DNA of 64,000 nt, from NCBI GenBank assembly GCA_052390255.1, contig JBQTHC010000039.1, forward strand, positions 16,084-80,083, in the 5' to 3' direction. The notes under the pieces are model-generated. The model made no database searches. It was not told the origin of the DNA and saw only the letters and a program-made list of their open reading frames with translations. The position numbers were made by a program, and so were the translations under genes. Of the stretch, positions 1 through 64,000 are shown piece after piece; position 1 is the first letter of the stretch; each line of letters starts with the position of its first letter. The stretch is from Microthrixaceae bacterium. GTDB taxonomy: Bacteria; Actinomycetota; Acidimicrobiia; Acidimicrobiales; VFJN01.

Positions 1-1
1 C

Positions 2-637
2 GCGCAGCCGACCGCCACGCAGTCCAGCTCAGCAGCGAACGCCGCCGTCGCCCCGTCGCCGCAGCACGAGGCGCAGTTCGTGAGCCGCATCAACAGCCTC
101 CGCGCGTCGAAGGGCCTGCGCCAGCTCCAGGTGTCCGGCGAGCTCACGGGCGTGGCGCGGAACTGGACCGAGCAGATGGTGAGGGACGGCCGCATCTCGC
201 ACAACCCGAACCTGGGGTCGCAGGTGAGCGGGAACTGGACCAAGCTCGGCGAGAACGTCGGCGTCGGCTACGACGTCGACGGCCTCATGCAGGCGTTCAT
301 CAACAGCTCCGCCCACTACAAGAACCTCGTCGACCCGGACTGGAACTGGGTCGGCGTGGGTGTGGTGGTGAGCTCGGACGGCCGCATGTGGACGACCCAC
401 AACTTCATGGCGCGCGGCTCCTCCACCCCACCGCCCCCGCCACCGCCACCCCCACCGCCGCCGCCGCCGACGTCACCTCCCACGACGAAGGCGCCCGGTT
501 CGAGCTCGCCGCCGAAGCCTCCTTCGCCCACCACGACGACCACGACGCCACCAACGCCACCGAAGCCCACGCCGCACCCCACCGCAGCGCGCGTCACCGC
601 GGTGCTCGATCCGCTGCGCTCGCTCGAGCGCGGGTGA
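2..637 (+). CDS. CAP/SCP (PR-1-like) domain secreted protein with Pro/Thr-rich tail; 5' end cut by window edge
   Basis: The frame is open from nt 2 through track ORF 80..637. CAP-type blocks are 'RISHNPN', 'GENVGVGY' and 'SSAHYKNLVDPDWNWVGVGV'. The C-terminus has a 15xPro run followed by P/T/S-rich low complexity. Confidence 0.7.
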   Translation, partial: AQPTATQSSSAANAAVAPSPQHEAQFVSRINSLRASKGLRQLQVSGELTGVARNWTEQMVRDGRISHNPNLGSQVSGNWTKLGENVGVGYDVDGLMQAFINSSAHYKNLVDPDWNWVGVGVVVSSDGRMWTTHNFMARGSSTPPPPPPPPPPPPPPTSPPTTKAPGSSSPPKPPSPTTTTTTPPTPPKPTPHPTAARVTAVLDPLRSLERG

Positions 638-667
638 CATCGCGGCGCTGAACGCCAGACTGGTGCC

Positions 668-1672
668 GTGAACGCCGCCATCGAGACCCACGACCTGACG
701 CGGTCGTTCCCGAGCGGTGTCGCGCTCGACGGCCTGACGCTGTCGGTCCAGCCCGGGGAGGTGCTCGCGCTCCTCGGGCCGAACGGCGCGGGCAAGACCA
801 CCACCGTGCGGCTGCTGAACGGCATCCTCACACCGGACCGCGGGCAGGCGACGGTGCTGGGGCTCGACCCCGCGGTTGATGGCAACGCGGTACGTCAGCG
901 CACCGGGGTGCTCACCGAGCATGCCGGCCTCGACGAGCGGCTGACCGCTCGCGAGAACCTCGAGCTCACGGCGCGCATGCGCGGTCTCGATCGTGCGTGG
1001 GCAGCTCGGCGCACGATGGACCTGCTGGAGCGCTTCGGCATGGCGGATCGCGCGGACGTCACCGTGCAGGGCACCTCCACCGGTCAGCGCAAGCGCCTCG
1101 CACTCGCGCGCGCGCTCCTGCACGACCCTGAGGTGCTGTTCCTCGACGAGCCGACGTCCGGGCTCGACCCCGCCGCGACCCGCGACGTGATCGACCTCAT
1201 CGGCGCGCTCGCGACCGAGCACGGTCGCACGATCGTGCTGTGCACGCACTTCCTCGGTGAAGCGGGCCGCCTCGCGGATCGGATGGCCGTGCTCGACAAA
1301 GGCGTCCTCCATGCGTTCGGTCGACCAGAGGAGATCGCGGCCGAGCTCTGGGACGGTCTCGATGCGGAGATCGACCTCGGCGCTCCGATCGACTCGTCGA
1401 CGCTCGCCGCGCTGGAGCAGCTGCGCTGCGTCGCGCGCGTCGCACCGTTGCCGAGCGGCGCTCTCGTGCGCCTCGAGCAGCGCGACGACGTGCCCGCGGT
1501 GGTGCGCGCGCTCGTGGAGCGGGGCGTGCAGGTCTTCGGCGTGTCAGCGCGACCGCCGTCGCTCGAGGACGTCTACTTCGCGGTGGAGGCGCGCATCGCG
1601 AAGGCGGAGGGCCGCCAGCCCGGACCCTCCACGGCCGCGCTGCTCAGCGGCGCCGTGGGCGGCGGACGATGA
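668..1672 (+). CDS. ABC transporter ATP-binding protein (ABC-2 exporter type)
   Basis: Walker A 'GPNGAGKTT', signature-like 'STGQRKRLALARAL', Walker B 'LFLDEPTSGLD'. GTG start. The stop overlaps the next gene (ATGA). Confidence 0.85.
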   Translation: MNAAIETHDLTRSFPSGVALDGLTLSVQPGEVLALLGPNGAGKTTTVRLLNGILTPDRGQATVLGLDPAVDGNAVRQRTGVLTEHAGLDERLTARENLELTARMRGLDRAWAARRTMDLLERFGMADRADVTVQGTSTGQRKRLALARALLHDPEVLFLDEPTSGLDPAATRDVIDLIGALATEHGRTIVLCTHFLGEAGRLADRMAVLDKGVLHAFGRPEEIAAELWDGLDAEIDLGAPIDSSTLAALEQLRCVARVAPLPSGALVRLEQRDDVPAVVRALVERGVQVFGVSARPPSLEDVYFAVEARIAKAEGRQPGPSTAALLSGAVGGGR

Positions 1673-2511
1673 CCGCGACGTCGACCGCCTCGCCAGTGAT
1701 GAATGCGCGCAGCTGGCCGGTGATCCGCGCCATCATCGCCAAGGACCTGATCGCCGTGCGCCGCTCGAAGGCGGTCGTGATCCCGATGCTCGCCGTTCCC
1801 GCGCTGCTCATGATCGTGCTGCCGCTCGTCGTGGGTCTCGGCGCTCGGGCGGCCGACAACCCCGACGTCGGGCGCATCCTCAGCTCGATGCCCGGTGACC
1901 TCGCGCGGCCGATCCTCGAGCTCCCTGCGCGGGAGCAGCTCATCGTGCTCGTGAACGGCTACCTGCTCGCGCCGTTGTTCCTGATCGTGCCACTGATGGT
2001 GTCGGCAGTCCTCGCGGCCGACGCGTTCGCTGGCGAAAAGGAGCGCAAGACGCTCGAATCGCTGCTGCACCTGCCGATCGCCGAGCGCGACCTCTTCTTC
2101 GCGAAGCTGCTGACCGCGTTCATCCCCGCGATCGCCGTGTCGTGGATCGGCTTCGTCCTCTTCTGCGTGGTGGCCAACGGTGTCGCGTGGCCGATCCTGC
2201 ACCGCGTGTTCGTGCCCACCTCCCTCTGGCTCGTGATGATCCTGTGGGTCGGTCCTGCCGTGGCCACCCTCGGCCTCGCGGTCATGGTGCGCGTGTCCGC
2301 GCGCGCCCGCACGAGCCAGGAGGCGAACCAGCTCGGTGGCGCGGTCATCCTTCCGCTCATCTTCCTGTCGGTCGGACAGTCGAGCGGGTTGCTGCTCGCG
2401 CCACTCCCCGTCGCGATCGCGATCGGCGCGCTGATCTGGGTCGTCGCGCTGTGGCTCGTGCGCGGTGGCGCCAAGCGCTTCACCCGCGACCAGCTCGCCG
2501 CGCGCGTCTGA
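1669..2511 (+). CDS. ABC-2 family transporter permease
   Basis: The 280-aa polytopic hydrophobic protein has a 4-nt overlap with the upstream ATPase gene. Confidence 0.7.
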   Translation: MTATSTASPVMNARSWPVIRAIIAKDLIAVRRSKAVVIPMLAVPALLMIVLPLVVGLGARAADNPDVGRILSSMPGDLARPILELPAREQLIVLVNGYLLAPLFLIVPLMVSAVLAADAFAGEKERKTLESLLHLPIAERDLFFAKLLTAFIPAIAVSWIGFVLFCVVANGVAWPILHRVFVPTSLWLVMILWVGPAVATLGLAVMVRVSARARTSQEANQLGGAVILPLIFLSVGQSSGLLLAPLPVAIAIGALIWVVALWLVRGGAKRFTRDQLAARV

Positions 2512-2570
2512 TCGCCGTCGCGTCGAGTCGGCAGCCACCAAGGTGGGGCCGCGCGCACTTCGGCGTCGCC

Positions 2571-3080
2571 ATGGGTCATCGTTGGGGGGTGCTCCGTCGA
2601 CTGGCCGTCGCCCTCATGCTGCTGATCTACCTCGGTGCGGTCGCCGCCAGCGTGTTCGGTGCGAGGCCCGACGAGCTGCTGGATCAGAGTGCGGCGAAGG
2701 GCCGCCGGATCGAGGCTGTGGCGCGTGGTGTGGCCGACGGCGAGTCGGTCGCGACCGCTCGGTCCTCGCGTTCGGTGCGCGACCTCGTTCCGGGCCTCGA
2801 CGCCGAGGAGGTCGGGAACGTGATCATGTTCGTGCCGTTCGGGTTGCTGTTCCCCGTGGCCATGCCGCGGATGCGTCGCTGGACGGTCCCGCTGGGCGTG
2901 ACCCTCTCGGCCGGCATCGAGCTCACCCAAGGTCTGTTCCTGCCGTGGCGGTCGCCGTCGCTCAACGACGTTCGGTGGAACAGCGCGGGGGCCGTGATCG
3001 GGTTCTCCGCATGGTTCGTCCTTCGGAGCGCCTACCGGTTGCTCGCGGTGCCCTCCCGCAGACCGGTGACGCCGAGATAG
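2571..3080 (+). CDS. VanZ-like family membrane protein
   Basis: Internal ATG at 2571 of track ORF 2142..3080. The motif 'GNVIMFVPFGLLFP...ELTQGLF...RSPSLNDVRWNSAGAVIGF' is typical of VanZ-like proteins. The upstream part of the ORF overlaps the permease. Confidence 0.6.
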   Translation: MGHRWGVLRRLAVALMLLIYLGAVAASVFGARPDELLDQSAAKGRRIEAVARGVADGESVATARSSRSVRDLVPGLDAEEVGNVIMFVPFGLLFPVAMPRMRRWTVPLGVTLSAGIELTQGLFLPWRSPSLNDVRWNSAGAVIGFSAWFVLRSAYRLLAVPSRRPVTPR

Positions 3081-3108
3081 CGCGCGGGTAGGACCGACGA
3101 GCCGAGCG

Positions 3109-3198
3109 CTACCGGGCGATCGCGAAGAGCTGGAGCGCGGCTGCGCCCATGATGAGCGCGAGGAGGATGGCGAGCACGATCGTGGTGCCGGGTCTCAT
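3109..3198 (-). CDS. 29-aa hydrophobic micro-protein (hypothetical)
   Basis: Hand-translated as MRPGTTIVLAILLALIMGAAALQLFAIAR. Its ATG overlaps the TGA of the upstream SAM-hydrolase gene (ATGA). 27 of 29 codons end in G or C. It is too short for the ORF track. Confidence 0.4.
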   Translation of the reverse strand: MRPGTTIVLAILLALIMGAAALQLFAIAR

Positions 3199-4082
3199 GG
3201 GTTGCTCCGGGGGGTGAGGGTCACGGGCTGGGTCGTTGCGGCCGCTGCGCCGCCGTGGTTCGACTCCTCGACGCCGGGTTCGAGAAGCGCCACCTCGGTG
3301 CCCACCCGCATCGCGAGCTCGTCAGCGGCCGAGCGCTTGCCGAGGCACACCGAGAGCATGCCGTAGCTGTCGACGACGAGGCCGACCTGCCCGGGCGCGA
3401 TGCCCTCGTAGGTGGGGGCTCGCTGCGCGGTGCGCACGTCGTCGCCCCAGCGCAGCTGCACGCGGGTGCCGAGCCGTGCGATCTCGTCGGGGTCGACGTT
3501 GAGCTGGCAGTTGCCGAAGCGGTCGACCCAGAGCACCTGAGCGAGCAGCGCGCCGTCGTCATCCTCGCGGGGAAGCGGCATCAGGCCCGGTAGAAGGGAC
3601 ACCGGATCGACCGCGGGTCCGAGCGCGTCGAGCGGCACCCCGTTGCACAGGTGCGCTGCGGCGGGGGCGAACACGTCGCGGCCCGCAAACGTCGGGCCGG
3701 GCGCCGCGAGCTGGTACGCGGCGTTCGCGAGCTCGACGGCGGCCGTGGCGCCGCCGCACATCGCCACCGCTGAGGCGAGCAGTCCGTTGTCGGGTCCGAC
3801 GAGGTAGCTCTCGCCCTTGCCGACCTCTACTGCCACGCCGCGTCGCTGCGTGCCGACGCCCGGGTCGACAACTGCGAGGACCACGCCGGGGCAGAGGTAC
3901 TGGGCGGCGCGACCGAGGGTGAGCGACCCGGCGCGCACGTCGTAGGGCGGGACCTCGTGGGTGAGGTCGACCACGGTGACGTGGGGGGCGATGCTGCGGA
4001 TCACGGAGTGCACGACGCCGACGAACTCGTCGCCGGTGCCGTAGTCGGACAGGAAGGTGATCGTGTCGAAGCGCGGCGCCAT
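3195..4082 (-). CDS. SAM hydrolase / SAM hydroxide adenosyltransferase family protein (DUF62; chlorinase/fluorinase superfamily)
   Basis: N-terminal 'ITFLSDYGTGDEFVGVVHSVI', 'VVDPGVGTQRR', 'LVGPDNGLL' and 'TFAGRDVFAPAAAHL' are hallmark DUF62 blocks. Confidence 0.8.
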   Translation of the reverse strand: MAPRFDTITFLSDYGTGDEFVGVVHSVIRSIAPHVTVVDLTHEVPPYDVRAGSLTLGRAAQYLCPGVVLAVVDPGVGTQRRGVAVEVGKGESYLVGPDNGLLASAVAMCGGATAAVELANAAYQLAAPGPTFAGRDVFAPAAAHLCNGVPLDALGPAVDPVSLLPGLMPLPREDDDGALLAQVLWVDRFGNCQLNVDPDEIARLGTRVQLRWGDDVRTAQRAPTYEGIAPGQVGLVVDSYGMLSVCLGKRSAADELAMRVGTEVALLEPGVEESNHGGAAAATTQPVTLTPRSNP

Positions 4083-4120
4083 GGCCCGCGCGACGCTACC
4101 GGCGCGAGCCGAGTGGCCGC

Positions 4121-4324
4121 CTACCCGACGTCGCTGAAGCGTGCTGCGAGGTATGCGTCGACGTCGTCCTCGCTGATCCGGTACGACTTGCCGATGCGTG
4201 CGGCGCGCAGCTCGCCGGCCTTGATGAGCCGGTACACGGTCATCGACGAGACTCGCAGCTGATCAGCGACCTCGGCCGGGGTGAGGAACCGGGGGCGCGC
4301 AGGGGACGTGGCCATGGAAGGCAC
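4121..4324 (-). CDS. Excisionase-family helix-turn-helix DNA-binding protein (Rv0500A-like partner of proC)
   Basis: The 67-aa protein carries 'FLTPAEVADQLRVSSMTVYRLIKAGELRAARIGKSYRI'. It lies immediately downstream of proC, as in mycobacteria. Confidence 0.8.
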   Translation of the reverse strand: MPSMATSPARPRFLTPAEVADQLRVSSMTVYRLIKAGELRAARIGKSYRISEDDVDAYLAARFSDVG

Positions 4325-4411
4325 CCTTCTCCGCAGGTGGTGGCCGAAGCGTACGCACCTGTGGCTCCTGTGGCTAGTGGGCCATGTGGGCCACCGCCGG
4401 CGTCCGCGGCG

Positions 4412-5200
4412 TCAGGAGCCGAGCTGGCGGGATCGCTCGGTGGCGGCGGCCACAGCCTCGAGGAACGCGGCGCGCACGCCGTGCTGCTCGAGCGTGCGCA
4501 GGCCCGCCGCCGTGGTGCCGCCGGGCGACGTGACCTGCGCGCGCAGCGCCTCCGGGGTGCTGGTGCCCTCGGCCAGCAGCGTGGCCGCGCCCAGCAGCGT
4601 CTGGATCGACAGGCTCGCGCTGACCTCGCGAGGCAGGCCAGCGAGCACGCCGGCTTCGATGAGCGCCTCGGCCACGAGGAACACGTAGGCCGGCCCCGAT
4701 CCCGACAGGCCGGTCACCGCATCGAGCAGCGACTCCTTCACGCGCACCACGGTCCCCACCGCGCCGAGCAGCGACTCGGCCCACGCGAGGTCGTCGTCGG
4801 ACGCGACTGCGCCGGGTGCGATGGCCGCCGCGCCCACGCCGACGAGCGCCGGTGTGTTCGGCATCGCTCGCACCACCGCGGTGCCGGGTGCGAGCGCGGC
4901 CTCGAGAGCAGCGGTGGTGACGCCCGCCGCGATCGACAGCACGCGGCCCGAGCCGGCGGCAGCCGCGGCGCGGCACGCGTTGGCGACGTCGGCGGGCTTG
5001 ACGGCGATCACCGTGCCGGCGGCCGAGCCCGGCTCGCTCGCGATCTCGACGCCGGGCAGGAGGTCCACGAGCTCCTTGCGACGCGCGTCTACCGGCTCCA
5101 CGACTCGCACGTCGGCGGCGACCAACGTGCCGGCCCGCAGCAGTCCACCCACGAGCGCCTCGCCCATGCGCCCACCACCGATCACCTGCAGCGCCGTCAT
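4412..5200 (-). CDS. proC: Pyrroline-5-carboxylate reductase
   Basis: The 262-aa protein has the N-terminal Rossmann motif 'VIGGGRMGEAL' and the C-terminal 'VTSPGGTTAAGL' ProC signature. Confidence 0.9.
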   Translation of the reverse strand: MTALQVIGGGRMGEALVGGLLRAGTLVAADVRVVEPVDARRKELVDLLPGVEIASEPGSAAGTVIAVKPADVANACRAAAAAGSGRVLSIAAGVTTAALEAALAPGTAVVRAMPNTPALVGVGAAAIAPGAVASDDDLAWAESLLGAVGTVVRVKESLLDAVTGLSGSGPAYVFLVAEALIEAGVLAGLPREVSASLSIQTLLGAATLLAEGTSTPEALRAQVTSPGGTTAAGLRTLEQHGVRAAFLEAVAAATERSRQLGS

Positions 5201-5217
5201 GGTCAGACGGTACCCGT

Positions 5218-5271
5218 CCCCGAAATCGTGGGGCGTTTCGTTCTGGTCTTCCGAACGAAGCGACTCAAGAA
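5218..5271 (-). repeat. Long-hairpin intergenic repeat, family 2, copy 1 (sense on minus strand)
   Basis: The minus-strand sequence is TTCTTGAGTCGCTTCGTTCGGAAGACCAGAACGAAACGCCCCACGA. It starts 10 nt after the MFS stop. It is about 80% identical to the copies at 27570 and 43268. Confidence 0.8.
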
Positions 5272-6506
5272 CGCGTGGGGGTCAGGTGGCGGTCGTCGCC
5301 GAACCGGCCGGCAAGCTCTGCGACGACCAGGGTCGACGCGAGCGCGCCGCCGATCACGAACGTCGTCCCCGTGCCGACCGCGCCATAGATGCCTGCGACC
5401 GCGAGCGGTCCGACGGTCTGACCGGCGCGAGCTGCACCCACCCACAGCGCCACCACCGCGCCGCGCTGCGAGGCAGGTGCGGCGCCGGACACGACGTCTT
5501 GCAGGGTTGGGATGAACAGACCCTCGCCCACGCCGTAGAGGAGCGCGCCAGCGAGGAGCACGGGGAGCGTGTGCGACACGCCGATGATGACGAACGCGAC
5601 GGTGAACAGAGATGCCGCACCGACGAGGATCGCCACCGCGCCGAAGCGGGCACGAACGCGCCCGAGCCGCAGCGCCGAGACCGTCGAGGTCAGCGCGGGC
5701 GCGGCGATCACGAGCCCGCGCAAGCCCGCGGTCAGCCCGAACTCGCGCTCGAGGTGGACCGGCAGCGCGGTGAGGAACAGGCCGAAGATCAGCAGGAAGA
5801 TCACGAACCCGATCGAGATCGACCCGACCACGTCACGATGGCGCGCCGCCACGCGCGCGCCGCCGAGCTGCGATCGCAACGTGGCGCTTCCGTCGGGACG
5901 TGCGGGGTCGAGCCGCCGCCAGATCAGGAGCGCCGTGGCGAGACCGATCGCATACGGCAGGAATGACAGGCGCCACCCGCCGATCTCGGTGAGCAGGCCA
6001 CCGATCGGTGGGAACACGGCCAACGACACGGTCAGCACCGCGGCGTTCTGGCCGACGAGACGGGCGCGCTCGATGCCGTCCCAGTGATCACCGATCAGCA
6101 CGACCGCGAGGTTGATCAGTCCGGCGGACCCGATCCCCTGCAGGAGCCGCAGCACGAGCAGCGCCTCGAAGGTGGGCGCGAGCCCCGACAGCAGACCGAA
6201 CACGCCGAACGCGATGAGGCACGGCGTGAGAACCGCACGGCGTCCGTGCCGGTCCGCGAGCACGCCGATCACCGGCGCCATCACGATCCCTGGGAGCGTC
6301 CCCGCCGACACGAACAGCCCGGCGCGCGAGTCGGGCTGGTCGAACGCCGTGAGGATGTCGGGGATCGCCGGGCCGATGAGGGTGTTGGCGAGGATGCCCG
6401 TGACCGTGATCGAGAAGATCAGGGGTAACGGGGGCCGGACGGACCCGAGGACGGCGACCGGTCCGCGAGCCTCGAGCGATGACGGCGGGGGTTGGGGCTC
6501 GCTCAC
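5265..6506 (-). CDS. MFS transporter
   Basis: The 413-aa protein has about 12 hydrophobic segments and the MFS loop motif 'GVLADRHGRR'. GTG start. Confidence 0.8.
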   Translation of the reverse strand: MSEPQPPPSSLEARGPVAVLGSVRPPLPLIFSITVTGILANTLIGPAIPDILTAFDQPDSRAGLFVSAGTLPGIVMAPVIGVLADRHGRRAVLTPCLIAFGVFGLLSGLAPTFEALLVLRLLQGIGSAGLINLAVVLIGDHWDGIERARLVGQNAAVLTVSLAVFPPIGGLLTEIGGWRLSFLPYAIGLATALLIWRRLDPARPDGSATLRSQLGGARVAARHRDVVGSISIGFVIFLLIFGLFLTALPVHLEREFGLTAGLRGLVIAAPALTSTVSALRLGRVRARFGAVAILVGAASLFTVAFVIIGVSHTLPVLLAGALLYGVGEGLFIPTLQDVVSGAAPASQRGAVVALWVGAARAGQTVGPLAVAGIYGAVGTGTTFVIGGALASTLVVAELAGRFGDDRHLTPTRS

Positions 6507-6591
6507 CGCTTCCCCGAGCAGGTGATGTCGATCCTGACCCCGCCGTCGCCGCGCAGGTTAGCGAGAGATGGCATGAAAGACAATGGAAGAC

Positions 6592-7056
6592 TCAGCCCTT
6601 GAACCGGCTGGCGTACCCGATCCGCATCGCGGGCCGGAAGAACTGCTCGACCCAGGCGTAGAGGGAGCCGAGGACACGGTCGAGCTCATCGTCGGTCACC
6701 GCCTCGTTGGCCATCTGTCCCACGAGAAAGATCGCGTTCTCCTCGCCCACGGCGAACGCGGCGCCGTAGAGCTTCCGGTTGCGGCGCAGCAGATGCTCGT
6801 AGAACGCGGCGTGGTTCTCCTCCGGCGCCGGCATGACGTAGGTCTCGTAGTGCAGCGTGCGCTGGTCGAGGTGGAGCCAGATCGTGAACACGTCCTTCTG
6901 CTCGCCACGGACCCGCACGAACCAACGCCGCTCCCCCGACTCCGTGTCGCGCTCGACCGCTGCGACGACCGGGTTCTCCGCGAGCTGCGCCGCGAGCCAG
7001 GAGTCGATTCGCGCCTCGAGTGCCGCGAGCACCTCCGCCGACGGCGGTCGACTCAC
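6592..7056 (-). CDS. YbjN domain-containing protein (Rv0487-like)
   Basis: GTG start at 7056 inside track ORF 6592..7596, 16 nt after the mshA stop. The sequence 'WFVRVRGEQKDVFTIWLHLDQRTLHYETYVMP' is typical of the family. Synteny with mshA matches mycobacteria. Confidence 0.7.
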   Translation of the reverse strand: MSRPPSAEVLAALEARIDSWLAAQLAENPVVAAVERDTESGERRWFVRVRGEQKDVFTIWLHLDQRTLHYETYVMPAPEENHAAFYEHLLRRNRKLYGAAFAVGEENAIFLVGQMANEAVTDDELDRVLGSLYAWVEQFFRPAMRIGYASRFKG

Positions 7057-7072
7057 CGCCCGGGCGCCATGA

Positions 7073-8293
7073 CTAGGAGCAATCGACGAGCGCTCGCGCG
7101 GTGATGTCGCTGTAGATGCGACGCAGCCGTGCTGCGGCAGTCGACCACGTGTAGTCACGTGCACGCTGCGCAGCCCTGGTCGACAGCGCCGCTGCAACGT
7201 TCGGCCCCGTGAGGATGTCGGCCACCCGCGCTGCGAACGCAGCGGGATCGCGGTCCTCCACGAGGAACCCGGTGCGCTCGTGGTCGACGAGGGTGCGCAA
7301 GCCTCCCACCGCTGCCGCGACGACCGGGGTGCCACAGGCCGCCGCCTCGAGCGCGACCAGCCCGAAGGACTCGGAGCGACTCGGAACGAGGCACACGTCG
7401 GCGGCTCGGTAGTACGTGGACAGGAGGTGGTGGGGCACAGGGTCGACGAAGCGGATCTGCTCGGCGAGGCCGAGCTCGGCCACGAGCTTGTCGATGCGCT
7501 CGAGCTCCGCACCGCCGGCGGGCCCGCTGGCCCCGCCGACGACCACGAGCGTGGCGTCGGACCGACCGAGCGCCGCAAGCGCCCGCACCGCCACATCGAG
7601 GCCCTTGAGCGGCTGGATCCGGCCCACGAACAGCAGCACCGGACCCGAGCCCAGGTGCAGGTGCCGCAGCGCTCGGCGCGCGCCGGCGCGGTCGCCGGGC
7701 GAGAAGAACGCGTGGTCGACCCCGGGCGCCACGATCTCGACGCGGGTTGGGTCCGCGCCGTAGAGCCGGACGAGCTGGTCGGCTTCGGCCGCGCTGCTGG
7801 CGAGGATCGCGTCGGAGCACCCGATCACGGCGGCTTCGGCGCGCACGCGCGCGTCGGGCTCCGGGTCGCCCGTCTCGGCCTTGACGCGCGCGAGCGTGTG
7901 GAACGTCGACACGAGCGGGAGATCGAGCTCGTGCTTCAGACGATGGCCGGCCACGCCCGAGAGCCAGTAGTTCGCGTGGAGCGCGTCGACATCACCGACC
8001 GCTTCGAGGTGATGTCGCACACCGTCGGCGAAGTCGTCGACCACGCCAGCGAGCTGCTCCTTGGCCAGGTCGACCGGCCCGGCCTCGACGTGCACGACCC
8101 GGAAGCCGGGCTCGACGTCGACGATCTCAGGGCTGTCGTCGTCCCAGCGCCGCACGAACACGTCGGTCTCGACGCCCGCCTGGGCGAGCGCGGAGACGAG
8201 CTCGCGCACGTACACGTTCATCCCGCCGCTGTCACCCTGACCGGGTTGAGCGAGCGGTGAGGTGTGGAGGGAGAGGACTGCGAGTCGGCGCAT
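7073..8293 (-). CDS. mshA: D-inositol-3-phosphate glycosyltransferase (mycothiol biosynthesis)
   Basis: The N-terminus 'RRLAVLSLHTSPLAQPGQGDSGGMNVYVRELV' is the MshA hallmark. The rest is a GT4 fold with the C-terminal 'PSRSESFGLVALEAAACGTPVVA'. Confidence 0.9.
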   Translation of the reverse strand: MRRLAVLSLHTSPLAQPGQGDSGGMNVYVRELVSALAQAGVETDVFVRRWDDDSPEIVDVEPGFRVVHVEAGPVDLAKEQLAGVVDDFADGVRHHLEAVGDVDALHANYWLSGVAGHRLKHELDLPLVSTFHTLARVKAETGDPEPDARVRAEAAVIGCSDAILASSAAEADQLVRLYGADPTRVEIVAPGVDHAFFSPGDRAGARRALRHLHLGSGPVLLFVGRIQPLKGLDVAVRALAALGRSDATLVVVGGASGPAGGAELERIDKLVAELGLAEQIRFVDPVPHHLLSTYYRAADVCLVPSRSESFGLVALEAAACGTPVVAAAVGGLRTLVDHERTGFLVEDRDPAAFAARVADILTGPNVAAALSTRAAQRARDYTWSTAAARLRRIYSDITARALVDCS

Positions 8294-8329
8294 GGTGAAC
8301 GGAGGGTCGGGCGGTGGGCCCGACGGGCA

Positions 8330-8719
8330 TCAACGCTCGGCGTCGACCAGTTCTTCCCCGGCGGCCGGTTCGGCATCGTTCTCGTGCCGGAACGAGCTGT
8401 AGATCCGGATCAGCGTCTTCTTCTGCTCCTCGGTGAGGCCGGGGTCACGGCGGATCTCGGCCACGAGATCCGCGCCTTCCCGTTCCTCGAGGATCCCGGC
8501 CCGCACGTAGAGCGTCTCCGAGGAGATCTCGAGCGCACGGGCGATCTGCTGGAGGATCTCGGCGGAGGGCTTGCGCAGCCCCCGCTCGATCTGGCTCAGG
8601 TAGGGGTTCGAGATCCCCGCCATCTCTGAAAGCTTGCGCAGCGACAGGTGCCCGACACGGCGCTGGTCGCGGATGAACTCGCCCAGCTCGTGCCAGCGCT
8701 GCTCCAGCTCCTCCTTCAT
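8330..8719 (-). CDS. XRE-family HTH transcriptional regulator
   Basis: HTH block 'LSLRKLSEMAGISNPYLSQIERGLRKPSAEILQQIARAL'. 129 aa. Confidence 0.85.
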   Translation of the reverse strand: MKEELEQRWHELGEFIRDQRRVGHLSLRKLSEMAGISNPYLSQIERGLRKPSAEILQQIARALEISSETLYVRAGILEEREGADLVAEIRRDPGLTEEQKKTLIRIYSSFRHENDAEPAAGEELVDAER

Positions 8720-8740
8720 GGCGCCAGGGTACGCGACAGC

Positions 8741-8763
8741 CGCGAGCGACTGTTAGTCGAGCG
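8741..8763. promoter_or_regulatory. Imperfect palindrome upstream of the XRE regulator gene (candidate operator)
   Basis: GCGAGCGACTGTTAGTCGAGCGC with a perfect core GACT-GTT-AGTC. It lies 22-44 nt upstream of the XRE ATG. Confidence 0.3.
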
Positions 8764-8790
8764 CGAACGAGGAGCCTGCTCCGCAGCCTC

Positions 8791-9324
8791 CTAGCGGAGG
8801 AGGGAGTCGATCGACGCCTCACCGGTCTTGTAACGGCGCGTGATCTCCGCCTGGAGCGCGTCGATGCGATCGAAGAGGCTCTGCCGGTGCCCAGACACCT
8901 GCCGCTCGAAGGTGCCCAGCCGATCGGCGAGGGACCGGAGCACGTCGTCCTCCAATGCGGGAAGGTCCGCGAGACGGCCCTCCCCGAGGATCCCATCGAG
9001 CTCGGCCTCGAGCGCCGCGGGCAGCTCGGCGGGCGCCATCAGCTGGGGCAGCCGGCCGACACCGGGCGCATGCGTTCGATCAGACAGCAGCTCCGGGAGC
9101 CGGGAGATGAGGTCCGGGAGGTCGGCGGGCTCGCCGCCGTCGGCGCGGCGAGCGAGCTCGAGCCCCACGATGTCGAGGCGACCCTGCACGACCCGACGCA
9201 GCATCGACAGGCCGGTCTCGACCTCCTGGCACTCCGCTCGCATGGCTCGCACCTCGTCCATCGGCCGCGCGGCGAGGTCGCCCAGGTAGCCGGGGTCGAG
9301 GAGCTCGTCGAGATCAGCAGCCAT
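8791..9324 (-). CDS. RsiG-like coiled-coil protein (c-di-GMP-binding anti-sigma family candidate)
   Basis: ATG at 9324 within track ORF 8791..9549. Residues E36-S40-R43-Q47-D51 match E(X)3S(X)2R(X)3Q(X)3D exactly. A second copy, E140-S144-R147-F151-D155, has Q replaced by F. Confidence 0.55.
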   Translation of the reverse strand: MAADLDELLDPGYLGDLAARPMDEVRAMRAECQEVETGLSMLRRVVQGRLDIVGLELARRADGGEPADLPDLISRLPELLSDRTHAPGVGRLPQLMAPAELPAALEAELDGILGEGRLADLPALEDDVLRSLADRLGTFERQVSGHRQSLFDRIDALQAEITRRYKTGEASIDSLLR

Positions 9325-9403
9325 GGCCCGAGCGTACCGGTCTGCCTGGAGCCGAGCGGGCGAAGTAGCCGATCGCGACAGCATCCCAATACCGTGGCGC
9401 ACC

Positions 9404-9778
9404 ATGCACCGCACCATCACCTGCATCGCTGGCGCCGCAGCGCTTGCGCTCACCCTCGCCGGATGTGGCAGCTCTGGTGGCAGCGCCAAGCCCGCGGCCT
9501 GCACACCCGTGGCCTCGTCGATCACCGTCGGCGCGCTCAACAACCTCAAGTTCGATGCGGCGTCGTACGAGGCAACGACCGGGTGCGTGCAGATGACCTA
9601 CCGCAACGAGGGCAGCCTGGCGCACACCCTGCTCGTGAAGGGTCAGCCTGGGTTCAAGCTGGCGGTCGGCGACGAGGACGTCGGAAGGCTCGAGCTGAAG
9701 CCGGGGACGTACAAGCTCTACTGCGACGTCGCCGGTCATGAGGCCGCGGGCATGGTGGCCGACCTCACCGTCAAGTAG
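9404..9778 (+). CDS. Cupredoxin (type-1 blue copper) lipoprotein
   Basis: ATG at 9404. Signal peptide with lipobox 'LTLAGC'. Type-1 copper ligand pattern: His in 'SLAHTLL' plus 'YCDVAGHEAAGM' (C-x4-H-x4-M). Confidence 0.75.
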   Translation: MHRTITCIAGAAALALTLAGCGSSGGSAKPAACTPVASSITVGALNNLKFDAASYEATTGCVQMTYRNEGSLAHTLLVKGQPGFKLAVGDEDVGRLELKPGTYKLYCDVAGHEAAGMVADLTVK

Positions 9779-9793
9779 CCGCGCCGACGCCGC

Positions 9794-10540
9794 TCAGACG
9801 GCGAGCATCAGCTCCCAGCCGACGAAGTAGATGATGCCGAGCAGCACGAAGCCGCCCCCGATCGTGTTCCGGTGCTTGTCGAACACGAGCTTGTTGAAGG
9901 CGTTGTCATAGCCGCCGATCAACCCAAGGGCTGACGCCTCCACGAACGCCCACAGCACCAGCACGAGCACCCAGTAGCCAGCGGTGCCGCCGATGCCGTT
10001 GAACCACACCGCGCCGTGCGCGGCGAACACCATGAACCACAGCATCGTGATGGAGAAGAAGGTGTTGGCGCGCGATGCGCGGGCGGCGGGCTTGGCGAGC
10101 GCGGCCGCGTCGGGGTTGGCCTGCCCGCCAGAAGCAACCGACTCCGCGCTCGCGATGATCACCTTCTGGTGCCGCCAGATGATCCCCCACACGTTGAGGA
10201 ACATCGTGGTGCCGAACAGCATCCCGGTGAGGATCGCGGTGCCGCCGACGCCGGAGAGGTACTTGTCCATGTTCTCGCCGTCGCCCTGGATGACGAGGAG
10301 CATGAGCCCGAACAGGAACGTGAGGAGGGCTGCGTAGCGGAACCACCACAGCGCTCGGAACGTGAGCTTGCGCAGCGCCTCAGAGCGAGCACCGTCGCTC
10401 AGCTCCGCGAACGACGGCGTCTGGACGAAGTTGAAGAAGTACAGCAGGCCGATCCAGGTGATCCCGACGAGAACATGTGCTCCCCTCGTGAGGACAGAGA
10501 GCGGTCCGCTCGGATCGGCAAAGCTGTCGAAGATCTCCAC
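9794..10540 (-). CDS. Polytopic membrane protein, urate-hydroxylase PuuD N-terminal-domain-like
   Basis: 'GAHVLVGITWIGLLYFFNF' resembles the PuuD-type membrane domain. There are several transmembrane segments. The assignment rests on motif memory only. Confidence 0.5.
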   Translation of the reverse strand: MEIFDSFADPSGPLSVLTRGAHVLVGITWIGLLYFFNFVQTPSFAELSDGARSEALRKLTFRALWWFRYAALLTFLFGLMLLVIQGDGENMDKYLSGVGGTAILTGMLFGTTMFLNVWGIIWRHQKVIIASAESVASGGQANPDAAALAKPAARASRANTFFSITMLWFMVFAAHGAVWFNGIGGTAGYWVLVLVLWAFVEASALGLIGGYDNAFNKLVFDKHRNTIGGGFVLLGIIYFVGWELMLAV

Positions 10541-10678
10541 GGTTCACCTCGGCGTAGGGGGGCGGCCCTGCGAAACCTACAGACGTGGACCCGCTGCCTC
10601 AACCATCCCGCGCGGGTCGGCCACGCGTCAGACGAGCAGCCCGATCCCGAAGGTCCACGTGGGCGCGGCGAGCAGCAG

Positions 10679-11440
10679 CTAGTCGAGTCGCCGCAGCGCC
10701 GACGCCGGGGACTTCGCGGAGGGCAGCAGTGCCGACGCGGTGAGCTGACCGAGCGGCGCGAGGAGCAGCAGCAGACCGCCGAAGAGCCACGCCTCACCGA
10801 AGTCGAGCGTGGACACGGGGAGCGTCGAGACGATGAAGGTGAGCACCATCACCGCCGCAGCACCCGCGGCGGGGCCCTCGTACGGGTTGCGAGCGCCCGA
10901 GCCGACGAGGTAGTCGCCGGTCTCGTAGGCCGACACCAGCAGGAGCAGCGCGAGCGCAGATCCCTGGTCGAGCCGAGCCAGCAGCACCATCGACATCGCC
11001 GTGAGGCCGGGCGGGAGCGCGCACTGGATCGTCCAACCCGCATCGACGAGGACCGACCGTCGGGACGACGTGTCGCCCGTCGCCGCCAGGAACGCGACGA
11101 CGACACCCGCCAGCACCCCGAGACCGGCGCCGCCGGCGCCGAAGCAGGCTCCCCCGCCGATCAGGGCCGCCATCGTCGCCGCAGCGAGCTCGTTCGGGTG
11201 GTTCCGACGCCTGCGCCAGCAGCGGGCGGTCTGCGCGGCGGCGATCGCCGCGGCGCCGCCGTAGACCGCCGCGGTCGGAAGCGGTCCCACGCCGATCGCC
11301 GCGATGGCGACGAGGAACCACAGGACGCCGAGACGGACGCGGGGGCCGTCGATGTCGTAGACGACGGCGTACCGCCGACGGGAGCGCGACATCGCCCGAC
11401 CCGATGTACGGCGAGGCGCGTCGACGGTGGCCCCGGTCAT
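10679..11440 (-). CDS. Polytopic membrane protein, function unknown
   Basis: ATG at 11440 overlaps the TGA of the upstream MoaD-like gene (TGATG). The protein is hydrophobic and Ala/Gly/Leu-rich. It resembles CdsA-type proteins only weakly ('SAYETGDYLVGSG') and lacks the C-terminal CdsA signature. Confidence 0.55.
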   Translation of the reverse strand: MTGATVDAPRRTSGRAMSRSRRRYAVVYDIDGPRVRLGVLWFLVAIAAIGVGPLPTAAVYGGAAAIAAAQTARCWRRRRNHPNELAAATMAALIGGGACFGAGGAGLGVLAGVVVAFLAATGDTSSRRSVLVDAGWTIQCALPPGLTAMSMVLLARLDQGSALALLLLVSAYETGDYLVGSGARNPYEGPAAGAAAVMVLTFIVSTLPVSTLDFGEAWLFGGLLLLLAPLGQLTASALLPSAKSPASALRRLD

Positions 11441-11679
11441 CACAGCCCTCCCGACACGGGGGGCAGGACGGCCACCTCGTCGGCGTCGCTGACGCGCTCG
11501 CCCCCAGAGGAGGGCTCGCCGTTGCACCAGATCTGGCAGTGCTCGACGACCTCGGTGAACGGTGCGCCGTAGCGCGCCCGCGCGGCCTCGATCACCTCCG
11601 CCACCGTGCCGCCGGGCACCTCGTCACGGCCGGTGCCCGCCGCCTCACGGGCACCGGCGAAGAGGCGCAGGACGGCCAT
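11440..11679 (-). CDS. MoaD/ThiS-family ubiquitin-like sulfur-carrier protein
   Basis: The 79-aa sequence is 'MAVLRLFAGAREAAGTGRDEVPGGTVAEVIEAARARYG...VAVLPPVSGGL'. The Gly-Gly is followed by one extra Leu. Confidence 0.7.
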   Translation of the reverse strand: MAVLRLFAGAREAAGTGRDEVPGGTVAEVIEAARARYGAPFTEVVEHCQIWCNGEPSSGGERVSDADEVAVLPPVSGGL

Positions 11680-11815
11680 GCGACCACCGCCGTCGCCCTC
11701 AGGCGGCGGGACACTCCGCAGGACGTCCCTCACGCACGTCGCGAGCGTAGCGACGGACCCGCGCTCCACCCCGGACTGGCCCAGTGGCGCCCGGCCCCCG
11801 GTAGGTTCGGGCGCC

Positions 11816-12478
11816 GTGACCCGCGTCCTCCTCGTCCGCCACGGACAGTCCGAGTGGAACGCGGATGGCCGCTGGCAGGGCCAAGCGGACCCGCCCCTCA
11901 CCGACCTCGGGCGCGCCCAGGCGCTGCATGCCACACGCGCGCTGGGCCAGGTCGACGCCATCGTCTCGTCGGATCTGCAACGCGCGGCCGAGACGGCCGA
12001 GATCATCTCGGAGGCGCTGGGCATCGGCCCGGTGGCACGGATGCCCGGGCTGCGCGAGCGGAGCGCGGGCGAGTGGGAGGGCCTCACGCGCGCCGAGATC
12101 GAGCGCGACTGGCCTGGCTACCTCGAGCCGCCGCCACCGGTGCAGGGGAGCGCCGAGGCCCTCGGCCCCGCGGCGCAGGCCGCCCGCAACGGAGGCATGG
12201 GTCGACGGCCACCGGGGTGGGAGTCCGACGAGTCGGTCGTCGCGCGCGCGCTCGGGGCGCTCGCGGTCGTGCACGAGCTCACGCCCGACGGTGACGTGCT
12301 CGTCGTCACCCACGGAGGGCTCGTGTACGCGATCGAGCGACTGCTCGGCGCTGGCTTCGTGCGGCTGCCCAACCTGGGTGGCCGGTGGCTCGAGGTCGGC
12401 CCCGAGGGCCCCACTGCCCTGGGCGACCGTGTGGTGCTCGTCGACCCCGACGAGCTCACGGTCCCGGAGCAGATCTGA
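11816..12478 (+). CDS. Histidine phosphatase family protein (phosphoglycerate-mutase-like)
   Basis: GTG at 11816. 'LLVRHGQSEWN' is the RHG catalytic motif. 'SSDLQRAAETA' and 'VVTHGG' are also present. Confidence 0.8.
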   Translation: MTRVLLVRHGQSEWNADGRWQGQADPPLTDLGRAQALHATRALGQVDAIVSSDLQRAAETAEIISEALGIGPVARMPGLRERSAGEWEGLTRAEIERDWPGYLEPPPPVQGSAEALGPAAQAARNGGMGRRPPGWESDESVVARALGALAVVHELTPDGDVLVVTHGGLVYAIERLLGAGFVRLPNLGGRWLEVGPEGPTALGDRVVLVDPDELTVPEQI

Positions 12479-12696
12479 ACCTCGCACCGCTGAGGTCATC
12501 GGCGCTGTCAGGGCCCGTCGGTAGGGTCGACGGCGTGGACGCGCTGTGGTCGGGGTCGATCGGCGAGTGGACCGAGGACCTCACCGCGCCGGTGCAGCGT
12601 CGAGCGCGCCCAGCCCGATCGCAGCGGGCCGCCGAGACACGCCCCGAGCCACCGAACCCGCTCGACGCGCCACCATCGCTGTCACCTGCGCACGCG

Positions 12697-13185
12697 ATGG
12701 AGGTGGAGGTCATCCGATCCACCAAGCGGCGGCGCACGGTGTCGGCCCGCATCGTCGACGGGCGTGTCGTGGTGCGGATGCCGCACTGGATGACGAAGAA
12801 GCAGGAGGCGGAGTACGTCACCGACCTCGTCGCAAAGCTCGAACGGCAGAACCGAGCCGAGACCGTCGACCTTCCGAAGCGAGCCGGCGAGCTCGCTCGG
12901 CGCTACGACCTCCCCCGGCCCGCGGCCATCCAGTGGGTCACGAACCAGCGCCAGCGATGGGGCTCCTGCACGCCGGGCACCGGCGAGATCCGCATCTCGG
13001 ATCGGATCGCCGGGTTCCCGTCCTGGGTGGTCGACGCGGTGATCGTGCACGAGCTCGCGCACCTCGTCCACCTCGAGCACTCCGAGGAGTTCTGGGAGCT
13101 CGCGCACCGCTATCCCAAGACGGAGCGTGCCTACGGCTTCCTGATCGCCAAGCACCTCGCCGGCGACGAGGTCGACCTGGGCTGA
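12697..13185 (+). CDS. YgjP-like (DUF45) zinc metallopeptidase
   Basis: 'VEVIRSTKRRRTVSARIV', 'RWGSCTP.GEIRIS' and the HExxH motif 'VHELAHLVH'. The start is uncertain; in-frame GTGs at 12535 and about 12592 are alternatives. Confidence 0.7.
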   Translation: MEVEVIRSTKRRRTVSARIVDGRVVVRMPHWMTKKQEAEYVTDLVAKLERQNRAETVDLPKRAGELARRYDLPRPAAIQWVTNQRQRWGSCTPGTGEIRISDRIAGFPSWVVDAVIVHELAHLVHLEHSEEFWELAHRYPKTERAYGFLIAKHLAGDEVDLG

Positions 13186-13407
13186 TCAGGTTGCGGCGTG
13201 CGCGGTGCACCGCGCCGTGGCCGGCTCCGCCTCGAGGCGCGCGTCGTCGATCGCCTCGCCGCACACCTCGCAGGTGCCGTAGGTGCCCTCGTCGAGCCGC
13301 CCGAGGGCGCGCTCCACGTCGGCGAGCTCGCCTTCGACGGCGGCGAGGACCGTGAGGTCGGGCGCCCGCTCGACCGGCGACGGCGTCGAGGGGTGCTCCG
13401 GATCCAT
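13186..13407 (-). CDS. TraR/DksA-family zinc-finger protein
   Basis: The 73-aa protein carries 'LADVERALGRLDEGTYGTCEVCGEAIDDARLEAEPATARCTAH' (CxxC...CxxH). Its stop codon abuts the stop of the convergent YgjP-like gene (TGATCA). Confidence 0.75.
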   Translation of the reverse strand: MDPEHPSTPSPVERAPDLTVLAAVEGELADVERALGRLDEGTYGTCEVCGEAIDDARLEAEPATARCTAHAAT

Positions 13408-13435
13408 CGCCCGAGGCTACGCGCACCGCGCCGCC

Positions 13436-13600
13436 CACCCACGCGACAAGCGCGCCAACGTGAGCGCACTCATCAGGGGCAGCGAGTTGTGGCGCATCGA
13501 GGAGGAGATCGCCAAGTGCGAAGTGGTGTGCGCCAACTGTCACCGCCGCCGAACGGCGCGCCGATCGAACACGTATCGATTCCGAGCGTCGGAGTCCTGA
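13436..13600 (+). pseudogene. C-terminal remnant of an HNH endonuclease
   Basis: The frame of track ORF 13283..13600 reads 'HPRDKRANVSALIRGSELWRIEEEIAKCEVVCANCHRRRTARR', the typical C-terminal half of small actinobacterial HNH nucleases. The N-terminal half and a start codon are absent. It ends 4 nt from the tRNA 3' end. Confidence 0.5.
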
Positions 13601-13603
13601 CGT

Positions 13604-13680
13604 TGGTGGGGGCGGCGAGGCTCGAACTCGCGACACTTCGCTTAAAAGGCGACCGCTCTAACCAGCTGAGCTACACCCCC
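13604..13680 (-). tRNA. tRNA-Lys (anticodon TTT), CCA encoded
   Basis: Hand-folded as a cloverleaf. Acceptor GGGGGTG/CGCCCCC, D arm GCTC-AGCTGGTTA-GAGC, anticodon loop CTTTTAA, T arm GCGAG-TTCGAGC-CTCGC, discriminator A, then CCA. One G-A mismatch at 27:43. Confidence 0.85.
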
Positions 13681-13759
13681 GCTGCAACATAACGCCGACA
13701 CGACGCCAACCGTTGAGGCGGGTCGGCGTTGCGGCCAGCACCGGCGTCCGCGGACTCGG

Positions 13760-14197
13760 TCAGTCGAGCTCGACGGTGCGCCACTTGACGTTCTCGGCCT
13801 CGAGGATCTCCGGCAGGACACCGAGAGATGTCTCGTTCGACAGCAGCATCGTCGCGTCGAGCACGAGCCCGGTTGCCACGGCTTCGAGGTTCAGGAGGTT
13901 GAGTCGAGGGTGCCGCTCGGACAGCTCGGCCATGACCGGAACCGTTGCTCGTGGGTCGGGTAGGCCGATGCTCTCGGGCAGCGCCAGCAGGCTACGAATC
14001 GCGGTGGCCTGGTGCGCGGCATCGAGACCGAGGAACGGACCCGAGAGGTGTCCGCCGGCTCCGCCGACGGCGGCGCGGCAGGCTCGGTAGTACCAGTAGG
14101 TCGTGGTGTGGCGCTCACCGAGCCGGCCGAGACCGACGAGGAGCTCCTCGATCAGCAGCCGGTCATCGAGGACGACGTCGGGGAGTGGCTTCGCCAC
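13760..14197 (-). CDS. PIN-like domain protein, putative toxin of a type II toxin-antitoxin pair
   Basis: GTG start directly abuts the antitoxin stop (TAGGTG). The N-terminal 'VVLDDRLLIEELL' and the later 'LEAVATGLVLDATMLLSNE' resemble PIN acidic motifs. The assignment is tentative. Confidence 0.5.
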   Translation of the reverse strand: MAKPLPDVVLDDRLLIEELLVGLGRLGERHTTTYWYYRACRAAVGGAGGHLSGPFLGLDAAHQATAIRSLLALPESIGLPDPRATVPVMAELSERHPRLNLLNLEAVATGLVLDATMLLSNETSLGVLPEILEAENVKWRTVELD

Positions 14198-14437
14198 CTA
14201 CTGATCGGCCAGGTCCGGGTCTTCGATCGCAGCGAGGCCGGCGTCGTAGTGGTCCCGGAGCACGCGGCGCAGCTCGCGTCGAGCGGCCTGGATGCCGCCA
14301 GGAACGATCAGCGCGGCATCTCCGAGATCGACGATCCCGACCTCGCCACCGCCTTCGATGCCCCACCGGTGGCGGAGCTCAGCAGGCAGGTTGGTCTGAC
14401 CACGATGCGACACCTTGGCAGTGGAGGTTCCGGACAT
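14198..14437 (-). CDS. AbrB/MazE/SpoVT-family antitoxin
   Basis: ATG at 14437. 'AKVSHRGQTNLPAELRHRWGIEGGGEVGIVDLGDAALIVP' is a SpoVT-AbrB swapped-hairpin motif. Confidence 0.75.
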   Translation of the reverse strand: MSGTSTAKVSHRGQTNLPAELRHRWGIEGGGEVGIVDLGDAALIVPGGIQAARRELRRVLRDHYDAGLAAIEDPDLADQ

Positions 14438-14443
14438 CGCCGC

Positions 14444-14449
14444 ATTGTA
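14444..14449 (-). promoter_or_regulatory. -10-like hexamer TACAAT 6 nt upstream of the antitoxin ATG (leaderless transcript predicted)
   Basis: The minus strand reads TTGTCGTTGTCGTTCCGATACAATGCGGCGATG. There is no Shine-Dalgarno sequence. A tandem TTGTCG TTGTCG lies just upstream. Confidence 0.35.
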
Positions 14450-14538
14450 TCGGAACGACAACGACAAGGCGCGGGCTCCGAGGACCCACACGGTCGGGCT
14501 TCGTGGCAATGTCTGGCCGCAGCCGTGAGGGAGGGTCG

Positions 14539-15651
14539 ATGAACCAGGAGCCATCGGACCCACAGGCTCCGCAGGCGGTGTCGCTCGACCACCCGTGGTT
14601 CCGGCGCGTGATGGTCGTCGCAGCGGTCGCAGCCGCCGTCAGCGCGGGCGGGGTCGGACTCATCCGGTGGCTCGACGAGCCCGACCGTCGAGGCACGGCG
14701 TCGACCACGACGCTCCCGAGCAGCACCCTGCTGACCACGACCACCACCGCACCGACCACGACGGCACCCGAGGTGATCCCCGACACGCCCATCGACATCG
14801 GGGCCCTCCCGCCGACCCGCAGCGCACCGCCGTCGCAGGCAGTGGCCGTGACCTCCGACGGTCGGCTGGTCGTGATCGACACCGCGACGGGTGCCGAACG
14901 GCGAGAGCTCGCACGCGCTGCCGACCCACGCGTGCCCTACGACGAAGTCGGTCCGAACGTGATCGACGGCGTCACCGTGTCGCCCGACGGCGCCGCCGTG
15001 TGGTTCAGCACCTGCTGCGAGCCTGCCGGCGGCTCGCTCTTTCGCGTCGCCTTCGACGGGTCTGCGCCCGAGGAGCGCCTGTTCGACGCCTACGACCCCA
15101 CGATGTCGGCGTCGACCCGGTACGTCGCCGGAGTCACCAGCCCGGGGGTGATCGTGCACGACCTCGTCGGCGACTCGGGCCGGGTGTGGTGGGACGACCG
15201 GCGTTCGGGCGACTACCAGGAGGTCGCGTGGTCGCTCGACGGGGCGCACATCGCCGTGCGCGTCGGCCTGGAGGGCGAGCTGCTCCTCCTGGACACGCGC
15301 CACTTCGCGTTCACCGAGGCCGAACCGTCGTTCACCAGCCCGCTCGAGCCGCGCACGGTCGACGGCACGGGTTGGTTGCAACCCTTGTTCAGCCGGGACG
15401 GCACGTTGGTCGCCGCCCACGGCGCCGACGGCACGGGATGGACGCGTCGCACGATCGACTGGACGAGCGGCGCCACCACCTCGGAGGTGCCGCTGCCGAG
15501 CAAGCCGCTCAGCCAGACCTACGACGCCACCGGCGAGTGGCTGGTGACCACGCTCGAGGACCCGGGCGACGCGGGTGGCCACGTGCGTTGGGAGGGACCT
15601 GGGGGCAAGACCGGCACGATCCCGGGGACGTTCCGGCTCGTCGCCTGGTAG
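14539..15651 (+). CDS. Membrane-anchored beta-propeller (TolB/PD40-like) protein
   Basis: ATG at 14539 is preceded by GAGGGAGGG. The protein has an N-terminal TM helix 'VMVVAAVAAAVSAGGVGLI', a Thr-rich linker, and repeated 'SPDG/SLDG/SRDG' blades. Confidence 0.6.
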   Translation: MNQEPSDPQAPQAVSLDHPWFRRVMVVAAVAAAVSAGGVGLIRWLDEPDRRGTASTTTLPSSTLLTTTTTAPTTTAPEVIPDTPIDIGALPPTRSAPPSQAVAVTSDGRLVVIDTATGAERRELARAADPRVPYDEVGPNVIDGVTVSPDGAAVWFSTCCEPAGGSLFRVAFDGSAPEERLFDAYDPTMSASTRYVAGVTSPGVIVHDLVGDSGRVWWDDRRSGDYQEVAWSLDGAHIAVRVGLEGELLLLDTRHFAFTEAEPSFTSPLEPRTVDGTGWLQPLFSRDGTLVAAHGADGTGWTRRTIDWTSGATTSEVPLPSKPLSQTYDATGEWLVTTLEDPGDAGGHVRWEGPGGKTGTIPGTFRLVAW

Positions 15652-15694
15652 CGCCGGGACTGCCGGAGACGAGGGCTTGTACGCTCGACGGGCC

Positions 15695-16093
15695 ATGAGC
15701 ACACCCTCCGAGGACGACGGACTCACGGTCCTCGGCCACACGGTTCGCCATCCGATCGACGCGCTCGAGTGCTTCGACGCGCCGGCACACGTCACGAGGG
15801 TGCGCTTCACCACCGACGAGGTGATGTCGTTGTGCCCGGTCACCGGGCAGCCCGACATCTCCTCGCTCGCGCTCGAGTACCGACCCGACCGGCACTGCAT
15901 CGAGTCGAAGTCGCTCAAGCTGTACCTCTGGCGATTCCGCGACCGAGCCGCGTTCTGCGAGGCGCTCGCGGCCGAGATCGCCGAGGAGGTGGTGCGTGCG
16001 GCCGATCCGCACGAGGTGACCGTCACGCTCACGCAACAGCCCCGCGGCGGCATCGTGATCGAGGCCACCGCCACGCGCGCCAAGGGCTCGTGA
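15695..16093 (+). CDS. queF: NADPH-dependent 7-cyano-7-deazaguanine (preQ0) reductase, type I
   Basis: Catalytic Cys in 'SLCPVTGQPD'. The QueF motif 'ESKSLKLYLW' is present. It aligns from the N-terminus with Bacillus-type QueF. Confidence 0.85.
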   Translation: MSTPSEDDGLTVLGHTVRHPIDALECFDAPAHVTRVRFTTDEVMSLCPVTGQPDISSLALEYRPDRHCIESKSLKLYLWRFRDRAAFCEALAAEIAEEVVRAADPHEVTVTLTQQPRGGIVIEATATRAKGS

Positions 16094-16770
16094 GCCTCGT
16101 CGTCACCACCGTTTCCGGTGGCCTCGACTCGGTGACGCTCGCGCACTCGCTCGCGGCCGACGGCGCCGCGCTCGTCGCGCTGTCGTTCGACTACGGGCAG
16201 CGCCACGCGAAGGAGCTCGAGCTCGCCGCGCGGTGTGCCGACCGGCTCGGCGCCGAGCACCACGTGGTCGACCTCCGGTCGGTCGGCGCGCTGCTCACCG
16301 GCTCGGCGCTCACGGATCGCAACGTGGATGTTCCGGAAGGCCACTACACGGACGCGTCGATGGCCTCGACGGTCGTGGCGAACCGCAACGCGATCATGCT
16401 GTCGGTCGCGATCGGCGTGGCCGTGGCTCGGGGTGCCGACGCTGTCGCCACCGCGGTCCACGCCGGCGACCACACCGTGTATCCCGACTGCCGGCCCGAG
16501 TTCATCGCCGCGATCGAGCACGAGGCGCTCGTCGCGAACGAGGGCTTCATCCAGGACGGGTTCCGGGTGCTCGCACCGTTCCTGCTCGTGTCGAAGGCCG
16601 AGATCGTGCGACGCGGTGCCGCGCTCGACGTGCCGTTCGCAGAGACGTGGTCGTGCTACGTCGGCGGCGCGACGCACTGCGGGCGGTGCGGCACTTGCGT
16701 CGAGCGCCGCGAGGCGTTCGAGCTGGCCGGCGTGTCGGATCCCACCGCGTACGCCCAGGTGTCGGCATGA
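16090..16770 (+). CDS. queC: 7-cyano-7-deazaguanine synthase
   Basis: GTG overlaps the queF stop (GTGA). PP-loop 'SGGLDS'. C-terminal zinc cluster 'CYVGGATHCGRCGTC'. Confidence 0.9.
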   Translation: MSLVVTTVSGGLDSVTLAHSLAADGAALVALSFDYGQRHAKELELAARCADRLGAEHHVVDLRSVGALLTGSALTDRNVDVPEGHYTDASMASTVVANRNAIMLSVAIGVAVARGADAVATAVHAGDHTVYPDCRPEFIAAIEHEALVANEGFIQDGFRVLAPFLLVSKAEIVRRGAALDVPFAETWSCYVGGATHCGRCGTCVERREAFELAGVSDPTAYAQVSA

Positions 16771-17141
16771 GCTTCACGATCGCGAAGCGCTTCGAGTTCT
16801 CGGCGTCGCACGTGCTCACCGCCGTACCCGAGGACCACAAGTGCCGGAGGCTGCACGGTCACAACTACGAGGTGGAGGTGATCTGCGCGGCCGACGCGCT
16901 CGACGCCCGCGGCATGGTGGTGGACTACTTCGACCTCGATCCGGTGAAGCGCTTCATCGACGACACGATCGACCACCGGCACCTCAACGACGTGCTCCCC
17001 GGCGAGCCCACCGCAGAGGTGCTCGCCCGCTGGTTGTTCGAGTCCCTCACCAACGTGCTCGACGCTGCGGTCGCCGAGCGCGTCGTGGCGGTCCGGGTCC
17101 ACGAGACGCCGAAGACATGGGCCGAGTACCGGCCGAGCTGA
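16767..17141 (+). CDS. queD: 6-carboxy-5,6,7,8-tetrahydropterin synthase
   Basis: ATGA overlap with queC. 'FEFSASHVL' and 'RLHGHNYEVEV' are the His-triad motifs. Confidence 0.9.
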   Translation: MSFTIAKRFEFSASHVLTAVPEDHKCRRLHGHNYEVEVICAADALDARGMVVDYFDLDPVKRFIDDTIDHRHLNDVLPGEPTAEVLARWLFESLTNVLDAAVAERVVAVRVHETPKTWAEYRPS

Positions 17142-17842
17142 CCGCGGACGAGGGCGACGCGCTCGTCGTCGCGGAGGTGTTCGGTCCTACCTTCCAAGGC
17201 GAAGGCCCGTCGATCGGCAGGCGCGCCGGGTTCGTGCGACTCGGTCGCTGCAACCTGGACTGCGCGTGGTGCGATACGCCGTACACCTGGGACTGGCAGC
17301 GCTACGACCCCGCAATCGAGCTGCGGCGCATGGCGGTGGCCGACGTGCTCTCGAAGCTCGACGCGATGGCCCCGGAGATCGTGGTCATCACTGGTGGCGA
17401 GCCGCTGCTGCAGCAACGCCGCCTCGTGCCGCTGCTGCAGGGCTGCGCGGAGCGGGACTGGCCCGTCGAGATCGAGACGAACGGCACGCTCGCTCCCGCG
17501 CCCGAGGTGACGTCGCTCGTGCATCAGTGGAACGTGTCACCCAAGCTCGCCAACAGCGGCGTCGCCAGCGATGTGCGCCTCCGACCTGACGCGCTCGCCG
17601 CGCTCTCAGCGACCGGCGCAGCGGTGTTCAAGTTCGTGGTGACGCAAGCAGCCGAGCTCGACGAGGTCGCGGAGATCGTCGACGCACACGGCCTCGAGCG
17701 CGTGTGGGTCATGCCCGAGGGCACCGACGCCGCGACGTTGACCGAGCGCACACGTTCGCTCGCCGAGCCGGTTCTCGCCCGCGGCTGGAACCTCACACCG
17801 CGCCTGCACGTGCTGCTCTGGGGTGACGAGCGCGGCCGCTGA
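17117..17842 (+). CDS. queE: 7-carboxy-7-deazaguanine synthase (radical SAM)
   Basis: 'FQGEGPSIGRRAGFVRLGRCNLDCAWCDT' contains the CxxxCxxC motif. The start is approximate; the ATG at 17117 overlaps queD by 25 nt. Confidence 0.85.
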   Translation: MGRVPAELTADEGDALVVAEVFGPTFQGEGPSIGRRAGFVRLGRCNLDCAWCDTPYTWDWQRYDPAIELRRMAVADVLSKLDAMAPEIVVITGGEPLLQQRRLVPLLQGCAERDWPVEIETNGTLAPAPEVTSLVHQWNVSPKLANSGVASDVRLRPDALAALSATGAAVFKFVVTQAAELDEVAEIVDAHGLERVWVMPEGTDAATLTERTRSLAEPVLARGWNLTPRLHVLLWGDERGR

Positions 17843-17859
17843 GGCCGATCCGCTGGTCC

Positions 17860-18339
17860 TCAGCTGCTCGATGTGTCGGAGGAAGAACGCGCCTTCGCTG
17901 CCGCGCCGAGCGCGGCGAGCGAGCTCGGGAGCTCCGTGCGACCGACCTGGCGAGCCCGGATCCGAGCCAGCAGCACCCGACGCCAGAAGGTCGCTGGGTG
18001 CAGCTCCATCGAGACCGCCACCCGGCTCCCCGCCGGATCCGGGTTCACGGTCCACGCCCACAGCGCGTACGACGGGTTCCCGTCGTCGGTGCACGAGCGG
18101 TAGTGGAAGCGCCCCTCACCGGGGTCGACGGCAGTGATGCGCGACCTGCTGTTCCACCGCTGGCCCAGCGCCCGCACCTCCACCACCCACTCCGCGCCGG
18201 GCTCGAGCGCCGGCAGCGGCTCGACGACCCTGACGATGGCGTCGTTCCACTCCGGGAGGTGCGCGATGTCGGTCAGGGTGCCGAAGACGGCACCCGGGCT
18301 GGCGTCCAGAACCGCCTCGGCAGTCTTCGTGATGGTCAT
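17860..18339 (-). CDS. SRPBCC (START/polyketide-cyclase-like) family protein
   Basis: ATG at 18339 is preceded by GAGGGGAG. 'VFGTLTDIAHLPEWNDAI' is typical of SRPBCC proteins. Confidence 0.75.
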   Translation of the reverse strand: MTITKTAEAVLDASPGAVFGTLTDIAHLPEWNDAIVRVVEPLPALEPGAEWVVEVRALGQRWNSRSRITAVDPGEGRFHYRSCTDDGNPSYALWAWTVNPDPAGSRVAVSMELHPATFWRRVLLARIRARQVGRTELPSSLAALGAAAKARSSSDTSSS

Positions 18340-18426
18340 GGCTGCTCCCCTCACTATTCAAGCGATGCCTTGAACAGTGCAGGACATGAGGTCGATTGTC
18401 AAGCCAACGTTTGAGCTTGGGGTGGC

Positions 18427-19092
18427 TCAGCCCGTCACGTCGACGGGCAGCGAGGCCCGCCGCCACTCGGGGAAGCCGTCCTCGAGGCGACGAGCCGAGA
18501 ACCCGCGCCGCTGCAGCTCGCGCACGGCGTCGTCGGCGTACGCGCAGTATGGGCCGCGGCAGTACGCCACCACCTCGGCATCGGGCGGGAGCGCCTTGAT
18601 CTGCTTGCGCAGCTCGCCGAGCGGGACCGACCGCGCACCAGCGATGTGTCCGGCCGCGAACTCGGGCTCCGGCCGCACGTCGAACACGATGAGCGAACCT
18701 TCCTTCAGCCTCGACGCGAGCTCGTCCCGGCCGATCACGTCGATCCCTTCCCGATCACCGAGGTACGCGGCGACGAGGCGGTCGAGCCCGGCCGCGTGCT
18801 GCTCGGCGACGCCCCGGACCGCCCCCCACAGCTCGCTGACACGCTCGCTGGCCAACGAGTAGTAGATCCGTGTGCCGTCGCGTCGGGTGGTGACGAGCCC
18901 TGCCCGCGCCAACGCGCGCAAGTGGTGCGAGGTGTTCGCCACGCTCTGGTCGATCTCTGCCGCGATCTCCTCGACGGACCGCTCCCCTTGGGCGAGCACG
19001 TCCACGATCTCGGCGCGGCGGCCGCTCGAAAGCGCCTTCGTCACGGCTGCGAAGCCCTCGAACAGTGCATCCTTCGCTACTCGACTCCCCAT
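18427..19092 (-). CDS. ArsR/SmtB-family transcriptional regulator fused to a rhodanese domain
   Basis: ATG at 19092. ArsR wHTH 'GERSVEEIAAEIDQSVANTSHHLRALARAGLV'. C-terminal rhodanese domain 'VFDVRPEPEFAAGHIAGA...VAYCRGPYC'. Confidence 0.85.
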   Translation of the reverse strand: MGSRVAKDALFEGFAAVTKALSSGRRAEIVDVLAQGERSVEEIAAEIDQSVANTSHHLRALARAGLVTTRRDGTRIYYSLASERVSELWGAVRGVAEQHAAGLDRLVAAYLGDREGIDVIGRDELASRLKEGSLIVFDVRPEPEFAAGHIAGARSVPLGELRKQIKALPPDAEVVAYCRGPYCAYADDAVRELQRRGFSARRLEDGFPEWRRASLPVDVTG

Positions 19093-19115
19093 GGCGCAGC
19101 AGTCTATCTCAATCC

Positions 19116-19176
19116 TCAAATGAGTGTTTGACATCCGGTCCAGCGCATGCGATTCTTCAAACATCCACTTGATGAA
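19116..19176. promoter_or_regulatory. Two inverted repeats in the divergent arsR / methyltransferase intergenic region (candidate ArsR operators)
   Basis: IR1 is TCAAA-TGAGTG-TTTGA (19116..19131, perfect). IR2 is TTCTTCAA-N8-TTGATGAA (19153..19176, 7 of 8 matching). The region is locally AT-rich. A TTGACA hexamer lies at 19128..19133. Confidence 0.35.
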
Positions 19177-19190
19177 CAGGGGGGAACACC

Positions 19191-19967
19191 ATGGCTGACA
19201 CGATCCCGGTCGACCCAGAGGCGCTGCGCGCCGACGTCCGTGAGAAGTACCGCGAGGTCGCGCTGCAGCCTGGCGGGACGTTCCACTTCCACACCGGTCG
19301 TCCGCTCGCCGCGCTGCTCGGCTATGCCGACGCGATCGTCGACTCGCTGCCCGACCGTGCCGTCGAGTCCTTCGCCGGCGTCGGGAACCCCTTCTCGCTC
19401 CGGCCACTCGGGGCCGGCGAGCACGTCGTCGACCTCGGCTCGGGCGGCGGGTTCGACTGCTTCGTCGCCGCGGCGAGCGTCGGTTCCGAAGGCCACGTGA
19501 TCGGCGTGGACATGACGCCCGAGATGCTCGCCAAGTCGCGCGCGACCGCGGAGCTGCTGGGCTTGGGCAACGTGGAGTTCCGTGAGGGCATCCTCGAGGA
19601 GCTCCCCGTCGAGGACGGGTGGGCCGACGTGGTGATCTCGAACGGTGTGATCAACCTCTGTGCCGACAAGCCCGCGGTGTTCGCGCAGGCCTTCCGGGCG
19701 CTGCGGCCGGGTGGGATCATCCAGTTCGCCGACATCGCGAACGGCAAGCCCGTGCCCGAGGCCGCGGTGTGCGAGATCGACCTGTGGACCGGCTGCATCG
19801 CCGGCGGCCTCCCCACCGCCGAATGGGAGGCGGTCATCGAAGAAGCCGGCTTCGTCGACCTGTCGGTGGGGATGCCCGTCGACGCCTTCGGCGGCTCCGC
19901 TGGTGAGCCCAACGCGCGCGCCTACGACGTGTCCGCCCACGTGTTCCTCGCCCGCAAGCCGGGCTGA
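19191..19967 (+). CDS. ArsM/AS3MT-like class I SAM-dependent methyltransferase
   Basis: SAM motif 'VVDLGSGGGFD' plus 'VVISNGVINL...KPAVFAQAFRALRPGG' and 'WTGCIAGG'. Of the four canonical ArsM cysteine contexts, only the 'GC(I/V)AG' one is recognisable. Confidence 0.7.
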   Translation: MADTIPVDPEALRADVREKYREVALQPGGTFHFHTGRPLAALLGYADAIVDSLPDRAVESFAGVGNPFSLRPLGAGEHVVDLGSGGGFDCFVAAASVGSEGHVIGVDMTPEMLAKSRATAELLGLGNVEFREGILEELPVEDGWADVVISNGVINLCADKPAVFAQAFRALRPGGIIQFADIANGKPVPEAAVCEIDLWTGCIAGGLPTAEWEAVIEEAGFVDLSVGMPVDAFGGSAGEPNARAYDVSAHVFLARKPG

Positions 19968-20064
19968 GGCCCTTACGTCCCCCGAATCGGGTCCTTGGTC
20001 CCTGTCCCTTGTGCCGAGCGCGGGCGTGAGATGAGGGCGTACACCGACCAAGGAGGCGACCCAG

Positions 20065-20289
20065 ATGATGTGGTGGGGAAGCGACTGGAGCTGGAGCGCA
20101 TGGCTCGCGATGAGCGTGACGATGGTGGCGTTCTGGGGTCTGCTGATCTGGGCGGTGGCGCGCTTCGTGCAGAGCGCCCTCCCGGGCCGTCGCCGGCCCG
20201 AGGACGTGCTGGCCGATCGGTATGCCGCAGGCGAGATCGACGAGGACGAGTACCGGCGACGGCGCGAGGTGCTGAGCCCTCGGCGCTGA
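20065..20289 (+). CDS. SHOCT-domain small membrane protein
   Basis: Strong RBS AAGGAGG. One TM helix, then 'LADRYAAGEIDEDEYRRRREVL', the SHOCT motif. Confidence 0.8.
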   Translation: MMWWGSDWSWSAWLAMSVTMVAFWGLLIWAVARFVQSALPGRRRPEDVLADRYAAGEIDEDEYRRRREVLSPRR

Positions 20290-20344
20290 GGTCCCAGCCG
20301 TCGTCACATGAAGACGCGCGTCGCGCGCCGCCCGCGGCCGAGCC

Positions 20345-21616
20345 ATGACCGCGCTCGCCTCGCGACCCCGCTCGGGGACGCAGCTCGGGCTCCAGGCGAA
20401 CCTCGCGCAGTTCGCGCTGCTCGTCGGCGTCAACGCGCTCGTCGGCGGGATGCTCGGACAGGAGCGCACCGTCCTCCCGCTGCTCGCGACCGAGGAGTTC
20501 GGGCTCACGGCGTTCACCGCCACGCTCACGTTCATCGCGGCCTTCGGTGTGGTGAAGGCCGCGACGAACTTCTTCGCGGGCACGCTGTCTGACCGATACG
20601 GCCGCAAGCCGGTCCTCGTCGCCGGGTGGCTGATCGCCCTCCCGATCCCACCCCTGCTGATGTGGGCGCCCTCGTGGAGCTGGGTGATCGCCGCCAACGC
20701 GCTCCTCGGCGTCAACCAAGGTCTCACGTGGTCGACGACGGTGATCATGAAGATCGACCTCGTCGGTCCTGCGCGCCGGGGGTTCGCGATGGGCCTCAAC
20801 GAGGCCGCTGGATACGGTGCGGTCGCCGCCACCGCACTCGCGACGGGCTTCATCGCGGACCGCTTCGGCCTTCGGCCAGAACCGTTCTTCCTCGGCCTCG
20901 CGTTCGCGGGCCTCGGCGTCGGCCTGTCCACGCTCTTCGTGCGCGAGACGCATGGACACGTGGCGCTCGAGGCGCACGAGCACCAGGCGCGGCACGTCGA
21001 CGACCACGATCGGCTGACGACGGCCGACGTCTTCCGCCTCACGAGCTTCCGCGAGCGTGCGCTGTCGTCGTGCAGCCAGGCTGGGCTCGTCAACAACCTC
21101 AACGACGGCCTCGCGTGGGGCCTTTTCCCGTTGCTGTTCGCGGCCGCGGGGCTGAGCGTGGCGCGCATCGGCGTCCTCGCCGCGCTGTACCCAGCGGTGT
21201 GGGGGGTGGGGCAGCTCCTCACCGGGGCGCTGTCCGACCGTGTCGGGCGCAAGCAGCTCATCGTGGCGGGCATGCTCACGCAGGCGGCCGCGTTGGCGTG
21301 GATCGCGGGCACGACCGGGTTCGGCCCGTGGGCCCTGGGCGCAGCTGCCCTCGGGGCCGGAACTGCGATGGTGTACCCCACGCTCCTCGCGGCGATCGGA
21401 GATGTGGCGCACCCCAGCTGGCGCGCGCGATCGGTGGGCGTCTACCGCCTCTGGCGCGACGGCGGGTTCGCCGTTGGCGCGCTGATGGCCGGCCTCCTCG
21501 CCGACGCGCTCTCCATCCGCGCCGCGATCTGGGTCGTCGCTGCGCTCACGGCCGCCTCAGGCCTCGTCGTCCTGCTGCGCATGTACGAGACCCACCCCAC
21601 CAACCAACGTCTGTGA
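20345..21616 (+). CDS. MFS transporter
   Basis: The 423-aa protein has about 12 TM segments and MFS loops 'GTLSDRYGRKP' and 'GALSDRVGRKQ'. Its last 7 codons and stop lie inside palindromic repeat copy A. Confidence 0.85.
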   Translation: MTALASRPRSGTQLGLQANLAQFALLVGVNALVGGMLGQERTVLPLLATEEFGLTAFTATLTFIAAFGVVKAATNFFAGTLSDRYGRKPVLVAGWLIALPIPPLLMWAPSWSWVIAANALLGVNQGLTWSTTVIMKIDLVGPARRGFAMGLNEAAGYGAVAATALATGFIADRFGLRPEPFFLGLAFAGLGVGLSTLFVRETHGHVALEAHEHQARHVDDHDRLTTADVFRLTSFRERALSSCSQAGLVNNLNDGLAWGLFPLLFAAAGLSVARIGVLAALYPAVWGVGQLLTGALSDRVGRKQLIVAGMLTQAAALAWIAGTTGFGPWALGAAALGAGTAMVYPTLLAAIGDVAHPSWRARSVGVYRLWRDGGFAVGALMAGLLADALSIRAAIWVVAALTAASGLVVLLRMYETHPTNQRL

Positions 21617-21668
21617 ACCCTGGCGTCCGCATGGCGGCCGTGGCGGTTCACAGACGTTGGTTGGTGGG
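21596..21668. repeat. Palindromic intergenic repeat, TCTGTG...CACAGA superfamily, copy A
   Basis: 24-bp perfect arms CCCACCAACCAACGTCTGTGAACC / GGTTCACAGACGTTGGTTGGTGGG with a 25-nt loop. It sits exactly between the convergent MFS and kinase genes. Confidence 0.9.
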
Positions 21669-21672
21669 TTGG

Positions 21673-22740
21673 TCAGACGGGCCTGACCGGCGCACCCGTC
21701 AGTGCGGTGAGGCGGCGAGCGAACGACGCGCCGCTCACGAGCCACGGGTGGCCACGGCGGTCGTCGAGCTCGCCGGCCGCCGCCCACGTCGCGACCTCGA
21801 CGAGCGATCGCAGGCACACCACGCCCTCGTGCCACCGCAACGACGCCGGATCCACGGGAGCGCCGCTGACGCGCTCGTAGTGGCGCACGAATCGGCGGGA
21901 CAGCGCGCGTGCTACTGCGCGCACCGGTGGCCGGGCCGCGCGCGGCAGCGCGAGCGGCGGCTCGGCGAGCAGCAGCGAGGTGAAGGCCACGTCGTAGGCA
22001 GCGGGGCCGAGGAGGCTGGCTGACCAGTCGAGCACCGTCGCCCGGCCAGCGTCGTCGACGAGGACGTTGAACGGGTGCAGGTCGCCATGGCACACCACCT
22101 CGGGCGCGGGGGCGGGCGGGTGGTCGGTCAGCCACCGACCGGCCGCGGCGAGGTCGTCGCGCCCAGCGCTGGCGGCGGCGTCGATCAGCGCGCCGAGGAA
22201 CGTCGTGACGTCCAGCGCGGGGGAGCCGTGGGCCTCGAGGCGGCGACGGACCGGTGCGGCATCGAGGGCGTGGAGTCGAGCCATCGCGTCGGCGAGGGTC
22301 GCGGGCAGCGAGCGCGCCAGCGAGGGCAGGCGCGCGATCGCGCTCCCGCCGGCGAGCCCGCTGAGCAGCGGTGCACCCGCGGCGAGGTCCATCACCATGA
22401 ACGCGCGACCGAGCCCTGCGTCGGGCCCACCGGACAGCCGCACCTGCGGCGTCGGGAACCCGCTGGCGGCCACCTCGGCTTGCACGGCCATCTCCTTGGC
22501 TGCCGTCGCTGCATCTGGCATCAGCCGGGCGACGAGAGGGTGGTCCCAGCCCGGTGGCGCCCCGGCAAGCGAGAACGACACGAGCTCAGCCCAGAACCCG
22601 CCACGCAACGGGACCGGCGGGCTCGCGAAGCGGAGCAAGGGGCTGTCCGTGGCGCCCCGCAGCACGCGCAGCAGGTCCTCATCGAGGCGTCCCTGGGGCT
22701 CCGCCTCGTGCAGGGCGTCGACGTCGGTCGCATCAGTCAC
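21673..22740 (-). CDS. Phosphotransferase (APH/choline-kinase-like) family protein
   Basis: GTG at 22740 inside track ORF 21673..23523. Catalytic loop 'VVCHGDLHPFNVLV' and 'VLDWS'. Confidence 0.8.
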   Translation of the reverse strand: MTDATDVDALHEAEPQGRLDEDLLRVLRGATDSPLLRFASPPVPLRGGFWAELVSFSLAGAPPGWDHPLVARLMPDAATAAKEMAVQAEVAASGFPTPQVRLSGGPDAGLGRAFMVMDLAAGAPLLSGLAGGSAIARLPSLARSLPATLADAMARLHALDAAPVRRRLEAHGSPALDVTTFLGALIDAAASAGRDDLAAAGRWLTDHPPAPAPEVVCHGDLHPFNVLVDDAGRATVLDWSASLLGPAAYDVAFTSLLLAEPPLALPRAARPPVRAVARALSRRFVRHYERVSGAPVDPASLRWHEGVVCLRSLVEVATWAAAGELDDRRGHPWLVSGASFARRLTALTGAPVRPV

Positions 22741-22743
22741 GGT

Positions 22744-22762
22744 GTTTACCGTAACGGTAAAC
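22744..22762. promoter_or_regulatory. 19-bp perfect palindrome GTTTACCGTAACGGTAAAC in a 39-bp divergent intergenic region (candidate MerR operator)
   Basis: Perfect dyad. It overlaps a TTTACC-N17-TATTGT promoter-like arrangement whose -10 hexamer ends 6 nt before the MerR GTG at 22780. Confidence 0.5.
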
Positions 22763-22779
22763 TGTGATATTGTCCAGCC

Positions 22780-23547
22780 GTGCCTGCACCTGCCTCCACG
22801 ACTGCCGCCGCCGAGACGTCCGGCGCGGAGCCCGCTGCCTTCACGGTCGACGAGCTCGCGCAGCGGTGCGGACTCCCTGTCCGCACGATCCGCGAGTACC
22901 AGACGATGGGCCTGGTCCCCGCGCCGGAACGCCGCGGGCGCGTCGGCATCTACGGCGCAACCCACCTCGCCCGCCTCGAGCTCATCGACCGACTCCAGCG
23001 GCGGGGGTACTCCCTCGCTGGGATCCGCGACCTCCTCGCCTCGTGGCGTGAGGGCGCTGACCTCGGTGAGGTCCTCGGGCTGAACGCCGACCAGCTCGTG
23101 CACCTCGACGAGCCCGGTGCGCCCGCGACGCTCGACCAGCTCGCACACCTGCTCCCGGGCGTGGTGCCGGAGCGATTGGAGGAGCTCATCGGCACCGGGG
23201 CCGTCGAGGCGTGCGGCACGGATCGGTACTGCGTTCCGAGCCCGTCGCTGCTGCTCCTCGCCGCGGAAGCGCTCGCCGCGGGCTACCGGGCGGGCGACGC
23301 GCTCGCGCTGCTCAGCTCGATCCGCATCGCAACCGACGCGATCGCCGACGCAACGGTCGCGCTCCTGGCCTCCCCACCCGTCGACGCCGACCCCGATCGG
23401 CTGGCTGCGCTCACCACGCGCGGCCGCGGGCTGCTGGCACACGCCACCGGACGGCTCACGATCCACACGATCGGCCGCCGGCTCGGCCTCGACACGCGCC
23501 CCGACCCCACCGCCCGATCGCACGATCGCCTCGGCGGCACCCGATGA
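22780..23547 (+). CDS. MerR-family transcriptional regulator
   Basis: 'FTVDELAQRCGLPVRTIREYQTMGLVPAPERRGRVGIYGATHLARLELIDRLQRRGYSLAGIRDLL' is a MerR wHTH plus coiled coil. Confidence 0.85.
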   Translation: MPAPASTTAAAETSGAEPAAFTVDELAQRCGLPVRTIREYQTMGLVPAPERRGRVGIYGATHLARLELIDRLQRRGYSLAGIRDLLASWREGADLGEVLGLNADQLVHLDEPGAPATLDQLAHLLPGVVPERLEELIGTGAVEACGTDRYCVPSPSLLLLAAEALAAGYRAGDALALLSSIRIATDAIADATVALLASPPVDADPDRLAALTTRGRGLLAHATGRLTIHTIGRRLGLDTRPDPTARSHDRLGGTR

Positions 23548-24392
23548 GCGCGGACGCGAACCGAGTCGAGCGCGAGGCCTGGAACGGCGAGCGCGGCGAG
23601 CGCTGGGTCGTCGACCCCGATCGGCGCGACCGCGTGATGCGTGCGGTGGCCGAGGCCCTCCTCGACACCGCTGCGCTCCGCGCCGGCGAGTCGGTGCTCG
23701 ACGTCGGCTGTGGTTGCGGCGCCACGACGCTGCTCGCCGCGGACGCGGTCACGCCCACCGGCACCGTCCACGGCGTCGACGTGTCGGGTCCGATGCTCGA
23801 GGTCGCGCGCGCACGAGCCGCCGCCGTGGCCGCGCCTCACGTCACCTTGGAGCTTGCCGACGCGCAGACCCACGCACTGCCCGCGCAACGCTTCGACGCG
23901 GCGATCAGCCGCTTCGGCACGATGTTCTTCGACGACCCGGTCGCGGCCTTCACGAACGTCGCACGCGCACTCCGCCCCGGCGGACGGCTCTGCATCGCCA
24001 CGTGGCAACCGCTCCACGCCAACCCCTGGCTGATGCTCCCAGGGGCGGCGCTCCTGCGCTTCGGCTCGCTCCCCGACACCGGCGGCACCGGTCCGGGAAT
24101 GTTCGCCCAATCAGATCCGAGCGTCGTCGAGCAGACCCTCGCGGCCGCAGGCTTCTGCGACATCGAACCGCGACCGATCGAGGTGCCGTTGCGCCTCGGC
24201 GGCGACGTGGACGAGGCGATCGCCCACCTCATCGACACCGGCGTCGGTCGCGCGGTGCTCGACACGATCCCGGAGGCCGCGCAACCCGAGGCACTTGCCG
24301 CGGCCGCCGAGGCGCTTGCCGACGTCGTCGGCGCCGACGGCGTCATCCTCGGCGGCGGCATCCTCGTCACGACCGCGCGCACCCCAACCTGA
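23544..24392 (+). CDS. Class I SAM-dependent methyltransferase
   Basis: ATGA overlap with the merR stop. SAM motif 'VLDVGCGCGATT' and 'ALRPGGRLCIATW'. Confidence 0.8.
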   Translation: MSADANRVEREAWNGERGERWVVDPDRRDRVMRAVAEALLDTAALRAGESVLDVGCGCGATTLLAADAVTPTGTVHGVDVSGPMLEVARARAAAVAAPHVTLELADAQTHALPAQRFDAAISRFGTMFFDDPVAAFTNVARALRPGGRLCIATWQPLHANPWLMLPGAALLRFGSLPDTGGTGPGMFAQSDPSVVEQTLAAAGFCDIEPRPIEVPLRLGGDVDEAIAHLIDTGVGRAVLDTIPEAAQPEALAAAAEALADVVGADGVILGGGILVTTARTPT

Positions 24393-24405
24393 CTGCAGTT
24401 GCGGT

Positions 24406-25485
24406 TCACCGCGCTGGGTTGGCGACACGACCCGCGAACCGACCAGCCGGACGCACCGCGCGATACGCATCGACCACCGGCTCGAGCTCCGCCGGAGCCG
24501 AGCCATGAAGGATCACGCCATCCGCGCCGGCGTCGAACTGGTCGAGGACGCGGGCCGCACACATCGCGGCATCACCGACCGCGGCCGGGAGCCACTCCGG
24601 TGGGATCAGCCCGCTGATGTGGTCGAGCTCGGACAGCGTCGCCTTCGCATCGATCGCGCCGGCGATCGACGCCACGACCTCGTCCGCACGGAAGCGCTCG
24701 AGGGGGGCGGGGTCCCACCCGTTCATCGCCACGAGCGCGTCGCCGTAGGCCTGTAGGTAGGTCGCCATCCGCCCGGTGACGCCGCGGAGACGGCGCTCCT
24801 CATCGGGCTCGTGCAGCGTGGCGAGCACCGACCACACGCGCACCGCCGCCGGATCCCGGCCCGCCTCGTCGGCTCCGGCGCGCACGGCCGCGACGCAGCG
24901 CTCGAGCGCCTCGTCGCTCACGAAGGTGTGCAGGATCACGCCGTCGGCCACGCGACCCGCCCACCGCATCGTGTTGAAGCCGAGGCACGCGGCCATCACG
25001 GGGATGTCCTCATCGAAGCTCGGGTCCAGGACGAGCAGCGGATAGCGACCCGCGGGGCCGTCGTGTCCAACGATCATCTCGCCCTTCCAGAGGCGGCGGT
25101 AGACGCCGACGGCGTCTTCCATCTGCGCCATCGTGATGCGCGGGATCCCCATGATGTCGGTGAGCGGTGCGATGCCGCGGCCGATCCCGAGCGCGAAGCG
25201 CCCACGCGTGAGGCGATGCATCGTGGTGGCCCAAGCCGCGGTGACGAGCGGGTGGCGCGTCGGCGTGTTCGTGACGCCGGTGGCGATCCCCACCTCCTCG
25301 CTCACCGCCGCAGCGGCACCCGTGAGCGTCGCGGCCTCCTTCACGTTGAAGCGCTCCGACAAGAACACGGAGCCCAGACCGATGCGCTCCGCGTCGCGCA
25401 CCTCATCGAGCAGCACGCGTGGATCGTCGACGTGCCCCGCAAGCCCGTAGCACCCGAGCTCGACCATCCGATCCTGTGCGTGCAT
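24406..25485 (-). CDS. LLM-class (luciferase-like) flavin/F420-dependent oxidoreductase
   Basis: 'GLGSVFLSERFNVKEAATL', 'RFALGIGRG' and a TIM-barrel LLM pattern. The start could instead be the Met 6 codons downstream. Confidence 0.8.
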   Translation of the reverse strand: MHAQDRMVELGCYGLAGHVDDPRVLLDEVRDAERIGLGSVFLSERFNVKEAATLTGAAAAVSEEVGIATGVTNTPTRHPLVTAAWATTMHRLTRGRFALGIGRGIAPLTDIMGIPRITMAQMEDAVGVYRRLWKGEMIVGHDGPAGRYPLLVLDPSFDEDIPVMAACLGFNTMRWAGRVADGVILHTFVSDEALERCVAAVRAGADEAGRDPAAVRVWSVLATLHEPDEERRLRGVTGRMATYLQAYGDALVAMNGWDPAPLERFRADEVVASIAGAIDAKATLSELDHISGLIPPEWLPAAVGDAAMCAARVLDQFDAGADGVILHGSAPAELEPVVDAYRAVRPAGRFAGRVANPAR

Positions 25486-25501
25486 CCCGCGGGTCTAACG
25501 G

Positions 25502-25548
25502 ATCTGTGGGCGCTGCGGCACGCGATGCGTGTCCGGACGCCCACAGAT
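25502..25548. repeat. Palindromic intergenic repeat, TCTGTG...CACAGA superfamily, copy alpha
   Basis: ATCTGTGGGCG / CGCCCACAGAT (11 bp, perfect) with an inner GCACGC-GAT-GCGTGT hairpin. It lies in the divergent LLM/P450 intergenic region. Confidence 0.85.
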
Positions 25549-25571
25549 GCTGTTGCGGGTAGGTTCCGGCC

Positions 25572-26774
25572 GTGCCCGGCGACCACGAACCGCTCACCGA
25601 TGCGCTCCTCGACCCGGCGACCTACGCGGGGGACCCGCACCGCGCGCTCGCCGCCCTGCGCGAGCGGGCCCCGCTCGCGTGGAACGCCTCCAAGGGCTTC
25701 TGGGCGGTCGCCCGTCACGCCGACGTGAGCGAGATCTCGAGCGACCCCAGCCGCTTCTGCTCCAGCAAGGGGATCCTCGTGGAGGAGATCGGCGTCACCT
25801 ACGACTCGCCTCCCACGATGATGCACGCCGACCCGCCGGACCACACGCGCTACCGCAAGCTCGCGCGTCCGGGGTTCACGAACGCAGTCGTCCGGGGCCT
25901 CGAGCCCTTGGTGCGACAGCGCACCGCGGCGATCCTGGACGACCTTGCCGTGAAGGCCGCCGGCGACGCGGTGGTCGACGTCACCGCGCACCTCGCCGTG
26001 CCGCTGCCGATCCAGCTCATCGCGGCGCTCCTCGGCCTCCCCGAAGGCGACGAGGAGCGCCTGTTCCGCTGGTCAGAGGCCGCGGTCCCCGGCGCCACCG
26101 ACTGGTCCGACGACGAGCGCATGGCCCTCCTCGGGGAGATGACCGTGGAGCTCCTCGGTCTCGCGTCGCAACGGCGCGCGAAGCCGCGTGACGACGTCGT
26201 GTCGATGCTCGCGGGGTACGAGGAGGACGGCGAGTCGCTCACCGACGACGAGCTCGGCATGTTCCTCATCCAGCTCCTCGTGGCTGGCAACGAGACCACC
26301 CGCAACTCGATCTCCGGGGCGCTCGTTGCGCTTGCCGAGCACCCTGAGCAGCTCGACCGCCTCGCCGCGGATCCGTCGCTCCTGCCGACCGCAGTCGAGG
26401 AGGTGCTGCGCTGGACCACCCCGGTCACCTCGTTCCTGCGCACCGCGGTGGCTGACACGACGCTGTCGGGCGTGGCGATCGCCGCGGGCGACCCGCTGCT
26501 GATGCTCTACGCGTCCGCGAACCGTGACGAGGAGGAGTTCGGTCCCACCGCGGGAACCTTCGACGTCGGTCGCACGCCGAACCACCACGTGGCCCTCGGC
26601 CACGGTCCTCACTTCTGCCTCGGCGCCGCGCTCGCGCGCCTCGAGCTCACGGTGGTGCTCGACAGCGTGGTCGAGCGGTGGCGGCGGCTCACGGTGGCCG
26701 GGCCGGTGATACGCAGCGGCTCGTCGATCATCGCCGGCATCAAGGCCGCACCCCTCACGCTGGAGCCGCGGTGA
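25572..26774 (+). CDS. Cytochrome P450
   Basis: Heme-binding loop 'ALGHGPHFCLGAALAR', the 'AGNETT' I-helix and the 'EVLRW' ExxR motif. Confidence 0.9.
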   Translation: MPGDHEPLTDALLDPATYAGDPHRALAALRERAPLAWNASKGFWAVARHADVSEISSDPSRFCSSKGILVEEIGVTYDSPPTMMHADPPDHTRYRKLARPGFTNAVVRGLEPLVRQRTAAILDDLAVKAAGDAVVDVTAHLAVPLPIQLIAALLGLPEGDEERLFRWSEAAVPGATDWSDDERMALLGEMTVELLGLASQRRAKPRDDVVSMLAGYEEDGESLTDDELGMFLIQLLVAGNETTRNSISGALVALAEHPEQLDRLAADPSLLPTAVEEVLRWTTPVTSFLRTAVADTTLSGVAIAAGDPLLMLYASANRDEEEFGPTAGTFDVGRTPNHHVALGHGPHFCLGAALARLELTVVLDSVVERWRRLTVAGPVIRSGSSIIAGIKAAPLTLEPR

Positions 26775-27559
26775 CCGCGGCCGACCTCGCGGGTCGACGC
26801 GCGATCGTCACCGGAGGCGCCGCCGGCATCGGCGCGGCAACCGCGCGCCGGCTCGCCGCGGGTGGCGCGAGGGTCGCGATCCTCGACCGCGCCGGCGACT
26901 CGGCGCGCGCGGTCGCCGCAGAGGTCGGCGGCCATGCCTTCGCGGTCGATGTGTCCGATCCCGCGGCCGCGACCGCCGCGGTGCAGGCCGCGGCCGAGGC
27001 GCTCGACGGCCTGTCCGACGTCGTCGTCAACGCCGGGTTCGGGCTCAACAATCCGCTGCACCGCTACACCGACGACGAGTGGCGCCTGGTCGTCAGCGTG
27101 AACCTCGACGGCGCGTTCCACACGCTGCGCGCGGCGATCCCGCTGCTGGTCGAGCGCGGTGGCGGCAACGTCGTCACCGTCGCCAGCCTCAACGCGAGCC
27201 GGCCGCTGCAGGGTGAGGCCCCGTACAGCGCCGCGAAGGCCGCCGTCGTCAACCTCACGCGCACGGTCGCGCTGGAGTACGCGCCGACGATCCGAGCCAA
27301 CTGCGTGTCGCCCGGCATGATCGCCACCGCGCTCACGTCGATCATCACCGACGATCCCGAGTTCACCGCGGTGGCCGAGGCAGGCACCCCACTCGCGCGG
27401 ATCGGCTCCGCCGAGGAGGTCGCGGAGGTGATCGCGTTCCTCTGCTCCGACGGCGCGCGCTACGTCACCGGCCAGGAGCTCGTGGTCGACGGTGGCGCTG
27501 GTCTTCCCAACCTCCAGGCAGACCACATCGTGCGCGCGGTGCGCGAGCGCTTCAGCTGA
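26771..27559 (+). CDS. SDR-family oxidoreductase
   Basis: GTGA overlap with the P450 stop. 'TGGAAGIGAA' and 'YSAAKAA' form the catalytic YxxxK motif. Confidence 0.9.
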   Translation: MTAADLAGRRAIVTGGAAGIGAATARRLAAGGARVAILDRAGDSARAVAAEVGGHAFAVDVSDPAAATAAVQAAAEALDGLSDVVVNAGFGLNNPLHRYTDDEWRLVVSVNLDGAFHTLRAAIPLLVERGGGNVVTVASLNASRPLQGEAPYSAAKAAVVNLTRTVALEYAPTIRANCVSPGMIATALTSIITDDPEFTAVAEAGTPLARIGSAEEVAEVIAFLCSDGARYVTGQELVVDGGAGLPNLQADHIVRAVRERFS

Positions 27560-27569
27560 CCGACCGCGC

Positions 27570-27618
27570 GTTCTTGGGGCGCTTCGTACCGAAGACCGGA
27601 ACGCATCGCCCCAAGAAC
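27570..27618 (+). repeat. Long-hairpin intergenic repeat, family 2, copy 2
   Basis: GTTCTTGGGGCG-CTTCGTACCGAAGACCGGAACGCAT-CGCCCCAAGAAC. The outer 12-bp arms are perfect. It starts 11 nt after the SDR stop, between convergent genes. Confidence 0.85.
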
Positions 27619-27632
27619 CCGATGGTGTGAGG

Positions 27633-28094
27633 TCAGACGTAGTCGAGATCCGCGGCCTCGCCCTCCTCGACGGGACGGGAGCACGTCGGGCACCACCAGC
27701 GCGCGTCGAGGGGCGTGCCGCAGGTGCCGTGGAGGAGCGCGCCGCCGACGGTGGCGTCGCGCCCAGCGCCCCACTGTGCGAGGAGCCGCAGGGCGCCAGC
27801 GAGCTCTGCGCCCGATGCGGTGAGTGCGTAGGCGGCCCGGTACGGGCGTTGTGAGTACGGCACCGCGGTCACGAGCCCACCCTGCCCAAGCGCCTTGAGG
27901 CGCTTGGAGAGGATGTTCGGCGCCAGCCCGTCGAGCGCCTCGAGCAGCTCGCCGAAGCGTCGCGGCCCGTCCAGGAGCGCTTCGACGAGCAGCAGGGTCC
28001 AACGGTCGCCGACCTGTCGAAGGGCCGCGTCGAGGGGGCTGAGGACGCCCGGCGCCGCCGGACCTCCTCGAGTCGGGTTGGAGGTCTCTCGCAC
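27633..28094 (-). CDS. HxlR-family winged-helix regulator with C-terminal Cys-rich extension
   Basis: 'VGDRWTLLLVEALLDGPRRFGELLEALDGLAPNILSKRLKAL' is the HxlR core. The extra tail is 'HGTCGTPLDARWWCPTC'. Confidence 0.8.
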   Translation of the reverse strand: MRETSNPTRGGPAAPGVLSPLDAALRQVGDRWTLLLVEALLDGPRRFGELLEALDGLAPNILSKRLKALGQGGLVTAVPYSQRPYRAAYALTASGAELAGALRLLAQWGAGRDATVGGALLHGTCGTPLDARWWCPTCSRPVEEGEAADLDYV

Positions 28095-28106
28095 CCAGGT
28101 AGAGTA

Positions 28107-28140
28107 ACTTGCAAATCACAAGTGACCCGCGATGGGTCAC
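28107..28140. promoter_or_regulatory. Two adjacent palindromes between hxlR-like and protease genes (candidate operators)
   Basis: ACTTG-CAAATCA-CAAGT (28107..28123) and GTGACCC-GCGAT-GGGTCAC (28122..28140). Both are perfect. Confidence 0.35.
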
Positions 28141-28169
28141 GTGCGCTCTCCCGAAGGGAAGGACCGCCC

Positions 28170-29084
28170 ATGGCCGCACCCAGCTCACTCACTGACGCCC
28201 TGCAGGCAGCCACACACGCGGTCAGCGAGGTCGCCGGTGGCGCCGTCGTCCGGATCGGACGCCACGGAGGCCGCGGCTGCGGTGTGGTGGTGGCGAAGGA
28301 TCGCGTGCTGACCAACGCCCACAACCTGCGGGACCGAACCACCGAGGTGACCTTCGCCGACGACCGGGCCGCGCAAGGCGAGCTCGTCGGGCTCGACGCG
28401 GACGGCGACCTCGCCGTCGTGTCGGTGGACACCGGAGAGGTCGCGCCGATCCCCTGGGCGGACGACGTCCCCGGCACCGGTGCCGCAGTGTTCGCGCTCG
28501 GTCGCACCGCCGGCGGCGGCGCTCGCGTCACGTTCGGGCTCGTGAGCGGCGTCGAACGAGCCTTCCGAGGCCCCCGCGGCCGACAGGTGCGCGGCAGCCT
28601 CGAGCACACGGCGCCGCTCGCCCGGGGCTCGTCGGGGAGCCCGCTGCTCGACGAGACGGGGCGGCTGGTCGGCATCAACACCGCGCGGCTCGGCGAGGGC
28701 TTCTACCTCGCGCTCCCCGCCGACGCTGCCCTGCGCGAGCGCGTCGATGCCTTGGCACGCGGTGAGTCGCCGCGACGCCTCGTGCTGGGTGTCGGTCTCG
28801 CGCCGAGCGACGTCGCCGCCAAGCTGCGCGCCTCCGTCGGCCTCCCCGCTCGCGCCGGGCTGCTCGTGCGGACCGTCACCGACAGAGGCGCCGCCGACAG
28901 AGCCGGCGTGCAAGTCGGTGATCTGCTCACCGCCGCTGGTGACATCGCGCTGGCGACAGTCGACGACCTGCACCGCGCGCTCGATGCCGCTCGAGTGAGC
29001 GACGCGCTCGTGCTCCACATCGTGCGCGGCAGCGACGAGCTCGATCTCACCGTCACCTTCGACGAGCCCGCCGCGTCTGACTGA
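28170..29084 (+). CDS. S1C (HtrA/trypsin-like) serine protease with C-terminal PDZ-like domain
   Basis: ATG at 28170 follows GAAGGGAAGGA. 'VLTNAHNL' carries the His, 'DLAVV' the Asp and 'GSSGSPLLD' the Ser. The C-terminal 'GDLLTAAGDIALATVDDL' is PDZ-like. Confidence 0.8.
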   Translation: MAAPSSLTDALQAATHAVSEVAGGAVVRIGRHGGRGCGVVVAKDRVLTNAHNLRDRTTEVTFADDRAAQGELVGLDADGDLAVVSVDTGEVAPIPWADDVPGTGAAVFALGRTAGGGARVTFGLVSGVERAFRGPRGRQVRGSLEHTAPLARGSSGSPLLDETGRLVGINTARLGEGFYLALPADAALRERVDALARGESPRRLVLGVGLAPSDVAAKLRASVGLPARAGLLVRTVTDRGAADRAGVQVGDLLTAAGDIALATVDDLHRALDAARVSDALVLHIVRGSDELDLTVTFDEPAASD

Positions 29085-29108
29085 GCCGCGCCTGCTCGTC
29101 CCGGCGCG

Positions 29109-30044
29109 TCAGACGGCGGCGAGCAGCGGCACGGGTGCGTCGACAGGCAGCTGCTCGGCGCGGCGCGAGGCGAAGCGTCGGCCTGCCTTGCCGATGCGGT
29201 CGATGCGCTTGACGAGCGCGGCGCGCGCCGCGTCGGCCTCGGGCGACAGGCCCTCGATCGCCTCGACGCCCCAGTGGCGTAGAACGACCGGCACGAGGAT
29301 GAGGTCGTGGTGGGTGGCGAAGTCGTAGATGCCGGCCTTCGCGATCGCCTTGGCGTGGGCGTCGTAGTCGACGATGCCGGTGCCCGGCATCTCGAACGTG
29401 CGCACCTGGCGCTCGATGGCGAGCACCATCCCAGACGGATCGACCTCGAGCGCCGCGCTCACGAGGTCGCGGTAGAAGAGGTGGTGGCGGTTCTCGTCGC
29501 TCGCCACCTTCTTCATCACCTCGTAGCCCGCCTTGTCATCGAGCAGCTTGCCGGTGTTGTGGTGCGCGATCCGGGTGGCGAGCTCCTGGAGCGCGACGTA
29601 GGCGAACCCATCGTGCGGGGTCTCCGGCTCGGGGACCTCGCCGCACTCGACCTGTGCCATGCGCGCCCGTTCGAGGGCCACGGGATCGATGGCGCGCGTG
29701 ACGGTGAGGTAGTCGCGGATCACGATCGAGTGGCGGCCCTCCTCCGCGGTCCAGCGACGTGCCCATGCACCCCACGCCGAGTCACGGCCGAACATCGCCT
29801 CGATCGTCCGGAAGTAGTACGGCAGGTTGTCCTCCGTGAGGAGGTTGACGAAGAGGGCGCTGCGGACCTCATCGGAGAGCGTCACGTCGTCGGCCGACCA
29901 CTCGTAGCCCGGCTCGAAGTCGCGCCCCCGGCTCCACGGGACGAGATCGTGGGGGAACCACTCCTTCGCAGACGACAGGTGCCGCTCGAGGAGGCGCTCT
30001 GCAGTGGGCTCGAGGTCGGCGAGGAGCGCTTGAGGGGAGAGCAT
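29109..30044 (-). CDS. Acyl-ACP desaturase (soluble di-iron, DesA-like)
   Basis: 'LTEDNLPYYF', 'WTAEEGRHS' (EExxH), 'ELATRIAHHNT' and 'SDENRHHLFY' are di-iron ligand motifs. Confidence 0.85.
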   Translation of the reverse strand: MLSPQALLADLEPTAERLLERHLSSAKEWFPHDLVPWSRGRDFEPGYEWSADDVTLSDEVRSALFVNLLTEDNLPYYFRTIEAMFGRDSAWGAWARRWTAEEGRHSIVIRDYLTVTRAIDPVALERARMAQVECGEVPEPETPHDGFAYVALQELATRIAHHNTGKLLDDKAGYEVMKKVASDENRHHLFYRDLVSAALEVDPSGMVLAIERQVRTFEMPGTGIVDYDAHAKAIAKAGIYDFATHHDLILVPVVLRHWGVEAIEGLSPEADAARAALVKRIDRIGKAGRRFASRRAEQLPVDAPVPLLAAV

Positions 30045-30056
30045 CCCGACAGCCTA

Positions 30057-30072
30057 CCTACCGGTCGGTAGG
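30057..30072. promoter_or_regulatory. Palindrome CCTACCG-GT-CGGTAGG 13 nt upstream of the desaturase start (candidate operator)
   Basis: 7-bp perfect arms. It lies in the 90-bp region upstream of the desaturase gene. Confidence 0.25.
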
Positions 30073-30134
30073 CAGGGAAGTCAGGGGTCGGAATGGGGTG
30101 AAAGGGACACTCGTGCGGCAGGAACCACAGGCAG

Positions 30135-30968
30135 TCAGATGCGACCGTCGACGACGTCGTCGCCGTAGACGGCCCGCGCCCAGTGCTCGACGTCCGGACC
30201 CCTGCGCAGGTGGTGGCCGCCGTCGACCCCGATGCACTGACCGGTGATCCAGGACGACTCGGGGCCGCAGAGGAAGCGGACGAGCGCGCCGACGTCGTCG
30301 ACGGTGCCGGTGCGGCTCACCGGCATCTGGGCCAGGTAGTCCGCGAGCACTGCCGGATCCTGCTCGAGTGGCGCTGCGAGCTCGGTGGGCACGATGCCCG
30401 GGCGCACCGCGTTGACGCGCACGTTGGCGCGACCGAGCTCGTCGGCGGCCGTGCGGATCAACGCCTCGAGACCCACCTTCGAGACGCAGTAGGCCGACAT
30501 GAACGGGTGCGTGAGGGGCGCGGCGATCGACGAGATGCCGACGAATGCGCCACCCCCGGATCGGACCATCGCCTCGCCCGCGTGCTTGAGGGTGAAGAAC
30601 GCGCCGGTGAGGTTGATGCCGAGCACGCGGTGCCACTCCTCGGCCGGCATCGCGATCACTGGTGCGAGCGCGCCCGTCCCTGCGGACGCGACGCAGATCT
30701 GGAGCCCGCCCGTGATCTGTGCTGCGACCTCGACCGCTGCCGCGACGTCGTCCTCCATGGCGACGTCGCACGTGACGACGCGCACCTCGGCACCCGGCGG
30801 TGCCTCGGCGCGGAGCTCCGCCGCGGCACCGTCGAGGCGCTCCCGACCACGCCCCGCGAGCGTGACCGACGCGCCGTCGCGCAGGAGGTGGCGCGCGCAC
30901 CCGAGCCCGATGCCGCTGCCCCCGCCCGTGATGAGCGCCGCCTGTCCCGCGAGCACCAGCTCGGCCAT
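30135..30968 (-). CDS. SDR-family oxidoreductase
   Basis: 'ALITGGGSGIGLG' and 'YCVSKVG' (YxxxK). Confidence 0.85.
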   Translation of the reverse strand: MAELVLAGQAALITGGGSGIGLGCARHLLRDGASVTLAGRGRERLDGAAAELRAEAPPGAEVRVVTCDVAMEDDVAAAVEVAAQITGGLQICVASAGTGALAPVIAMPAEEWHRVLGINLTGAFFTLKHAGEAMVRSGGGAFVGISSIAAPLTHPFMSAYCVSKVGLEALIRTAADELGRANVRVNAVRPGIVPTELAAPLEQDPAVLADYLAQMPVSRTGTVDDVGALVRFLCGPESSWITGQCIGVDGGHHLRRGPDVEHWARAVYGDDVVDGRI

Positions 30969-31032
30969 CAGCTCCCCCTCGTCACCAGACCTAGCCTCGG
31001 GACGTTAGGCGGTGCCGACGGCACTGGTGCCC

Positions 31033-31431
31033 TCAGGAGGGCGGCGCGAAGAACTCGAGCGGGATGTTGTCAGGATCGCGGAACGACAGGCCCGACCCGT
31101 ACGACGCATCGACGATGCCGCCGTGCGGGATCTCGAGCTCGTCGAGCCTCTCGACCCAACGCTGCAGAGCGGCCCGGTCCTGGCATGCGAAGGCAAGGTG
31201 ATCGAGACCGGGACGCAGCTCGTCGGCCGGCTCGTTGGTTGCCGAGGCGGTGTGCTGATGCAGACCCAGGAGCGTGCCGCCCAGCAACCAGACCACGTGG
31301 TGGAACGGGCCGGTGTCCTCGTCGAGGACCGGTTCTGCGTCGAACAGCCGTCGGTACCAAGCGACGCTGCGAGGCAGGTCGCTGACCGTCAAGGCGACGT
31401 GTCCGATGCTGGGGAAGGCGGTGTCGGGCAT
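31033..31431 (-). CDS. VOC (glyoxalase/bleomycin-resistance/dioxygenase) family protein
   Basis: 132 aa with 'IGHVALTVSDLPRSVAWY' and 'GLDHLAF'. Confidence 0.8.
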   Translation of the reverse strand: MPDTAFPSIGHVALTVSDLPRSVAWYRRLFDAEPVLDEDTGPFHHVVWLLGGTLLGLHQHTASATNEPADELRPGLDHLAFACQDRAALQRWVERLDELEIPHGGIVDASYGSGLSFRDPDNIPLEFFAPPS

Positions 31432-32396
31432 GGTTCTCCTCTCGTGGCGGCAGGCGCCGCCGGTGGTTGATGGACGGTGAGCGTGAAGACGTCGGGACGG
31501 GCGTAGTGGCCGACGGGATCGAACTCGCGCCGGGCCGCGACGAGGGTTGCGAGGTCGAGCGAGGCGGTGAGCATGCCAGCCTCGAGGGTGAGCGGCCCTT
31601 CGATGACGTTGCCGTACGGTCCCACGATCATCGTGTTGCCGCGGGCGAGCCAGTCGTCGTCATCACCGGGGTACAGGTCGTCGGCTCCCGGAAGCGAGCG
31701 CGGGATGTCACGCGCGTGCAGGCATGAGTTCGTCCCGACGACGAACACGCGGCCCTCCCTCGCGATGTGGCGAAGCGTGCACGGCCACGAGTCGGAGTTG
31801 TCCCACGTGGGAGTGAGGAGCACGTCGATGCCCTGCTCGTACATCGCGACGCGTGCCAACGGCATGAGGTTCTCCCAGCACGTCAAGGCCCCGACCCGGG
31901 CAAAGCCCATGTCGAGCACCGTGAGCGTAGAGCCGTCGCCGTGGCCCCACAGGGTCCGTTCTCCTCCCGTCGCCAGGAGCTTGCGGTGCAGTCCTGCCAC
32001 CGACCCGTCCGGCGCGAGGTACAGGACGGAGTTGTAGAGGGTGCCCGATGCGACACGCTCGCTCACGCCGAGGGCCAGCCACGCGCCGGCCCTGCGGGCA
32101 GCTGCGCCGAGCGCATCGGTCACCGGTCCCGGGATCTCCACTGCCTGCTCCCACAAGCGCTGGTACCACACCCGGTCCGACCAGGGCTTCGTCCGCCACA
32201 CCCAGTCGGGATAGCCAGGAACGATCGCCTCGGGGAAGGCGACCAGCTGAGCGCCTGACGCTGCCGCTTCCTCGACGTAGGCCACCAGCCGCTCCACGGT
32301 GGCATCCCGATCGAGGAGGACCGGCGTCGCCTGGACGGCTGCGACGGTGAACGCGCCCGCCTTCACTTCGTCACCGACGCCACGAGCAGCTCGCAT
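31389..32396 (-). CDS. Nitrilase / carbon-nitrogen hydrolase family protein
   Basis: 'VAAVQATPVLLD', 'LVAFPEA' (Glu), 'HRKL' (Lys) and 'GALTCWENLMP' (catalytic Cys). The start is uncertain: ATG at 32396 or a nearby GTG. The 3' end overlaps the VOC gene start by 43 nt. Confidence 0.8.
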   Translation of the reverse strand: MRAARGVGDEVKAGAFTVAAVQATPVLLDRDATVERLVAYVEEAAASGAQLVAFPEAIVPGYPDWVWRTKPWSDRVWYQRLWEQAVEIPGPVTDALGAAARRAGAWLALGVSERVASGTLYNSVLYLAPDGSVAGLHRKLLATGGERTLWGHGDGSTLTVLDMGFARVGALTCWENLMPLARVAMYEQGIDVLLTPTWDNSDSWPCTLRHIAREGRVFVVGTNSCLHARDIPRSLPGADDLYPGDDDDWLARGNTMIVGPYGNVIEGPLTLEAGMLTASLDLATLVAARREFDPVGHYARPDVFTLTVHQPPAAPAATRGEPCPTPPSPASDTSP

Positions 32397-32585
32397 GGCT
32401 CGACGGATCGCGCTTCGGCTGCGTCCTCCCACTGCTGGCGGGTTGTTCCCTTGTGCTGCATCGGGTCGAAGCTCATTCGGGTCTCCTCCTACTGGGTCGT
32501 CACGAGCAAGGGCGCCAGATCCGCAGAAGCAGCCGGAAGGTTCGATCTGGCACATTGCCGGACGCGAGGTCCGTTTGGCGGAGGG

Positions 32586-35500
32586 ATGATGGGCAGCGTG
32601 TCGGTCAGAGACAGGGTGCCGGAGCTGATCGGACGGGACCCGCAGCTGGCTCGGCTCGCAGGCTGGTTCGAGCAGCTCTCGACCGGCCAGCGGCCGATGG
32701 CCCTCGTGGGCGGCGAGGCGGGCATCGGGAAGACATCGCTGATCCGGGCTGCCGTTGCGGAGGCGAGCCGACAGGGTGCGCGAGTGGCATGGGGGACGTG
32801 CATCGACGCAGACGGCGTCCCCGGCTTCTGGCCGTGGACACAGGCGCTCGACGGACTGGCGCGTGAGGTCGGCCTCGATGTCGCGGCTCGCGCGGCGGGC
32901 GAGGACGCGGCGCTGCTGGCATCGATCATCCCCTCGTTCGGCGCGCCGGCGAACGGCGAGACCTCAGCACGGGACAGGTTGCTCCTCATGGACGCCATCG
33001 GCCGCTTCCTCGATGCGACCGCCGAGACGACGCCGACCATCGTGGTGCTGGACGATCTCCAGTGGGCCGACGAGTCGTCGGTGGCGCTCCTCGAGCACCT
33101 CGCACGGTCGCCCCGCCACGGGCCCGTCGCCCTTCTGGCTGCCTACCGCAACGACGAGCTTCCTGGACCGCTTCGTGCCCGGGTCGCTGATCTCGTGACG
33201 CGAGCCGAGCACGTCGAGCTCGCCGGACTGGATGCGCGCTCCGTCGCCACCTTGGTCGAGCAGATCGCCGGGGCGCCGATCGACGTCGATCGAGCCGCGT
33301 CGATCCACGAGCGCACCGGCGGGCACCCGTTCTTCGTTCGTGAGCTCGCACTGATGAGCGGTACCGACGGCGCGACGCAGGTCCCTGTCGCCGTGCGCGA
33401 CGCCATCGACCGGCGCATCGCCCGCCTCCCGGAGCCGACCGTTGCCGTTCTCGAGGTGGTCGCTCTGCTCGGCACCGTGCTGCTTCCCGATGTGGTCGCC
33501 GCCACGCTGGGGATGACGATCGCCGACGTGGAGGCCGCCGCCGCATCAGCCGCGAGCGCAAGCGTGCTCACCCGGCGCGACACCGGCTTCGTCTTCGTGC
33601 ACGACCTTCTGCGCGAGACGGTCGACGAGCGGGTGATCGGGCGCCGGCGAACCGAGCTGCACCAGGCGATCGGCGAAGCGCTGGAGGCGCGACGCGGGCG
33701 CGGCGGCGAGGTCGCGCCCGCGGACATCGCGCGCCACTTCCTCAAGGCCGTCCCGATCGACGGTCCGGACCGCGCGACCGCCTGGGCACTCGAGGCTGCG
33801 AAGGCCGACCTCGCCACGCTCGCCTTCGCGGAGGCGGCCGACCACCTGTGCCGGCTCCGCGTCGCGCTCGCAGACGCCGCCGTCGCGCTGGACGACCAAC
33901 GACTGGTCGACCTGCTCGCTTCCGAAGCCAGTGCCCAGGCACGCGCCGGCAACGCGGTCGAGGCTCGGGGACTGCTGCGCCACGCCGCGGACGTCGCGGA
34001 TCGGTGCGGTGACGCGGTGCGCGTCGCTCAGGTGGCGCTCGCGACGGCATCTTTGGGCGCAACGTTCGCGGCTCGACGTGACGACACCGTCCGACGCCTC
34101 GATCGAGCGCTCGTGCTGGTCGGCGAGGTCGACGCCCGTTGGGAGGCCCGCGTCGCCGCCACGCTCGCCCGAGAGCTGCAGCACTCCGTGCCCGAGGACC
34201 GTTCCCGTGCAGGATCCCTCAGCGAGCATGCGCTCGAGGTCGGACGACGGTCGGGCGACAAGGCCACGCTGCTCGTGTGCCTCCTCGCTCGCCACGATGT
34301 GCTCTGGACGCCTGGAGCCGGAACCGATCGCGAGGTCGTCGCCCGAGAGATCATCAGCGTCGCCCGCTCGTTGGGCGACGACGAGGCGCACGCGCAAGGG
34401 CTTCTCCTGCTCGCAAACGCGCTCCTCGAGCAGGGTTCCCCCGCGTACGAGGCGGCGCTGGAGAGCTGTGTCGCGATCCTCGGTTCTCTCGGTCAGCCCC
34501 GACACCGCTACACGGCGGCCACCCGGCGCGCGTGCATCGCCCTGCTCCAGGGACGACACGACGAGGCCGAGCAGCTGATCGAGGAGGCGGCCGCCCTCGG
34601 CGCACGCATCCGGGAACCCGATGCCGACAACGTTCGGATGTCGCAGCGGCTCGAGCTCGTGAGAGCGAGCGGTCACGCTGCGCAGCTGCGGGAGTTCGCG
34701 GCCGAGGCTGTCGAGCACTGGACCGGCACACCCGTACATGCCCACGGCGTGGCGGCCGGCTTCCTCGCCCGGGCCGGCGACGTGGAGGCCGCCCGCAAGC
34801 ACGTCGAGGCGGTCGCCGACCTCGGCACCTGGCGGGCGGACCGCTCGTACCTGTGGTCGGTCTTCGTCCGCGAGCTGGCCCATGCTGCGGTGATCCTCGA
34901 GGACGAGCAGCTCGCCGCAGAGCTGCTCGACGACGTTGCGCCGCTCGCAGCGACCTGTGGGGTCAATGGTGCGGTGGTCGCCTTCGCGGGCAGCCACGCG
35001 CACACCGCCGGGGTCCTCGCCGGCGCGCTGGGCGACGAGGCGACGTCACGGGCGCTGCTGGAGGCAGCAGCGTCGACCTACCGAAGCCTCGGCGCGGCGA
35101 GCTGGCTCGCAGAGCTGGGCGCGCCGGCAGCGCCGCGCGCCGCGGGGCCGACCGCGGCGATCGGAGCGATGACGCGCAACGGCCCCACGTGGCAGGTCGC
35201 GTTCGCCGGAGCCAGCGTCTCGGTCCCCCACACCAAGGGGCTCGCCGACATCGCGCGCCTGCTCGCCTCCCCAGACAACGACATCCACGTCCTCGCGCTG
35301 ATCGATGCTGTTGATCGGTCGGGCACTGGTGGTGAGATGGCCGACCGGCGATCGCTGGCCGCCTACCGGGAGCGCGTGGCGGACCTCGACGAGGAGATGG
35401 AGGAGGCAGACCGGCACCACGACCCCGAGCGGCACGCCCGAGCCGCGATCGAGCGCGAGGCCATCCTCGACGAGCTCGCCCGAGTCACCGGACCCGGTGG

Positions 35501-35690
35501 TCGGGCGAGGCCGTTCGCCAACCACCCCGCGGAGCGGGCGCGCAAGGCGGTGAGCGGCCGCATCCGCGACGCGATCCGCAAGCTCGAGCCTGTGCTGCCC
35601 GAGCTTGCGGATCACCTCGAGCGCACGATCGTCACGGGTGCCTACTGCCGCTACCGAGCCGAGGGAGGCCACTGGCACGTCGAGCGTTGA
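32586..35690 (+). CDS. Large STAND/AAA_16-type ATPase with helical-repeat (TPR-like) region and unassigned C-terminal domain
   Basis: ATG at 32586 follows GGCGGAGGG. Walker A 'GGEAGIGKTS' and Walker B 'IVVLDDLQWAD'. About 600 aa of Ala/Leu-rich helical repeats follow. The C-terminal 'KGLADIARLLASPDNDIHVLALID...' is unassigned. I see no LuxR-type HTH. Confidence 0.75.
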   Translation: MMGSVSVRDRVPELIGRDPQLARLAGWFEQLSTGQRPMALVGGEAGIGKTSLIRAAVAEASRQGARVAWGTCIDADGVPGFWPWTQALDGLAREVGLDVAARAAGEDAALLASIIPSFGAPANGETSARDRLLLMDAIGRFLDATAETTPTIVVLDDLQWADESSVALLEHLARSPRHGPVALLAAYRNDELPGPLRARVADLVTRAEHVELAGLDARSVATLVEQIAGAPIDVDRAASIHERTGGHPFFVRELALMSGTDGATQVPVAVRDAIDRRIARLPEPTVAVLEVVALLGTVLLPDVVAATLGMTIADVEAAAASAASASVLTRRDTGFVFVHDLLRETVDERVIGRRRTELHQAIGEALEARRGRGGEVAPADIARHFLKAVPIDGPDRATAWALEAAKADLATLAFAEAADHLCRLRVALADAAVALDDQRLVDLLASEASAQARAGNAVEARGLLRHAADVADRCGDAVRVAQVALATASLGATFAARRDDTVRRLDRALVLVGEVDARWEARVAATLARELQHSVPEDRSRAGSLSEHALEVGRRSGDKATLLVCLLARHDVLWTPGAGTDREVVAREIISVARSLGDDEAHAQGLLLLANALLEQGSPAYEAALESCVAILGSLGQPRHRYTAATRRACIALLQGRHDEAEQLIEEAAALGARIREPDADNVRMSQRLELVRASGHAAQLREFAAEAVEHWTGTPVHAHGVAAGFLARAGDVEAARKHVEAVADLGTWRADRSYLWSVFVRELAHAAVILEDEQLAAELLDDVAPLAATCGVNGAVVAFAGSHAHTAGVLAGALGDEATSRALLEAAASTYRSLGAASWLAELGAPAAPRAAGPTAAIGAMTRNGPTWQVAFAGASVSVPHTKGLADIARLLASPDNDIHVLALIDAVDRSGTGGEMADRRSLAAYRERVADLDEEMEEADRHHDPERHARAAIEREAILDELARVTGPGGRARPFANHPAERARKAVSGRIRDAIRKLEPVLPELADHLERTIVTGAYCRYRAEGGHWHVER

Positions 35691-35702
35691 CGAGTCGGCG
35701 CG

Positions 35703-36017
35703 TCAGCGCACGAGCGCGGCGAGCAGATCGGCCGTCGCGGCGTCGGCGGGTGCGGCGAGCAGGTGGTCGGCCTCGGGCAGGTGCACCACGAAGGTGACCG
35801 GCGGACCCTGCGCCACGATGCGCACACGCACATCCGCGATCGGCCAGCGACCGACCCCCTCGACCACCAGGTCGTCGTCCACGAGCTCGAGGGCGACCCG
35901 GTCGGGCCACGCGGCGCCACGCCCCTGGTGGTGCCGCACCGCGCCGGGCAGGCGGCGGAAGGGACCGGGCGCGGCCACCAGCCCGGTGTCGTGGACGCGC
36001 CAGACCTCGATCCGCAC
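35703..36017 (-). CDS. Hypothetical small protein (about 104 aa)
   Basis: The C-terminal part of track ORF 35703..36422 has about 90% G/C at third codon positions, whereas the opposite-strand frame looks non-coding. GTG at 36017 is the only start candidate that does not overlap the ligase gene. I recognise no family. Confidence 0.35.
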   Translation of the reverse strand: MRIEVWRVHDTGLVAAPGPFRRLPGAVRHHQGRGAAWPDRVALELVDDDLVVEGVGRWPIADVRVRIVAQGPPVTFVVHLPEADHLLAAPADAATADLLAALVR

Positions 36018-36071
36018 GCCCGTAGCCTGCCAGGCGTGGGTCCAGACGCCTTGCCGCGGTCGCTCGTGCCG

Positions 36072-37019
36072 ATGAAGGCCACCGCCGGCGACCTCCCGAG
36101 CGGCGACGGCTGGACGTACGAGGTGAAGTGGGACGGCATGCGCGCCCTGGCGTTCGTCGACGGCACGACGCTGCGACTGCAGTCTTCGAACGAGCGCGAC
36201 GTCACCGTGTCGTGGCCGGAGCTCGCGGCGCTGCCCGAGTCCCTCCCGGCATCGACCGCCCTGCTCGACGGCGAGCTCGTTGCCACCGACGACGCCGGTC
36301 GACCCAGCTTCGGTCAGCTCCAACATCGGATGCACGTGGGCAACCCGGCGGACGCGCTGCGGCGCTCGAGCGAGGTGCCGGTCTCCTACGTGGTCTTCGA
36401 TCTGCTGCACCTCGACGGCCACGACCTCACGACGCAGACCTTCGACGCCCGCCGGCGGCTGCTCGATGAGCTCCTCGACGCGGGTCCGGCATGGCGTGTC
36501 TCACCCTTGCACGATGATGGCCCGGCACTGCTCGAGGCCGCGGGCGCGCGCGGGCTCGAGGGCGTGGTCGCCAAGCGGTTGGACTCGACCTACGCGCCCG
36601 GCACCCGCACCCGGGAGTGGCGCAAGGTGAAGGTCCGCCACCGGCAGGAGATGGTGGTCGGCGGGTGGCTGCCCGGCGAAGGCACCCGAGCCGGCACGAT
36701 CGGTGCGCTGCTGGTCGGCTACCACGACGAGCCCGACGACGGGTCGCCGCTGCGGTTCGCAGGTCGGGTCGGCACCGGCTTCACGGACGCGGAGCTCGCA
36801 CGGCTCGCCTCGGTGCTCGCGCCGCTCACGACTGACGTGTGTCCCTTCGACCCGCCCCCGCCGAGCGCCGACCTCAGGCGCGGGCCCACCTGGGTGCGCC
36901 CGGAGCTCGTGGCCGAGCTCGCGTTCGCGGAGTGGACCGCAGAGGGACGGCTCCGGCACCCGAGCTACCTCGGCCTGCGAACGGACAAGCACCCCGACGA
37001 GGTCACTCGCGACGCGTGA
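36072..37019 (+). CDS. ATP-dependent DNA ligase (stand-alone ligase domain plus OB fold, LigC/LigD-ligase-like)
   Basis: ATG at 36072. Adenylation motif I 'YEVKWDGMR', then 'LDGELV', 'VVFDLL', 'EGVVAKR' and 'WRKVK'. Confidence 0.85.
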   Translation: MKATAGDLPSGDGWTYEVKWDGMRALAFVDGTTLRLQSSNERDVTVSWPELAALPESLPASTALLDGELVATDDAGRPSFGQLQHRMHVGNPADALRRSSEVPVSYVVFDLLHLDGHDLTTQTFDARRRLLDELLDAGPAWRVSPLHDDGPALLEAAGARGLEGVVAKRLDSTYAPGTRTREWRKVKVRHRQEMVVGGWLPGEGTRAGTIGALLVGYHDEPDDGSPLRFAGRVGTGFTDAELARLASVLAPLTTDVCPFDPPPPSADLRRGPTWVRPELVAELAFAEWTAEGRLRHPSYLGLRTDKHPDEVTRDA

Positions 37020-37024
37020 CCTCG

Positions 37025-37083
37025 CGTCTGTGAACCCCGGCGGCCGCATGGCGGATGTGGGGGTTCACAGACGTTGTTTGGTG
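37025..37083. repeat. Palindromic intergenic repeat, TCTGTG...CACAGA superfamily, copy B
   Basis: CGTCTGTGAACCCC / GGGGTTCACAGACG (14 bp, perfect) plus right flank TTGTTTGGTG. The loop shares CCGCATGGCGG with copy A. It lies between the convergent ligase and dut genes. Confidence 0.9.
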
Positions 37084-37084
37084 C

Positions 37085-37531
37085 TCAGCGGCCGGTGTGG
37101 CCGAAACCGCCCATCCCCCGCTCGGAGTCGGGGAGCTCGGTCACCGGCTCCCATGCCACCTGCGCCACCGCCTGCACCACGAGCTGCGCGATGCGATCGC
37201 CGCGGCGGATCTCGAACGGATCGACGGGGTCGAGGTTGACGAGCAGCACCTTCAGCTCGTCGCGGTAGCCGCAGTCGATGAGGCCGGGCGAGTTGAGCAC
37301 CGTCACGCCGTGACGCAGCGCGAGGCCGCTGCGCGGCTGCACGAAGCCCGCGTACCCCTCCGGCAGCGCGAACGCGATGCCCGTCGGCACCAGCGCACGC
37401 CCGCCGCCTGGGGTGAGCGTCACGTCGATGCGCGACACCACATCGAGGCCGGCATCGCCGGGTCGAGCGTGCTCTGGCAGCGGCAGATCCGGGTCGAGCC
37501 GCACCACGGGGACGACGAGTGGGGTCGGCAC
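37085..37531 (-). CDS. dut: dUTP diphosphatase
   Basis: '[22 protein letters not shown]', '[28 protein letters not shown]' and 'GDRIAQLVV'. GTG at 37531 was chosen by alignment to mycobacterial Dut. Confidence 0.9.
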
Positions 37532-37587
37532 GCCGGCCAACGTAGACGGACGGACGGCTGTCACACGCCGACCGGTAGCCTGCGTCG

Positions 37588-38160
37588 ATGCTCGTGTGGA
37601 TGGACCTCGAGATGACCGGGCTCGACCCCGCACGCCACGTCATCGTCGAGATCGCCACGATCGTCACCGACGATGAGCTCGAGATCGTGGCCGAGGGTCC
37701 CGACCTCGTCGTCCACCAGCCGCCCGAGGCGCTCGTGGGGATGGACGAGGTCGTGCAGAAGATGCACACCGCGAGCGGGCTCCTGCCTGCCATCGCCGCC
37801 TCCACGACCACGCTGGAGGCCGCGGGCCGCGCGACCCTCGACTTCATCGTCGAGCACGTGGCCGACCCGCGCACGGTCCCGCTCTGCGGGAACTCGATCG
37901 GCACCGACCGGCGGTTCCTCGCCACCTACCTGCCCGAGATCGAGGAGTACCTCCACTACCGCTCGGTCGACGTGTCCACCATCAAGGAGCTCACGCGCCG
38001 CTGGTACCCCGGCGCGCTCGAGGCCGTGCCGCGCAAGGCCACCGCGCACCGAGCGCTCGACGACATCCGCGAGTCGATCGAGGAGCTGCGCTGGTATCGC
38101 GAGCACGTGTTCCTCCCCAGCCCCGCCGCTGAGGAAGCACTTGACCAACCGGTCAAGTAG
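37588..38160 (+). CDS. orn: Oligoribonuclease
   Basis: '[13 protein letters not shown]', '[13 protein letters not shown]' and '[18 protein letters not shown]' are the DEDDh motifs. Confidence 0.9.
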
Positions 38161-38169
38161 GTTCGCTGC

Positions 38170-39219
38170 GTGGACCACAGCCCCCCGACGGACCGCCCAA
38201 GGCGCCAAGAGCAGGAGCCGGCTTCCACAGAGGTCACCGAGGTCGGTCCCGGCATCCTGCGCTCGCAGCTGCCGATCTCGCTGCCGGGCCTCGGCCACGT
38301 CAACTGCTACTTCCTGCAGGACGAGCGCGGCGTCGCCATCGTCGACCCTGGTCTGCCCGGCCCACCGTCGTGGCGTGCGCTCGTCGACCGCCTGAAGCAA
38401 GCCGGCTACAAGCCGAAGCACGTCCACACGGTCATCGTCACCCACTCGCACCCCGACCACTTCGGCGGCGCGGGCCGCATGCGCGACACCTACGGCGCCG
38501 AGGTGATCACCCATCGGAGCTTCCGGACGTGGTTCGACCCCGTCGAGGACGAGGTGGCCGACGACGAAGGCACACCTGCACCGTGGGGTCGCACGATGCC
38601 GTGGCGCAACGACGCCACGTTCCGCCCGCCGATCTCACGCCGATTGAAGTTCGGCTTCTACCGCACAGCGCTGCGCCGGTTCGTGCGCACGCCGGCGCCC
38701 ACGCGGCGCGTCGACGACGCGGAGGTGATCCAGCTCGCCGGTCGCGAGTGGGTGTCGCTGCACACACCGGGTCACACCAACGACCACCTCTGCCTGTTCG
38801 ATCCGGCCGAGGGCGTCGTCCTGTCGGGTGACCACGTCCTGCCCACGATCACGCCGCACATCTCCGGCCTCGTCGCCGGCGCCGACCCGCTCACGGCGTT
38901 CTTCGAGTCGCTCGACAAGGTGGCGGCGCTCGAAGGCGTCGGCCTCGTGCTCCCCGCCCACGGCCACCCGTTCGTCGACCTCGCCGGTCGCGCCAAGGAG
39001 ATCCACGACCATCACCAGGACCGTCTCGAGACGCTGCGCGCCGCGGCGGGCGAGCTCGGTTCGGCGAGCGTCGAGGAGCTGTCGCAACGGCTCTTCAAGC
39101 AGCGCTCGTGGGGGCAGATGGCCGAGAGCGAGACCTACGCGCACCTCGAGCACCTGCGCGCGATCGGCGAAGCCGAGAGCCGCGACGAGGACGGCACGCT
39201 CCACTACCACCTGGTCTGA
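38170..39219 (+). CDS. MBL-fold metallo-hydrolase
   Basis: 'VIVTHSHPDHFGGAG' is the HxHxDH motif. 'LHTPGHTNDH' is also present. Confidence 0.8.
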   Translation: MDHSPPTDRPRRQEQEPASTEVTEVGPGILRSQLPISLPGLGHVNCYFLQDERGVAIVDPGLPGPPSWRALVDRLKQAGYKPKHVHTVIVTHSHPDHFGGAGRMRDTYGAEVITHRSFRTWFDPVEDEVADDEGTPAPWGRTMPWRNDATFRPPISRRLKFGFYRTALRRFVRTPAPTRRVDDAEVIQLAGREWVSLHTPGHTNDHLCLFDPAEGVVLSGDHVLPTITPHISGLVAGADPLTAFFESLDKVAALEGVGLVLPAHGHPFVDLAGRAKEIHDHHQDRLETLRAAAGELGSASVEELSQRLFKQRSWGQMAESETYAHLEHLRAIGEAESRDEDGTLHYHLV

Positions 39220-39232
39220 CGGGCTGACTGGT

Positions 39233-39277
39233 TCTGTGGGCGCCACAGCACGGTATGCGTGCCCTCGCGCCCACAGA
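39233..39277. repeat. Palindromic intergenic repeat, TCTGTG...CACAGA superfamily, copy beta
   Basis: TCTGTGGGCGC / GCGCCCACAGA (11 bp, perfect) with an inner GCACG-GTATG-CGTGC hairpin. It lies between the convergent MBL and thioesterase genes. Confidence 0.85.
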
Positions 39278-39291
39278 GCTTGTGCGTTGGG

Positions 39292-40047
39292 TCAGGACAG
39301 CGGGGTCACGCAGGCGGACGCGGCCACCGCGTCGTCGGCGAGGACCCACACGGAGAGCGCGCCGTCGGCGTCGGTCGCGATCATCTCGACGTGCGCGCCG
39401 CGCTCGATCGCGACACGGTGCTCCACCTCGGCGCGGAGCGGCGCGCGCAGCTCGCGTCGGGTCGACAGCGCCTCCTCCACGAGCTCCCAGTAGGCCGCGT
39501 TGTTGACGTGGGACAGCACGTCGAAGTCACTGAACCGCAGCGCCCACGTCGTGCGGGTCGCACCGGCAGACGGGTCGGGGTGCTCGAGACGTGCCTTCAC
39601 CCGCCGGCCACCCGCCGCCTCGCCATAGAGGCCGTGGAAGCTGGGCGGCACGCGCTTGGGGCGGCCGCTCGCCTGATCGACGTGAACCCACGTCGTCGCC
39701 GCCTCGATCGCGCCGCCCGAGCCGCCGGCGATGCTGATGCGCCGCTCCGCCCAGTGGCTCCCCGTGCCCGAGCACCAGGTGGTCAGCTCGAGCGGTTCCA
39801 GGTAGCGAGGGAAGGCGTGCACCTCCATGACCGTCTTGCGCACGACCCACGACTCCGCGTCGGGGAGCGCGGCGTCGGCGGTGTCGTCGGCGGACAGGTC
39901 CTGGAGGAATCGAGTGGCTGCGTCCAGCCGCAGCCGTCCGCCTGGACTGACGTCCCCCAGCCGCACTCGGCGCGCCTCTTGGAAGATCCGGCCGCGGTCA
40001 GGCCGAGGCACCAGCGCATCGCTCGATTCGGGCAGGGCAGGTGCCAT
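39292..40047 (-). CDS. Acyl-ACP thioesterase-like (double hot-dog) protein
   Basis: ATG at 40047. 'RVRLGDVSPGGRLRLDAATRFLQD' and 'LRFSDFDVLSHVNNAAYWELVEE' are typical of the acyl-ACP thioesterase family. Confidence 0.7.
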   Translation of the reverse strand: MAPALPESSDALVPRPDRGRIFQEARRVRLGDVSPGGRLRLDAATRFLQDLSADDTADAALPDAESWVVRKTVMEVHAFPRYLEPLELTTWCSGTGSHWAERRISIAGGSGGAIEAATTWVHVDQASGRPKRVPPSFHGLYGEAAGGRRVKARLEHPDPSAGATRTTWALRFSDFDVLSHVNNAAYWELVEEALSTRRELRAPLRAEVEHRVAIERGAHVEMIATDADGALSVWVLADDAVAASACVTPLS

Positions 40048-40202
40048 GGGCCCGCAAGGTACCCGTCGGCGGTCGACCGACTGGGTGAAGTCGGTCGTTT
40101 GGAGAAATCGTGCAAATGCGGTTGACGCCAGCGCCGCAAGCGTGGTCCGATGCCTGCACTCGAGTCGCTGGACAGAGCGCGACCACACCGAGGAGCCACG
40201 TG

Positions 40203-40460
40203 ATGACCGAGACGACGCACACCATGGCAGGCCTGCTGGCCGACGCCGGTGCGACGCGTCTCCGCGCGGCCGCCCCGCTCGCCTCGTGCCTCACCGCTGC
40301 TGCGCCCCTCGCCACCTATGGCGTCACGGCCCAGCACCCGGTGTCCGGCAACCACCCGTCCACCTCCTGGACCAAGGGCGCCATTGCCAAGCCGGCCACC
40401 TTCATGGTGTTCGACCGCAAGAACCGCCCGACCCGGCCCCTCTTGGAGCGCTCGCCCTAG
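40203..40460 (+). CDS. 85-codon Ala-rich leader ORF upstream of the WhiB7-like gene
   Basis: ATG at 40203 is preceded by GAGGAG. G/C content at third codon positions is very high. The product is MTETTHTMAGLLADAGATRLRAAAPLASCLTAAAPLATYGV.... The stop lies 31 nt before an intrinsic terminator. I recognise no family. Confidence 0.5.
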   Translation: MTETTHTMAGLLADAGATRLRAAAPLASCLTAAAPLATYGVTAQHPVSGNHPSTSWTKGAIAKPATFMVFDRKNRPTRPLLERSP

Positions 40461-40491
40461 GCACACGCCAGCGAGACGCAGAACCTCCGAG

Positions 40492-40527
40492 AGGCCGCCG
40501 GGATCACCCGGCGGCCTTTCTCGTTCT
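40492..40527 (+). terminator. Rho-independent terminator between the leader ORF and whiB
   Basis: AGGCCGCCGGG-ATCA-CCCGGCGGCCT (11-bp perfect stem) followed by TTCTCGTTCT. Confidence 0.7.
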
Positions 40528-40542
40528 CCGGCCCCGGCCCAC

Positions 40543-40588
40543 CCGACCACACCGACAAGCGACCACCGACCACACCGACAAGCGATCA
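40543..40588 (+). repeat. 2 x 23-bp tandem direct repeat CCGACCACACCGACAAGCGA(C/T)CA
   Basis: 22 of 23 positions are identical. It lies between the terminator and the whiB RBS (AAGGGGGAAGGG). Confidence 0.9.
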
Positions 40589-40611
40589 CCCACGACCAAG
40601 GGGGAAGGGCG

Positions 40612-40998
40612 ATGTTGCCCGAGCGATACGAGTACGACTTCGACCAACCCGGCGGGCTGGAGCCCACCGAACCCAACCGGGACTGGTGGGCCCAAGCCCG
40701 CTGCAACGACATGGCCGGCACGATGAGCGGGCTGTTCTTCTCCGAGGAGCTCCAGGACATCGCGAAGGCCAAGCGCGTCTGCGCGATGTGCCCCGTGATG
40801 GCCGAGTGCCTCGAGGGCGCGCTCGAGCGGCGCGAGCCGTGGGGCGTGTGGGGCGGGCAGCTGCTCCTGAACGGGCGCGTGCTCCAGAGCAAGCGTCGCC
40901 GCGGCCGCCCGCCCAAGGTGGCACGAGCCGAGGACCAGCTCCCGGACATCCCCGTTCCGGTGCACCTGCAGTCACGCGTCGTCTACAAGAGCGCGTAG
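40612..40998 (+). CDS. WhiB-family Fe-S transcription factor, WhiB7-like (C-terminal AT-hook)
   Basis: Four Cys in 'ARCND...VCAMCPVMAEC', the turn 'EPWGVWGG' and the AT-hook 'KRRRGRPPK'. Confidence 0.85.
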   Translation: MLPERYEYDFDQPGGLEPTEPNRDWWAQARCNDMAGTMSGLFFSEELQDIAKAKRVCAMCPVMAECLEGALERREPWGVWGGQLLLNGRVLQSKRRRGRPPKVARAEDQLPDIPVPVHLQSRVVYKSA

Positions 40999-41018
40999 AC
41001 CGCTGCACCGAGGATCAT

Positions 41019-41048
41019 GCCCAGGGCTGCGATGCGGCAGCCCTGGGC
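41019..41048 (+). terminator. Strong hairpin 20 nt after the whiB stop (U-tract-less terminator candidate)
   Basis: GCCCAGGGCTGC-GATGCG-GCAGCCCTGGGC, a 12-bp perfect stem. No T-run follows. Confidence 0.45.
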
Positions 41049-41246
41049 GGAGGTCACCGTCCCGGGCGGGCCGGGGCAACGGTCCGGCCGGTTCGTACGA
41101 GATCCCCCCGTCGTGCGAACCGGCCCCACCGACCCCCGGCCTGCCCCACGGTCCACGCCCCGCCAACCGACCCGGCCCCGCGGCCGGGTCGGTGCGCGCC
41201 CGGCCTGACGTGTGGCAGCCACAGGCCCGGCGATACCGTCGTCGCC

Positions 41247-41807
41247 GTGCCCGAGCGTCCCCGTCTGCCCCTGCGCGTCGTCATCCTGTCGACGACGCTT
41301 GCGCTCGCGGCCGCCGCCGGCACCTACGCGCTCCTCAGCGACGACAGCGGCACGTCGCTCTCCACCAACGGCAACGCGCTCGCGCTCAGCCCCGAGGACC
41401 CTGACACGGCGAGCTTCACGACCTTCGAGGGCGAGCGCGTCGCACTCTCCTCGCTGCGAGGGACACCCGTCCTCGTCAACTTCTTCGCGTCCACCTGCGT
41501 GCCATGCATCGCTGAGATGCCCGCGCTCGAGAAGGTGCACCAGTCGCTCGGGGACCGGGTGACGTTCCTCGGACTCGCGCTGCAGGATCGTCCTGAGGAT
41601 GCGCTCGCGCTCGTCAAGCGCACCGGGGTGACCTACCGAACCGCACAGGACAAGGACGCCTCGGCGATCACAGCCTTGGGAGGCACCGTGCTCCCGACCA
41701 CGGTGCTCCTCGACGCAGACGGCACGATCGTGAAGCGCCACAGCGGCAAGCTCACGGAGGCGGCGCTGCGCAAGCTCATCGCTGACGCGTTCGGCATCGA
41801 GTCATGA
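41247..41807 (+). CDS. TlpA-family thiol-disulfide oxidoreductase (membrane-anchored thioredoxin-like)
   Basis: GTG at 41247. TM anchor, then 'PVLVNFFASTCVPCIAEMP' (CxxC). Confidence 0.8.
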   Translation: MPERPRLPLRVVILSTTLALAAAAGTYALLSDDSGTSLSTNGNALALSPEDPDTASFTTFEGERVALSSLRGTPVLVNFFASTCVPCIAEMPALEKVHQSLGDRVTFLGLALQDRPEDALALVKRTGVTYRTAQDKDASAITALGGTVLPTTVLLDADGTIVKRHSGKLTEAALRKLIADAFGIES

Positions 41808-42655
41808 TCAACGCGCCGCTCGCCATCGCGTTCGGGTCGGGGATGCTGGCCACGGTCAACCCGTGCGGCTTCGCGATGCTGCCGGCCTACCTCGCGTACT
41901 TCCTCGGGATGGACGACCGCGACCGCGACGTGCGCGCGAGCATCGGTCGGTCGCTCGGCGTGGGCCTGTCCGTCTCCGCTGGGTTCCTGGTGGTCTTCAG
42001 CGCAGTCGGGCTCGCGATCTACCACCTGTCGGCGTCGGTCGAGCGGTGGACGCCGTGGGCGACCATCGTGGTCGGGATCGGCCTCGTCCCGCTCGGCATC
42101 GCGATGGTCCGCGGCTTCGAGCCGATCGTGTCGCTGCCCAAGCTCAACCGTGGCGGGCGCGAGCGGAGCGGGCAGTCCATGCTCGTGTTCGGGATCTCGT
42201 ACGCGATCGCGTCGATCTCCTGCGCGCTGCCGCTGTTCACCACAGCCGTCGCAGGGACGTTCCGACGCGAGAACCTGGCGTCGAGCCTCGCTGTGTTCGT
42301 GGCCTACTCGCTCGGGATGACCCTCGTCCTCCTCGCGCTCACCGTGAGCCTCGGGATGGCGCGGCAGAGCATCGTGCACTGGCTCCGTCGGTCACTGCCG
42401 TATGTCACGCGGGCGTCCGGCGCGCTGCTGATCGTTGCGGGCGCCTACCTCACGCACTACGGCTGGTACTCGATGCGCGTCCGCGACGGGCGCGGCAGTG
42501 ACTCCGCCGTGGTCGACCTCGTCACCGGTTGGTCCGACTCGATCGCGCGTTGGGTGAACGACACGGGACCGACGCGGATCGGCTTCGTGCTCGCGCTCGG
42601 GCTCGCCACGGTGCTCACCGCGACGTACGGCGTGCAGACCCGCCGCCGCCCGTAG
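41804..42655 (+). CDS. ccdA: Cytochrome c biogenesis thiol-reductant transporter CcdA/DsbD-family
   Basis: ATGA overlap with tlpA. 'GMLATVNPCGFAMLPAYL' and a second conserved Cys in 'SISCALPLF'. Confidence 0.85.
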   Translation: MINAPLAIAFGSGMLATVNPCGFAMLPAYLAYFLGMDDRDRDVRASIGRSLGVGLSVSAGFLVVFSAVGLAIYHLSASVERWTPWATIVVGIGLVPLGIAMVRGFEPIVSLPKLNRGGRERSGQSMLVFGISYAIASISCALPLFTTAVAGTFRRENLASSLAVFVAYSLGMTLVLLALTVSLGMARQSIVHWLRRSLPYVTRASGALLIVAGAYLTHYGWYSMRVRDGRGSDSAVVDLVTGWSDSIARWVNDTGPTRIGFVLALGLATVLTATYGVQTRRRP

Positions 42656-42665
42656 GCATCGCTGG

Positions 42666-43274
42666 ATGGGCCGCTTCGCGGAGCTGCTCGCGCACGACGG
42701 CGTGGAGGAGGAGGTGACGCTGCGTTCCACGTTCGGCTTCATGGCGTTCCACGGCGGCAACCTCGAGGAGGGCACCGACGGGATCGCTGCCGCGGCGGCC
42801 GAGGCGAGCGGCGCCTCGCTGTATGCGGTGCGTCAGCCGGTCGACCTGCGCTGGCACATCCCGTCGGTCGAGGTCACGCCAGAGGACTCCCCGGCTCTTG
42901 CCGGCTTCCTCGAGCACGTCGAGGTCGCGGTGGCCATTCACGGCTACGGCCGCGAGGGGATGTGGACGACGCTGCTGCTCGGCGGCGCGAACCGACCGTT
43001 GGCGGCGCACGTCGCTGGTCACCTGCGCGCGGGGATGCCGACCTACGTCGTGATCGACGACATCGAGGCCGTGCCGCGGGAGCTGCGCGGCGTTCACCGT
43101 GCCAACCCGGTCAACCGCTGCGCCGGCGGTGGCGTCCAGCTCGAGCTGCCGCCGCGGGTTCGATCGCGGGTGCCGATGTGGGCGGATCTGCCCGAGGGCG
43201 CTCCGATCCCGCACGGCGAGGATCTGGTCGAGGCCCTCGCGGCCGCGGCCCGCGCCTGGCCCCCGCCTTCTTGA
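42666..43274 (+). CDS. Poly-gamma-glutamate hydrolase family protein (YjqB/UPF0714-like)
   Basis: 'FMAFHGGNLEEGTD', 'VAIHGYGR' and 'NPVNRCAGGGVQLELP'. The stop codon lies inside family-2 repeat copy 3. Confidence 0.65.
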   Translation: MGRFAELLAHDGVEEEVTLRSTFGFMAFHGGNLEEGTDGIAAAAAEASGASLYAVRQPVDLRWHIPSVEVTPEDSPALAGFLEHVEVAVAIHGYGREGMWTTLLLGGANRPLAAHVAGHLRAGMPTYVVIDDIEAVPRELRGVHRANPVNRCAGGGVQLELPPRVRSRVPMWADLPEGAPIPHGEDLVEALAAAARAWPPPS

Positions 43275-43314
43275 GGCGCTTCGTTCGCAAGACCCGAACA
43301 GAACGCCCCGAGAA
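43268..43314 (+). repeat. Long-hairpin intergenic repeat, family 2, copy 3
   Basis: TTCTTGAGGCGCTTCGTTCGCAAGACCCGAACAGAACGCCCCGAGAA. It lies between convergent genes. The upstream gene's TGA is the TTGA of the repeat. Confidence 0.85.
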
Positions 43315-43322
43315 CCACCGCC

Positions 43323-43967
43323 CTACGGGCTGAGGCGGACGATCTCCCAGCGCGTGGGGTCGTCCGCTGGGTGCTGGTATCGGAGCCGGTCGTGCAGGCG
43401 ATTCGGGCGCCCCTGCCAGAGCTCCACCGTCTCGGGCACCAGCCGGAACCCTCCCCACTCAGACGGGCGTGGGATCTCCCCGTCGCCGAAGCGGTCCGCC
43501 ACCGCGTTCACCCGAGCCTCGAGCGCGGCGCGATCCTGAAGCACGCTCGACTGCTCCGACGCCCACGCCGCCAGCTGGCTGCCACGCGGCCGTGTTGCCC
43601 AGTACTCGTCGCTCTCGGCGACCGACACACGTGACGCGAGGCCGCCGATGTGGATCTGCTGCAAGAGCGGGACCCAGCTGAAGACGAGCATCGCGTAGGG
43701 GTTCGCGGCGAGGTCGCGGGCCTTCGCGCTCCGGTAGTCGGTGAAGAACGTGAGCCCTCGCTCGTCGATGCCACGCAGCAGGACGTTGCGCGCCGATGGC
43801 CGCCCGTTGGAGTCGGCGGTGGCGAGCAGCATCGCGGTGGGCTCGTTCGGCGCGACCTCGAGCCACCTCGCGAGCCAGCGCTCGATCTGGGCCACGGGGG
43901 TCGACGCCATCGTGTCGACGGCGAGGGGAGTGGTCTCGTACTCCTGGCGCAGCGCTTCCAGCTCCAT
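43323..43967 (-). CDS. pdxH: Pyridoxamine 5'-phosphate oxidase
   Basis: 'NGRPSARNVLLRGIDERGLTFFTDYRSAKA' and the C-terminal 'LHDRLRY....W.IVRLSP' are PdxH signatures. Confidence 0.9.
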   Translation of the reverse strand: MELEALRQEYETTPLAVDTMASTPVAQIERWLARWLEVAPNEPTAMLLATADSNGRPSARNVLLRGIDERGLTFFTDYRSAKARDLAANPYAMLVFSWVPLLQQIHIGGLASRVSVAESDEYWATRPRGSQLAAWASEQSSVLQDRAALEARVNAVADRFGDGEIPRPSEWGGFRLVPETVELWQGRPNRLHDRLRYQHPADDPTRWEIVRLSP

Positions 43968-44018
43968 CCGACGAATGCTGGCACGCGAGCGGTCCCCTCT
44001 GGGGGGCGGCTCAGCAGC

Positions 44019-44417
44019 TCAGCGGCGTGGCCGCGTGATCGAGGCGATCGACTGGAGCTGGTGCTCGAGCGCTTCGAGACCCTCAGCCTTCTCGAGGTAC
44101 CACGCGCCGAGCGACACCACCTCCTGTTCGATCGCGTAGTCGAAGAGGCTGGAGATGACGAGCACGGACTGGTGAGGGTCGTTCGACAGGATCTCGTGCA
44201 GCGTGCTGAGGCCGTCGGAACCCTCCATCACGAGATCGAGGATCACCACGTCCGGCCGGTGCTCGCGAGCTGCGGTCACCGCCGAGCGCGCGTCGTGGGC
44301 GACCGCCAGAACCGAGAAGCCATCGTCCTCGAGCACCCGGGCCACGAGCGTGCGGAAGCGATCATCGTCGTCGGCGAGCACGACGGTGATCGGCGCGACG
44401 GTGCTGGGGTCGGCCAT
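44019..44417 (-). CDS. Stand-alone response-regulator receiver (CheY-like) protein
   Basis: ATG at 44417. Acidic pocket 'LADDDD', phospho-acceptor context 'VVILDLVM', 'VISS' and a Lys in 'YLEKAEG'. There is no output domain. Confidence 0.8.
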   Translation of the reverse strand: MADPSTVAPITVVLADDDDRFRTLVARVLEDDGFSVLAVAHDARSAVTAAREHRPDVVILDLVMEGSDGLSTLHEILSNDPHQSVLVISSLFDYAIEQEVVSLGAWYLEKAEGLEALEHQLQSIASITRPRR

Positions 44418-44481
44418 GAGCCGACCGTATCGCTGTCCCGTACGCGGCGATCTGGGCCGGATGGCCTGTTCCGCGAGCTGC

Positions 44482-47115
44482 TCACCCGCCCAGGTAAGCG
44501 ACGGCGACCTCCGGATCGCGAGCGAGGTCTGACGCGTCACCGGTCTTCACGATCCGGCCAGCTTCGAGGATGTAGGCGCGGTCGGCGAGCGCCAGCGCTC
44601 GCGTCGCGAGCTGCTCGACCAGGAGGATCGTGACGCGCTCCTCGGCAAGGCCTCGGAGCACGGAGAAGACCTCATCGACGATGATCGGCGCGAGGCCGAG
44701 TGACGGCTCGTCGAGCAGCAAGACGCGCGGTCGCGCCATGAGCGCGCGCCCGATCGCGAGCATCTGCTGCTCTCCACCCGACAGCAACCCCGCAGGCTGA
44801 TGACGACGCGAGCCGAGCACGGCGAACTGCTCGTACACCGCATCGATGTCGGTCCACACCCCATCGTCGCGCCGCAGGTTCGCGCCGAGGAGCAGGTTCT
44901 CCTCCACCGTCGACTCGGGGAACATCCGGCGGCCCTCGGGAACGTGAACGATGCCCAACCGAGCGATCTCGTGTGCGGGCAGCCGGTCGATGCGCTGGCC
45001 CTCGAAGCGAATCTCTCCTCGAACCGACTTCAGCAGCTCGCTCACGCCGGAGATCGTCTTGAGCGTCGTCGTCTTCCCCGCTCCGTTCGCACCGATGAGG
45101 GCGACAACCTCACCGGGGAAGACCTCGAGGTCGACGCTGTGGAGCGCGGGGGCGCTGCCGTAGCGCACGCGCAGCGCGCTGACGGACAGCATCGGAACAG
45201 CCACTTCCGGGTCCGTTCCCCCGCGGGACCTCACGTCGACGACAAGGCGCGCCGATTCGTCCTGGTCGTCGCCGAGATACGCCTCGATGACGTTCGCGTC
45301 GGCCGCTACCTGCTCGGGCGTGCCCTCCGCGATCACCCGGCCGAAGCTCAACACGGTGACTCGATCCGCGAGCTCGGTCACGACCTCCATGTGATGCTCG
45401 ATCAGCAGCACCGTGATCCCGAGTGAGCGCACACGCTGCACCAGCTCGACGAGCTGGTGCACCTCGGTCGGGTGCATCCCCGCGGCTGGCTCATCGAGGA
45501 TCAGCAGGCCCGGATCGGCGGCGAGCGCACGAGCGATCTCAAGTCGGCGCTGATCCGCGAACGGAAGGGAGCCCGCGCTGTCACATGCGCGCTCCGCGAG
45601 GCCGACGAATCGAAGGAGCCCGAGTGCGCGCTCGTGTGCGCGACGCTCCCAGGGCCGTAACCACGTCGGCAACAGGGTCGAGCGCAGCAGGCCGCCCGGC
45701 GTGCGGGAATGGGCTCCAACGAGCACGTTCTCGAGCACGGTCATGCGCCGCCAGACCTGACAGCTCTGGAACGTGCGAGCCACACCGACATGCGCGCGAC
45801 GATGGGGAGGGGTTGCGGAGAGATCGATGCCGCCGAACATCACCCGTCCGGAATCGGGCGCGTAGATCCCGCTGACGACGTTGACGAGCGTTGACTTCCC
45901 CGAGCCGTTGGGCCCGATCAAGGCGTGGATCGTTCCACCCTCGATCGCGAGGTCGACGCCGGAGAGGGCCGCCAGGCCGCCGAAGCTCAGCCTCAAGTCG
46001 CTGACCTCGAGGACCGGCGTACCGGCCTCGGATCGTTGCCTCACGATGGGGAGCACGACAGCGCCGTCCGCAGGAGGACGCGGCTGAAGCCACCGCAAGA
46101 GCGGTGCGGCGACGCGTCTGGCGAGCCCCACAACGCCTTCAGGCACCGCGATCACCATCGCCATCACGAGCGCCGCGAGCGCTGCCGTCTCCCACTCACC
46201 GAGGCGTTCGCTGGTGCTCTGACCGCCGATGTCGACCCCGAGGCCGAGCGTGAAGGCGAACCCTCCGACGATCGGCCCCATGAGGGTTCCGAGCCCACCG
46301 ACGACGGCGTCGATGACGAGCTGAAACGATTGACCGACCAGCGTGGTGCCGTCGACCATCCGGACCTGCAACGTGGTCTGGGCCGCGAGCACTCCCGCGA
46401 GCGACACCAGACCGGCCGACAGCGCGAACGACGACACCTTGTACAGGTAGGTGGGAACGCCAGACGCCGCTGCCGCGATCTCGGCCTCGCGGATCGCCTT
46501 GTAGGCGCGCCCCCAGCGACTGTGCACGAGGTTCCAGGTGACGTAGAGGCAGACGAGCAGCAATCCGACGCCGATCCAGTAGAGGCCGAGGAGGTACCGG
46601 TTCGGGTTGGTCGCGGGGATGAACGAGAAGTCCGTTGCAAGCGGCTTGGTGACCGATCGTCCGGAGAGCCCGTTGAACTGGCTCTCGAGCAGCAGCGCCA
46701 CCGACGACACGAGGAGCCCGAACGCGATCGTCACCACCGTGAGGTAGAAGCCGCGCAGGTGGCAGCAGGTGATCGCGAGCACCGCACCGAGCACCGTTCC
46801 GACCAGGAAGGCGACGGGGAACCCGAGCCAGGGGTTCAGTCCCCAGTCCTCCACTGCCCAGATCGCACCGACGAAACCGCCGACGATGAAGAAGGCCCAG
46901 TGCCCCAACGAGAGCAGGCCCGTGTAGCCGAGCAGCACGTTGAGCCCGATCACCGACGCTGCAACCCACATGCCTTCGACGCCGATCTGCATCCAGTAGC
47001 GGCTCTCGCCCTGCGAGGTGCCAAACCACAGCAGGAAGGCGATCAACGCGGCCAGCGGCGCTGCCGCGACAAGGCCCCGCGCGAGCCGTTCCAACCACCT
47101 GCCCTGCACGGTCAC
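44482..47115 (-). CDS. Branched-chain-amino-acid-type ABC transporter, fused permease (LivM) - ATPase (LivG) - ATPase (LivF)
   Basis: GTG at 47115 overlaps the livH stop (GTGA). The N-terminal permease is followed by Walker A 'GPNGSGKST' ... 'VIEAYLG', a roughly 26-aa linker, then 'MLSVSALRVRYG', Walker A 'GANGAGKTT' and 'LSGGEQQMLAIGRAL'. It is one uninterrupted frame of 877 codons. Confidence 0.75.
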   Translation of the reverse strand: MTVQGRWLERLARGLVAAAPLAALIAFLLWFGTSQGESRYWMQIGVEGMWVAASVIGLNVLLGYTGLLSLGHWAFFIVGGFVGAIWAVEDWGLNPWLGFPVAFLVGTVLGAVLAITCCHLRGFYLTVVTIAFGLLVSSVALLLESQFNGLSGRSVTKPLATDFSFIPATNPNRYLLGLYWIGVGLLLVCLYVTWNLVHSRWGRAYKAIREAEIAAAASGVPTYLYKVSSFALSAGLVSLAGVLAAQTTLQVRMVDGTTLVGQSFQLVIDAVVGGLGTLMGPIVGGFAFTLGLGVDIGGQSTSERLGEWETAALAALVMAMVIAVPEGVVGLARRVAAPLLRWLQPRPPADGAVVLPIVRQRSEAGTPVLEVSDLRLSFGGLAALSGVDLAIEGGTIHALIGPNGSGKSTLVNVVSGIYAPDSGRVMFGGIDLSATPPHRRAHVGVARTFQSCQVWRRMTVLENVLVGAHSRTPGGLLRSTLLPTWLRPWERRAHERALGLLRFVGLAERACDSAGSLPFADQRRLEIARALAADPGLLILDEPAAGMHPTEVHQLVELVQRVRSLGITVLLIEHHMEVVTELADRVTVLSFGRVIAEGTPEQVAADANVIEAYLGDDQDESARLVVDVRSRGGTDPEVAVPMLSVSALRVRYGSAPALHSVDLEVFPGEVVALIGANGAGKTTTLKTISGVSELLKSVRGEIRFEGQRIDRLPAHEIARLGIVHVPEGRRMFPESTVEENLLLGANLRRDDGVWTDIDAVYEQFAVLGSRRHQPAGLLSGGEQQMLAIGRALMARPRVLLLDEPSLGLAPIIVDEVFSVLRGLAEERVTILLVEQLATRALALADRAYILEAGRIVKTGDASDLARDPEVAVAYLGG

Positions 47116-48023
47116 ACCTTGTCCACGACCGGTCGGCCGAGCAGCCCCGTCGGTCGCAGGGCAAGCACCAGCACGAACACCGCGAACACCATGATCGGCC
47201 GATACGTGTCGGCCCGGTCCGACAGCACGCCGACGATCCCTTCGACCGAGGCCACCAGGTAGCCACCGACGATCGCGCCCCGCGTGGACCCGAGGCCGCC
47301 GATCACCGCTGCGACGAAACCGGCCACGCCCAGGTTCAACCCGATGTTGAAGCGCACGCCGTACAGGGGCGCGATGAGGATTCCCGACAGGCCGGTGAGC
47401 GCCCCCGCGAGCATGAAGCTCAGGCGGACCATCGATCGGGGGTTCACCCCCATCAACGAAGCCGCCTGGCGATCTTGCGCGACCGCCCGAAAGGCTCGTC
47501 CCGAGCGCGCACGCACCTGGAACAGCTCGAGCGCAACGACCAACGAGAGCGTGACGAGGACCAGCACGATGTCGTTGGGGCCGATGGCGACGTCGGCGAA
47601 CACAGAGCCCTGCCAGCCAGCGATCGACCGCACGAGATCCGGCAGGGTCTGGCCTGTGTCGCTGATCGTCTTCGACACCACCTCTTGCGCGACGATTGCT
47701 GCAGCGAAGGTCGTGACGAGCCAACCGATGTTGGTGGCTGGATCGAACCTGCCCAGTGGCTCAACCGACACAAGGTCGAACAGCAGTCCGACGAGCGCCG
47801 TGGCGACCAGCACGAGCAGGAGGACCACGAGGATCGGAACGCCTCCATCGAAGAGCTGCGCGTGCATCCACCACCCCAGGTACCCGCCGACGACCACGAG
47901 CGTTCCCTGCGCGAAGTTGACGATGCGAGTCGTGGAGAAGATCAGGCTGTAGCCGACGGCGACGAGCGCGTAGACCGACCCGATCGTCAACGCGTACCGG
48001 AGGGCCTGAACGATCTCGCCCAT
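47112..48023 (-). CDS. livH: Branched-chain-amino-acid-type ABC transporter permease (LivH-like)
   Basis: 303-aa polytopic protein with 'INFAQGTLVVVGGYL', typical of LivH. Confidence 0.85.
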   Translation of the reverse strand: MGEIVQALRYALTIGSVYALVAVGYSLIFSTTRIVNFAQGTLVVVGGYLGWWMHAQLFDGGVPILVVLLLVLVATALVGLLFDLVSVEPLGRFDPATNIGWLVTTFAAAIVAQEVVSKTISDTGQTLPDLVRSIAGWQGSVFADVAIGPNDIVLVLVTLSLVVALELFQVRARSGRAFRAVAQDRQAASLMGVNPRSMVRLSFMLAGALTGLSGILIAPLYGVRFNIGLNLGVAGFVAAVIGGLGSTRGAIVGGYLVASVEGIVGVLSDRADTYRPIMVFAVFVLVLALRPTGLLGRPVVDKV

Positions 48024-48032
48024 GGCCGGTCG

Positions 48033-49634
48033 TCAGTGGATCTTGCAGTCGGCGGTCATCGTGACCGTGTCGCCAGGCGCATCGGCAGGCCGCTTCGTGC
48101 ACTGCGTGCCCCAGTTCTCGGCCAGGATCTGCTTCATGTAGTCCGGCTGCGCCCGCATGTTCGCCGCCAGCGTCGGCCGGACGAGGTGGGCAGGGCCGAT
48201 GTAGCTCGGGTCGATCAGCGGGAAGGTCTCGGTCCACTCGTGTCCGAGCGCGTATGGGGGATCGGAGACTGTTGGCCCCGTGTACTTCTCGAGCGTGATC
48301 AGGCACACGTCGTCCCGGGTCATGCCGAGGTGGTTCTTCGGATCGAACCTGAACGGCAGGCCCGCGAACTCGATCTTGGGCATCGTCTCGAGCGCGTCCA
48401 CGACCTTGGCGTGGTCCGTCGACCCGGCGGTCTTCACCGCTTGCAGCAGGGCCCACCAGGCGTTGGGCGCGCCCTCCTCGCCTCCGCTCGCGCCCTTGCC
48501 GTCGTACTTCACGAGCCAGTCACGGATCGGGAAGTGCGGTCCCCCCACGAGCCCGCCGAGGTACCAGGCGGTGAGCGTCCCGGCCCTCGCGCTGTCGCCG
48601 GCGAGCTGCGCCCACTTCTTCTCGCCGGTCCCGCCGGGGTACCCGAGGATCTGCGGCGCCCACTTCGTTCCGCCGCGCGCCGTGGGTGTGTCGACGTAGG
48701 CAGCGCCAAGCGCGTCGAGGCCCTTCACGATCTGCGCGGTGTTGTCGGACAGCCCCCAGACGATCAGGCAGTGCGGCGCCGCGCTCTTGAGGCGCTGCAG
48801 CTGCGCGCCATAGTCGGCGGAGAACAAGGTGAACTCCTCGACCCCCACGACCTCGAGCCCGTGGTCCTTGGCCGCGCTCTCGAACTGATCTGCTCCCGAC
48901 GGCAAGGTCAGCTTGTCGTAGATCAGCGCCACCGACTCGTAGCCGCGGTCGTTCTTCGCGTAGTCGCAAAGCGCGTCGAACGACATCTTGTCCGGCAGCA
49001 GCATCTGGAACACGTTTCGGAGGCCGCCTCCCTCCGGGTACAGCGTTCCGTCCGAGTAGGTGTCTCCGTAGACCGACATGATCGGGATGCCGTCACGCCC
49101 GAGCTGCGCCTTCGCCTCGTCGATGCCGTAGGGAGTGCACCACAGGATCCCGATCATCTCGGGATCAGCGATCAGCTTGGTGTAGGCCTTCGAGGTACCG
49201 TCCGCGAACTCTTCCGCGGGCGCGTTCTCGATGACGTACTCGACCTGCACCCCCTTGACGAGGCCTGCGTCATCGATGTGCTTCTTCGCCGCGCCAAGCG
49301 CGCGCTGCACGATGTCACCGAGGAACTGTCCGACGCCAGACGTCGGCACGATCACGCCGACCTTCAGCGTGGTGACACCGAGGTTGCTGAAGTCGTTGTC
49401 GCCTCCACCGCCTCCACCGCCTCCACCGCTTCCGCCGTTTCCGCCCGCGCCACCTGACCCGCTACCGCACGCGGCCGCAAGGGAGCCGAACGCACCCACC
49501 GCGGCGAGCGAGACGCCTCCACGGGCCGCCCAGGTGAGGAACCCGCGCCGATCAACTGGGCGCGGCCCGACGCCACCCATGAGACCACGCGGCACCGCCA
49601 CGTGACGATCGTCATGGTCTGGCGCTGAAGCCAT
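48033..49634 (-). CDS. ABC transporter substrate-binding lipoprotein (LivK/type-1 PBP-like) with Tat-type signal
   Basis: ATG at 49634 follows GAGGGG. Twin-arginine 'DRRGFLTW', lipobox 'LAAACG', Gly-rich linker (GGSGGGGGGGGGD), then the PBP1 fold 'LKVGVIVPTSG'. Confidence 0.8.
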   Translation of the reverse strand: MASAPDHDDRHVAVPRGLMGGVGPRPVDRRGFLTWAARGGVSLAAVGAFGSLAAACGSGSGGAGGNGGSGGGGGGGGGDNDFSNLGVTTLKVGVIVPTSGVGQFLGDIVQRALGAAKKHIDDAGLVKGVQVEYVIENAPAEEFADGTSKAYTKLIADPEMIGILWCTPYGIDEAKAQLGRDGIPIMSVYGDTYSDGTLYPEGGGLRNVFQMLLPDKMSFDALCDYAKNDRGYESVALIYDKLTLPSGADQFESAAKDHGLEVVGVEEFTLFSADYGAQLQRLKSAAPHCLIVWGLSDNTAQIVKGLDALGAAYVDTPTARGGTKWAPQILGYPGGTGEKKWAQLAGDSARAGTLTAWYLGGLVGGPHFPIRDWLVKYDGKGASGGEEGAPNAWWALLQAVKTAGSTDHAKVVDALETMPKIEFAGLPFRFDPKNHLGMTRDDVCLITLEKYTGPTVSDPPYALGHEWTETFPLIDPSYIGPAHLVRPTLAANMRAQPDYMKQILAENWGTQCTKRPADAPGDTVTMTADCKIH

Positions 49635-49746
49635 CGTTCGCCCCTCGGTCTCCGCACGTTCGATGTGGCTCAACGTATGAACCGCGCGCCGGACGCCGTA
49701 AGGGCCGGAAGTCCTCTCCGAATGGGACGGGGGACCGGACGACGAG

Positions 49747-51042
49747 CTAGGAGCGGGCCGGGATGGCGTCGGCGCCGCCCAGGTAGGGCCGGAGGCACTC
49801 CACGATGGCGATCGAGCCGTCCCCCTGACGATGCGTCTCGAGGTACGCCGCGACCGTGCGCGGCCAGCCCATCGCCGAGCCGTTCACCGTGTGGCACACC
49901 TCGGTGCCCTTCCCCGCTTGGCTCCTGCAGCGGATGTTGGCCCGGCGTGCCTGGTAGTCGCTGAACCACGACACCGAGCTCACCTCCAGCCACATGTCGC
50001 AGCCGGGCGCGTAGACCTCGAGGTCCCACGTGCGCGCCGCCGACGCGCCGACGTCGCCGGTGCACAGGTCGACCACGCGGTACGGGAGCCCGAGGTCCGC
50101 CAGGAGCGCCTCGCTGCGCGCGAGCACGTCGGTCTGGCAGGCGATGGCGTCGTCGGCGTTCGCCGCGACCGCGAGCAGCTCCACCTTGTCGAACTCGTGC
50201 ACTCGCAGCAGCCCGCGCGTGTCTCGCCCCGCCGCGCCCGCCTCGCGCCGGAAGCACGACGTGTGGGCCATGTACCGCGCGGGCAGCGTCGCTGCGTCGA
50301 GCACCTCATCTCGGTGCAGGGAGGTGAGCGGGACCTCGGCGGTCGGGATCGCCCAGAGGTCGTCGCGCTCCATGTGATAGGCGTCCTCCTCGAACTTCGG
50401 GAGGTGGCCCGTGGAGATCATCGTGTCGGTGCGCACCAGCGTGGGAGGCCGGATCTCCTCGAACGCATCGGCGTTGCGGTCGAGGCTCACCTGCACCATC
50501 GCGCGCAGGAGTCGCGCACCCCAGCCGCGGTACATCGTGAACATCGACCCCGCGATCTTCGCGGCCCGGTCAGGGTCGAGGATCCCGAGCTCCACACCGA
50601 TGTCCCAGTGCGGCACGCGCTGGTGCGGCCCGTACGCACTTGCGTCGTACCCCTCGACGCGGAGCACGACGTTGTCGGCCTCGCTCGCGCCGTCGGGGCA
50701 GTCGACCGCGGGCAGGTTCGGCGTGCGCAGCAGCAGTGCCACCACCTCGTCGCCGAGCCGCGCGACCTCCACGTCGAGCGCCTTCTCCTGGTCGCCGAGC
50801 GATCGGCTCTCCGCCATCAGCGCCTCTGCCGCGTCGACATCTCCCTGCCCCCGGAGCCGGCCGACGTCCTTGGAGAGCGCGTTGATGCGCGCCCGCAGGT
50901 CGTCGCGCTGGGCGCCGAGGTCGCGCTGCGCGAGGTCGAGCTCGATGATCCGGTCGAGGTGCACGGTGGCGTCGCCGCCTCGCCGGGCGAGCCCCGCACG
51001 CACGACATCGGGTTCGGTGCGGAGCCGGCGGATGTCGAGCAT
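49747..51042 (-). CDS. serS: Serine--tRNA ligase
   Basis: The N-terminal coiled coil begins 'MLDIRRLR'. Class II motifs are 'FRRE.G..G.DTRGL.RVHEF.KVE' and 'GSA.....T'. Confidence 0.95.
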   Translation of the reverse strand: MLDIRRLRTEPDVVRAGLARRGGDATVHLDRIIELDLAQRDLGAQRDDLRARINALSKDVGRLRGQGDVDAAEALMAESRSLGDQEKALDVEVARLGDEVVALLLRTPNLPAVDCPDGASEADNVVLRVEGYDASAYGPHQRVPHWDIGVELGILDPDRAAKIAGSMFTMYRGWGARLLRAMVQVSLDRNADAFEEIRPPTLVRTDTMISTGHLPKFEEDAYHMERDDLWAIPTAEVPLTSLHRDEVLDAATLPARYMAHTSCFRREAGAAGRDTRGLLRVHEFDKVELLAVAANADDAIACQTDVLARSEALLADLGLPYRVVDLCTGDVGASAARTWDLEVYAPGCDMWLEVSSVSWFSDYQARRANIRCRSQAGKGTEVCHTVNGSAMGWPRTVAAYLETHRQGDGSIAIVECLRPYLGGADAIPARS

Positions 51043-51106
51043 GGCTCAGACGGTAGTGGCGCCCGGTGGGTAGGTTGGGCGCCGAATTCGATCCACGGAG
51101 GGCGCG

Positions 51107-52327
51107 GTGGGTGACGAGCACGTCTCGAGTGTGTGGTTCCGGGTCACGGATCTCGAGGTGGCGTCCGGTCGCGGGTGCGTGGTCACCACCACCGGCGGCG
51201 AGGAGTACCTCGACTTCTCGAGCGGCATCGCAGTGACGAGCACGGGGCACTGTCACCCGCGCGTCGTCGAGGCCATCGCCGCACAAGCCGCGCAGTTCAT
51301 CCATGCGCAGGTCAACGTCTATCGCCACACAAGGCTCGCCGAGCTCGCCGCGCGGCTGGCAGAGATCTCGCCTGAGGGCATCGACACGTTCTTCTTCGCC
51401 AACTCGGGCGCGGAGGCCACCGAGGCCGCGGTGAAGCTCGCGAAGCAGGCGACGGGCCGCCCGAACGTCATCGTCTTCCAGGGCAGCTTCCACGGTCGCA
51501 CCCACCTCGCGATGGCGATGACCACGTCCAAGACCGTCTACCGAGCCGGCCACGCCCCCCTTCCTGCCGGCGTCTTCGTCGCGCCCTTCCCGCAGACCGA
51601 CGCAGACGTCCCAGCGTGCCTCGACGCGCTCCGGCTCCTGCTGCTCAGCCAGAGCGCGCCCAGCGAGACCGCGGCGATGCTGATCGAACCGGTCCTCGGC
51701 GAAGGTGGCTACCTCCCCGCGCCCACGGCGTTCCTGGTCGGCATCGAGGAGATCTGCCGCGAGCACGGCATCGTGTTCGTCGCGGACGAGGTGCAGAGCG
51801 GCTTCGGTCGCACCGGCACGATGTTCAACGTGGAGCAGCACGACGTGCGCCCCGACGTCGTCGTGATGGCCAAGGGCCTCGCATCCGGGTTCCCCATCTC
51901 CGCGGTCGGCGCCTCCGCCGAGCTGATGGGGCGCTGGCCGACGGGGAGTCACGGCGGCACGTACGGCGGCAACCCGATCGGATGCGCCGCGGCGATCGCC
52001 ACGATCGACGTGGTCACCGAGCCCGGCTTCCTCGACAACGTGCGGGCGCGCGGCGAGCAGCTCCGTGCCGGCCTTCGTGCGCTCGCCGAGGAGGATCCCG
52101 GCGTCGTCGACGTGCGCGGGCCCGGCCTCATGGTGGCCTGCGAGCTGACCGATGCCGCGCGCGTCGGTGCCGTCTTGCGCCACTGCCTCGACGACGGGCA
52201 CCTCATCCTCATGAACGCGGGCACCTACGGAACCACGATCCGGTGGATGCCGCCGCTCGTCGTGAGCGAAGCCGAGATCGACGCCGCGCTCGGCGCGTTC
52301 GCGAAGGCACTCGCCGCCACTCGCTGA
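51107..52327 (+). CDS. Class III aminotransferase (GabT-like, PLP-dependent)
   Basis: 'FANSGAEATEAAVKLA', 'VFVADEVQSGFGRTG' and 'MAKGLASGFP' (PLP Lys). GTG start. Confidence 0.85.
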   Translation: MGDEHVSSVWFRVTDLEVASGRGCVVTTTGGEEYLDFSSGIAVTSTGHCHPRVVEAIAAQAAQFIHAQVNVYRHTRLAELAARLAEISPEGIDTFFFANSGAEATEAAVKLAKQATGRPNVIVFQGSFHGRTHLAMAMTTSKTVYRAGHAPLPAGVFVAPFPQTDADVPACLDALRLLLLSQSAPSETAAMLIEPVLGEGGYLPAPTAFLVGIEEICREHGIVFVADEVQSGFGRTGTMFNVEQHDVRPDVVVMAKGLASGFPISAVGASAELMGRWPTGSHGGTYGGNPIGCAAAIATIDVVTEPGFLDNVRARGEQLRAGLRALAEEDPGVVDVRGPGLMVACELTDAARVGAVLRHCLDDGHLILMNAGTYGTTIRWMPPLVVSEAEIDAALGAFAKALAATR

Positions 52328-52386
52328 CCCGCGGGGCAGGTACGGCGAGTTCGGCGCCGCACGGGCGGCTCGGTAGCGTCCCGTCG

Positions 52387-53358
52387 ATGGCTGCGGTCGA
52401 GGTGAACGAGCTGACGGTTCGCTACGGCGACGTCGTTGCCGTCGACGACGTCTCCTTCGAGGCGGGGGCGGGCAGGATCACCGCGGTGCTCGGCCCGAAC
52501 GGTGCGGGCAAGACGACCACGGTCGAGGTGCTGGAGGGCTTCCGCTCGCCGGATCGCGGGAGCGTCCGCGTGACAGGGCTCGACCCCATCGCCGACCACG
52601 CGGCCCTGACCCGCCGCATCGGCGTGATGCTCCAATCCGGTGGCGTCGGACCGGGCGTGCGCGTCGGTGAGGCACTGCGCCATGCCGCCGCGCTGTACGA
52701 CCACGCACTCGACACCGGCGAGCTGCTCGAGCGGGTCGGCCTGAACGGCAAGGAGCGACGTACGTGGCGCCAGATCTCCGGCGGCGAGCAGCGACGGCTT
52801 GCGCTTGCGCTGGCACTGGTCGGGCGACCGCAGGTGGCCTTCCTCGACGAACCCGGCTCGGGCGTCGACCCACAGGGGCGCCGCGCGATCCGCGAGGTCA
52901 TCTCGGGTCTGCGCCGCGACGGCGTGACCGTCGTGCTCACCACCCACGACCTCGACGAGGCGGAGACCCTGGCCGACCACGTCGTGATCCTCGACCACGG
53001 CAGGGTCGTCGCCGCGGGCACTCCCGCGGAGCTCATGGCGTCCGGGAGCGCTGACGAGGTCCGCTTCGGCGCCGCGGCGGGGCTCGACACGACTGCGATC
53101 AGTGCGCACCTCGGTGCCGCGGTGCGCGAGGTGACCGGTGGTGAGTACGTCGTCGCCGCGGCCGGCTCCCCCACCCTGGTCGCGGCGCTCACCGCGTGGC
53201 TCGCCGACCACGACCAACCGCTGGCTGATCTGCGCGCGGGGCGCCAGCGGCTCGAGGATGTGTTCCTCCGCCTCGTCGCCGAACCGAGTGCGCTGGCAGG
53301 GCCGCAGCCGGATGCGCGCGCCCGACGACGTCGCCGACGCGAACGGCAGCGGCCGTGA
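52387..53358 (+). CDS. ABC transporter ATP-binding protein (ABC-2 exporter type)
   Basis: ATG at 52387. 'GPNGAGKTT', 'ISGGEQRRLALALAL' and 'AFLDEPGSGVD'. Confidence 0.85.
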   Translation: MAAVEVNELTVRYGDVVAVDDVSFEAGAGRITAVLGPNGAGKTTTVEVLEGFRSPDRGSVRVTGLDPIADHAALTRRIGVMLQSGGVGPGVRVGEALRHAAALYDHALDTGELLERVGLNGKERRTWRQISGGEQRRLALALALVGRPQVAFLDEPGSGVDPQGRRAIREVISGLRRDGVTVVLTTHDLDEAETLADHVVILDHGRVVAAGTPAELMASGSADEVRFGAAAGLDTTAISAHLGAAVREVTGGEYVVAAAGSPTLVAALTAWLADHDQPLADLRAGRQRLEDVFLRLVAEPSALAGPQPDARARRRRRRERQRP

Positions 53359-54071
53359 AGCCGCTGCTCGCCCATGCCCGGCTCGAGCTGACGCTGCTCG
53401 CACGCAACGGCGAGTCGCTCCTCCTCACGATCGGCATCCCGATCCTGCTGCTCGTGTTCTTCGCCAACGTCGACGTGCTGCCGATCGACGGCGACCCGAT
53501 CACGTTCCTCGCGCCGGGCGTGCTCGCCCTGGCGGTGCTATCGACCTCCCTCGTCAACCTCGCCATCGCCACCGGCTTCGAGCGCGAGTACGGGGTGCTG
53601 AAGCGGCTCGGCGCGACCCCGCTCGGTCGCCCGCGCCTGCTCGCCGCGAAGACCGCAGCGATCCTCGTGGTGGAGGCGGCGCAGATCGGTGTCCTGTGGG
53701 TGATCGCGCTCGCGCTCGGCTGGGATCCGAGCCCGCGCCTCGGCTTCGTCGCCGCGGTGACGCTCGGCACGATCGCGTGCGCTGGCCTGGCCCTGTGCCT
53801 CGCGGGAGCGCTCTCCGCCCTCGTGACGCTCGCCGCGGCGAACGGTCTCTACCTCGTCCTCCTGCTCCTGTCGGGCATGGTGATCCCCCTCACGGAGCTC
53901 CCAGGCCCCGTCCGCGCGCTCGCGCGCGCCCTGCCCAGCGGCGCGCTCGCGGACGCGGTCCGCGGCACGCTCAGCGTGAGCGGGACCGTGCCGGCGCGGG
54001 CCTGGGTCGTCCTGGGCGTGTGGGCGGTCGTCGCCCCAACCGCCGCGACACGCCTCTTCCGCTGGGAGTAG
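53355..54071 (+). CDS. ABC-2 family transporter permease
   Basis: GTGA overlap with the ATPase gene. 238-aa protein with about 6 TM segments. Confidence 0.75.
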   Translation: MKPLLAHARLELTLLARNGESLLLTIGIPILLLVFFANVDVLPIDGDPITFLAPGVLALAVLSTSLVNLAIATGFEREYGVLKRLGATPLGRPRLLAAKTAAILVVEAAQIGVLWVIALALGWDPSPRLGFVAAVTLGTIACAGLALCLAGALSALVTLAAANGLYLVLLLLSGMVIPLTELPGPVRALARALPSGALADAVRGTLSVSGTVPARAWVVLGVWAVVAPTAATRLFRWE

Positions 54072-54073
54072 CG

Positions 54074-54134
54074 ACGTCTGTGAACCCTCACGATCGCCAT
54101 CCGGACGTGAGGGTTCACAGACGTTGGTTGGTGG
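54074..54134. repeat. Palindromic intergenic repeat, TCTGTG...CACAGA superfamily, copy C
   Basis: ACGTCTGTGAACCCTCACG / CGTGAGGGTTCACAGACGT (19 bp, perfect) plus right flank TGGTTGGTGG. It lies between the convergent ABC permease and ctaG genes. Confidence 0.9.
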
Positions 54135-54144
54135 AGCAGGGGGG

Positions 54145-55053
54145 TCAGGGGTGCGGCTGCTCGACGGTGGGCGGCGGGTGCGCCTCGAAGGCCTGCTGCA
54201 CCGTGTCGAACGTCAGCACCTCGCGCGCGGCTGCAGCCCGCGCGCGGTCCTCGCGCTCGTTGCGAGCCGACCACGAGAAGAACAGCCAGGTGATGACGAC
54301 CCACAGGTAGGTGCCGGCACCGAGCTTCATGATCACGCCGGCCACCTGCTGGTCGGTGGTGACGGAGATGTCGAACATGCGCTGCGGGATGTCGTACACG
54401 CGGTACACCGCACCGTGGGCGAAGATCAGCCAGGCGCCGGGAACGGTCGGCACGATCGACGTGACGAACAGGTACAACATCTGAGCGGGCACCGAGATGC
54501 GCAGCTCGGGGAGTGGGCCGCACACGGGGATCCACAGCAGCAGCGCCGCGGCGACGATCGTGGTGTGGACGGCGTAGTGGAACAGCCCGTTGGACGACGC
54601 GGTGTTGACGACGAACTGCGCGTGCAGCAGCAGCGCGAGTGCGTTGAACAGGACCGCCGCGGGCACCGGGCGAGCCAGCTTGTGGACCCAACGGTCGACT
54701 CGCCCGTTGCCGAGCACGAGCCGGGCGAGCCACTCGGGAGTGGCCATCAGCATCACCGCTGGCATCACGAGCGTGAGGATCGTGTGCTGGATCATGTGGA
54801 CGAGGTAGAGGTACTCCTCGCCGACGTCGTGCATCGGCCAGTCAGCCGCCACCCAGAGGAGCAGCACGCCGAACACGAACCAGCGCCGCTGCGAACGGGT
54901 GACCGCGGGCGTGCCCGCCGGCACGACCTTCGGGCCGATCACCCTGGCCGCGTAGACGTAGAGCACCACGAGCCCCACGACCAGCAGCCACACCTCCGGG
55001 TGCGGCACCCAGCGCCAGAAGTCGACGCGCTCGGAAGCCGCGAGCTCCCTCAT
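54145..55053 (-). CDS. ctaG: Cytochrome c oxidase assembly factor CtaG (caa3-type, membrane)
   Basis: 'DWPMHDVGEEYLYLVHMIQHTILTLVMP' and 'LLWIPVCGP' are typical of Bacillus-type CtaG. Confidence 0.8.
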   Translation of the reverse strand: MRELAASERVDFWRWVPHPEVWLLVVGLVVLYVYAARVIGPKVVPAGTPAVTRSQRRWFVFGVLLLWVAADWPMHDVGEEYLYLVHMIQHTILTLVMPAVMLMATPEWLARLVLGNGRVDRWVHKLARPVPAAVLFNALALLLHAQFVVNTASSNGLFHYAVHTTIVAAALLLWIPVCGPLPELRISVPAQMLYLFVTSIVPTVPGAWLIFAHGAVYRVYDIPQRMFDISVTTDQQVAGVIMKLGAGTYLWVVITWLFFSWSARNEREDRARAAAAREVLTFDTVQQAFEAHPPPTVEQPHP

Positions 55054-55054
55054 G

Positions 55055-55426
55055 TCAGCGCAGGAACTTCAGGTACTGGTCGTCCCAGAACTCGAAGGCG
55101 AACAGGGCGATCATGTAGACGACCGTGGCGAGCACGAGCCCGAACACGAACACGCGCTTGAAGATCGGGTTGTCGTACTTCAGGTGCATGAAGTATCCGG
55201 TGACGATCGCGAACTTGATGATCATCATCGGGAAGAGCACCAGCACGAGCCCGAGGGTGCTCGGCGCCGAGCCGAAGAGGTCTTCCCAGAAGTACGTGCC
55301 CACCTCGAGCGCGGTGAGTGCGCCGAGGATCAGCGCGATCTTCACGTACTGCGCGTCGCTCGGGTGATCGTGGACGGTCTCGTCGACCTCGTGCTCAGCG
55401 GCAGTCGAGACGGTGGTCGTGGTCAT
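55055..55426 (-). CDS. ctaF: Cytochrome c oxidase subunit IV (prokaryotic COX4/CtaF, Bacillus type)
   Basis: 123 aa with 'YVKIALILGALTALEV' and 'KFAIVTGYFMHLKYD'. Confidence 0.75.
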   Translation of the reverse strand: MTTTTVSTAAEHEVDETVHDHPSDAQYVKIALILGALTALEVGTYFWEDLFGSAPSTLGLVLVLFPMMIIKFAIVTGYFMHLKYDNPIFKRVFVFGLVLATVVYMIALFAFEFWDDQYLKFLR

Positions 55427-55435
55427 CGCGGCGTC

Positions 55436-56056
55436 CTAGGGGATGAGGTAGACGATCGTGAAGATGAGGATCCACACGATGTCGACGAAGTGCCAGTAGA
55501 GCCCGACGATCTCGACGGCCTCGGCCTTCTCCGGCCCGAGGTTGCCGCGCAGCGACATCACGAGCAGCGACATCAGCATGATGATGCCGACGCTCACGTG
55601 CACACCGTGGAAGCCGGTGAGCGTGTAGAAGGCCGACCCGAAGATGTTCGTGGTGAAGCCGAGACCCTCTCGGTAGAAGGTGGTGAACTCGTAGACCTGC
55701 CCACCGATGAACACCGCGCCGAGCATCGCTGTTGTCGCGAGCCAGGCGCGGTTGCGGCGCACGTCGCCTCGCACGATCGAGGCGACCGCGAGCGCCATGG
55801 TGAGCGAGCTCATGAGCAGCACGAACGAGCTGACCGACGTGAAGGGGATGTCGAACACGTCCTTGGGACCGAGACCGGTCACCGAGCGGTGACGCAGCAG
55901 CAGGTAGGTGGAGATCAGCCCGCCGAAGAGCAGGCAGTCGGACCCGAGGAACACCCACATCGCCAGCTTCTCGTTGGAGATGCCGGTGGCGGTGGCGTGA
56001 CCGTGGCCGGGCTCCTCGTGCACCGAGCTCGGCACGTGGACGGTGGTATCAGTCAC
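55436..56056 (-). CDS. ctaE: Cytochrome c oxidase subunit III
   Basis: 'MWVFLGSDCLLFGGLI', 'GGQVYEF', 'FYTLTGFHGVHV' and 'LYWHFVDIVW'. Confidence 0.9.
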   Translation of the reverse strand: MTDTTVHVPSSVHEEPGHGHATATGISNEKLAMWVFLGSDCLLFGGLISTYLLLRHRSVTGLGPKDVFDIPFTSVSSFVLLMSSLTMALAVASIVRGDVRRNRAWLATTAMLGAVFIGGQVYEFTTFYREGLGFTTNIFGSAFYTLTGFHGVHVSVGIIMLMSLLVMSLRGNLGPEKAEAVEIVGLYWHFVDIVWILIFTIVYLIP

Positions 56057-58091
56057 CGACGCTCACCTCCTCGTCCGTGGCGGGCGCATCCGTGACCGGT
56101 GCCTCCGCGGCGCCGTCACCGTCGGTTCCGTCGCCGCCCGCGTGATCGTCGCCCCCGTCGTCGTGACCGTGCGGCGGCAGGTCCAGGTCGTCAGCCGGCT
56201 CGAGCGCCCAGCCCACGAAGCCGGCCAGCGCCATCGCGCCACCCACCGCCGAGATGACGAGGTTGAAGATGAGGCCGTAGGCCACCAACGGCAGGCCCGC
56301 CGACAGGAGGATCGGGAAGTAGGACGGTGCCGGGAGGTGGGACCTGGAGCCATCTCCGGGCATCGCCACCTCCTCCGCAGTGGCGATCTGCACGGTGCGG
56401 CCGTGCTCGTCTTCGCCGTACTTGCGGTGCCAGAAGTCGTCGAGCTGGGTGACGACGGGCGAGTCGTCGAAGTTGTGCTCGGGCACTGGCGACGGGATGC
56501 TCCACTCGAGGCTGCGGGCGTCCCACGGGTCGGGGCCTGGCGGCGGCAGCGAAGCGGCGCGGCGCTTCGAGCGCACGATGTTCCAGAAGAACACGAGGAA
56601 GGCGACCGCGATGATGAACGCGCCGACCGTCGACACCATGTTCCAGAAGTCGAACCCGTAGCCGGCGCGATAGGTGGAGATGCGGCGGCTCATGCCCTGG
56701 AGGCCGAGGATGTGCATCGGTCCGAACGTGAGGTTGAAGCCCACGAGCGTCATCCAGAAGTGGACCTTGCCGATCGTCTCGTTGAGCATGTAGCCGAACA
56801 CCTTCGGCCACCAGAAGTAGAACCCGCCGAGGAAGCCGAACAGCGCGCCACCGAAGATCACGTAGTGGAAGTGGGCGACGATGTAGTACGTGTCGGTCTG
56901 CTGGGTGTCGGCCGGAGCGACCGCGTGCGTCACGCCGGAGAGCCCGCCGATCGTGAACATCGCGACGAGCCCCATCGCGAACAGCATCGGCGTGGTGAAG
57001 CTGAGCTTGCCGCCCCACATCGTGGCCATCCAGTTGAGGATCTTCACGCCGGTCGGAACCGCGATGAACATCGTCGACACGGAGAACGCTGCCACCGAGA
57101 TCGGGCCGAGACCCGAGGAGAACATGTGGTGCGCCCACACACCCCACCCCATGAACCCGATCGCGATGCCCGAGAACACCATGAACGGGTAGCCGAAGAT
57201 CGGCTTGCGCGAGAACACCGGAATGATCTCCGACACGATCCCGAACGCCGGGAGGATCAGGATGTACACCTCCGGGTGACCAAAGATCCAGAACAGGTGC
57301 TCCCACAGCAGTGGGTCGGCGCCCTGCGCCACGTTGAAGAAGTTCGCGTCGAAGAGCCGGTCGAAGGTGAGCAGGAACAGCGCCACGGAGATCACGGGAA
57401 TCGCGAACACGAGCAGCACCTGGGTGACGAGGCTCATCCAGGTGAACACGGGCATCTTCATGAGCGTCATGCCTGGCGCGCGCATGTTGAGGCACGTGAC
57501 GACGAGGTTGATGCCGCCGACGAGCGAGGCGATGCCGGTGATCTGCAGGCCGAGCGCGTAGAAGTCCATGCCGTGGCTCGGCGAGAAGACGACGCCCGTG
57601 TTGGGCGCGTACGCGAACCACCCGCCATCGGCGCCACCACCGAGGAACCACGAGGTGTTGAGGAAGATGCCGCCGAAGAGGAACGTCCAGAAGCTGAGCG
57701 CGTTGAGTCGGGGGAACGCGACGTCGCGCGCCCCGATCTGCAGCGGGATCAAGTAGTTCATGAACGCGGCGCCCATCGGCATCACGACGAGGAAGATCAT
57801 CGTGATGCCGTGCATCGTGAACACCTGGTTGTAGAGCCCAGCAGACAGCAGCTTCTGGCCCGGGGCGGCGAGCTGGGCGCGGATCGCCAGCGCCTCCACG
57901 CCACCGATGATCAGGAAGAACAGCGCCGACGCGCCGTACATCACCCCGATCTTCTTGTGGTCGACCGTGCTGACCCAGGCCCGCCAGCCGGTCTTCGCGC
58001 GCGGGCGCGTGAAGACCCCGAGGGGTTGGTGGCCCAGCGCGCCGCCCGGGGGCAGCGCCAGCGCATCAGAGGGTCGCTCGACGATCGCCAT
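56049..58091 (-). CDS. ctaD: Cytochrome c oxidase subunit I with C-terminal subunit-IV-like extension
   Basis: All canonical ligand blocks are present: 'FTMHG', 'FWIFGHPEVY', 'VWAHHMF' and 'VAHFHYV'. About 130 extra C-terminal residues include 'HLPAPSYFPILLSAGLPLVAYGL' and an acidic His/Asp/Gly tail. Confidence 0.9.
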   Translation of the reverse strand: MAIVERPSDALALPPGGALGHQPLGVFTRPRAKTGWRAWVSTVDHKKIGVMYGASALFFLIIGGVEALAIRAQLAAPGQKLLSAGLYNQVFTMHGITMIFLVVMPMGAAFMNYLIPLQIGARDVAFPRLNALSFWTFLFGGIFLNTSWFLGGGADGGWFAYAPNTGVVFSPSHGMDFYALGLQITGIASLVGGINLVVTCLNMRAPGMTLMKMPVFTWMSLVTQVLLVFAIPVISVALFLLTFDRLFDANFFNVAQGADPLLWEHLFWIFGHPEVYILILPAFGIVSEIIPVFSRKPIFGYPFMVFSGIAIGFMGWGVWAHHMFSSGLGPISVAAFSVSTMFIAVPTGVKILNWMATMWGGKLSFTTPMLFAMGLVAMFTIGGLSGVTHAVAPADTQQTDTYYIVAHFHYVIFGGALFGFLGGFYFWWPKVFGYMLNETIGKVHFWMTLVGFNLTFGPMHILGLQGMSRRISTYRAGYGFDFWNMVSTVGAFIIAVAFLVFFWNIVRSKRRAASLPPPGPDPWDARSLEWSIPSPVPEHNFDDSPVVTQLDDFWHRKYGEDEHGRTVQIATAEEVAMPGDGSRSHLPAPSYFPILLSAGLPLVAYGLIFNLVISAVGGAMALAGFVGWALEPADDLDLPPHGHDDGGDDHAGGDGTDGDGAAEAPVTDAPATDEEVSVGD

Positions 58092-58098
58092 GTCTGCG

Positions 58099-59256
58099 CT
58101 ACTCCAACGTCTCGAGGTAGGCCACGAGCGCCTTGATCTGCTCGTCGGTCAGGTTCAGGTTCGGCATCCCGCGACTTCCCTCTGGGTACATCGGCTTGCG
58201 CCCCGGTGGGTCCCGGAGCCACGCCTCGAGGTCGGCGACGTTGAGCTGCTTGCCGCGCTCAGCGATGTCGATCTCGCCATTGCCGTTCTGGTCGACCCAC
58301 GTGTCGAACACCCCTCCGGCGAAGATGCCGCGGCTCGCGAAGTGGGTGAGGTTCGGCGCGGCGCCCGACACCTGCGCGGTGCCCTTGAAGATGTCGTCGT
58401 TGCCGCCGGGGCCGCTCACGAGGTGGCAGCCGGAGCACGACGTGCGGAACGTCTCCATGCCCTCCTTGGCGAGGGCGTCGGTGGGCACCTTGGCGTCCTC
58501 GAGCTGGTTCGCCTGCCAGGCCGCATAGTCGCTCGCGGACAGTGCCACCACGCGCATGCGCATGTAGCCGTGCGAGAGGCCGCAGAACTCCGTGCACTGG
58601 CCCCGGTACACGCCAGGTGCGTCGGCCTGCATCTCGAGCGGGTGCTCGCGACCGGGGACGGCATCCCGCTTGCCGTTGAGGCCCGGGATCCAGAACGAGT
58701 GGATGACGTCTCGCGAGGTGATCGTGAGGCTGACCGGCTTGCCCGCAGGGATCACGAGGTCGTTCGCCGTGACGATGTCGTCCTCGCCGTCACCGTCGAC
58801 GTCGTAGCGGTACTCCCACCACCACTGCTGGCCGACGACGGTGATCTCCTGCGCGTCGGCCGGCTTCTTCTCGAGGTCGAGCAGCGTGAGCACCGACGCG
58901 CCGCCGACGCCCGCGAGCAGCAGTGCCGGCAGGATCGTCCAACCGATCTCGAGCTTGAAGTTGCCGTGGACCTGCTCGGGAAGGCTCCCGTCGTCGTCCC
59001 GACGCTTGCGGAAGCGCCACGCGAGGAAGATGACGCCGGCCTGCACGAGCACGAACACCACGCCGGCGATCAAGAAGACGGGGTTGACGAGGTTGTCGAT
59101 CGACCGCGCCTTCGGGCCCTTCGGCTCCAGCGTCGTGAGCGGTGCCTTCTCGGCGCACGCGCCGAGCACGAGGATCAACGGCGCGACGAGCGCGACACGG
59201 CGACGGCGGAACATGCGGGCTCCTCGTGCGAGGCGGGTGGGCGACAGCGGCATCAT
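58099..59256 (-). CDS. ctaC: Cytochrome c oxidase subunit II fused to a cytochrome c domain (caa3 type)
   Basis: CuA site 'HSFWIP...CTEFCGLSHGYM', heme-c site 'CSGCH' and distal 'RGMPN'. The start is either the ATGATG at 59256 or the Met at 59214 before lipobox 'LGAC'. Confidence 0.9.
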   Translation of the reverse strand: MMPLSPTRLARGARMFRRRRVALVAPLILVLGACAEKAPLTTLEPKGPKARSIDNLVNPVFLIAGVVFVLVQAGVIFLAWRFRKRRDDDGSLPEQVHGNFKLEIGWTILPALLLAGVGGASVLTLLDLEKKPADAQEITVVGQQWWWEYRYDVDGDGEDDIVTANDLVIPAGKPVSLTITSRDVIHSFWIPGLNGKRDAVPGREHPLEMQADAPGVYRGQCTEFCGLSHGYMRMRVVALSASDYAAWQANQLEDAKVPTDALAKEGMETFRTSCSGCHLVSGPGGNDDIFKGTAQVSGAAPNLTHFASRGIFAGGVFDTWVDQNGNGEIDIAERGKQLNVADLEAWLRDPPGRKPMYPEGSRGMPNLNLTDEQIKALVAYLETLE

Positions 59257-60086
59257 CCCTCCCCCGCGACCGTTGTGGTCGTCGCGTACTGGGTGCCGGG
59301 GGCGACGTGTGGCTGCAACCCGCCCTCGCTGTGCTCCACCTCATGGGGCTCGATGAACCGCTCACCGCGCGCCGCCGACGCAACTCCTGCCGCGACCACG
59401 CCGAGCGCGCAGATCACCAGCAGGCCGGCGACGACGTTGGGGGACAACCGCGGGCGCGTGGCGATCAGCGCGCCGATCGCGAGGATCGCCGCCCCGAGCA
59501 CGGTGGCGACGATGACTGCACCGTGCTCCGAGGACGTGAGCAGCAGTCGGGAGAACGCAGCGACCGAGCCTCCGGCGATCAGGACCCCCGCGATCGGCAC
59601 CTCGAAGGGCCCCATCACGCGGTTGCGAACGAGCCGGTTGACCTCCGGATCGCCCGACGCGCGGTCGGACCACGCGAGGACCATCCACTCGATCGTGGTG
59701 GCGAGCAGCACGAAGAAGCCCACGACGAACATCACGTTGGAGATCACGAGGCCGAGCACCACGAGCGACGCGCCGAACGCGCCGATCACGGGCCAGTAGG
59801 CGGGACGGCTCGGCGCTGGCACGGTCGGCGCCACCTCGGTGCCCGCCAGCTCGGCGAGCGCGGAGGGCGCCGCGTCACGCGTCGCGACCGAGACGACGCC
59901 GAGAAAGATCCCCGCGAGACCGATGGACACGAGCAGCGTGTACCCGAAGTGGTCGCCCACACCGCCCCAGTAGCCCGCGGTGACGGGACCGAGCTCGTTG
60001 CCGCCGGTGCTCCAGCCGTAGGCGGCCGCGAGCACGAGGCTGACGAGCCCGAGCCCGAAGAACCACTTTGATCCGGTCGTGAACAT
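59253..60086 (-). CDS. Polytopic membrane protein with CtaF(actinobacterial subunit IV)-like segment
   Basis: ATG at 60086. The stop overlaps the ctaC start (ATGA). 'PSRPAYWPVIGAFGASLVVLGLVISNVMFVVGFFVLLATTIEW' resembles the C-terminal extension of CtaD. Confidence 0.6.
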   Translation of the reverse strand: MFTTGSKWFFGLGLVSLVLAAAYGWSTGGNELGPVTAGYWGGVGDHFGYTLLVSIGLAGIFLGVVSVATRDAAPSALAELAGTEVAPTVPAPSRPAYWPVIGAFGASLVVLGLVISNVMFVVGFFVLLATTIEWMVLAWSDRASGDPEVNRLVRNRVMGPFEVPIAGVLIAGGSVAAFSRLLLTSSEHGAVIVATVLGAAILAIGALIATRPRLSPNVVAGLLVICALGVVAAGVASAARGERFIEPHEVEHSEGGLQPHVAPGTQYATTTTVAGEG

Positions 60087-60103
60087 CGAAGGAGAGCGCC
60101 TCG

Positions 60104-60712
60104 CTACTTGGTGATGTAGATGCCGTACCAGACGGCGGTGTAGACGGCGATGGTGATGTACCAGTAGAGAGCCGCGGCCGACATGCCTTCGGCGTCGCGA
60201 CCGCTCAGCTGGCCGCCGAGCGCCTGGAAGCCCATGACGGCGATGAAGACGAGGCCCACGAAGACCATGACGAGGTGGGCACCCGTGACCGCGTAGAGCA
60301 GCGCCGCCGTGCCCGACGCGGTGAGACCCATGCCGAGCTGCTGGTACAGGTACACCGTGGAGTTGATGAACGCCGCGCCGAAGAGGATCGTGAGGCCGAG
60401 CCCGAGGTATGCGTGGACGCGATCGCCGACCCGCAGCGAGGACACCACCCACGCCATCGTGACAGCGGACATCGACAGGGTGACCATCCCCATGTTGCCG
60501 GGCGTGAGGCCGAGCACGACGCCCTCGGGCAGCGCGGTGACCCCGGCGGCGATGCGGCCGCTCCTCAGCTGGAGGTACGCAGCGAGCATCGACAGGATCA
60601 CGAGCCCGGAGGCGACTGCCCCGAACGCGGATCCGATCAGCAGGACGCGCGGGCGGCGCGGCGCGGGAGCCGGTGCCGTGGCGAGCGGGCTGGCGGTGAC
60701 CGCAGTGGACAT
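60104..60712 (-). CDS. Cytochrome oxidase subunit III-like paralogue (degenerate)
   Basis: The protein is co-linear with CtaE, for example 'LYAVTGAHLVMVFVG' and 'ALYWYITIAVY'. The conserved E of 'VYEF' and the H and D of 'YWHFVD' are replaced. Its ATG overlaps the upstream stop (TGATG). Confidence 0.65.
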   Translation of the reverse strand: MSTAVTASPLATAPAPAPRRPRVLLIGSAFGAVASGLVILSMLAAYLQLRSGRIAAGVTALPEGVVLGLTPGNMGMVTLSMSAVTMAWVVSSLRVGDRVHAYLGLGLTILFGAAFINSTVYLYQQLGMGLTASGTAALLYAVTGAHLVMVFVGLVFIAVMGFQALGGQLSGRDAEGMSAAALYWYITIAVYTAVWYGIYITK

Positions 60713-62361
60713 CAGGCCGTGCCCTCCTCGGAGCGATGGTGAGCGTCGTAGAGGGGGGCCTCGGAGGTGACCTCGGGGATCGCCGCGAAGTTGCCGGCCG
60801 GCGGCGGCGACGGCGTGGCCCACTCGAGCGTGTGGCCCGACCAGGGGTCGTCGCCCGGATCTTCGGTGCTCCGAGCGGCTCGAAGCAGGAGTGCGACGAA
60901 CCCGACGCCTCCGAGCGCGAGCACCGCGCCGCCCACCAGCGACGCGAGGTTGAGGGACTCGATCGTGTTGACGTTGTCGGCCGGCGCCAGCAGTGGCGAC
61001 GCAGGCTGGCCGAGCAGACCGGCCACGAGGTCGGGGAAGCTCCACAGCACGGTGCCGGCGAGGAGCACCAGCGCGACACCACGTGCAGGGCCCTCGGCGA
61101 TCGTGCGACCGATGAGCTTCGGCGCCCAGTACACGACGCCGCCGAGGAGCGCGATCAGCGCGGCGAGCACGACGTAGGAGGTGATCGCGGTGGACCAGGT
61201 GGTGCCGTAGAGGGTGTTGCCGGGGCCATCGACGACCGTCTTGATCGGCTCGATCGCCTGTGCAGCGCCCGCCAGCACGCCGACGAGCAGCATGAAACCT
61301 GACGCGATGGCGAACAGGAGCGGGCTGCCGAGGCGCACTTGCCCGCGCTGCGCGGTGCCGGCCCACAGCGCGAGCAGCCCGAGCAGCGGCACCACGATCG
61401 CGAGCGACACCGCCACCCACGGCGCGTCGTAGAGCCAGGTGTAGAGGTCCTTGCCGAACCCCGGGACCGCCCACGCGCCCACGCTCAGCACCGCGAAGGC
61501 GCCGATGAGGCCCTGGGCACGGCGGTGCTGCAGGTGCCGGGTGGCCGCGAAGACCGGGACGACCGAGCCGATGATCCCGAGGGCGGGGACGGCGAACGCG
61601 TACACGGCGGGCGTGCCGAACACCCATCCGATCCGCGTGGCGAGCAGGTTGTCGCCGCCGCCGAAGAACCCGCCCGTTCCGCCGTAGCGGATGTCGACGT
61701 AGGCCATCACGAGCCCGCCGGCAAGCACCGGGAGGGTCACGATCCACACCACGCCCGCGAGGAGCGAGGACCACGCGAACAGGGGCGTGCGGGCGAGCGA
61801 GAGGCCCGGGACCCGCATGGTGATCACGGTCGTGGCGATGCAGATCCAGGCGACGATCTCCGCGACGACCACGAGCGCGAACGCCACGATGAACAGTCGC
61901 ACGCCGTCGACGTCGGTCCCGCCGGGGCCGCCGTCGATGGCAAAGGACCCGACCACGAGGCCGCTGCCGAGGATGAACGTCCATGCGGCCGCCGCCGCGG
62001 CCCGGGGGAAGGCCATGGTGGCGGCACCGAGCTGGAGCGGGACGATGGCGGTCGCGACGCCGATGGTGAGGGGCAGCAGGAACAGGAACCCCGCGGCGAT
62101 CGCCCGGTAGGCGACGTACTGCCCGAACCACTCCGTGCCGATCACGCTGGCGCCGCTGGTGTCGATCTTCTCCGCCGCGACGAGCAGGGCTGCCCCGCCG
62201 GCGAGCAGGCCGTGCGCGAGGGCCGCGACGAGCCAGATCCGGCCGACGACCTTGTGGTCGCCCGTGCCGAGGACGGCAGCCACACCCGAGGCTGCCGGGG
62301 CATGCGCCGTGGGCTCGGAGGGCGCCGAGACGGCGGCCGGAGCGTCTTCGGTGACGGTCAT
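60712..62361 (-). CDS. Cytochrome oxidase subunit I-like paralogue lacking the canonical heme/CuB histidine ligands
   Basis: Family blocks are retained: 'GTGDHKVVG', 'VPLQLGAATMAFPR', 'WVFGTPAVY' and 'DPWSGHTLEWATPSPPPAGNF'. In a by-eye alignment with CtaD, the His positions read R, T, V-P, and none in the helix X block. Confidence 0.7.
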   Translation of the reverse strand: MTVTEDAPAAVSAPSEPTAHAPAASGVAAVLGTGDHKVVGRIWLVAALAHGLLAGGAALLVAAEKIDTSGASVIGTEWFGQYVAYRAIAAGFLFLLPLTIGVATAIVPLQLGAATMAFPRAAAAAAWTFILGSGLVVGSFAIDGGPGGTDVDGVRLFIVAFALVVVAEIVAWICIATTVITMRVPGLSLARTPLFAWSSLLAGVVWIVTLPVLAGGLVMAYVDIRYGGTGGFFGGGDNLLATRIGWVFGTPAVYAFAVPALGIIGSVVPVFAATRHLQHRRAQGLIGAFAVLSVGAWAVPGFGKDLYTWLYDAPWVAVSLAIVVPLLGLLALWAGTAQRGQVRLGSPLLFAIASGFMLLVGVLAGAAQAIEPIKTVVDGPGNTLYGTTWSTAITSYVVLAALIALLGGVVYWAPKLIGRTIAEGPARGVALVLLAGTVLWSFPDLVAGLLGQPASPLLAPADNVNTIESLNLASLVGGAVLALGGVGFVALLLRAARSTEDPGDDPWSGHTLEWATPSPPPAGNFAAIPEVTSEAPLYDAHHRSEEGTA

Positions 62362-62448
62362 CGAGGCACCTGTGAGAGCGGACGGGGTCGGTTCGGGAAT
62401 CTAGTCACGTGGACCGCCCGCCTTCGAACCTGGGGACCCCGGCTGCGC

Positions 62449-63483
62449 TCACCATCCGGAGCGCAGGAGCTGGTCGAGCGCCATCGCGCCGAACAGCAGG
62501 GTGATGTAGGTGATCGACCAGCCGAACAGCCGCATCGCGGTGACCTCGACCTCGACGGCCACGGCGCCGCTCGGCGACACGCCTCCGGTCCCGCCACCTT
62601 GGAGTCGCAGCAGCCGGACGGCGTACCAGGTGAACACGGCGCCGAGGACGATCGCGCTGCCGAGGTAGACGTCCCCCATCCCCGCGACCGGGGAGAACAG
62701 CACCGTGAGCGCCCAGAGCAGCAGCGTGTACAGCAGGATCCGGACGGAGGTGCGACGCAGGCTCTGCACCACGGGGAGCATGGGGACCTCGGCCGCCGCG
62801 TAGTCGTCGCGGTAGCGGATCGCGAGCGCCCAGAAGTGTGGTGGGGTCCAGTAGAAGATGATGGCGAACAGCACGACGGGCGCCCAGTCGAGTCGACCCG
62901 TGACCGCGCTCCACCCGATGAGCGTCGGCACAGCACCGGCGGCGCCGCCGATCACGATGTTGTGGGTGGAGGTGCGCTTGAGCCACAGCGTGTACACGAA
63001 CACGTAGAAGAGGCATGCGGCCACTGCCAGCGCGGCGCTGAGGAGGTTCACGGTGGCCCAGAGGAAGCCGAACGCGAACACCTCGAGGGCGATGGCGAAC
63101 GTGAGCGCCGCGCGGGGCGACATGGCGCCGGTCACCAGCGGACGGCCCTTCGTGCGCTCCATCAGGCGGTCGATGTCACGGTCGACGTACATGTTGATCG
63201 CGTTCGCGCCGCCGGCCGCGAAGGTGCCACCGAGCACGGTGCAGACCATCAACCAGACCGACGGAAGGCCCTTCTCCGCGACGACCATCGTGGGGACCGT
63301 GGTGACGAGCAGCAGCTCGATGATCCGAGGCTTGGTGAGCGCCACGTACGCCGCGACGCGGGCGCGAGTGGAGAGCCTCGGAGCGAACACGGAGGGCAGG
63401 CTAGGCCCGGCCCCACTGCGGCGGCGAACCCGCGGCGACGCGTGTGGAGCGACGCGCTCGAGGGTCCGTAGCCTGACAGACAT
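62449..63483 (-). CDS. ctaB: Protoheme IX farnesyltransferase (heme O synthase)
   Basis: 'YVALTKPRIIELLL', 'NMYVDRDIDRLMERTKGRPL' and 'FFWTPPHFWALA'-type blocks. The start is uncertain (63483, 63510 or an internal GTG at 63390). Confidence 0.9.
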   Translation of the reverse strand: MSVRLRTLERVAPHASPRVRRRSGAGPSLPSVFAPRLSTRARVAAYVALTKPRIIELLLVTTVPTMVVAEKGLPSVWLMVCTVLGGTFAAGGANAINMYVDRDIDRLMERTKGRPLVTGAMSPRAALTFAIALEVFAFGFLWATVNLLSAALAVAACLFYVFVYTLWLKRTSTHNIVIGGAAGAVPTLIGWSAVTGRLDWAPVVLFAIIFYWTPPHFWALAIRYRDDYAAAEVPMLPVVQSLRRTSVRILLYTLLLWALTVLFSPVAGMGDVYLGSAIVLGAVFTWYAVRLLRLQGGGTGGVSPSGAVAVEVEVTAMRLFGWSITYITLLFGAMALDQLLRSGW

Positions 63484-63508
63484 GCCTCCGATCTGGTCTC
63501 GCGTCCGC

Positions 63509-64000
63509 ATGGCGCGACGTGGCGGGATCAGTCCCGACGCCTACCGCTCGATGACGCTGGTCGCCCTGGTCGCCGTCGGCGCGATCGTCGTGTCGGGCGC
63601 TGCCGTGCGGTTGACGGGCTCAGGGCTCGGCTGCCCCACCTGGCCGGCATGCGAGTCGGGCTCGTTGGTGCCGCGCGGCGCCACGGGCGTCCACGGCTGG
63701 GTCGAGTTCCTCAACCGCGTCTTCACGGGCGCGGTGTCGATCGCGGTCGCGCTCGCCGTGCTCGGTGCGCGCCGTCGCATCCCGCGTCGACGAGATCTGA
63801 CCCGGCTCGCCTGGGGGCTCGTGGGCGGGGTGTTCGCGCAGGCACTGCTCGGCGGGCTCGTGGTGATCCTCGACGTCGCCCCGATCGCGGTGGCCGGGCA
63901 CTACCTCCTCTCCGCGGTGCTCGTGGCCAACGCGGTGGTCCTGCACCACCGCGCCGGCGAGCCCGACGGACCACGACGAGCTCGCGCGACGCCTGGGCTG
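63509..64000 (+). CDS. ctaA: Heme A synthase (COX15/CtaA), 3' end beyond window
   Basis: Hand translation gives 'MARRGGISPDAYRSMTLVALVAVGAIVVSGAAVRLTGSGLGCPTWPAC...', the CtaA N-terminal Cys pair, plus the later 'AGHYLLS'. The frame stays open to nt 64000. An alternative ATG lies at 63482. Confidence 0.8.
   Translation, partial: MARRGGISPDAYRSMTLVALVAVGAIVVSGAAVRLTGSGLGCPTWPACESGSLVPRGATGVHGWVEFLNRVFTGAVSIAVALAVLGARRRIPRRRDLTRLAWGLVGGVFAQALLGGLVVILDVAPIAVAGHYLLSAVLVANAVVLHHRAGEPDGPRRARATPGL

Follow-up and report, generated by a model that had tools for sequence, protein, structure and literature searches.

The "Tuberculosis Rho-independent terminator" (TRIT) occurs as 147 palindromic copies in Mycobacterium tuberculosis, with the stop codon at about position −8 (Gardner et al., 2011; PMC3152330). 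Its role as a terminator is doubtful (PMC3993855; bioRxiv 10.1101/2022.06.01.494293), and hairpins without U-tracts have been proposed to act as RNA stabilizers or to define 3′ ends (PMC3993855). Comparable repeats, the GTAG REPs, often provide stop codons (Di Nocera et al., 2013; PMC3733652), and the survey of GTAG/CGTC REPs leaves Actinobacteria unmentioned (PMC3733652). Here, we analyzed a 64-kb stretch of the metagenome-assembled genome (MAG) of an uncultured member of the Microthrixaceae, phylum Actinomycetota (64,000 nt; hereafter, the window), and found repeated imperfect palindromes at gene ends. They probably represent a lineage-specific family of the REP/TRIT kind in Acidimicrobiia (Microthrixaceae and relatives), which is turning over. 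The family itself is new, and it belongs to a known sort of element, exemplified by the REP of Escherichia coli and the TRIT of mycobacteria.

In the initial annotation of the window, five copies with TCTGTG and CACAGA ends had been reported. All five (A, B, C, alpha, and beta) were found in place with this architecture, and each conforms to TCTGTG-N33-CACAGA, exactly 45 nt. The looser pattern TCTGTG-N15–45-CACAGA was matched five times in the 64-kb window, compared with 0.07 matches expected, and none of 100 shuffles reached five. A third subfamily, TCTTGrGGCG-N25-CGCCCyrAGA, which is likewise 45 nt long, provided three more copies, bringing the total to eight in 64 kb. Several subfamilies coexist within one genome. 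Their common unit, a core of 45 nt, reads TCT(G/T)(T/G)G...C(A/C)(C/A)AGA; across the high-GC loci and the window, 45 nt formed a sharp length peak (62 of 83 pattern matches). The copies in the window are as follows.

21596–21668 (core 21610–21654), no strand assigned: copy A, AACC subfamily, with outer arms CCCACCAACCAACG and CGTTGGTTGGTGGG.
37027–37083 (core 37027–37071), no strand assigned: copy B, AACC subfamily, with a right flank only, CGTTGTTTGGTG.
54077–54134 (core 54077–54121), no strand assigned: copy C, AACC subfamily, with right flank CGTTGGTTGGTGG.
25503–25547, no strand assigned: copy alpha, GGCG subfamily, TCTGTGGGCG...CGCCCACAGA.
39233–39277, no strand assigned: copy beta, GGCG subfamily, with the same TCTGTG-N33-CACAGA layout.
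27572–27616, plus strand: third subfamily copy 1, TCTTGGGGCG-N25-CGCCCCAAGA, 45 nt, at the convergent junction 27559/27633.
43269–43313, plus strand: third subfamily copy 2, TCTTGAGGCG-N25-CGCCCCGAGA, 45 nt, at the convergent junction 43274/43323.
5226–5270, minus strand: third subfamily copy 3, agreeing with copy 2 at 38 of 45 aligned positions.
24399–24422, no strand assigned: putative half-copy, GGTTCACCGCGCTGGGTTGG, a possible remnant without statistical support.

The arms TCTGTGAACC/GGTTCACAGA recur in copies A, B, and C together with CGTTGGTTGGTG as the right flank; CCGCATGGCGG is common to A and B, and TCTGTGGGCG/CGCCCACAGA to alpha and beta of the GGCG subfamily. The subfamilies had been delimited by these same arms, flank, and loop core, and this grouping held, except that B carries one substitution. 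Optional outer arms lengthen the palindrome of the AACC subfamily to 73–79 nt; copy A is a 73-nt palindrome whose 24-nt outer arms are perfect. Every pairing of left with right arm variants was observed, and inversion of the loop triplet is not linked to the arm variant present. Third subfamily copy 3 was detected by the covariance model alone (14.9 bits, E ~0.1) and confirmed by eye. The degenerate half-copy previously proposed near 24399 lacked statistical support: at ~24403, 15 of 20 positions match the right arm and flank, a level of similarity that chance alone would produce ~0.2 times in a window, and both the HMM and the covariance model missed the site.

Folding of the element yields a stem of ~21 bp with a loop of 3–5 nt. 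The cores folded at −23.5 to −35.5 kcal/mol, compared with −14.6 ± 4.5 kcal/mol for random 45-mers from the window. Among 27 diverse copies, 85.7% of the cells were paired versus 67.5% in shuffles, double changes were observed at 17 of 21 stem pairs, and the covariation score was 0.443 versus 0.141, with slid controls at or below 0.15. A transposase with paired binding sites would equally yield such covariation between the arms. The variable stem positions of the AACC subfamily showed no positive covariation, and their Watson–Crick pairs did not exceed the expectation under independence (at pair 17/29, 14 were observed versus 19.2 expected). Moreover, conserved asymmetric mismatches are common to the AACC copies, leaving the palindrome imperfect. 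Because this subfamily lacks covariation and keeps its mismatches, copying from a master element or recognition by a protein is a better fit than selection favoring a perfect RNA helix. Subfamilies with unrelated interiors all keep the invariant stem foot and the fixed length, which points to a putative protein partner that is worth seeking.

Element contexts were convergent in 18 cases, tandem in 22, and divergent in one, so the bias toward gene ends perceived in the initial annotation is strong. Of 60 gene ends that face an element, 56 overlap it or lie no more than 28 nt away. The TGA within TCTGTGA, at element position 5–7, serves as the stop codon of 21 of these 60, and 10 of the 21 proteins that stop there end in NQRL*. 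The orientation of the element relative to the direction of transcription was not significantly biased (13 versus 7), and some tandem pairs have the start codon of the second gene only 2–17 nt past the element. A ribosome terminating at a stop codon inside the stem must melt the hairpin.

ORF and Pfam context bore out the earlier statement that copies A, B, C, and beta sit between convergent stop codons. Copy A separates a forward MFS gene from a reverse APH gene; copy B lies between the stops of a forward ATP-dependent DNA ligase gene (37019) and a reverse dUTPase gene (37085); copy C between those of a forward ABC-2 permease gene (54071) and a reverse CtaG gene (54145); and beta between those of a forward MBL gene (39219) and a reverse acyl-ACP thioesterase gene (39292). 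As had been noted, the MFS protein acquires its tail, PTNQRL*, from copy A: the stop codon at 21614–21616 is the TGA of the TCTGTGA of this copy. Two of the three third-subfamily copies similarly supply the TGA of TCTTGA to the adjacent gene, copy 2 to the gene at 42666–43274 and copy 3 to the minus-strand gene at 5265–6506, downstream of which it lies. Alpha was correctly placed in a divergent region, an 86-nt interval between an LLM gene (minus strand) and a P450 gene (plus strand), and is the sole copy in the window away from gene 3′ ends.

Betzabe_MAG020, a syntenic relative, holds at least 47 copies in 34 blocks of 8 kb; these loci were fetched because they bear elements. The sample covers ~0.3 Mb of this relative, together with 64 kb from the source genome. 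Other related contigs (~246 kb) contained three copies, and 45-nt versions with unrelated interiors were present in other Acidimicrobiia. Comparison of orthologous sites, a check proposed in the initial annotation, revealed that presence and absence differ between relatives. Counterparts of the copies at L001:1868, L001:6998, and L005:5129 were absent at the syntenic sites of the window, and L027:2706–2750 is orthologous in position to copy C. At the beta site, the window and two relatives (L096 and L092) carry a 45-nt copy, and none was found in ~55 more distant orthologous loci, of which several have abutting stop codons. The interiors of the three beta-site copies have diverged, but all retain TCTGTG/CACAGA ends, a length of 45 nt, and a paired stem. 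In addition, adjacent near-identical copies with shared private variants were found at L027 (2706/3565), L069 (5818/5911), and L084 (3831/4294). Related genomes thus differ through gain, loss, or replacement of copies, and local duplication has occurred as well.

A search of the literature on palindromic repeats in Acidimicrobiia and Microthrix, including the element sequence, did not find the family described. An Rfam scan of the window at gathering thresholds returned only tRNA and ASdes and left the elements unmatched, and E-value scans of copy A and a Laceyella copy returned generic miRNA-precursor hairpins far below threshold. Matches to TCTGTGAACC...GGTTCACAGA in Thermoactinomycetaceae were rejected as cross-phylum homologs, as they are 44-nt motifs inside conserved CRISPR leaders. 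These motifs precede the first GTTTAGTTGTAACCATAGTGGTATTGAAAT repeat by ~55 nt, lie 100–600 nt from ORFs, and have non-palindromic interiors.

In the reading that we favor, the transcribed hairpin would sit at the 3′ end of the mRNA and block 3′→5′ exonucleases, thereby defining and stabilizing an end left by termination of the Rho-dependent or run-on type. The hairpin would also keep convergent transcripts apart and might, at best, act as a weak, factor-aided terminator. Points against this reading are the lack of a significant orientation bias, the absence of positive covariation in the AACC stem, the divergent position of alpha, and the stop codons within the stem. On our analysis, a hairpin that protects or defines the mRNA 3′ end is nevertheless a likelier role than intrinsic termination proper. 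The elements would, in the latter case, be bidirectional Rho-independent terminators, the function suggested in the initial annotation, in which the hairpin halts RNA polymerase from either side and the CCAACCAACG and CGTTGGTTGG arms serve as weak A- and U-tracts. Strong GC-rich hairpins located exactly between convergent stop codons accord with this idea, as does the AACC 3′ flank CGUUGGUUGG, which is partly U-rich and mirrored on the opposite side. Canonical terminators are also scarce, with one in 20 kb of the region, and mycobacterial NusG raises termination at suboptimal U-tracts (PMC3993855). However, the elements have no T-run, a consensus terminator scan called none of them, and the flank is missing altogether from alpha, beta, and the third-subfamily copies. 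In tandem contexts, the CGTTGGTTGG flank was upstream-only in nine cases and downstream-only in five; its role as a U-tract was rejected, since the downstream side is not favored. An efficient stop would also silence the tandem genes that start 2–17 nt past an element. Furthermore, recombinant RNA polymerase from mycobacteria fails to terminate at hairpins that lack a U-tract, with NusA and NusG present as well (PMC3993855), and TRIT predictions coincide with just 2–4% of Term-seq 3′ ends (bioRxiv 10.1101/2022.06.01.494293). We therefore regard intrinsic termination as unlikely.

The elements could instead be selfish MITEs without a host function, tolerated at gene 3′ ends because selection removes them elsewhere. 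This would be compatible with the presence/absence at orthologous sites and the local duplicates, the depletion of copies from divergent promoter regions, and the restriction to few lineages indicated by the three copies in ~246 kb of other related contigs; the conserved mismatches would be compatible with copying from a master element. We nevertheless consider it improbable. Target-site duplications were not found: flanking direct repeats were no longer than those at random positions, and isolated ones at L014 and L027:2706 were within chance. Neither a parent insertion sequence (IS) nor its solo ends, sought as TCTGTGAACC or GGTTCACAGA spaced 0.7–3 kb apart, occurred in the sampled high-GC loci or the window, and phage and plasmid collections contained no element copies. 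The diverged beta-site copies keep their ends, length, and pairing, and subfamilies with unrelated interiors retain one architecture, both of which suggest constraint after insertion. Pfam analysis of 20 flanking or element-bounded proteins identified no transposase, integrase, or recombinase. Consequently, of the "REP/MITE-like family" in the initial annotation, the REP part is supported by the multiple copies, 3′-end bias, turnover, and duplicates, and the MITE part is not supported. The most likely route of spread would be a hairpin-recognizing process of the single-stranded DNA type, similar to that of RAYT or IS200/IS605 transposases, or else exchange among copies by recombination and gene conversion; DDE cut-and-paste transposition is less likely.

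It is quite unlikely, in our judgment, that the palindromes are sites of a dedicated hairpin-specific recombinase or transposase in Acidimicrobiia that copies the element and through which individual genes are gained and lost at 3′ ends. If true, this would constitute chromosomal, integrase-independent, attC-like gene shuffling in a Gram-positive lineage, with the invariant TCTGTG/CACAGA foot and fixed 45-nt length as the "ruler" of the enzyme.

A further proposal is that the elements are recombination sites comparable to attC or NIME/dRS3, where a resident palindrome recombines with that of an incoming gene, so that single genes are gained or lost. Of the five large differences in gene content that separate the window from the syntenic MAG contig, three have elements at their borders (SHOCT and MFS genes next to copy A, an alpha/beta-hydrolase gene between the two near-identical L027 copies, and a tRNA-adjacent island ending at L005:5129), and a glyoxalase-family gene in L084 lies between two copies. 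The freely combined arm variants and the independently flipping loop triplet also agree with such exchange. Stop codons overlap the attC site in many integron cassettes, as they overlap the elements here. We consider this proposal very unlikely, however. The fetched loci were preselected for elements, which biases the association; elements are missing from two of the five indels, and the ABC-2/CtaG junction gains 4.5–8 kb of genes in L095 and L094 with borders that lack elements. The genes around the elements are convergent rather than co-oriented, the 20 proteins scanned include neither an integrase nor a recombinase, and ordinary homologous recombination between repeats of 45–73 bp predicts the same pattern.

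Finally, it is extremely improbable that the elements serve as duplex-DNA sites to which a nucleoid protein or a dimeric regulator binds, with TGTGA/TCACA as CRP-like half-sites and the hairpin irrelevant: the invariant ends with fixed end-to-end spacing, the similarity to CRP/GlxR half-sites, which are TGTGA...TCACA-like, and the location of alpha in a divergent promoter would suit such sites, but the spacing of 31 nt rather than 6 is a misfit that led us to reject CRP-like half-sites, TGTGA is missing from alpha, beta, and the third-subfamily copies, the interior is palindromic in every lineage despite its free sequence, which end binding alone does not need, and the 56 of 60 facing gene ends within 28 nt place the elements at 3′ ends, not at promoters.

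Microthrixaceae and related Acidimicrobiia are abundant in wastewater and soil and are mostly known as MAGs. For these lineages, model R1 or the pattern TCTGTG-N33-CACAGA provides a searchable marker of gene ends. The family also accounts for recurrent odd C-termini (…NQRL*) and for ORF calls that cross the repeat. After TRIT, Actinobacteria thus offer a second, independent example of hairpins of conserved sequence on stop codons, so that the long-standing question of how high-GC members end and protect transcripts without canonical terminators could be tested outside mycobacteria.

Among known systems, the canonical intrinsic terminator resembles the elements in its GC-rich hairpin (−23.5 to −35.5 kcal/mol here). 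It differs in having a U-tract of 7–9 nt directly 3′ of the hairpin, which the elements lack; three subfamily types do not carry the CGTTGGTTGG flank at all. Gene-end MITEs, such as Correia/NEMIS of Neisseria, RPE of Rickettsia, and the QMITEs of Coxiella (PMC5896051), are likewise small palindromes that can overlap coding sequence, alter C-termini, and form RNA hairpins. These mobile elements have terminal inverted repeats with target-site duplications and usually a parent IS; the elements described here are much shorter, and neither target-site duplications nor, in the sampled DNA, a parent IS was found. Integron attC sites share imperfect palindromes, conserved mismatches, a position just after or over the stop codon, and variable neighboring genes, as well as the AAC...GTT triplets in TCTGTGAAC...GTTCACAGA. 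However, attC boxes were rejected on sequence: TGTGAAC/GTTCACA fits RYYYAAC/GTTRRRY only in the AAC and GTT triplets. Length is fixed here and variable in attC, and the flanking genes are convergent housekeeping genes rather than co-oriented cassettes, with no integrase in the 20 proteins scanned.

The likeness to REPs and REPINs is closer. Both are short imperfect palindromes that are extragenic and reach a high copy number in one genome, lie downstream of coding regions, mostly between convergent and tandem genes, and sometimes supply the stop codon. Several families per genome, local doublets, and a lack of target duplications are also common to both, and REPs are thought to stabilize mRNA as RNA hairpins. 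In contrast to REPs, the elements have no unpaired GTAG tag; CGTC is confined to the AACC subfamily, where it lies at both ends inside the paired stem (aCGTCtgtg), and is absent from alpha, beta, and the third subfamily. The stem is also longer (~21 versus 8–9 bp), as is the element (a 45-nt core, or 73–79 nt with arms, versus 20–40 nt). REPs have a cognate single-copy RAYT (Y1 transposase) gene that is usually flanked by REPs, and the 20 flanking or element-bounded proteins scanned here include no transposase. TRIT has been reported as restricted to Mycobacterium (PMC3152330), and its likeness to the elements was judged by description. What sets the elements apart from TRIT is a core of fixed length (45 nt), the division into several subfamilies, outer arms that are optional, and presence/absence between relatives. 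The two share the phylum, a multicopy palindromic hairpin of conserved sequence that can be read in both directions, a tight association with gene termini, and the missing canonical U-tract. TRIT keeps a very narrow position relative to the stop codon and so extends over the end of the coding sequence. Both also overlap stop codons, 21 of the 60 facing gene ends here stopping 7 nt into the element (position 5–7).

All five palindromes described in the initial annotation, copies A, B and C (AACC subfamily) and alpha and beta (GGCG subfamily), were found in the window at the coordinates it gave. The pattern TCTGTG-N15-45-CACAGA occurred five times against 0.07 expected, and five or more occurrences were seen in 0 of 100 shuffles. 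The TCTGTG-to-CACAGA span (hereafter, the core) was exactly 45 nt in all five copies, a constancy absent from that annotation, and core folding energies ranged from -23.5 to -35.5 kcal/mol, where 45-mers drawn at random from the window gave -14.6 +/- 4.5. Copies B and C carry an outer arm on the right side only. Covariance model R1, built from 27 diverse copies and run on the window with filters off, found one of three copies of a third subfamily (TCTTGG). Copy A and the third-subfamily copies are as follows:

21596-21668, copy A, 73-nt palindrome with perfect 24-nt outer arms CCCACCAACCAACGTCTGTGAACC / GGTTCACAGACGTTGGTTGGTGGG
27572-27616, third-subfamily copy, TCTTGGGGCG-N25-CGCCCCAAGA, 45 nt, convergent junction
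43269-43313, third-subfamily copy, TCTTGAGGCG-N25-CGCCCCGAGA, 45 nt, convergent junction
5226-5270, minus strand, third-subfamily copy, found by R1

In our own alignment, the minus-strand copy was identical to that at 43269 at 38 of 45 positions, and the TGA of TCTTGA is the stop codon of the adjoining gene in two of the three. Adding this subfamily to the five original copies brings the window's total to eight members, which fall into three subfamilies (AACC, three; GGCG, two; TCTTGG, three). A supposed degenerate half-copy at about 24403 does match at 15 of 20 positions, but chance alone would yield about 0.2 matches of this quality per window and neither an HMM nor the covariance model recovered it in the window search; its membership is unproven.

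Across subfamilies and lineages, 85.7% of cells were paired (67.5% in shuffles), two-sided changes affected 17 of 21 stem pairs, and the covariation score was 0.443 versus 0.141, with slid controls at or below 0.15. The interior sequence varies freely between them, while self-complementarity and length are kept. Within the AACC subfamily, no positive covariation was seen at variable stem positions. Oriented AACC copies share the asymmetric consensus TCTGTGAACC nCCACGTCCGC [ATG/CAT/ATA] GCGGCCGCCgG (or CCGGCCATCCG) GGTTCACAGA, which makes the palindrome an imperfect one whose mismatches are conserved; the triplet in the loop is found in both orientations, irrespective of the arms. The invariant foot, fixed length and conserved mismatches suggest a protein partner. 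The outer arm, (cccca)CCAACCAACG, was present on 56 of 92 sides, and on the remainder the boundary lay only a few nucleotides from the core. In one copy from another genome (L067:7015-7045), the right outer arm runs on into a (GGTT)n microsatellite, cgttggttggttggttggttggttg, which suggests possible flank slippage.

The genes flanking the window copies are all ordinary (MFS, APH, methyltransferase, luciferase-like monooxygenase, P450, ATP-dependent ligase, dUTPase, MBL hydrolase, acyl-ACP thioesterase, ABC-2 permease and CtaG). The ABC-2 permease beside copy C has 100% identity to a protein from an NCBI MAG labelled Microthrixaceae bacterium. As had been proposed, convergent stops bracket copies A, B, beta and C, and alpha sits between divergent starts, and the MFS C-terminus ...PTNQRL* is encoded up to the TGA of TCTGTGA in copy A. 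Using gene calls from a GC3-based caller, 41 of 46 AACC-type copies were classifiable: 18 convergent, 22 tandem and 1 divergent. Sixty gene 3' ends faced an element; the stop was the TGA inside TCTGTGA in 21, lay 2-28 nt ahead of the core in 35 and was farther off in 4. The proteins stopping at the internal TGA, which include Lgt, an MFS transporter, an alpha/beta hydrolase and an SRPBCC protein, all end in Leu (21/21), 10 of them with an NQRL tail. These counts indicate that the elements occupy essentially the entire intergenic space and that the native C-terminus and stop codon have often been replaced by the element.

A scan with TCTGTGAACC-N10-40-GGTTCACAGA, one genome per species, matched at least 91 blocks. 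Betzabe_MAG020, a MAG syntenic with the window, had at least 34 blocks holding at least 47 sites, with the consensus of the window copies; among the matches listed, other Acidimicrobiia MAGs carried 45-nt versions with quite different interiors. Of the 83 matches in the window and the high-GC loci, 62 measured exactly 45 nt. Other related contigs (~246 kb) contained three copies only, and searches of IMG/VR and PLSDB returned zero, that is, no mobile-element carriage. The unclassified Actinomycetota MAG P01_B01_bin.17 (L007, L021, L028, L049, L052, L059, L061, L064, L065, L071, L076, L080) harbors a related shorter family of 38-40 nt, ggaTCTGTGAACCCAAAt-N-aTTTGGGTTCACAGAtcc, most of whose copies likewise lie at gene 3' ends. 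The TCTGTGAACC stem foot is therefore not confined to Acidimicrobiia.

Two further groups of motifs were set apart. Three solo GGGTTCACAGAC motifs within ~340 nt of a Sphaerobacteraceae MAG (L030:36-360), with the left arm absent, are probably a separate local repeat family. The Thermoactinomycetaceae TCTGTGAACC-N24-GGTTCACAGA matches (L086:2887-3130 and seven more in L086/L042; also L063, L050, L039 and L010) were rejected as members: the motif belongs to a conserved CRISPR leader, after which come a TATAAT-containing stretch and the repeat GTTTAGTTGTAACCATAGTGGTATTGAAAT, whose spacers are ~35 nt long. Laceyella sacchari, the source of L086 and L042 (NZ_SMDD01000001.1, 944-960 kb), has an unusual arrangement: eight of these leaders and their mini-arrays recur at intervals of ~1.5 kb over 16 kb, with small ORFs between.

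Synteny links the window to contig JBMOLI010000013.1 (72-87% nucleotide identity), and comparison of orthologous intergenic sites, as the initial annotation had suggested, revealed copies present in one genome and absent from the other. Counterparts of L001:1868, L001:6998 and L005:5129 are absent from the matching window sites. The counterpart of copy A (L005:7290) lies 5 nt past the stop codon of the gene orthologous to window gene 19191-19967, and the SHOCT and MFS genes are missing there. That of copy C (L027:2706) has a hydrolase gene and then a second, almost identical copy (L027:3565) after it; the window lacks both. At the beta site, the 45-nt element is also found in L096, where it is a perfect palindrome beside an MBL 97% identical to the window's, and in L092; it is absent from ~55 more distant orthologous loci, in several of which the stop codons abut. 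Local duplicates also occur, neighboring copies having private variants in common (L069 5818/5911; L084 3831/4294).

Several local features accompanied these comparisons. An 8-nt direct duplication, CTGACGGG-CTGACTGG, adjoins copy beta in the window (39219-39232 versus L096:1812-1820). On the right side the window also has 26 nt more than the close relative L096, whose thioesterase gene appears to run into the element and end at an internal TGA. The segment 13683-17897, adjoining a tRNA (13607-13680, minus strand), differs wholly in gene content from L005:158-5192 of the syntenic MAG (arsenate-reductase-like, MIP, Lgt, cupredoxin and YibE/F genes with four element copies) and is thus island-like. 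The ABC-2 permease/CtaG junction is a gene-insertion hotspot, with the following gaps:

L092:10717-10724, 6 nt
window 54071-54145, one element
L027:2700-3620, Betzabe MAG, two elements and the hydrolase
L095:10717-15292 and L094:10717-18457, 4.5-8 kb of unrelated genes

The original observation is confirmed and extended. The element is a multi-copy, lineage-restricted, hairpin-forming repeat that sits on gene 3' ends, provides stop codons and shows turnover from genome to genome. We consider it probable, though far from certain, that it is a REP/TRIT-like repeat hairpin (TRIT, the 'Tuberculosis Rho-independent terminator' motif of Mycobacterium) with a 3'-end role and hairpin-dependent spread or recombination. 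The RNA hairpin would mark and protect mRNA 3' ends and insulate convergent transcripts, and would not by itself end transcription. A true bidirectional intrinsic terminator is unlikely, since the elements have no U-tract, there is no downstream bias in the partly U-rich flank, and in some tandem pairs 2-17 nt separate the element from the next start codon; moreover, a U-tract is needed by mycobacterial RNA polymerase (PMC3993855), and only 2-4% of mapped M. tuberculosis 3' ends coincide with TRIT predictions (bioRxiv 10.1101/2022.06.01.494293).

The earlier interpretation is partly supported: the REP-like half of its 'REP/MITE-like' label holds, but support does not extend to the MITE half or to the terminator label. 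No target-site duplications were detectable at element flanks, neither solo ends nor a parent IS turned up in the window and the sampled high-GC loci, and 0 of 20 scanned neighboring proteins was a transposase; diverged orthologous copies also keep the architecture, and we therefore doubt that the element is a purely selfish MITE. The REP/TRIT-like hairpin probably spreads by a hairpin-dependent mechanism of the RAYT or IS200/IS605 kind, which leaves no target duplication, or by recombination and gene conversion. An attC-like site for gaining and losing genes would fit the elements bordering three of five large indels, a figure affected by biased sampling, but the ABC-2/CtaG hotspot acquires genes without elements and no recombinase was seen, making this quite improbable. 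A duplex-DNA regulator site can practically be dismissed, given the unsuitable spacing and position.

No description of this family was found in Rfam or the searchable literature. One Rfam match in the window (29674-29741, plus strand), to the mycobacterial desaturase-gene antisense sRNA ASdes, scored 53.2 bits, above the gathering score of 40, and lies antisense to the minus-strand ORF 29109-30044. The main value of the family lies in annotating Acidimicrobiia MAGs, and it offers a second actinobacterial system for studying hairpin repeats overlapping stop codons. Compared with known systems, it departs from canonical terminators in the U-tract, from MITEs in target duplications, from integron attC in box sequences and context, and from the tagged REP superfamilies, whose survey nowhere mentions Actinobacteria (PMC3733652), in the unpaired tag and in size. 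REP/REPIN elements are the next closest analogue, and GTAG REPs can likewise supply stop codons (PMC3733652). The closest is TRIT, with 147 palindromic copies readable both ways and a stop codon at about -8 (PMC3152330).

Follow-up and report, generated by a model that had tools for sequence, protein, structure and literature searches.

The 64,000-nt stretch of DNA analyzed here (hereafter the window) carries, on the forward strand, a whiB7/wblC-type gene preceded by a putative promoter and a predicted leader of ~454 nt, which holds an 85-codon upstream open reading frame (uORF) and an intrinsic terminator. This order of promoter, uORF, terminator, and whiB recurs at 73/80 related Acidimicrobiia loci, and in these 73 loci the uORF stops 17–35 nt before the terminator core. 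The features of the locus are as follows.

40105–40108, + strand: second AAAT, within the AT-rich stretch
40114..40117, + strand: AT-rich upstream element AAAT, presumably bound by the AT-hook (WAAAT conserved in relatives)
40122..40127, + strand: –35 hexamer TTGACG (TTGAC in 66/73 loci)
40143..40151, + strand: extended –10-like element TGgTCCGAT (hexamer TCCGAT), with an 18-nt spacer from the –35
40191..40196, + strand: Shine–Dalgarno sequence GAGGAG of the uORF, 6 nt before the ATG at 40203
40203..40460, + strand: leader uORF of 85 codons plus TAG, a predicted translated sensor, at a conserved position before the terminator
40209..40262, + strand: predicted 5′ hairpin in uORF codons 3–20, GGCC-TGCT-GGCC plus CGCGT/“CGCGC box” (tentative, from the MFE fold of the window sequence)
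40368..40370, + strand: single Trp codon of the uORF (one Trp codon in most relatives)
40376..40429, + strand: near-invariant block, drawn as hairpin “P3”, directly upstream of the antiterminator strand
40430..40505, + strand: antiterminator (predicted fold with covariation), in which the uORF 3′ strand 40430–40455 pairs with 40471–40505
40489..40527, + strand: intrinsic terminator, a 14-bp stem (10 G–C core) with loop ATCA, then the T-rich tract TTTCTCGTTCT
40528..40597, + strand: spacer rich in C and A and poor in G; it holds a 23-nt tandem duplication at 40543–40588
40598..40609, + strand: whiB Shine–Dalgarno region AAGGGGGAAGGG, conserved in the close clade
40612..40998, + strand: whiB7/wblC-type gene, 128 aa, Pfam Whib
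41019..41048, + strand: 12-bp perfect hairpin after the whiB stop, without a U tract

Sequence analysis revealed that the window protein matches the Pfam family PF02467 (Whib) with an E-value of 1.3e-16 (61 bits, cut-off 23.6) and possesses the Cys pattern C-Xn-C-X2-C-X5-C of the Wbl fold. In the alignment of Acidimicrobiia and mycobacterial WhiB7 proteins, Cys31, Cys57, Cys60, and Cys66 are invariant; the four Cys residues of the Whib domain serve the [4Fe–4S] cluster. Four mycobacterial WhiB7 sequences share the segment E75-P76-W77-G78-V79-W80-G81-G82 without change, and the EPW triplet in this G[V/I]WGG turn is the contact of WhiB7 with region 4 of sigma-A. Within the AT-hook (KRRRGRPPK, residues 94–102), K94-R95-x-R97-G98-R99-P100 is invariant across the Acidimicrobiia and mycobacterial WhiB7 proteins; to our knowledge, a C-terminal AT-hook with an RGRP core is unique to WhiB7 among the Wbl classes. 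All three hallmarks named in an earlier sequence-only reading of this DNA, namely the four Cys, the EPWGVWGG turn, and the AT-hook, are indeed present in the 128-residue ORF, the ATG of which lies at 40612 and not at 40613. Of the relatives with PDB entries, M. tuberculosis WhiB7 matches best (E = 8.7e-16), and the alignment with PDB 7kif chain Z extends through the AT-hook; the other Wbl classes score 1.8e-8 (Streptomyces WhiB), 9.7e-8 (WhiB1), 1.3e-7 (WhiB3), and 1.1e-5 (WhiB4). Judged by these matches, the window protein is nearer to WhiB7 than to the other Wbl classes. NCBIfam yielded no match for the WhiB protein, the uORF peptide, or the thioesterase. Compared with mycobacterial WhiB7, the window protein has a 3-residue insertion after the first Cys and a C-terminal extension of ~25 aa (RPEDQLPDxPVPxHL) past the AT-hook.

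Promoter conservation was analyzed by anchoring on TTGAC, which lies similarly far upstream of the uORF in 66/73 loci. In the same 66/73 loci W-A-A-A-T occupies positions –8..–4 before TTGAC, and position –6 is an A in 65/66. The consensus across the family reads WAAAT-N3-TTGAC, relative to which the window sequence AAAT-GCGG-TTGACG is shifted by 1 nt. The motif AAATN4TTGAC has a single occurrence in the window, and AAATNNNNTTGAC is found once in 64 kb against 0.01 expected. The earlier reading had placed the TTGACG hexamer correctly, and the AT-rich stretch it described does exist (13/22 A+T), albeit with coordinates off by one, the 22-mer spanning 40097..40118. It had seen no convincing –10 hexamer; no canonical one is present, but a conserved extended –10-like element lies at 40143–40151. 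Counted from the –35, 37–53 of 66 loci retain the TG at +21/+22 and the T at +24, and position 2 of the hexamer is an A in just 3/66 loci, this canonical A being absent in the window as well. A simple sigma-70 scan called no promoter at the locus because the –10 is non-canonical, without the A. From these elements we infer that transcription would start at ~40157–40159. In mycobacterial whiB7 promoters, which read AAAAT-N3-TTGTGG/TTGTGC, the A-tract ends 3–4 nt before the –35, as in the window; furthermore, the 18-nt spacing of the –10-like element in the window equals that of TAACCT/TAGCCT in three mycobacterial whiB7 promoters. The –10-like element of the window lacks the A of TANNNT but has an upstream TG. 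Conservation and spacing support the reading of this region as an autoregulatory AT-rich/–35 promoter. A search of the 64-kb window for other WhiB7-type promoter motifs, which might mark regulon members, returned none.

The RBS-preceded ORF of 85 codons proposed at 40203..40460 was recovered with GAGGAG upstream, and (G/A/C)AGGAG ahead of the uORF is conserved in the close clade. Its GC contents by codon position are 0.62/0.64/0.92 versus 0.72/0.50/0.91 for the window genes; the third-position bias is as in real genes, in line with the coding-like bias noted before. Its coding constraint is weak, with a dN/dS of 0.39–0.93 versus 0.10–0.27 for whiB. The middle of the uORF evolves about neutrally (pS 0.65, pN 0.53), and at its two ends the synonymous sites are frozen, a sign of constraint at the nucleotide level. 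Pfam and NCBIfam hold no family for the uORF peptide. It matches 27 representatives among 1.84 billion proteins, all of the same length class, and a tblastn search of the peptide recovered only two relatives, L001 (83% identical) and L002 (55%). For peptide homology between Acidimicrobiia and mycobacteria, a profile HMM scored the mycobacterial uORFs no better than noise. The conserved peptide motif T-R-R-P/L..E is what the antiterminator strand CCCG(G/A)CG(G/C)CC..GGAG encodes in the uORF frame. The wider conservation of the uORF is positional and at the RNA level, and we regard the uORF as a translated sensor that belongs to no protein family. The earlier suggestion that it could also be a real small protein is disfavored by the missing family match, the small number of matching representatives, the high dN/dS, and the frozen synonymous ends; nor is its length unusual, given that the M. 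smegmatis whiB7 uORF is already 83 aa.

The leader ORF had also been described as Ala-rich, which is marginal at best: it holds 16 Ala in 85 codons (18.8%) versus 13.7% in the window genes (p = 0.12). Across 58 loci Ala averages 15.6% versus 12.0%, a 1.3-fold enrichment (Wilcoxon p = 4e-7), and no locus reaches 25%. In the whiB7 uORFs of Mycobacterium, Streptomyces, and Rhodococcus, Ala amounts to 25%–40% (PMC10274678), and it is 23%–26% in the mycobacterial uORFs that we compared; enrichment of this order is absent here (family median 15.7%). The two Ala triplets of the window uORF lie in its fast-evolving middle and are not kept even in L001 and L002. Instead, Thr is the enriched residue of the window uORF (14% versus 5.8%, p = 0.004), and it is 1.9-fold enriched across the family. 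Exactly one Trp codon occurs in 56/69 uORFs and none in 3; it mostly lies 20–35 codons before the stop, with a full range from 11 to 58 codons. Two Mycobacteriaceae uORFs of 74–75 aa (L082 and L083) likewise hold one Trp codon. Ala enrichment is a compositional correlate reported for one class and lies outside the mechanism. That strong enrichment is not universal bears on why mycobacterial leaders are “Ala leaders”.

Past the uORF stop by 31 nt, the 11-bp perfect stem described earlier was confirmed (40492–40502/40507–40517, loop ATCA). Counting A–U and G·U pairs, it grows to 14 bp (40489–40520), and the uORF stop in the window lies 28 nt before this extended stem. The terminator hairpin folds at –41.4 kcal/mol (z = –4.3), and 0/200 shuffles fold as well. 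Its stem sequence GGCCG(C/T)CGGG...CCCGGCGGCC is conserved in the 73 loci together with the T-rich tail, which is retained in nearly all. Across loci 87.7% of cells are paired, a value reached by 0/500 shuffles; 9 pairs change on both sides, and 37 cells are changed on both sides versus 10.6 in shuffles. The U tract is interrupted. A simple terminator scan made no call at the leader hairpin because the stem absorbs TTTC, so that the T-count of the tool fails.

Folding the leader without the terminator 3′ arm yields the antiterminator (–49.9 kcal/mol), whereas with the 3′ arm included the terminator state is the MFE. The partner segment 40471–40505 of the antiterminator includes the terminator 5′ arm, and the uORF stop codon 40458–40460 sits in the apical part. 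Among 69 sequences, 72.6% of the antiterminator cells are paired versus 32%–55% with the partner slid. The column pair 24–97 is G–C in 34 and A–U in 21 cases; when the 5′ arm common to both folds carries U, its partner in the uORF strand is A in 21 cases, while the terminator 3′ arm stays G (U–G 23, U–A 4). By this comparison the covariation is specific to the antiterminator partner, and the ~70 diverged leaders constitute natural covariation evidence for the predicted antiterminator. The outer antiterminator varies in register, and several pairs there are less than 50% paired. A search with the Rfam 15 covariance models over 39900–41200 at E ≤ 1 returned nothing relevant to the leader; the two matches (E = 0.27 and 0.45) are unrelated, score far under the gathering score, and lie outside the leader. 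A trp-like 1:2 anti-antiterminator formed by the Trp region and the antiterminator strand was tried and rejected (mean z = +0.16, 62 loci).

Between the terminator and whiB, the spacer 40528–40597 consists of 50% C and 19% G in the window, with family means of 39% C, 22% G, and 10% T. Across relatives its sequence is not conserved, and it showed no promoter match. At the whiB start, the close clade retains AAGGGGG(A/C)AGGGC-ATG, and the Shine–Dalgarno region is sequestered by neither predicted fold.

What the analysis shows directly is the set of sequence features and how far they are conserved, a pair of mutually exclusive folds with their covariation, and the match to mycobacterial whiB7 loci. 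On these grounds, 40097..41048 of the window very probably represents a single transcription unit composed of a promoter, a ribosome-dependent attenuator, and the whiB7/wblC orthologue of an Acidimicrobiia bacterium. The original proposal of a WhiB7/WblC-type regulator under a uORF and intrinsic-terminator attenuator is thus supported: the leader is conserved upstream of the orthologous whiB genes at 73/80 Acidimicrobiia loci, the alternative anti-terminator pairing sought across relatives was found as a covarying, mutually exclusive fold, and the topology is that of mycobacteria. A putative model of the switch can be drawn. Transcription would start near 40158 from the weak promoter (TTGACG, 18 nt, TGgTCCGAT), and a ribosome would load at GAGGAG/ATG 40203 and translate the 85-codon uORF behind the RNA polymerase. 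If translation keeps pace, the ribosome at the TAG 40458 would cover or unwind the uORF 3′ strand 40430–40455; the freed segment 40485–40502 could then pair with 40507–40520, and the resulting hairpin and U-rich tract would end transcription before whiB. If the ribosome is slowed upstream, possibly by inhibitors of translation or by too little charged tRNA, with the single Trp and the Thr/Ala codons as candidate stall sites, the uORF 3′ strand would pair first with 40471–40505. Such an antiterminator would sequester the terminator 5′ arm and allow read-through across the C-rich spacer into whiB. WhiB7 would then bind the primary sigma factor at region 4 and contact the AAAT upstream of the –35 through its AT-hook, resulting in self-amplification.

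We weighed this attenuator against other explanations of the same layout. If the 85-codon ORF were instead a gene in its own right, encoding a small protein and closed by its own terminator, and whiB had another promoter within 40528–40611, the arrangement would be synteny without regulation. Its gene-like GC3 of 0.92, the hypothetical proteins of 68–85 aa that gene callers annotate in relatives, and the 83% and 55% identities in L001 and L002 would fit such a gene. However, the ORF has no Pfam/NCBIfam family and a mere 27 representatives among 1.84 billion proteins; its dN/dS, its near-neutral middle, and its frozen synonymous ends point to nucleotide-level constraint, and its conserved peptide motif reads out the antiterminator strand. 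Moreover, the spacer 40528–40597 is unconserved and without a promoter match. The uORF accompanies whiB7 at 73 loci as well as in mycobacteria, in which experiments have tested its role in regulation (PMC10274678). We consider an independent gene extremely unlikely. Termination might also be mainly Rho-dependent, or control might be translational through RBS occlusion, with the hairpin being an RNA-stability or processing element. The imperfect U tract would agree with this, as would the C-rich, G-poor spacer, which resembles a Rho-utilization (rut) site. Against it, almost all of the 73 loci keep the T-rich tail behind the hairpin. The antiterminator competes for exactly the 5′ arm of the hairpin, which is sensible only if hairpin formation decides, and neither predicted fold sequesters the whiB Shine–Dalgarno region; the rut-like spacer could be a second layer without replacing the first. 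This explanation is very unlikely.

The same architecture could also answer one specific input via programmed stalling, be it Trp-tRNA, Thr/Ala supply, or a drug acting via an arrest motif in the last 30 codons. The single Trp codon of 56/69 uORFs, usually at a distance from the stop that would keep the antiterminator strand unoccupied, argues for such a trigger, together with the family-wide 1.9-fold Thr enrichment and the last 32 codons, which hardly vary within the close clade, whether at synonymous or at non-synonymous sites; in M. smegmatis, a single Trp codon confers Trp-starvation sensing (PMC10274678). But a Trp-to-stop distance varying from 11 to 58 codons speaks against the fixed geometry of exit-tunnel arrest, the peptide is unconserved between Acidimicrobiia and mycobacteria, and many amino-acid limitations and drugs induce mycobacterial whiB7 (PMC10274678). 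A dedicated trigger thus appears unlikely, and general sensing of translation through the attenuator is the reading that we prefer.

Intrinsic resistance of mycobacteria and streptomycetes to ribosome-targeting drugs is governed by whiB7 as the master switch, and the whiB7 leader has been studied experimentally as an attenuator. Lee, Lee, and Roe reportedly studied the Streptomyces wblC leader in 2022. The literature that favors the attenuator reading comprises PMC10274678, PMC11550727, and bioRxiv 10.1101/2025.10.10.681568. In mycobacteria (M. tuberculosis Rv3197A and M. smegmatis), whiB7 has an autoregulated promoter and a uORF-mediated transcription attenuator (Burian et al.), with a long leader and uORFs of 40–83 aa compared with 85 codons in the window. 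Three mycobacterial whiB7 leaders, with uORFs of 40–75 aa, were compared with the window. They fold with the same antiterminator/terminator topology: the 3′ end of the uORF can base-pair with the 5′ arm of the terminator, the stop codon sits in the apical antiterminator hairpin, and a G+C-rich terminator lies ahead of the gene. The helix sequences differ, being GGCCACGGA there and GGCCGCCGGG here. According to the literature, the Streptomyces wblC leader follows the same logic of uORF, conserved antiterminator, and Rho-independent terminator, and is induced by translation inhibitors (Lee et al. 2020, PMC7157823).

In amino-acid operon attenuators (enterobacterial trp, his, leu, and ilv; the Corynebacterium ilvB uORF, PMC10272879), the position of the ribosome on a leader ORF likewise decides which of two folds with a common strand forms, the antiterminator or the terminator. 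However, those leaders have 14–30 codons, tandem regulatory codons, and a 1:2 anti-antiterminator, whereas the window uORF has 85 codons and no conserved run of one codon; no upstream partner of the antiterminator strand was found in the leader, and the regulated gene encodes a transcription factor. In the antibiotic-sensing leader ORFs (ermC/ermB, vmlR, lmo0919/rli53, and the topAI uORF; PMC9226507, PMC12121999), translation stress likewise relieves termination or RBS occlusion. Those leaders are short, often drug-specific via nascent-peptide arrest, and control resistance genes, whereas the window uORF is long, mostly free to vary, and predicted to control a regulator with positive feedback.

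The locus is therefore a well-preserved whiB7 with its previously known attenuator switch in an uncultured Acidimicrobiia host, ordinary in kind. The accepted whiB7 mechanism is left unchanged, and what the window itself yields is a confident annotation rather than a discovery; what is new is that the class Acidimicrobiia joins the known range of the whiB7 attenuator system. Given the same promoter geometry and topology across deep-branching, mostly uncultured Acidimicrobiia, sequence comparison suggests an ancient origin of the device, as opposed to one within the Actinomycetes.

Three conserved elements, namely the CGCGC box, the single Trp codon, and the near-invariant 90-nt block, are unaccounted for by the attenuator model. 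The CGCGC box lies at 40255–40259 (uORF codons 17–19), and xCG-CGC occurs at a fixed distance from the start codon in 54–58 of 72 uORFs. The 5′ hairpin that contains it, when drawn by hand, shows 51.5% pairing versus 36%–41% when slid, and all its pairs are invariant in the close clade; RNAalifold on 47 sequences predicts no family-wide hairpin in codons 3–20. It might possibly act as a pause or synchronization hairpin. Pairing of the Arg/CGCGC region with the Trp region was examined and rejected (mean duplex z = –0.35, 59 loci), and MFE folds around the Trp codon share no common structure. The near-invariant stretch covers ~90 nt in the clade of the window and is constrained at synonymous and non-synonymous sites alike, the pS in the last 32 uORF codons being 0.04–0.08 versus 0.39 in whiB; its “P3” helix comprises invariant pairs only in RNAalifold. 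It is conceivable, though we rate it as rather doubtful, that the promoter/uORF/antiterminator/terminator module of whiB7 predates the split of Acidimicrobiia and Actinomycetes, that these extra Acidimicrobiia modules add a regulatory layer, and that the mycobacterial Ala bias is later tuning. If so, the candidates for the extra layer would be a ribosome–polymerase pause or synchronization hairpin, a dedicated Trp-tRNA checkpoint, or an arrest peptide, and the strong Ala bias of mycobacterial leaders would be specific to that lineage.

The gene neighbors differ as well, being a thioesterase/redoxin at the window locus and uvrD2/ABC1 kinase in mycobacteria. Downstream of whiB, the hairpin at 41019..41048 is probably the end of the transcription unit.

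Among all PDB sequences, the top match of the WhiB product is M. tuberculosis WhiB7 (7kif chain Z, E = 8.7e-16), with an alignment extending through the AT-hook; the next matches are Streptomyces WhiB, WhiB1, WhiB3 and WhiB4 (E = 1.8e-8 to 1.1e-5). The product contains a Whib domain (Pfam, E = 1.3e-16), and direct reading located four Cys, EPWGVWGG and KRRRGRPPK. When it is aligned to four WhiB7 proteins from mycobacteria and seven relatives from Acidimicrobiia, the four Cys, E75-P76-W77-G-V-W-G-G and K94-R-x-R-G-R-P100 do not vary. The best PDB match and these shared motifs support the WhiB7/WblC identity assigned by the sequence-only reading; its ORF also stands, but the implied start at 40613 was off by one. 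Compared to mycobacterial WhiB7, the Acidimicrobiia proteins have three residues inserted behind the first Cys and, past the AT-hook, a C-terminal stretch of about 25 extra aa with the conserved motif RPEDQLPD-[IV]P[VI]P-x-HL, which the mycobacterial proteins lack. That Acidimicrobiia have the protein is not new, because WhiB7-clade sequences of marine Acidimicrobiales were seen in a phylogeny (PMC10205998) and WblC has been described as widespread among actinobacteria (PMC4255298). The features of the locus are as follows.

37588-42655: gene order oligoribonuclease-like, MBL-fold hydrolase-like (both labelled by eye from translations), acyl-ACP thioesterase (-), uORF, whiB7, redoxin-like, DsbD/CcdA-like
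39292..40047, - strand: acyl-ACP thioesterase (Pfam PF01643 and PF20791), divergent from the whiB leader
40097-40118, + strand: locally A+T-rich 22-mer
40122-40127, + strand: -35 hexamer TTGACG
40143-40151, + strand: extended -10-like TGgTCCGAT, 18-nt spacer from the -35
40203..40460, + strand: uORF (leader ORF) of 85 codons, with Shine-Dalgarno and start GAGGAG-N6-ATG
40255-40259: CGCGC box, uORF codons 17-19, xCG-CGC in most of 72 uORFs
40368-40370, + strand: single Trp codon of the uORF
40489-40502 / 40507-40520: predicted terminator stem, 14 bp with A-U and G·U pairs, loop ATCA, then TCGTTCT
40543-40588: 23-nt tandem duplication, CCGACCACACCGACAAGCGA(C/T)CA twice, within the spacer between terminator and whiB Shine-Dalgarno
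40612..40998, + strand: whiB ORF, ATG at 40612 preceded by AAGGGGGAAGGG, 128-aa product
40913-40995, + strand: C-terminal extension of WhiB (residues 101-128), from the alignment
41019-41048: perfect 12-bp hairpin GCCCAGGGCTGC / GCAGCCCTGGGC, 6-nt loop, 20 nt past the whiB stop, without a U tract

A scan restricted to one genome per species yielded 80 related loci with protein identities from 91% to 43%. Metagenome-assembled genomes make up nearly all of them, under the labels Acidimicrobiia, Acidimicrobiales, Microthrixaceae, Ilumatobacteraceae or Iamia, and the source of the window is therefore an Acidimicrobiia bacterium. Exact protein look-up added six further loci of its clade. Simple consensus scans at the leader called neither a promoter nor a terminator, and an Rfam search of the region returned no matching family. 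The perfect 11-bp stem that had been read as an intrinsic terminator is in place 31 nt after the uORF stop and extends to 14 bp; for the hairpin region, the folding energy is -41.4 kcal/mol (z = -4.3), a value that none of 200 shuffles attains. Conservation of the leader upstream of orthologous whiB genes had been set as a test beforehand, and the layout recurs in 73/80 loci. In these 73 loci, a terminator hairpin whose sequence hardly varies (GGCCG(C/T)CGGG-loop-CCCGGCGGCC, followed by a T-rich tail) is found 44-374 nt before the WhiB match, and a plus-strand ORF ends 17-35 nt ahead of this hairpin. Four of the seven loci without it are truncated contigs, and the others carry a different hairpin (CCACGGC/GCCGTGG). 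In L051, L070, L076 and L078 (about 2670-2710 and 1329-1346 of the loci), CCACGG(C/G)-loop-(G/C)CCGTGG replaces the GGCCGYCGGG terminator and resembles the mycobacterial CCACGGA/TCCGTGG helix. In a 69-sequence alignment, 87.7% of cells pair in the terminator against 26-57% with the partner slid; nine pairs changed on both sides, and none of 500 shuffles matches the observed value. In one added locus, L084, a long poly-C run and a second terminator copy separate uORF and whiB (580-900), probably an assembly artefact, and this contig was left out of folding.

The last ten or so uORF codons contain CCCG(G/A)CG(G/C)CC..GGAG, the complement of the terminator 5' arm and of CUCCGA just upstream. The sole widely conserved peptide motif of the uORF, T-R-R-P/L...E, exists because it is the in-frame translation of this antiterminator strand. 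With the 3' arm withheld, 40400-40506 of the window folds at -49.9 kcal/mol, pairing 40430-40437 and 40439-40448 with 40485-40505, and 40449-40455 with 40471-40478, with the stop codon (40458-40460) in the apical part; once the 3' arm is included, the terminator state becomes the minimum free energy (MFE) fold. The alternative pairing that was to be sought across relatives is thus present and covaries: 72.6% of cells pair, against 32-55% with the partner slid. A C/U column of the shared 5' arm faces the uORF strand as G-C in 34 and A-U in 21 sequences, and the terminator 3' arm as C-G in 42, U-G in 23 and U-A in 4. The change is compensated in the antiterminator and wobble-tolerated in the terminator, hence the uORF strand pairs with the arm. 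This covariation is direct evidence of that pairing, and the two helices are mutually exclusive.

Three mycobacterial loci, a M. tuberculosis-like contig, Mycolicibacterium mengxianglii and Mycobacterium sp. MS1601, were compared. Their promoters read AAAAT-N3-TTGTGG/TTGTGC, 18 nt, TAACCT/TAGCCT, and their uORFs have 40, 74 and 75 codons with 23-26% Ala. With the 3' arm withheld, the uORF 3' end GUCCGUGG pairs with the terminator 5' arm CCACGGAC, and an inner hairpin holds the stop codon in its loop; with the 3' arm present, the terminator is the MFE fold. The mycobacterial and window leaders share the same geometry with different helix sequences. The device has been described as uORF-mediated attenuation plus WhiB7 autoactivation (PMC10274678; PMC11550727), with Lee, Lee and Roe 2022 cited for it within PMC11550727.

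At the promoter, both the AT-rich stretch and TTGACG noted previously are present, and an alignment anchored on TTGAC (66/73 loci) revealed W-A-A-A-T at positions -8 to -4 before its first T, with A at -6 in 65/66, A at -7 in 53 and T at -4 in 53. Past the -35, a T-G (+21/+22) and a T (+24) are conserved as well and form an extended -10-like TGnT at an 18-nt spacer. The sequence-only reading found no convincing -10; the canonical A at hexamer position 2 is indeed present in only 3/66 loci, but the TGnT is conserved nonetheless. The missing A fits a weak, activator-dependent promoter, provided that this putative -10 is correctly assigned. The 64-kb window holds a single copy of AAATNNNNTTGAC (0.01 expected), and no other WhiB7-type promoter was found therein. 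A small hairpin that begins a few nt or less from the predicted start shows compensatory changes in the close clade (columns 8-26), with two mismatches in the window copy.

The known whiB7 attenuation mechanism, as proposed by the sequence-only reading, is the best-supported account of this leader, on the basis of conservation, the two exclusive folds, covariation and comparison with authentic, homologous whiB7 loci of tested systems; ribosome dependence, inducers and autoactivation are inferred. A ribosome at TAG 40458 would occlude about 40440-40472, having unwound 40430-40455, and the freed arm 40485-40502 would pair with 40507-40520, stopping transcription at the U-rich tract. If the ribosome were delayed further upstream, the antiterminator would form first, and polymerase would cross the unstructured C/A-rich spacer into whiB, after which WhiB7 would activate its own AT-tract promoter. 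The spacer (40528-40597) is C/A-rich and G-poor (window C 50%, G 19%; means over 71 loci C 39%, G 22%, A 30%, T 10%); this composition is rut-like or unstructured, with a Rho-dependent layer as a possible addition.

The uORF had also been considered an unusually long, Ala-rich frame that could encode a real small protein. Its length is typical, the whiB7 uORF of M. smegmatis having 83 aa; in the related loci, uORFs span 45-86 codons from the aligned Met (median 61). Ala makes up 16/85 codons (18.8%), compared with 13.7% in the genes of the window (p = 0.12), and it is Thr that is enriched (14.1% against 5.8%, p = 0.004); over 58 loci, the values are 15.6% against 12.0% for Ala (1.3-fold) and 11.1% against 5.8% for Thr (1.9-fold). 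None of these 58 uORFs reaches 25% Ala, and the strong mycobacterial 'Ala leader' is therefore not a property of Acidimicrobiia. The gene-like GC3 of the uORF (0.92) is to be expected of a translated frame in this genome. Against the related loci L001 and L002, dN/dS is 0.39-0.93 for the uORF and 0.10-0.27 for whiB (pS 0.39). The uORF middle is nearly neutral (pS 0.65, pN 0.53 against L002), and synonymous change is depressed at the ends (pS 0.13-0.21 in the first 22 codons, 0.04-0.08 in the last 32). This pattern indicates nucleotide-level constraint on a frame kept open, not a folded protein. Neither Pfam nor NCBIfam has a model that the peptide matches, and among 1.84 billion proteins only 27 representatives, all of the same length, match it; a profile of Acidimicrobiia uORFs did not recognize the mycobacterial ones. 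The proposal of an unusual and perhaps protein-coding leader ORF finds no support. In about ten loci (L011, L012, L016, L017, L019, L061, L062, L065, L073 and L079; about 2600-2700 in each), only 36-41 nt separate TTGAC from the uORF ATG, which thereby coincides with the predicted transcription start, and the uORF is probably translated from leaderless mRNA.

Accordingly, whiB7 with its attenuator in Acidimicrobiia is of a known regulatory kind, with modest interest coming from some traits particular to the class and from a handful of conserved elements that lack an explanation. The CGCGC box, the single Trp codon and a block of about 90 nt are outside what the attenuation model explains. The box has CGC in 54/72 uORFs and never AGR, its distance from the start codon does not vary, and the preceding codon keeps CG even where the residue is Ser, Thr or Pro; judged from this codon usage, conservation is at the nucleotide rather than the amino-acid level. 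Exactly one Trp codon is present in 56/69 uORFs and none in 3, against about 23 under a Poisson distribution with the same mean; it lies 20-35 codons ahead of the stop in most. The Mycobacteriaceae uORFs L082 and L083 (74-75 aa) likewise have one, and that of M. smegmatis confers Trp-starvation sensing (PMC10274678); the codon is a candidate dedicated stall site. From there to the stop, about 90 nt (40362-40457) are nearly invariant in the window, L001, L002 and L085-L088 (pS 0.04-0.08 against 0.39 in whiB), exceeding the need of the 28-nt antiterminator strand. All pairs of an RNAalifold hairpin at 40376-40429 are invariant, and a 5' hairpin over codons 3-20 (40209-40262), predicted in the window, has weak family-wide support. 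Tests for pairing among these elements, or between them and the antiterminator strand, gave no support.

The window is of high G+C (GC1/2/3 of 0.72/0.50/0.91 in gene-like ORFs). Long ORFs (249-388 codons) also run across the leader at 39783-40949 (-), 40249-40998 (+) and 39827-40726 (+); they were rejected as genes, being high-G+C artefacts without support. The six added loci share the order thioesterase (-), uORF, whiB, redoxin and DsbD/CcdA, and mycobacteria have uvrD2, uORF, whiB7 and ABC1 kinase (-) instead. The whiB transcript probably ends at the hairpin at 41019-41048.
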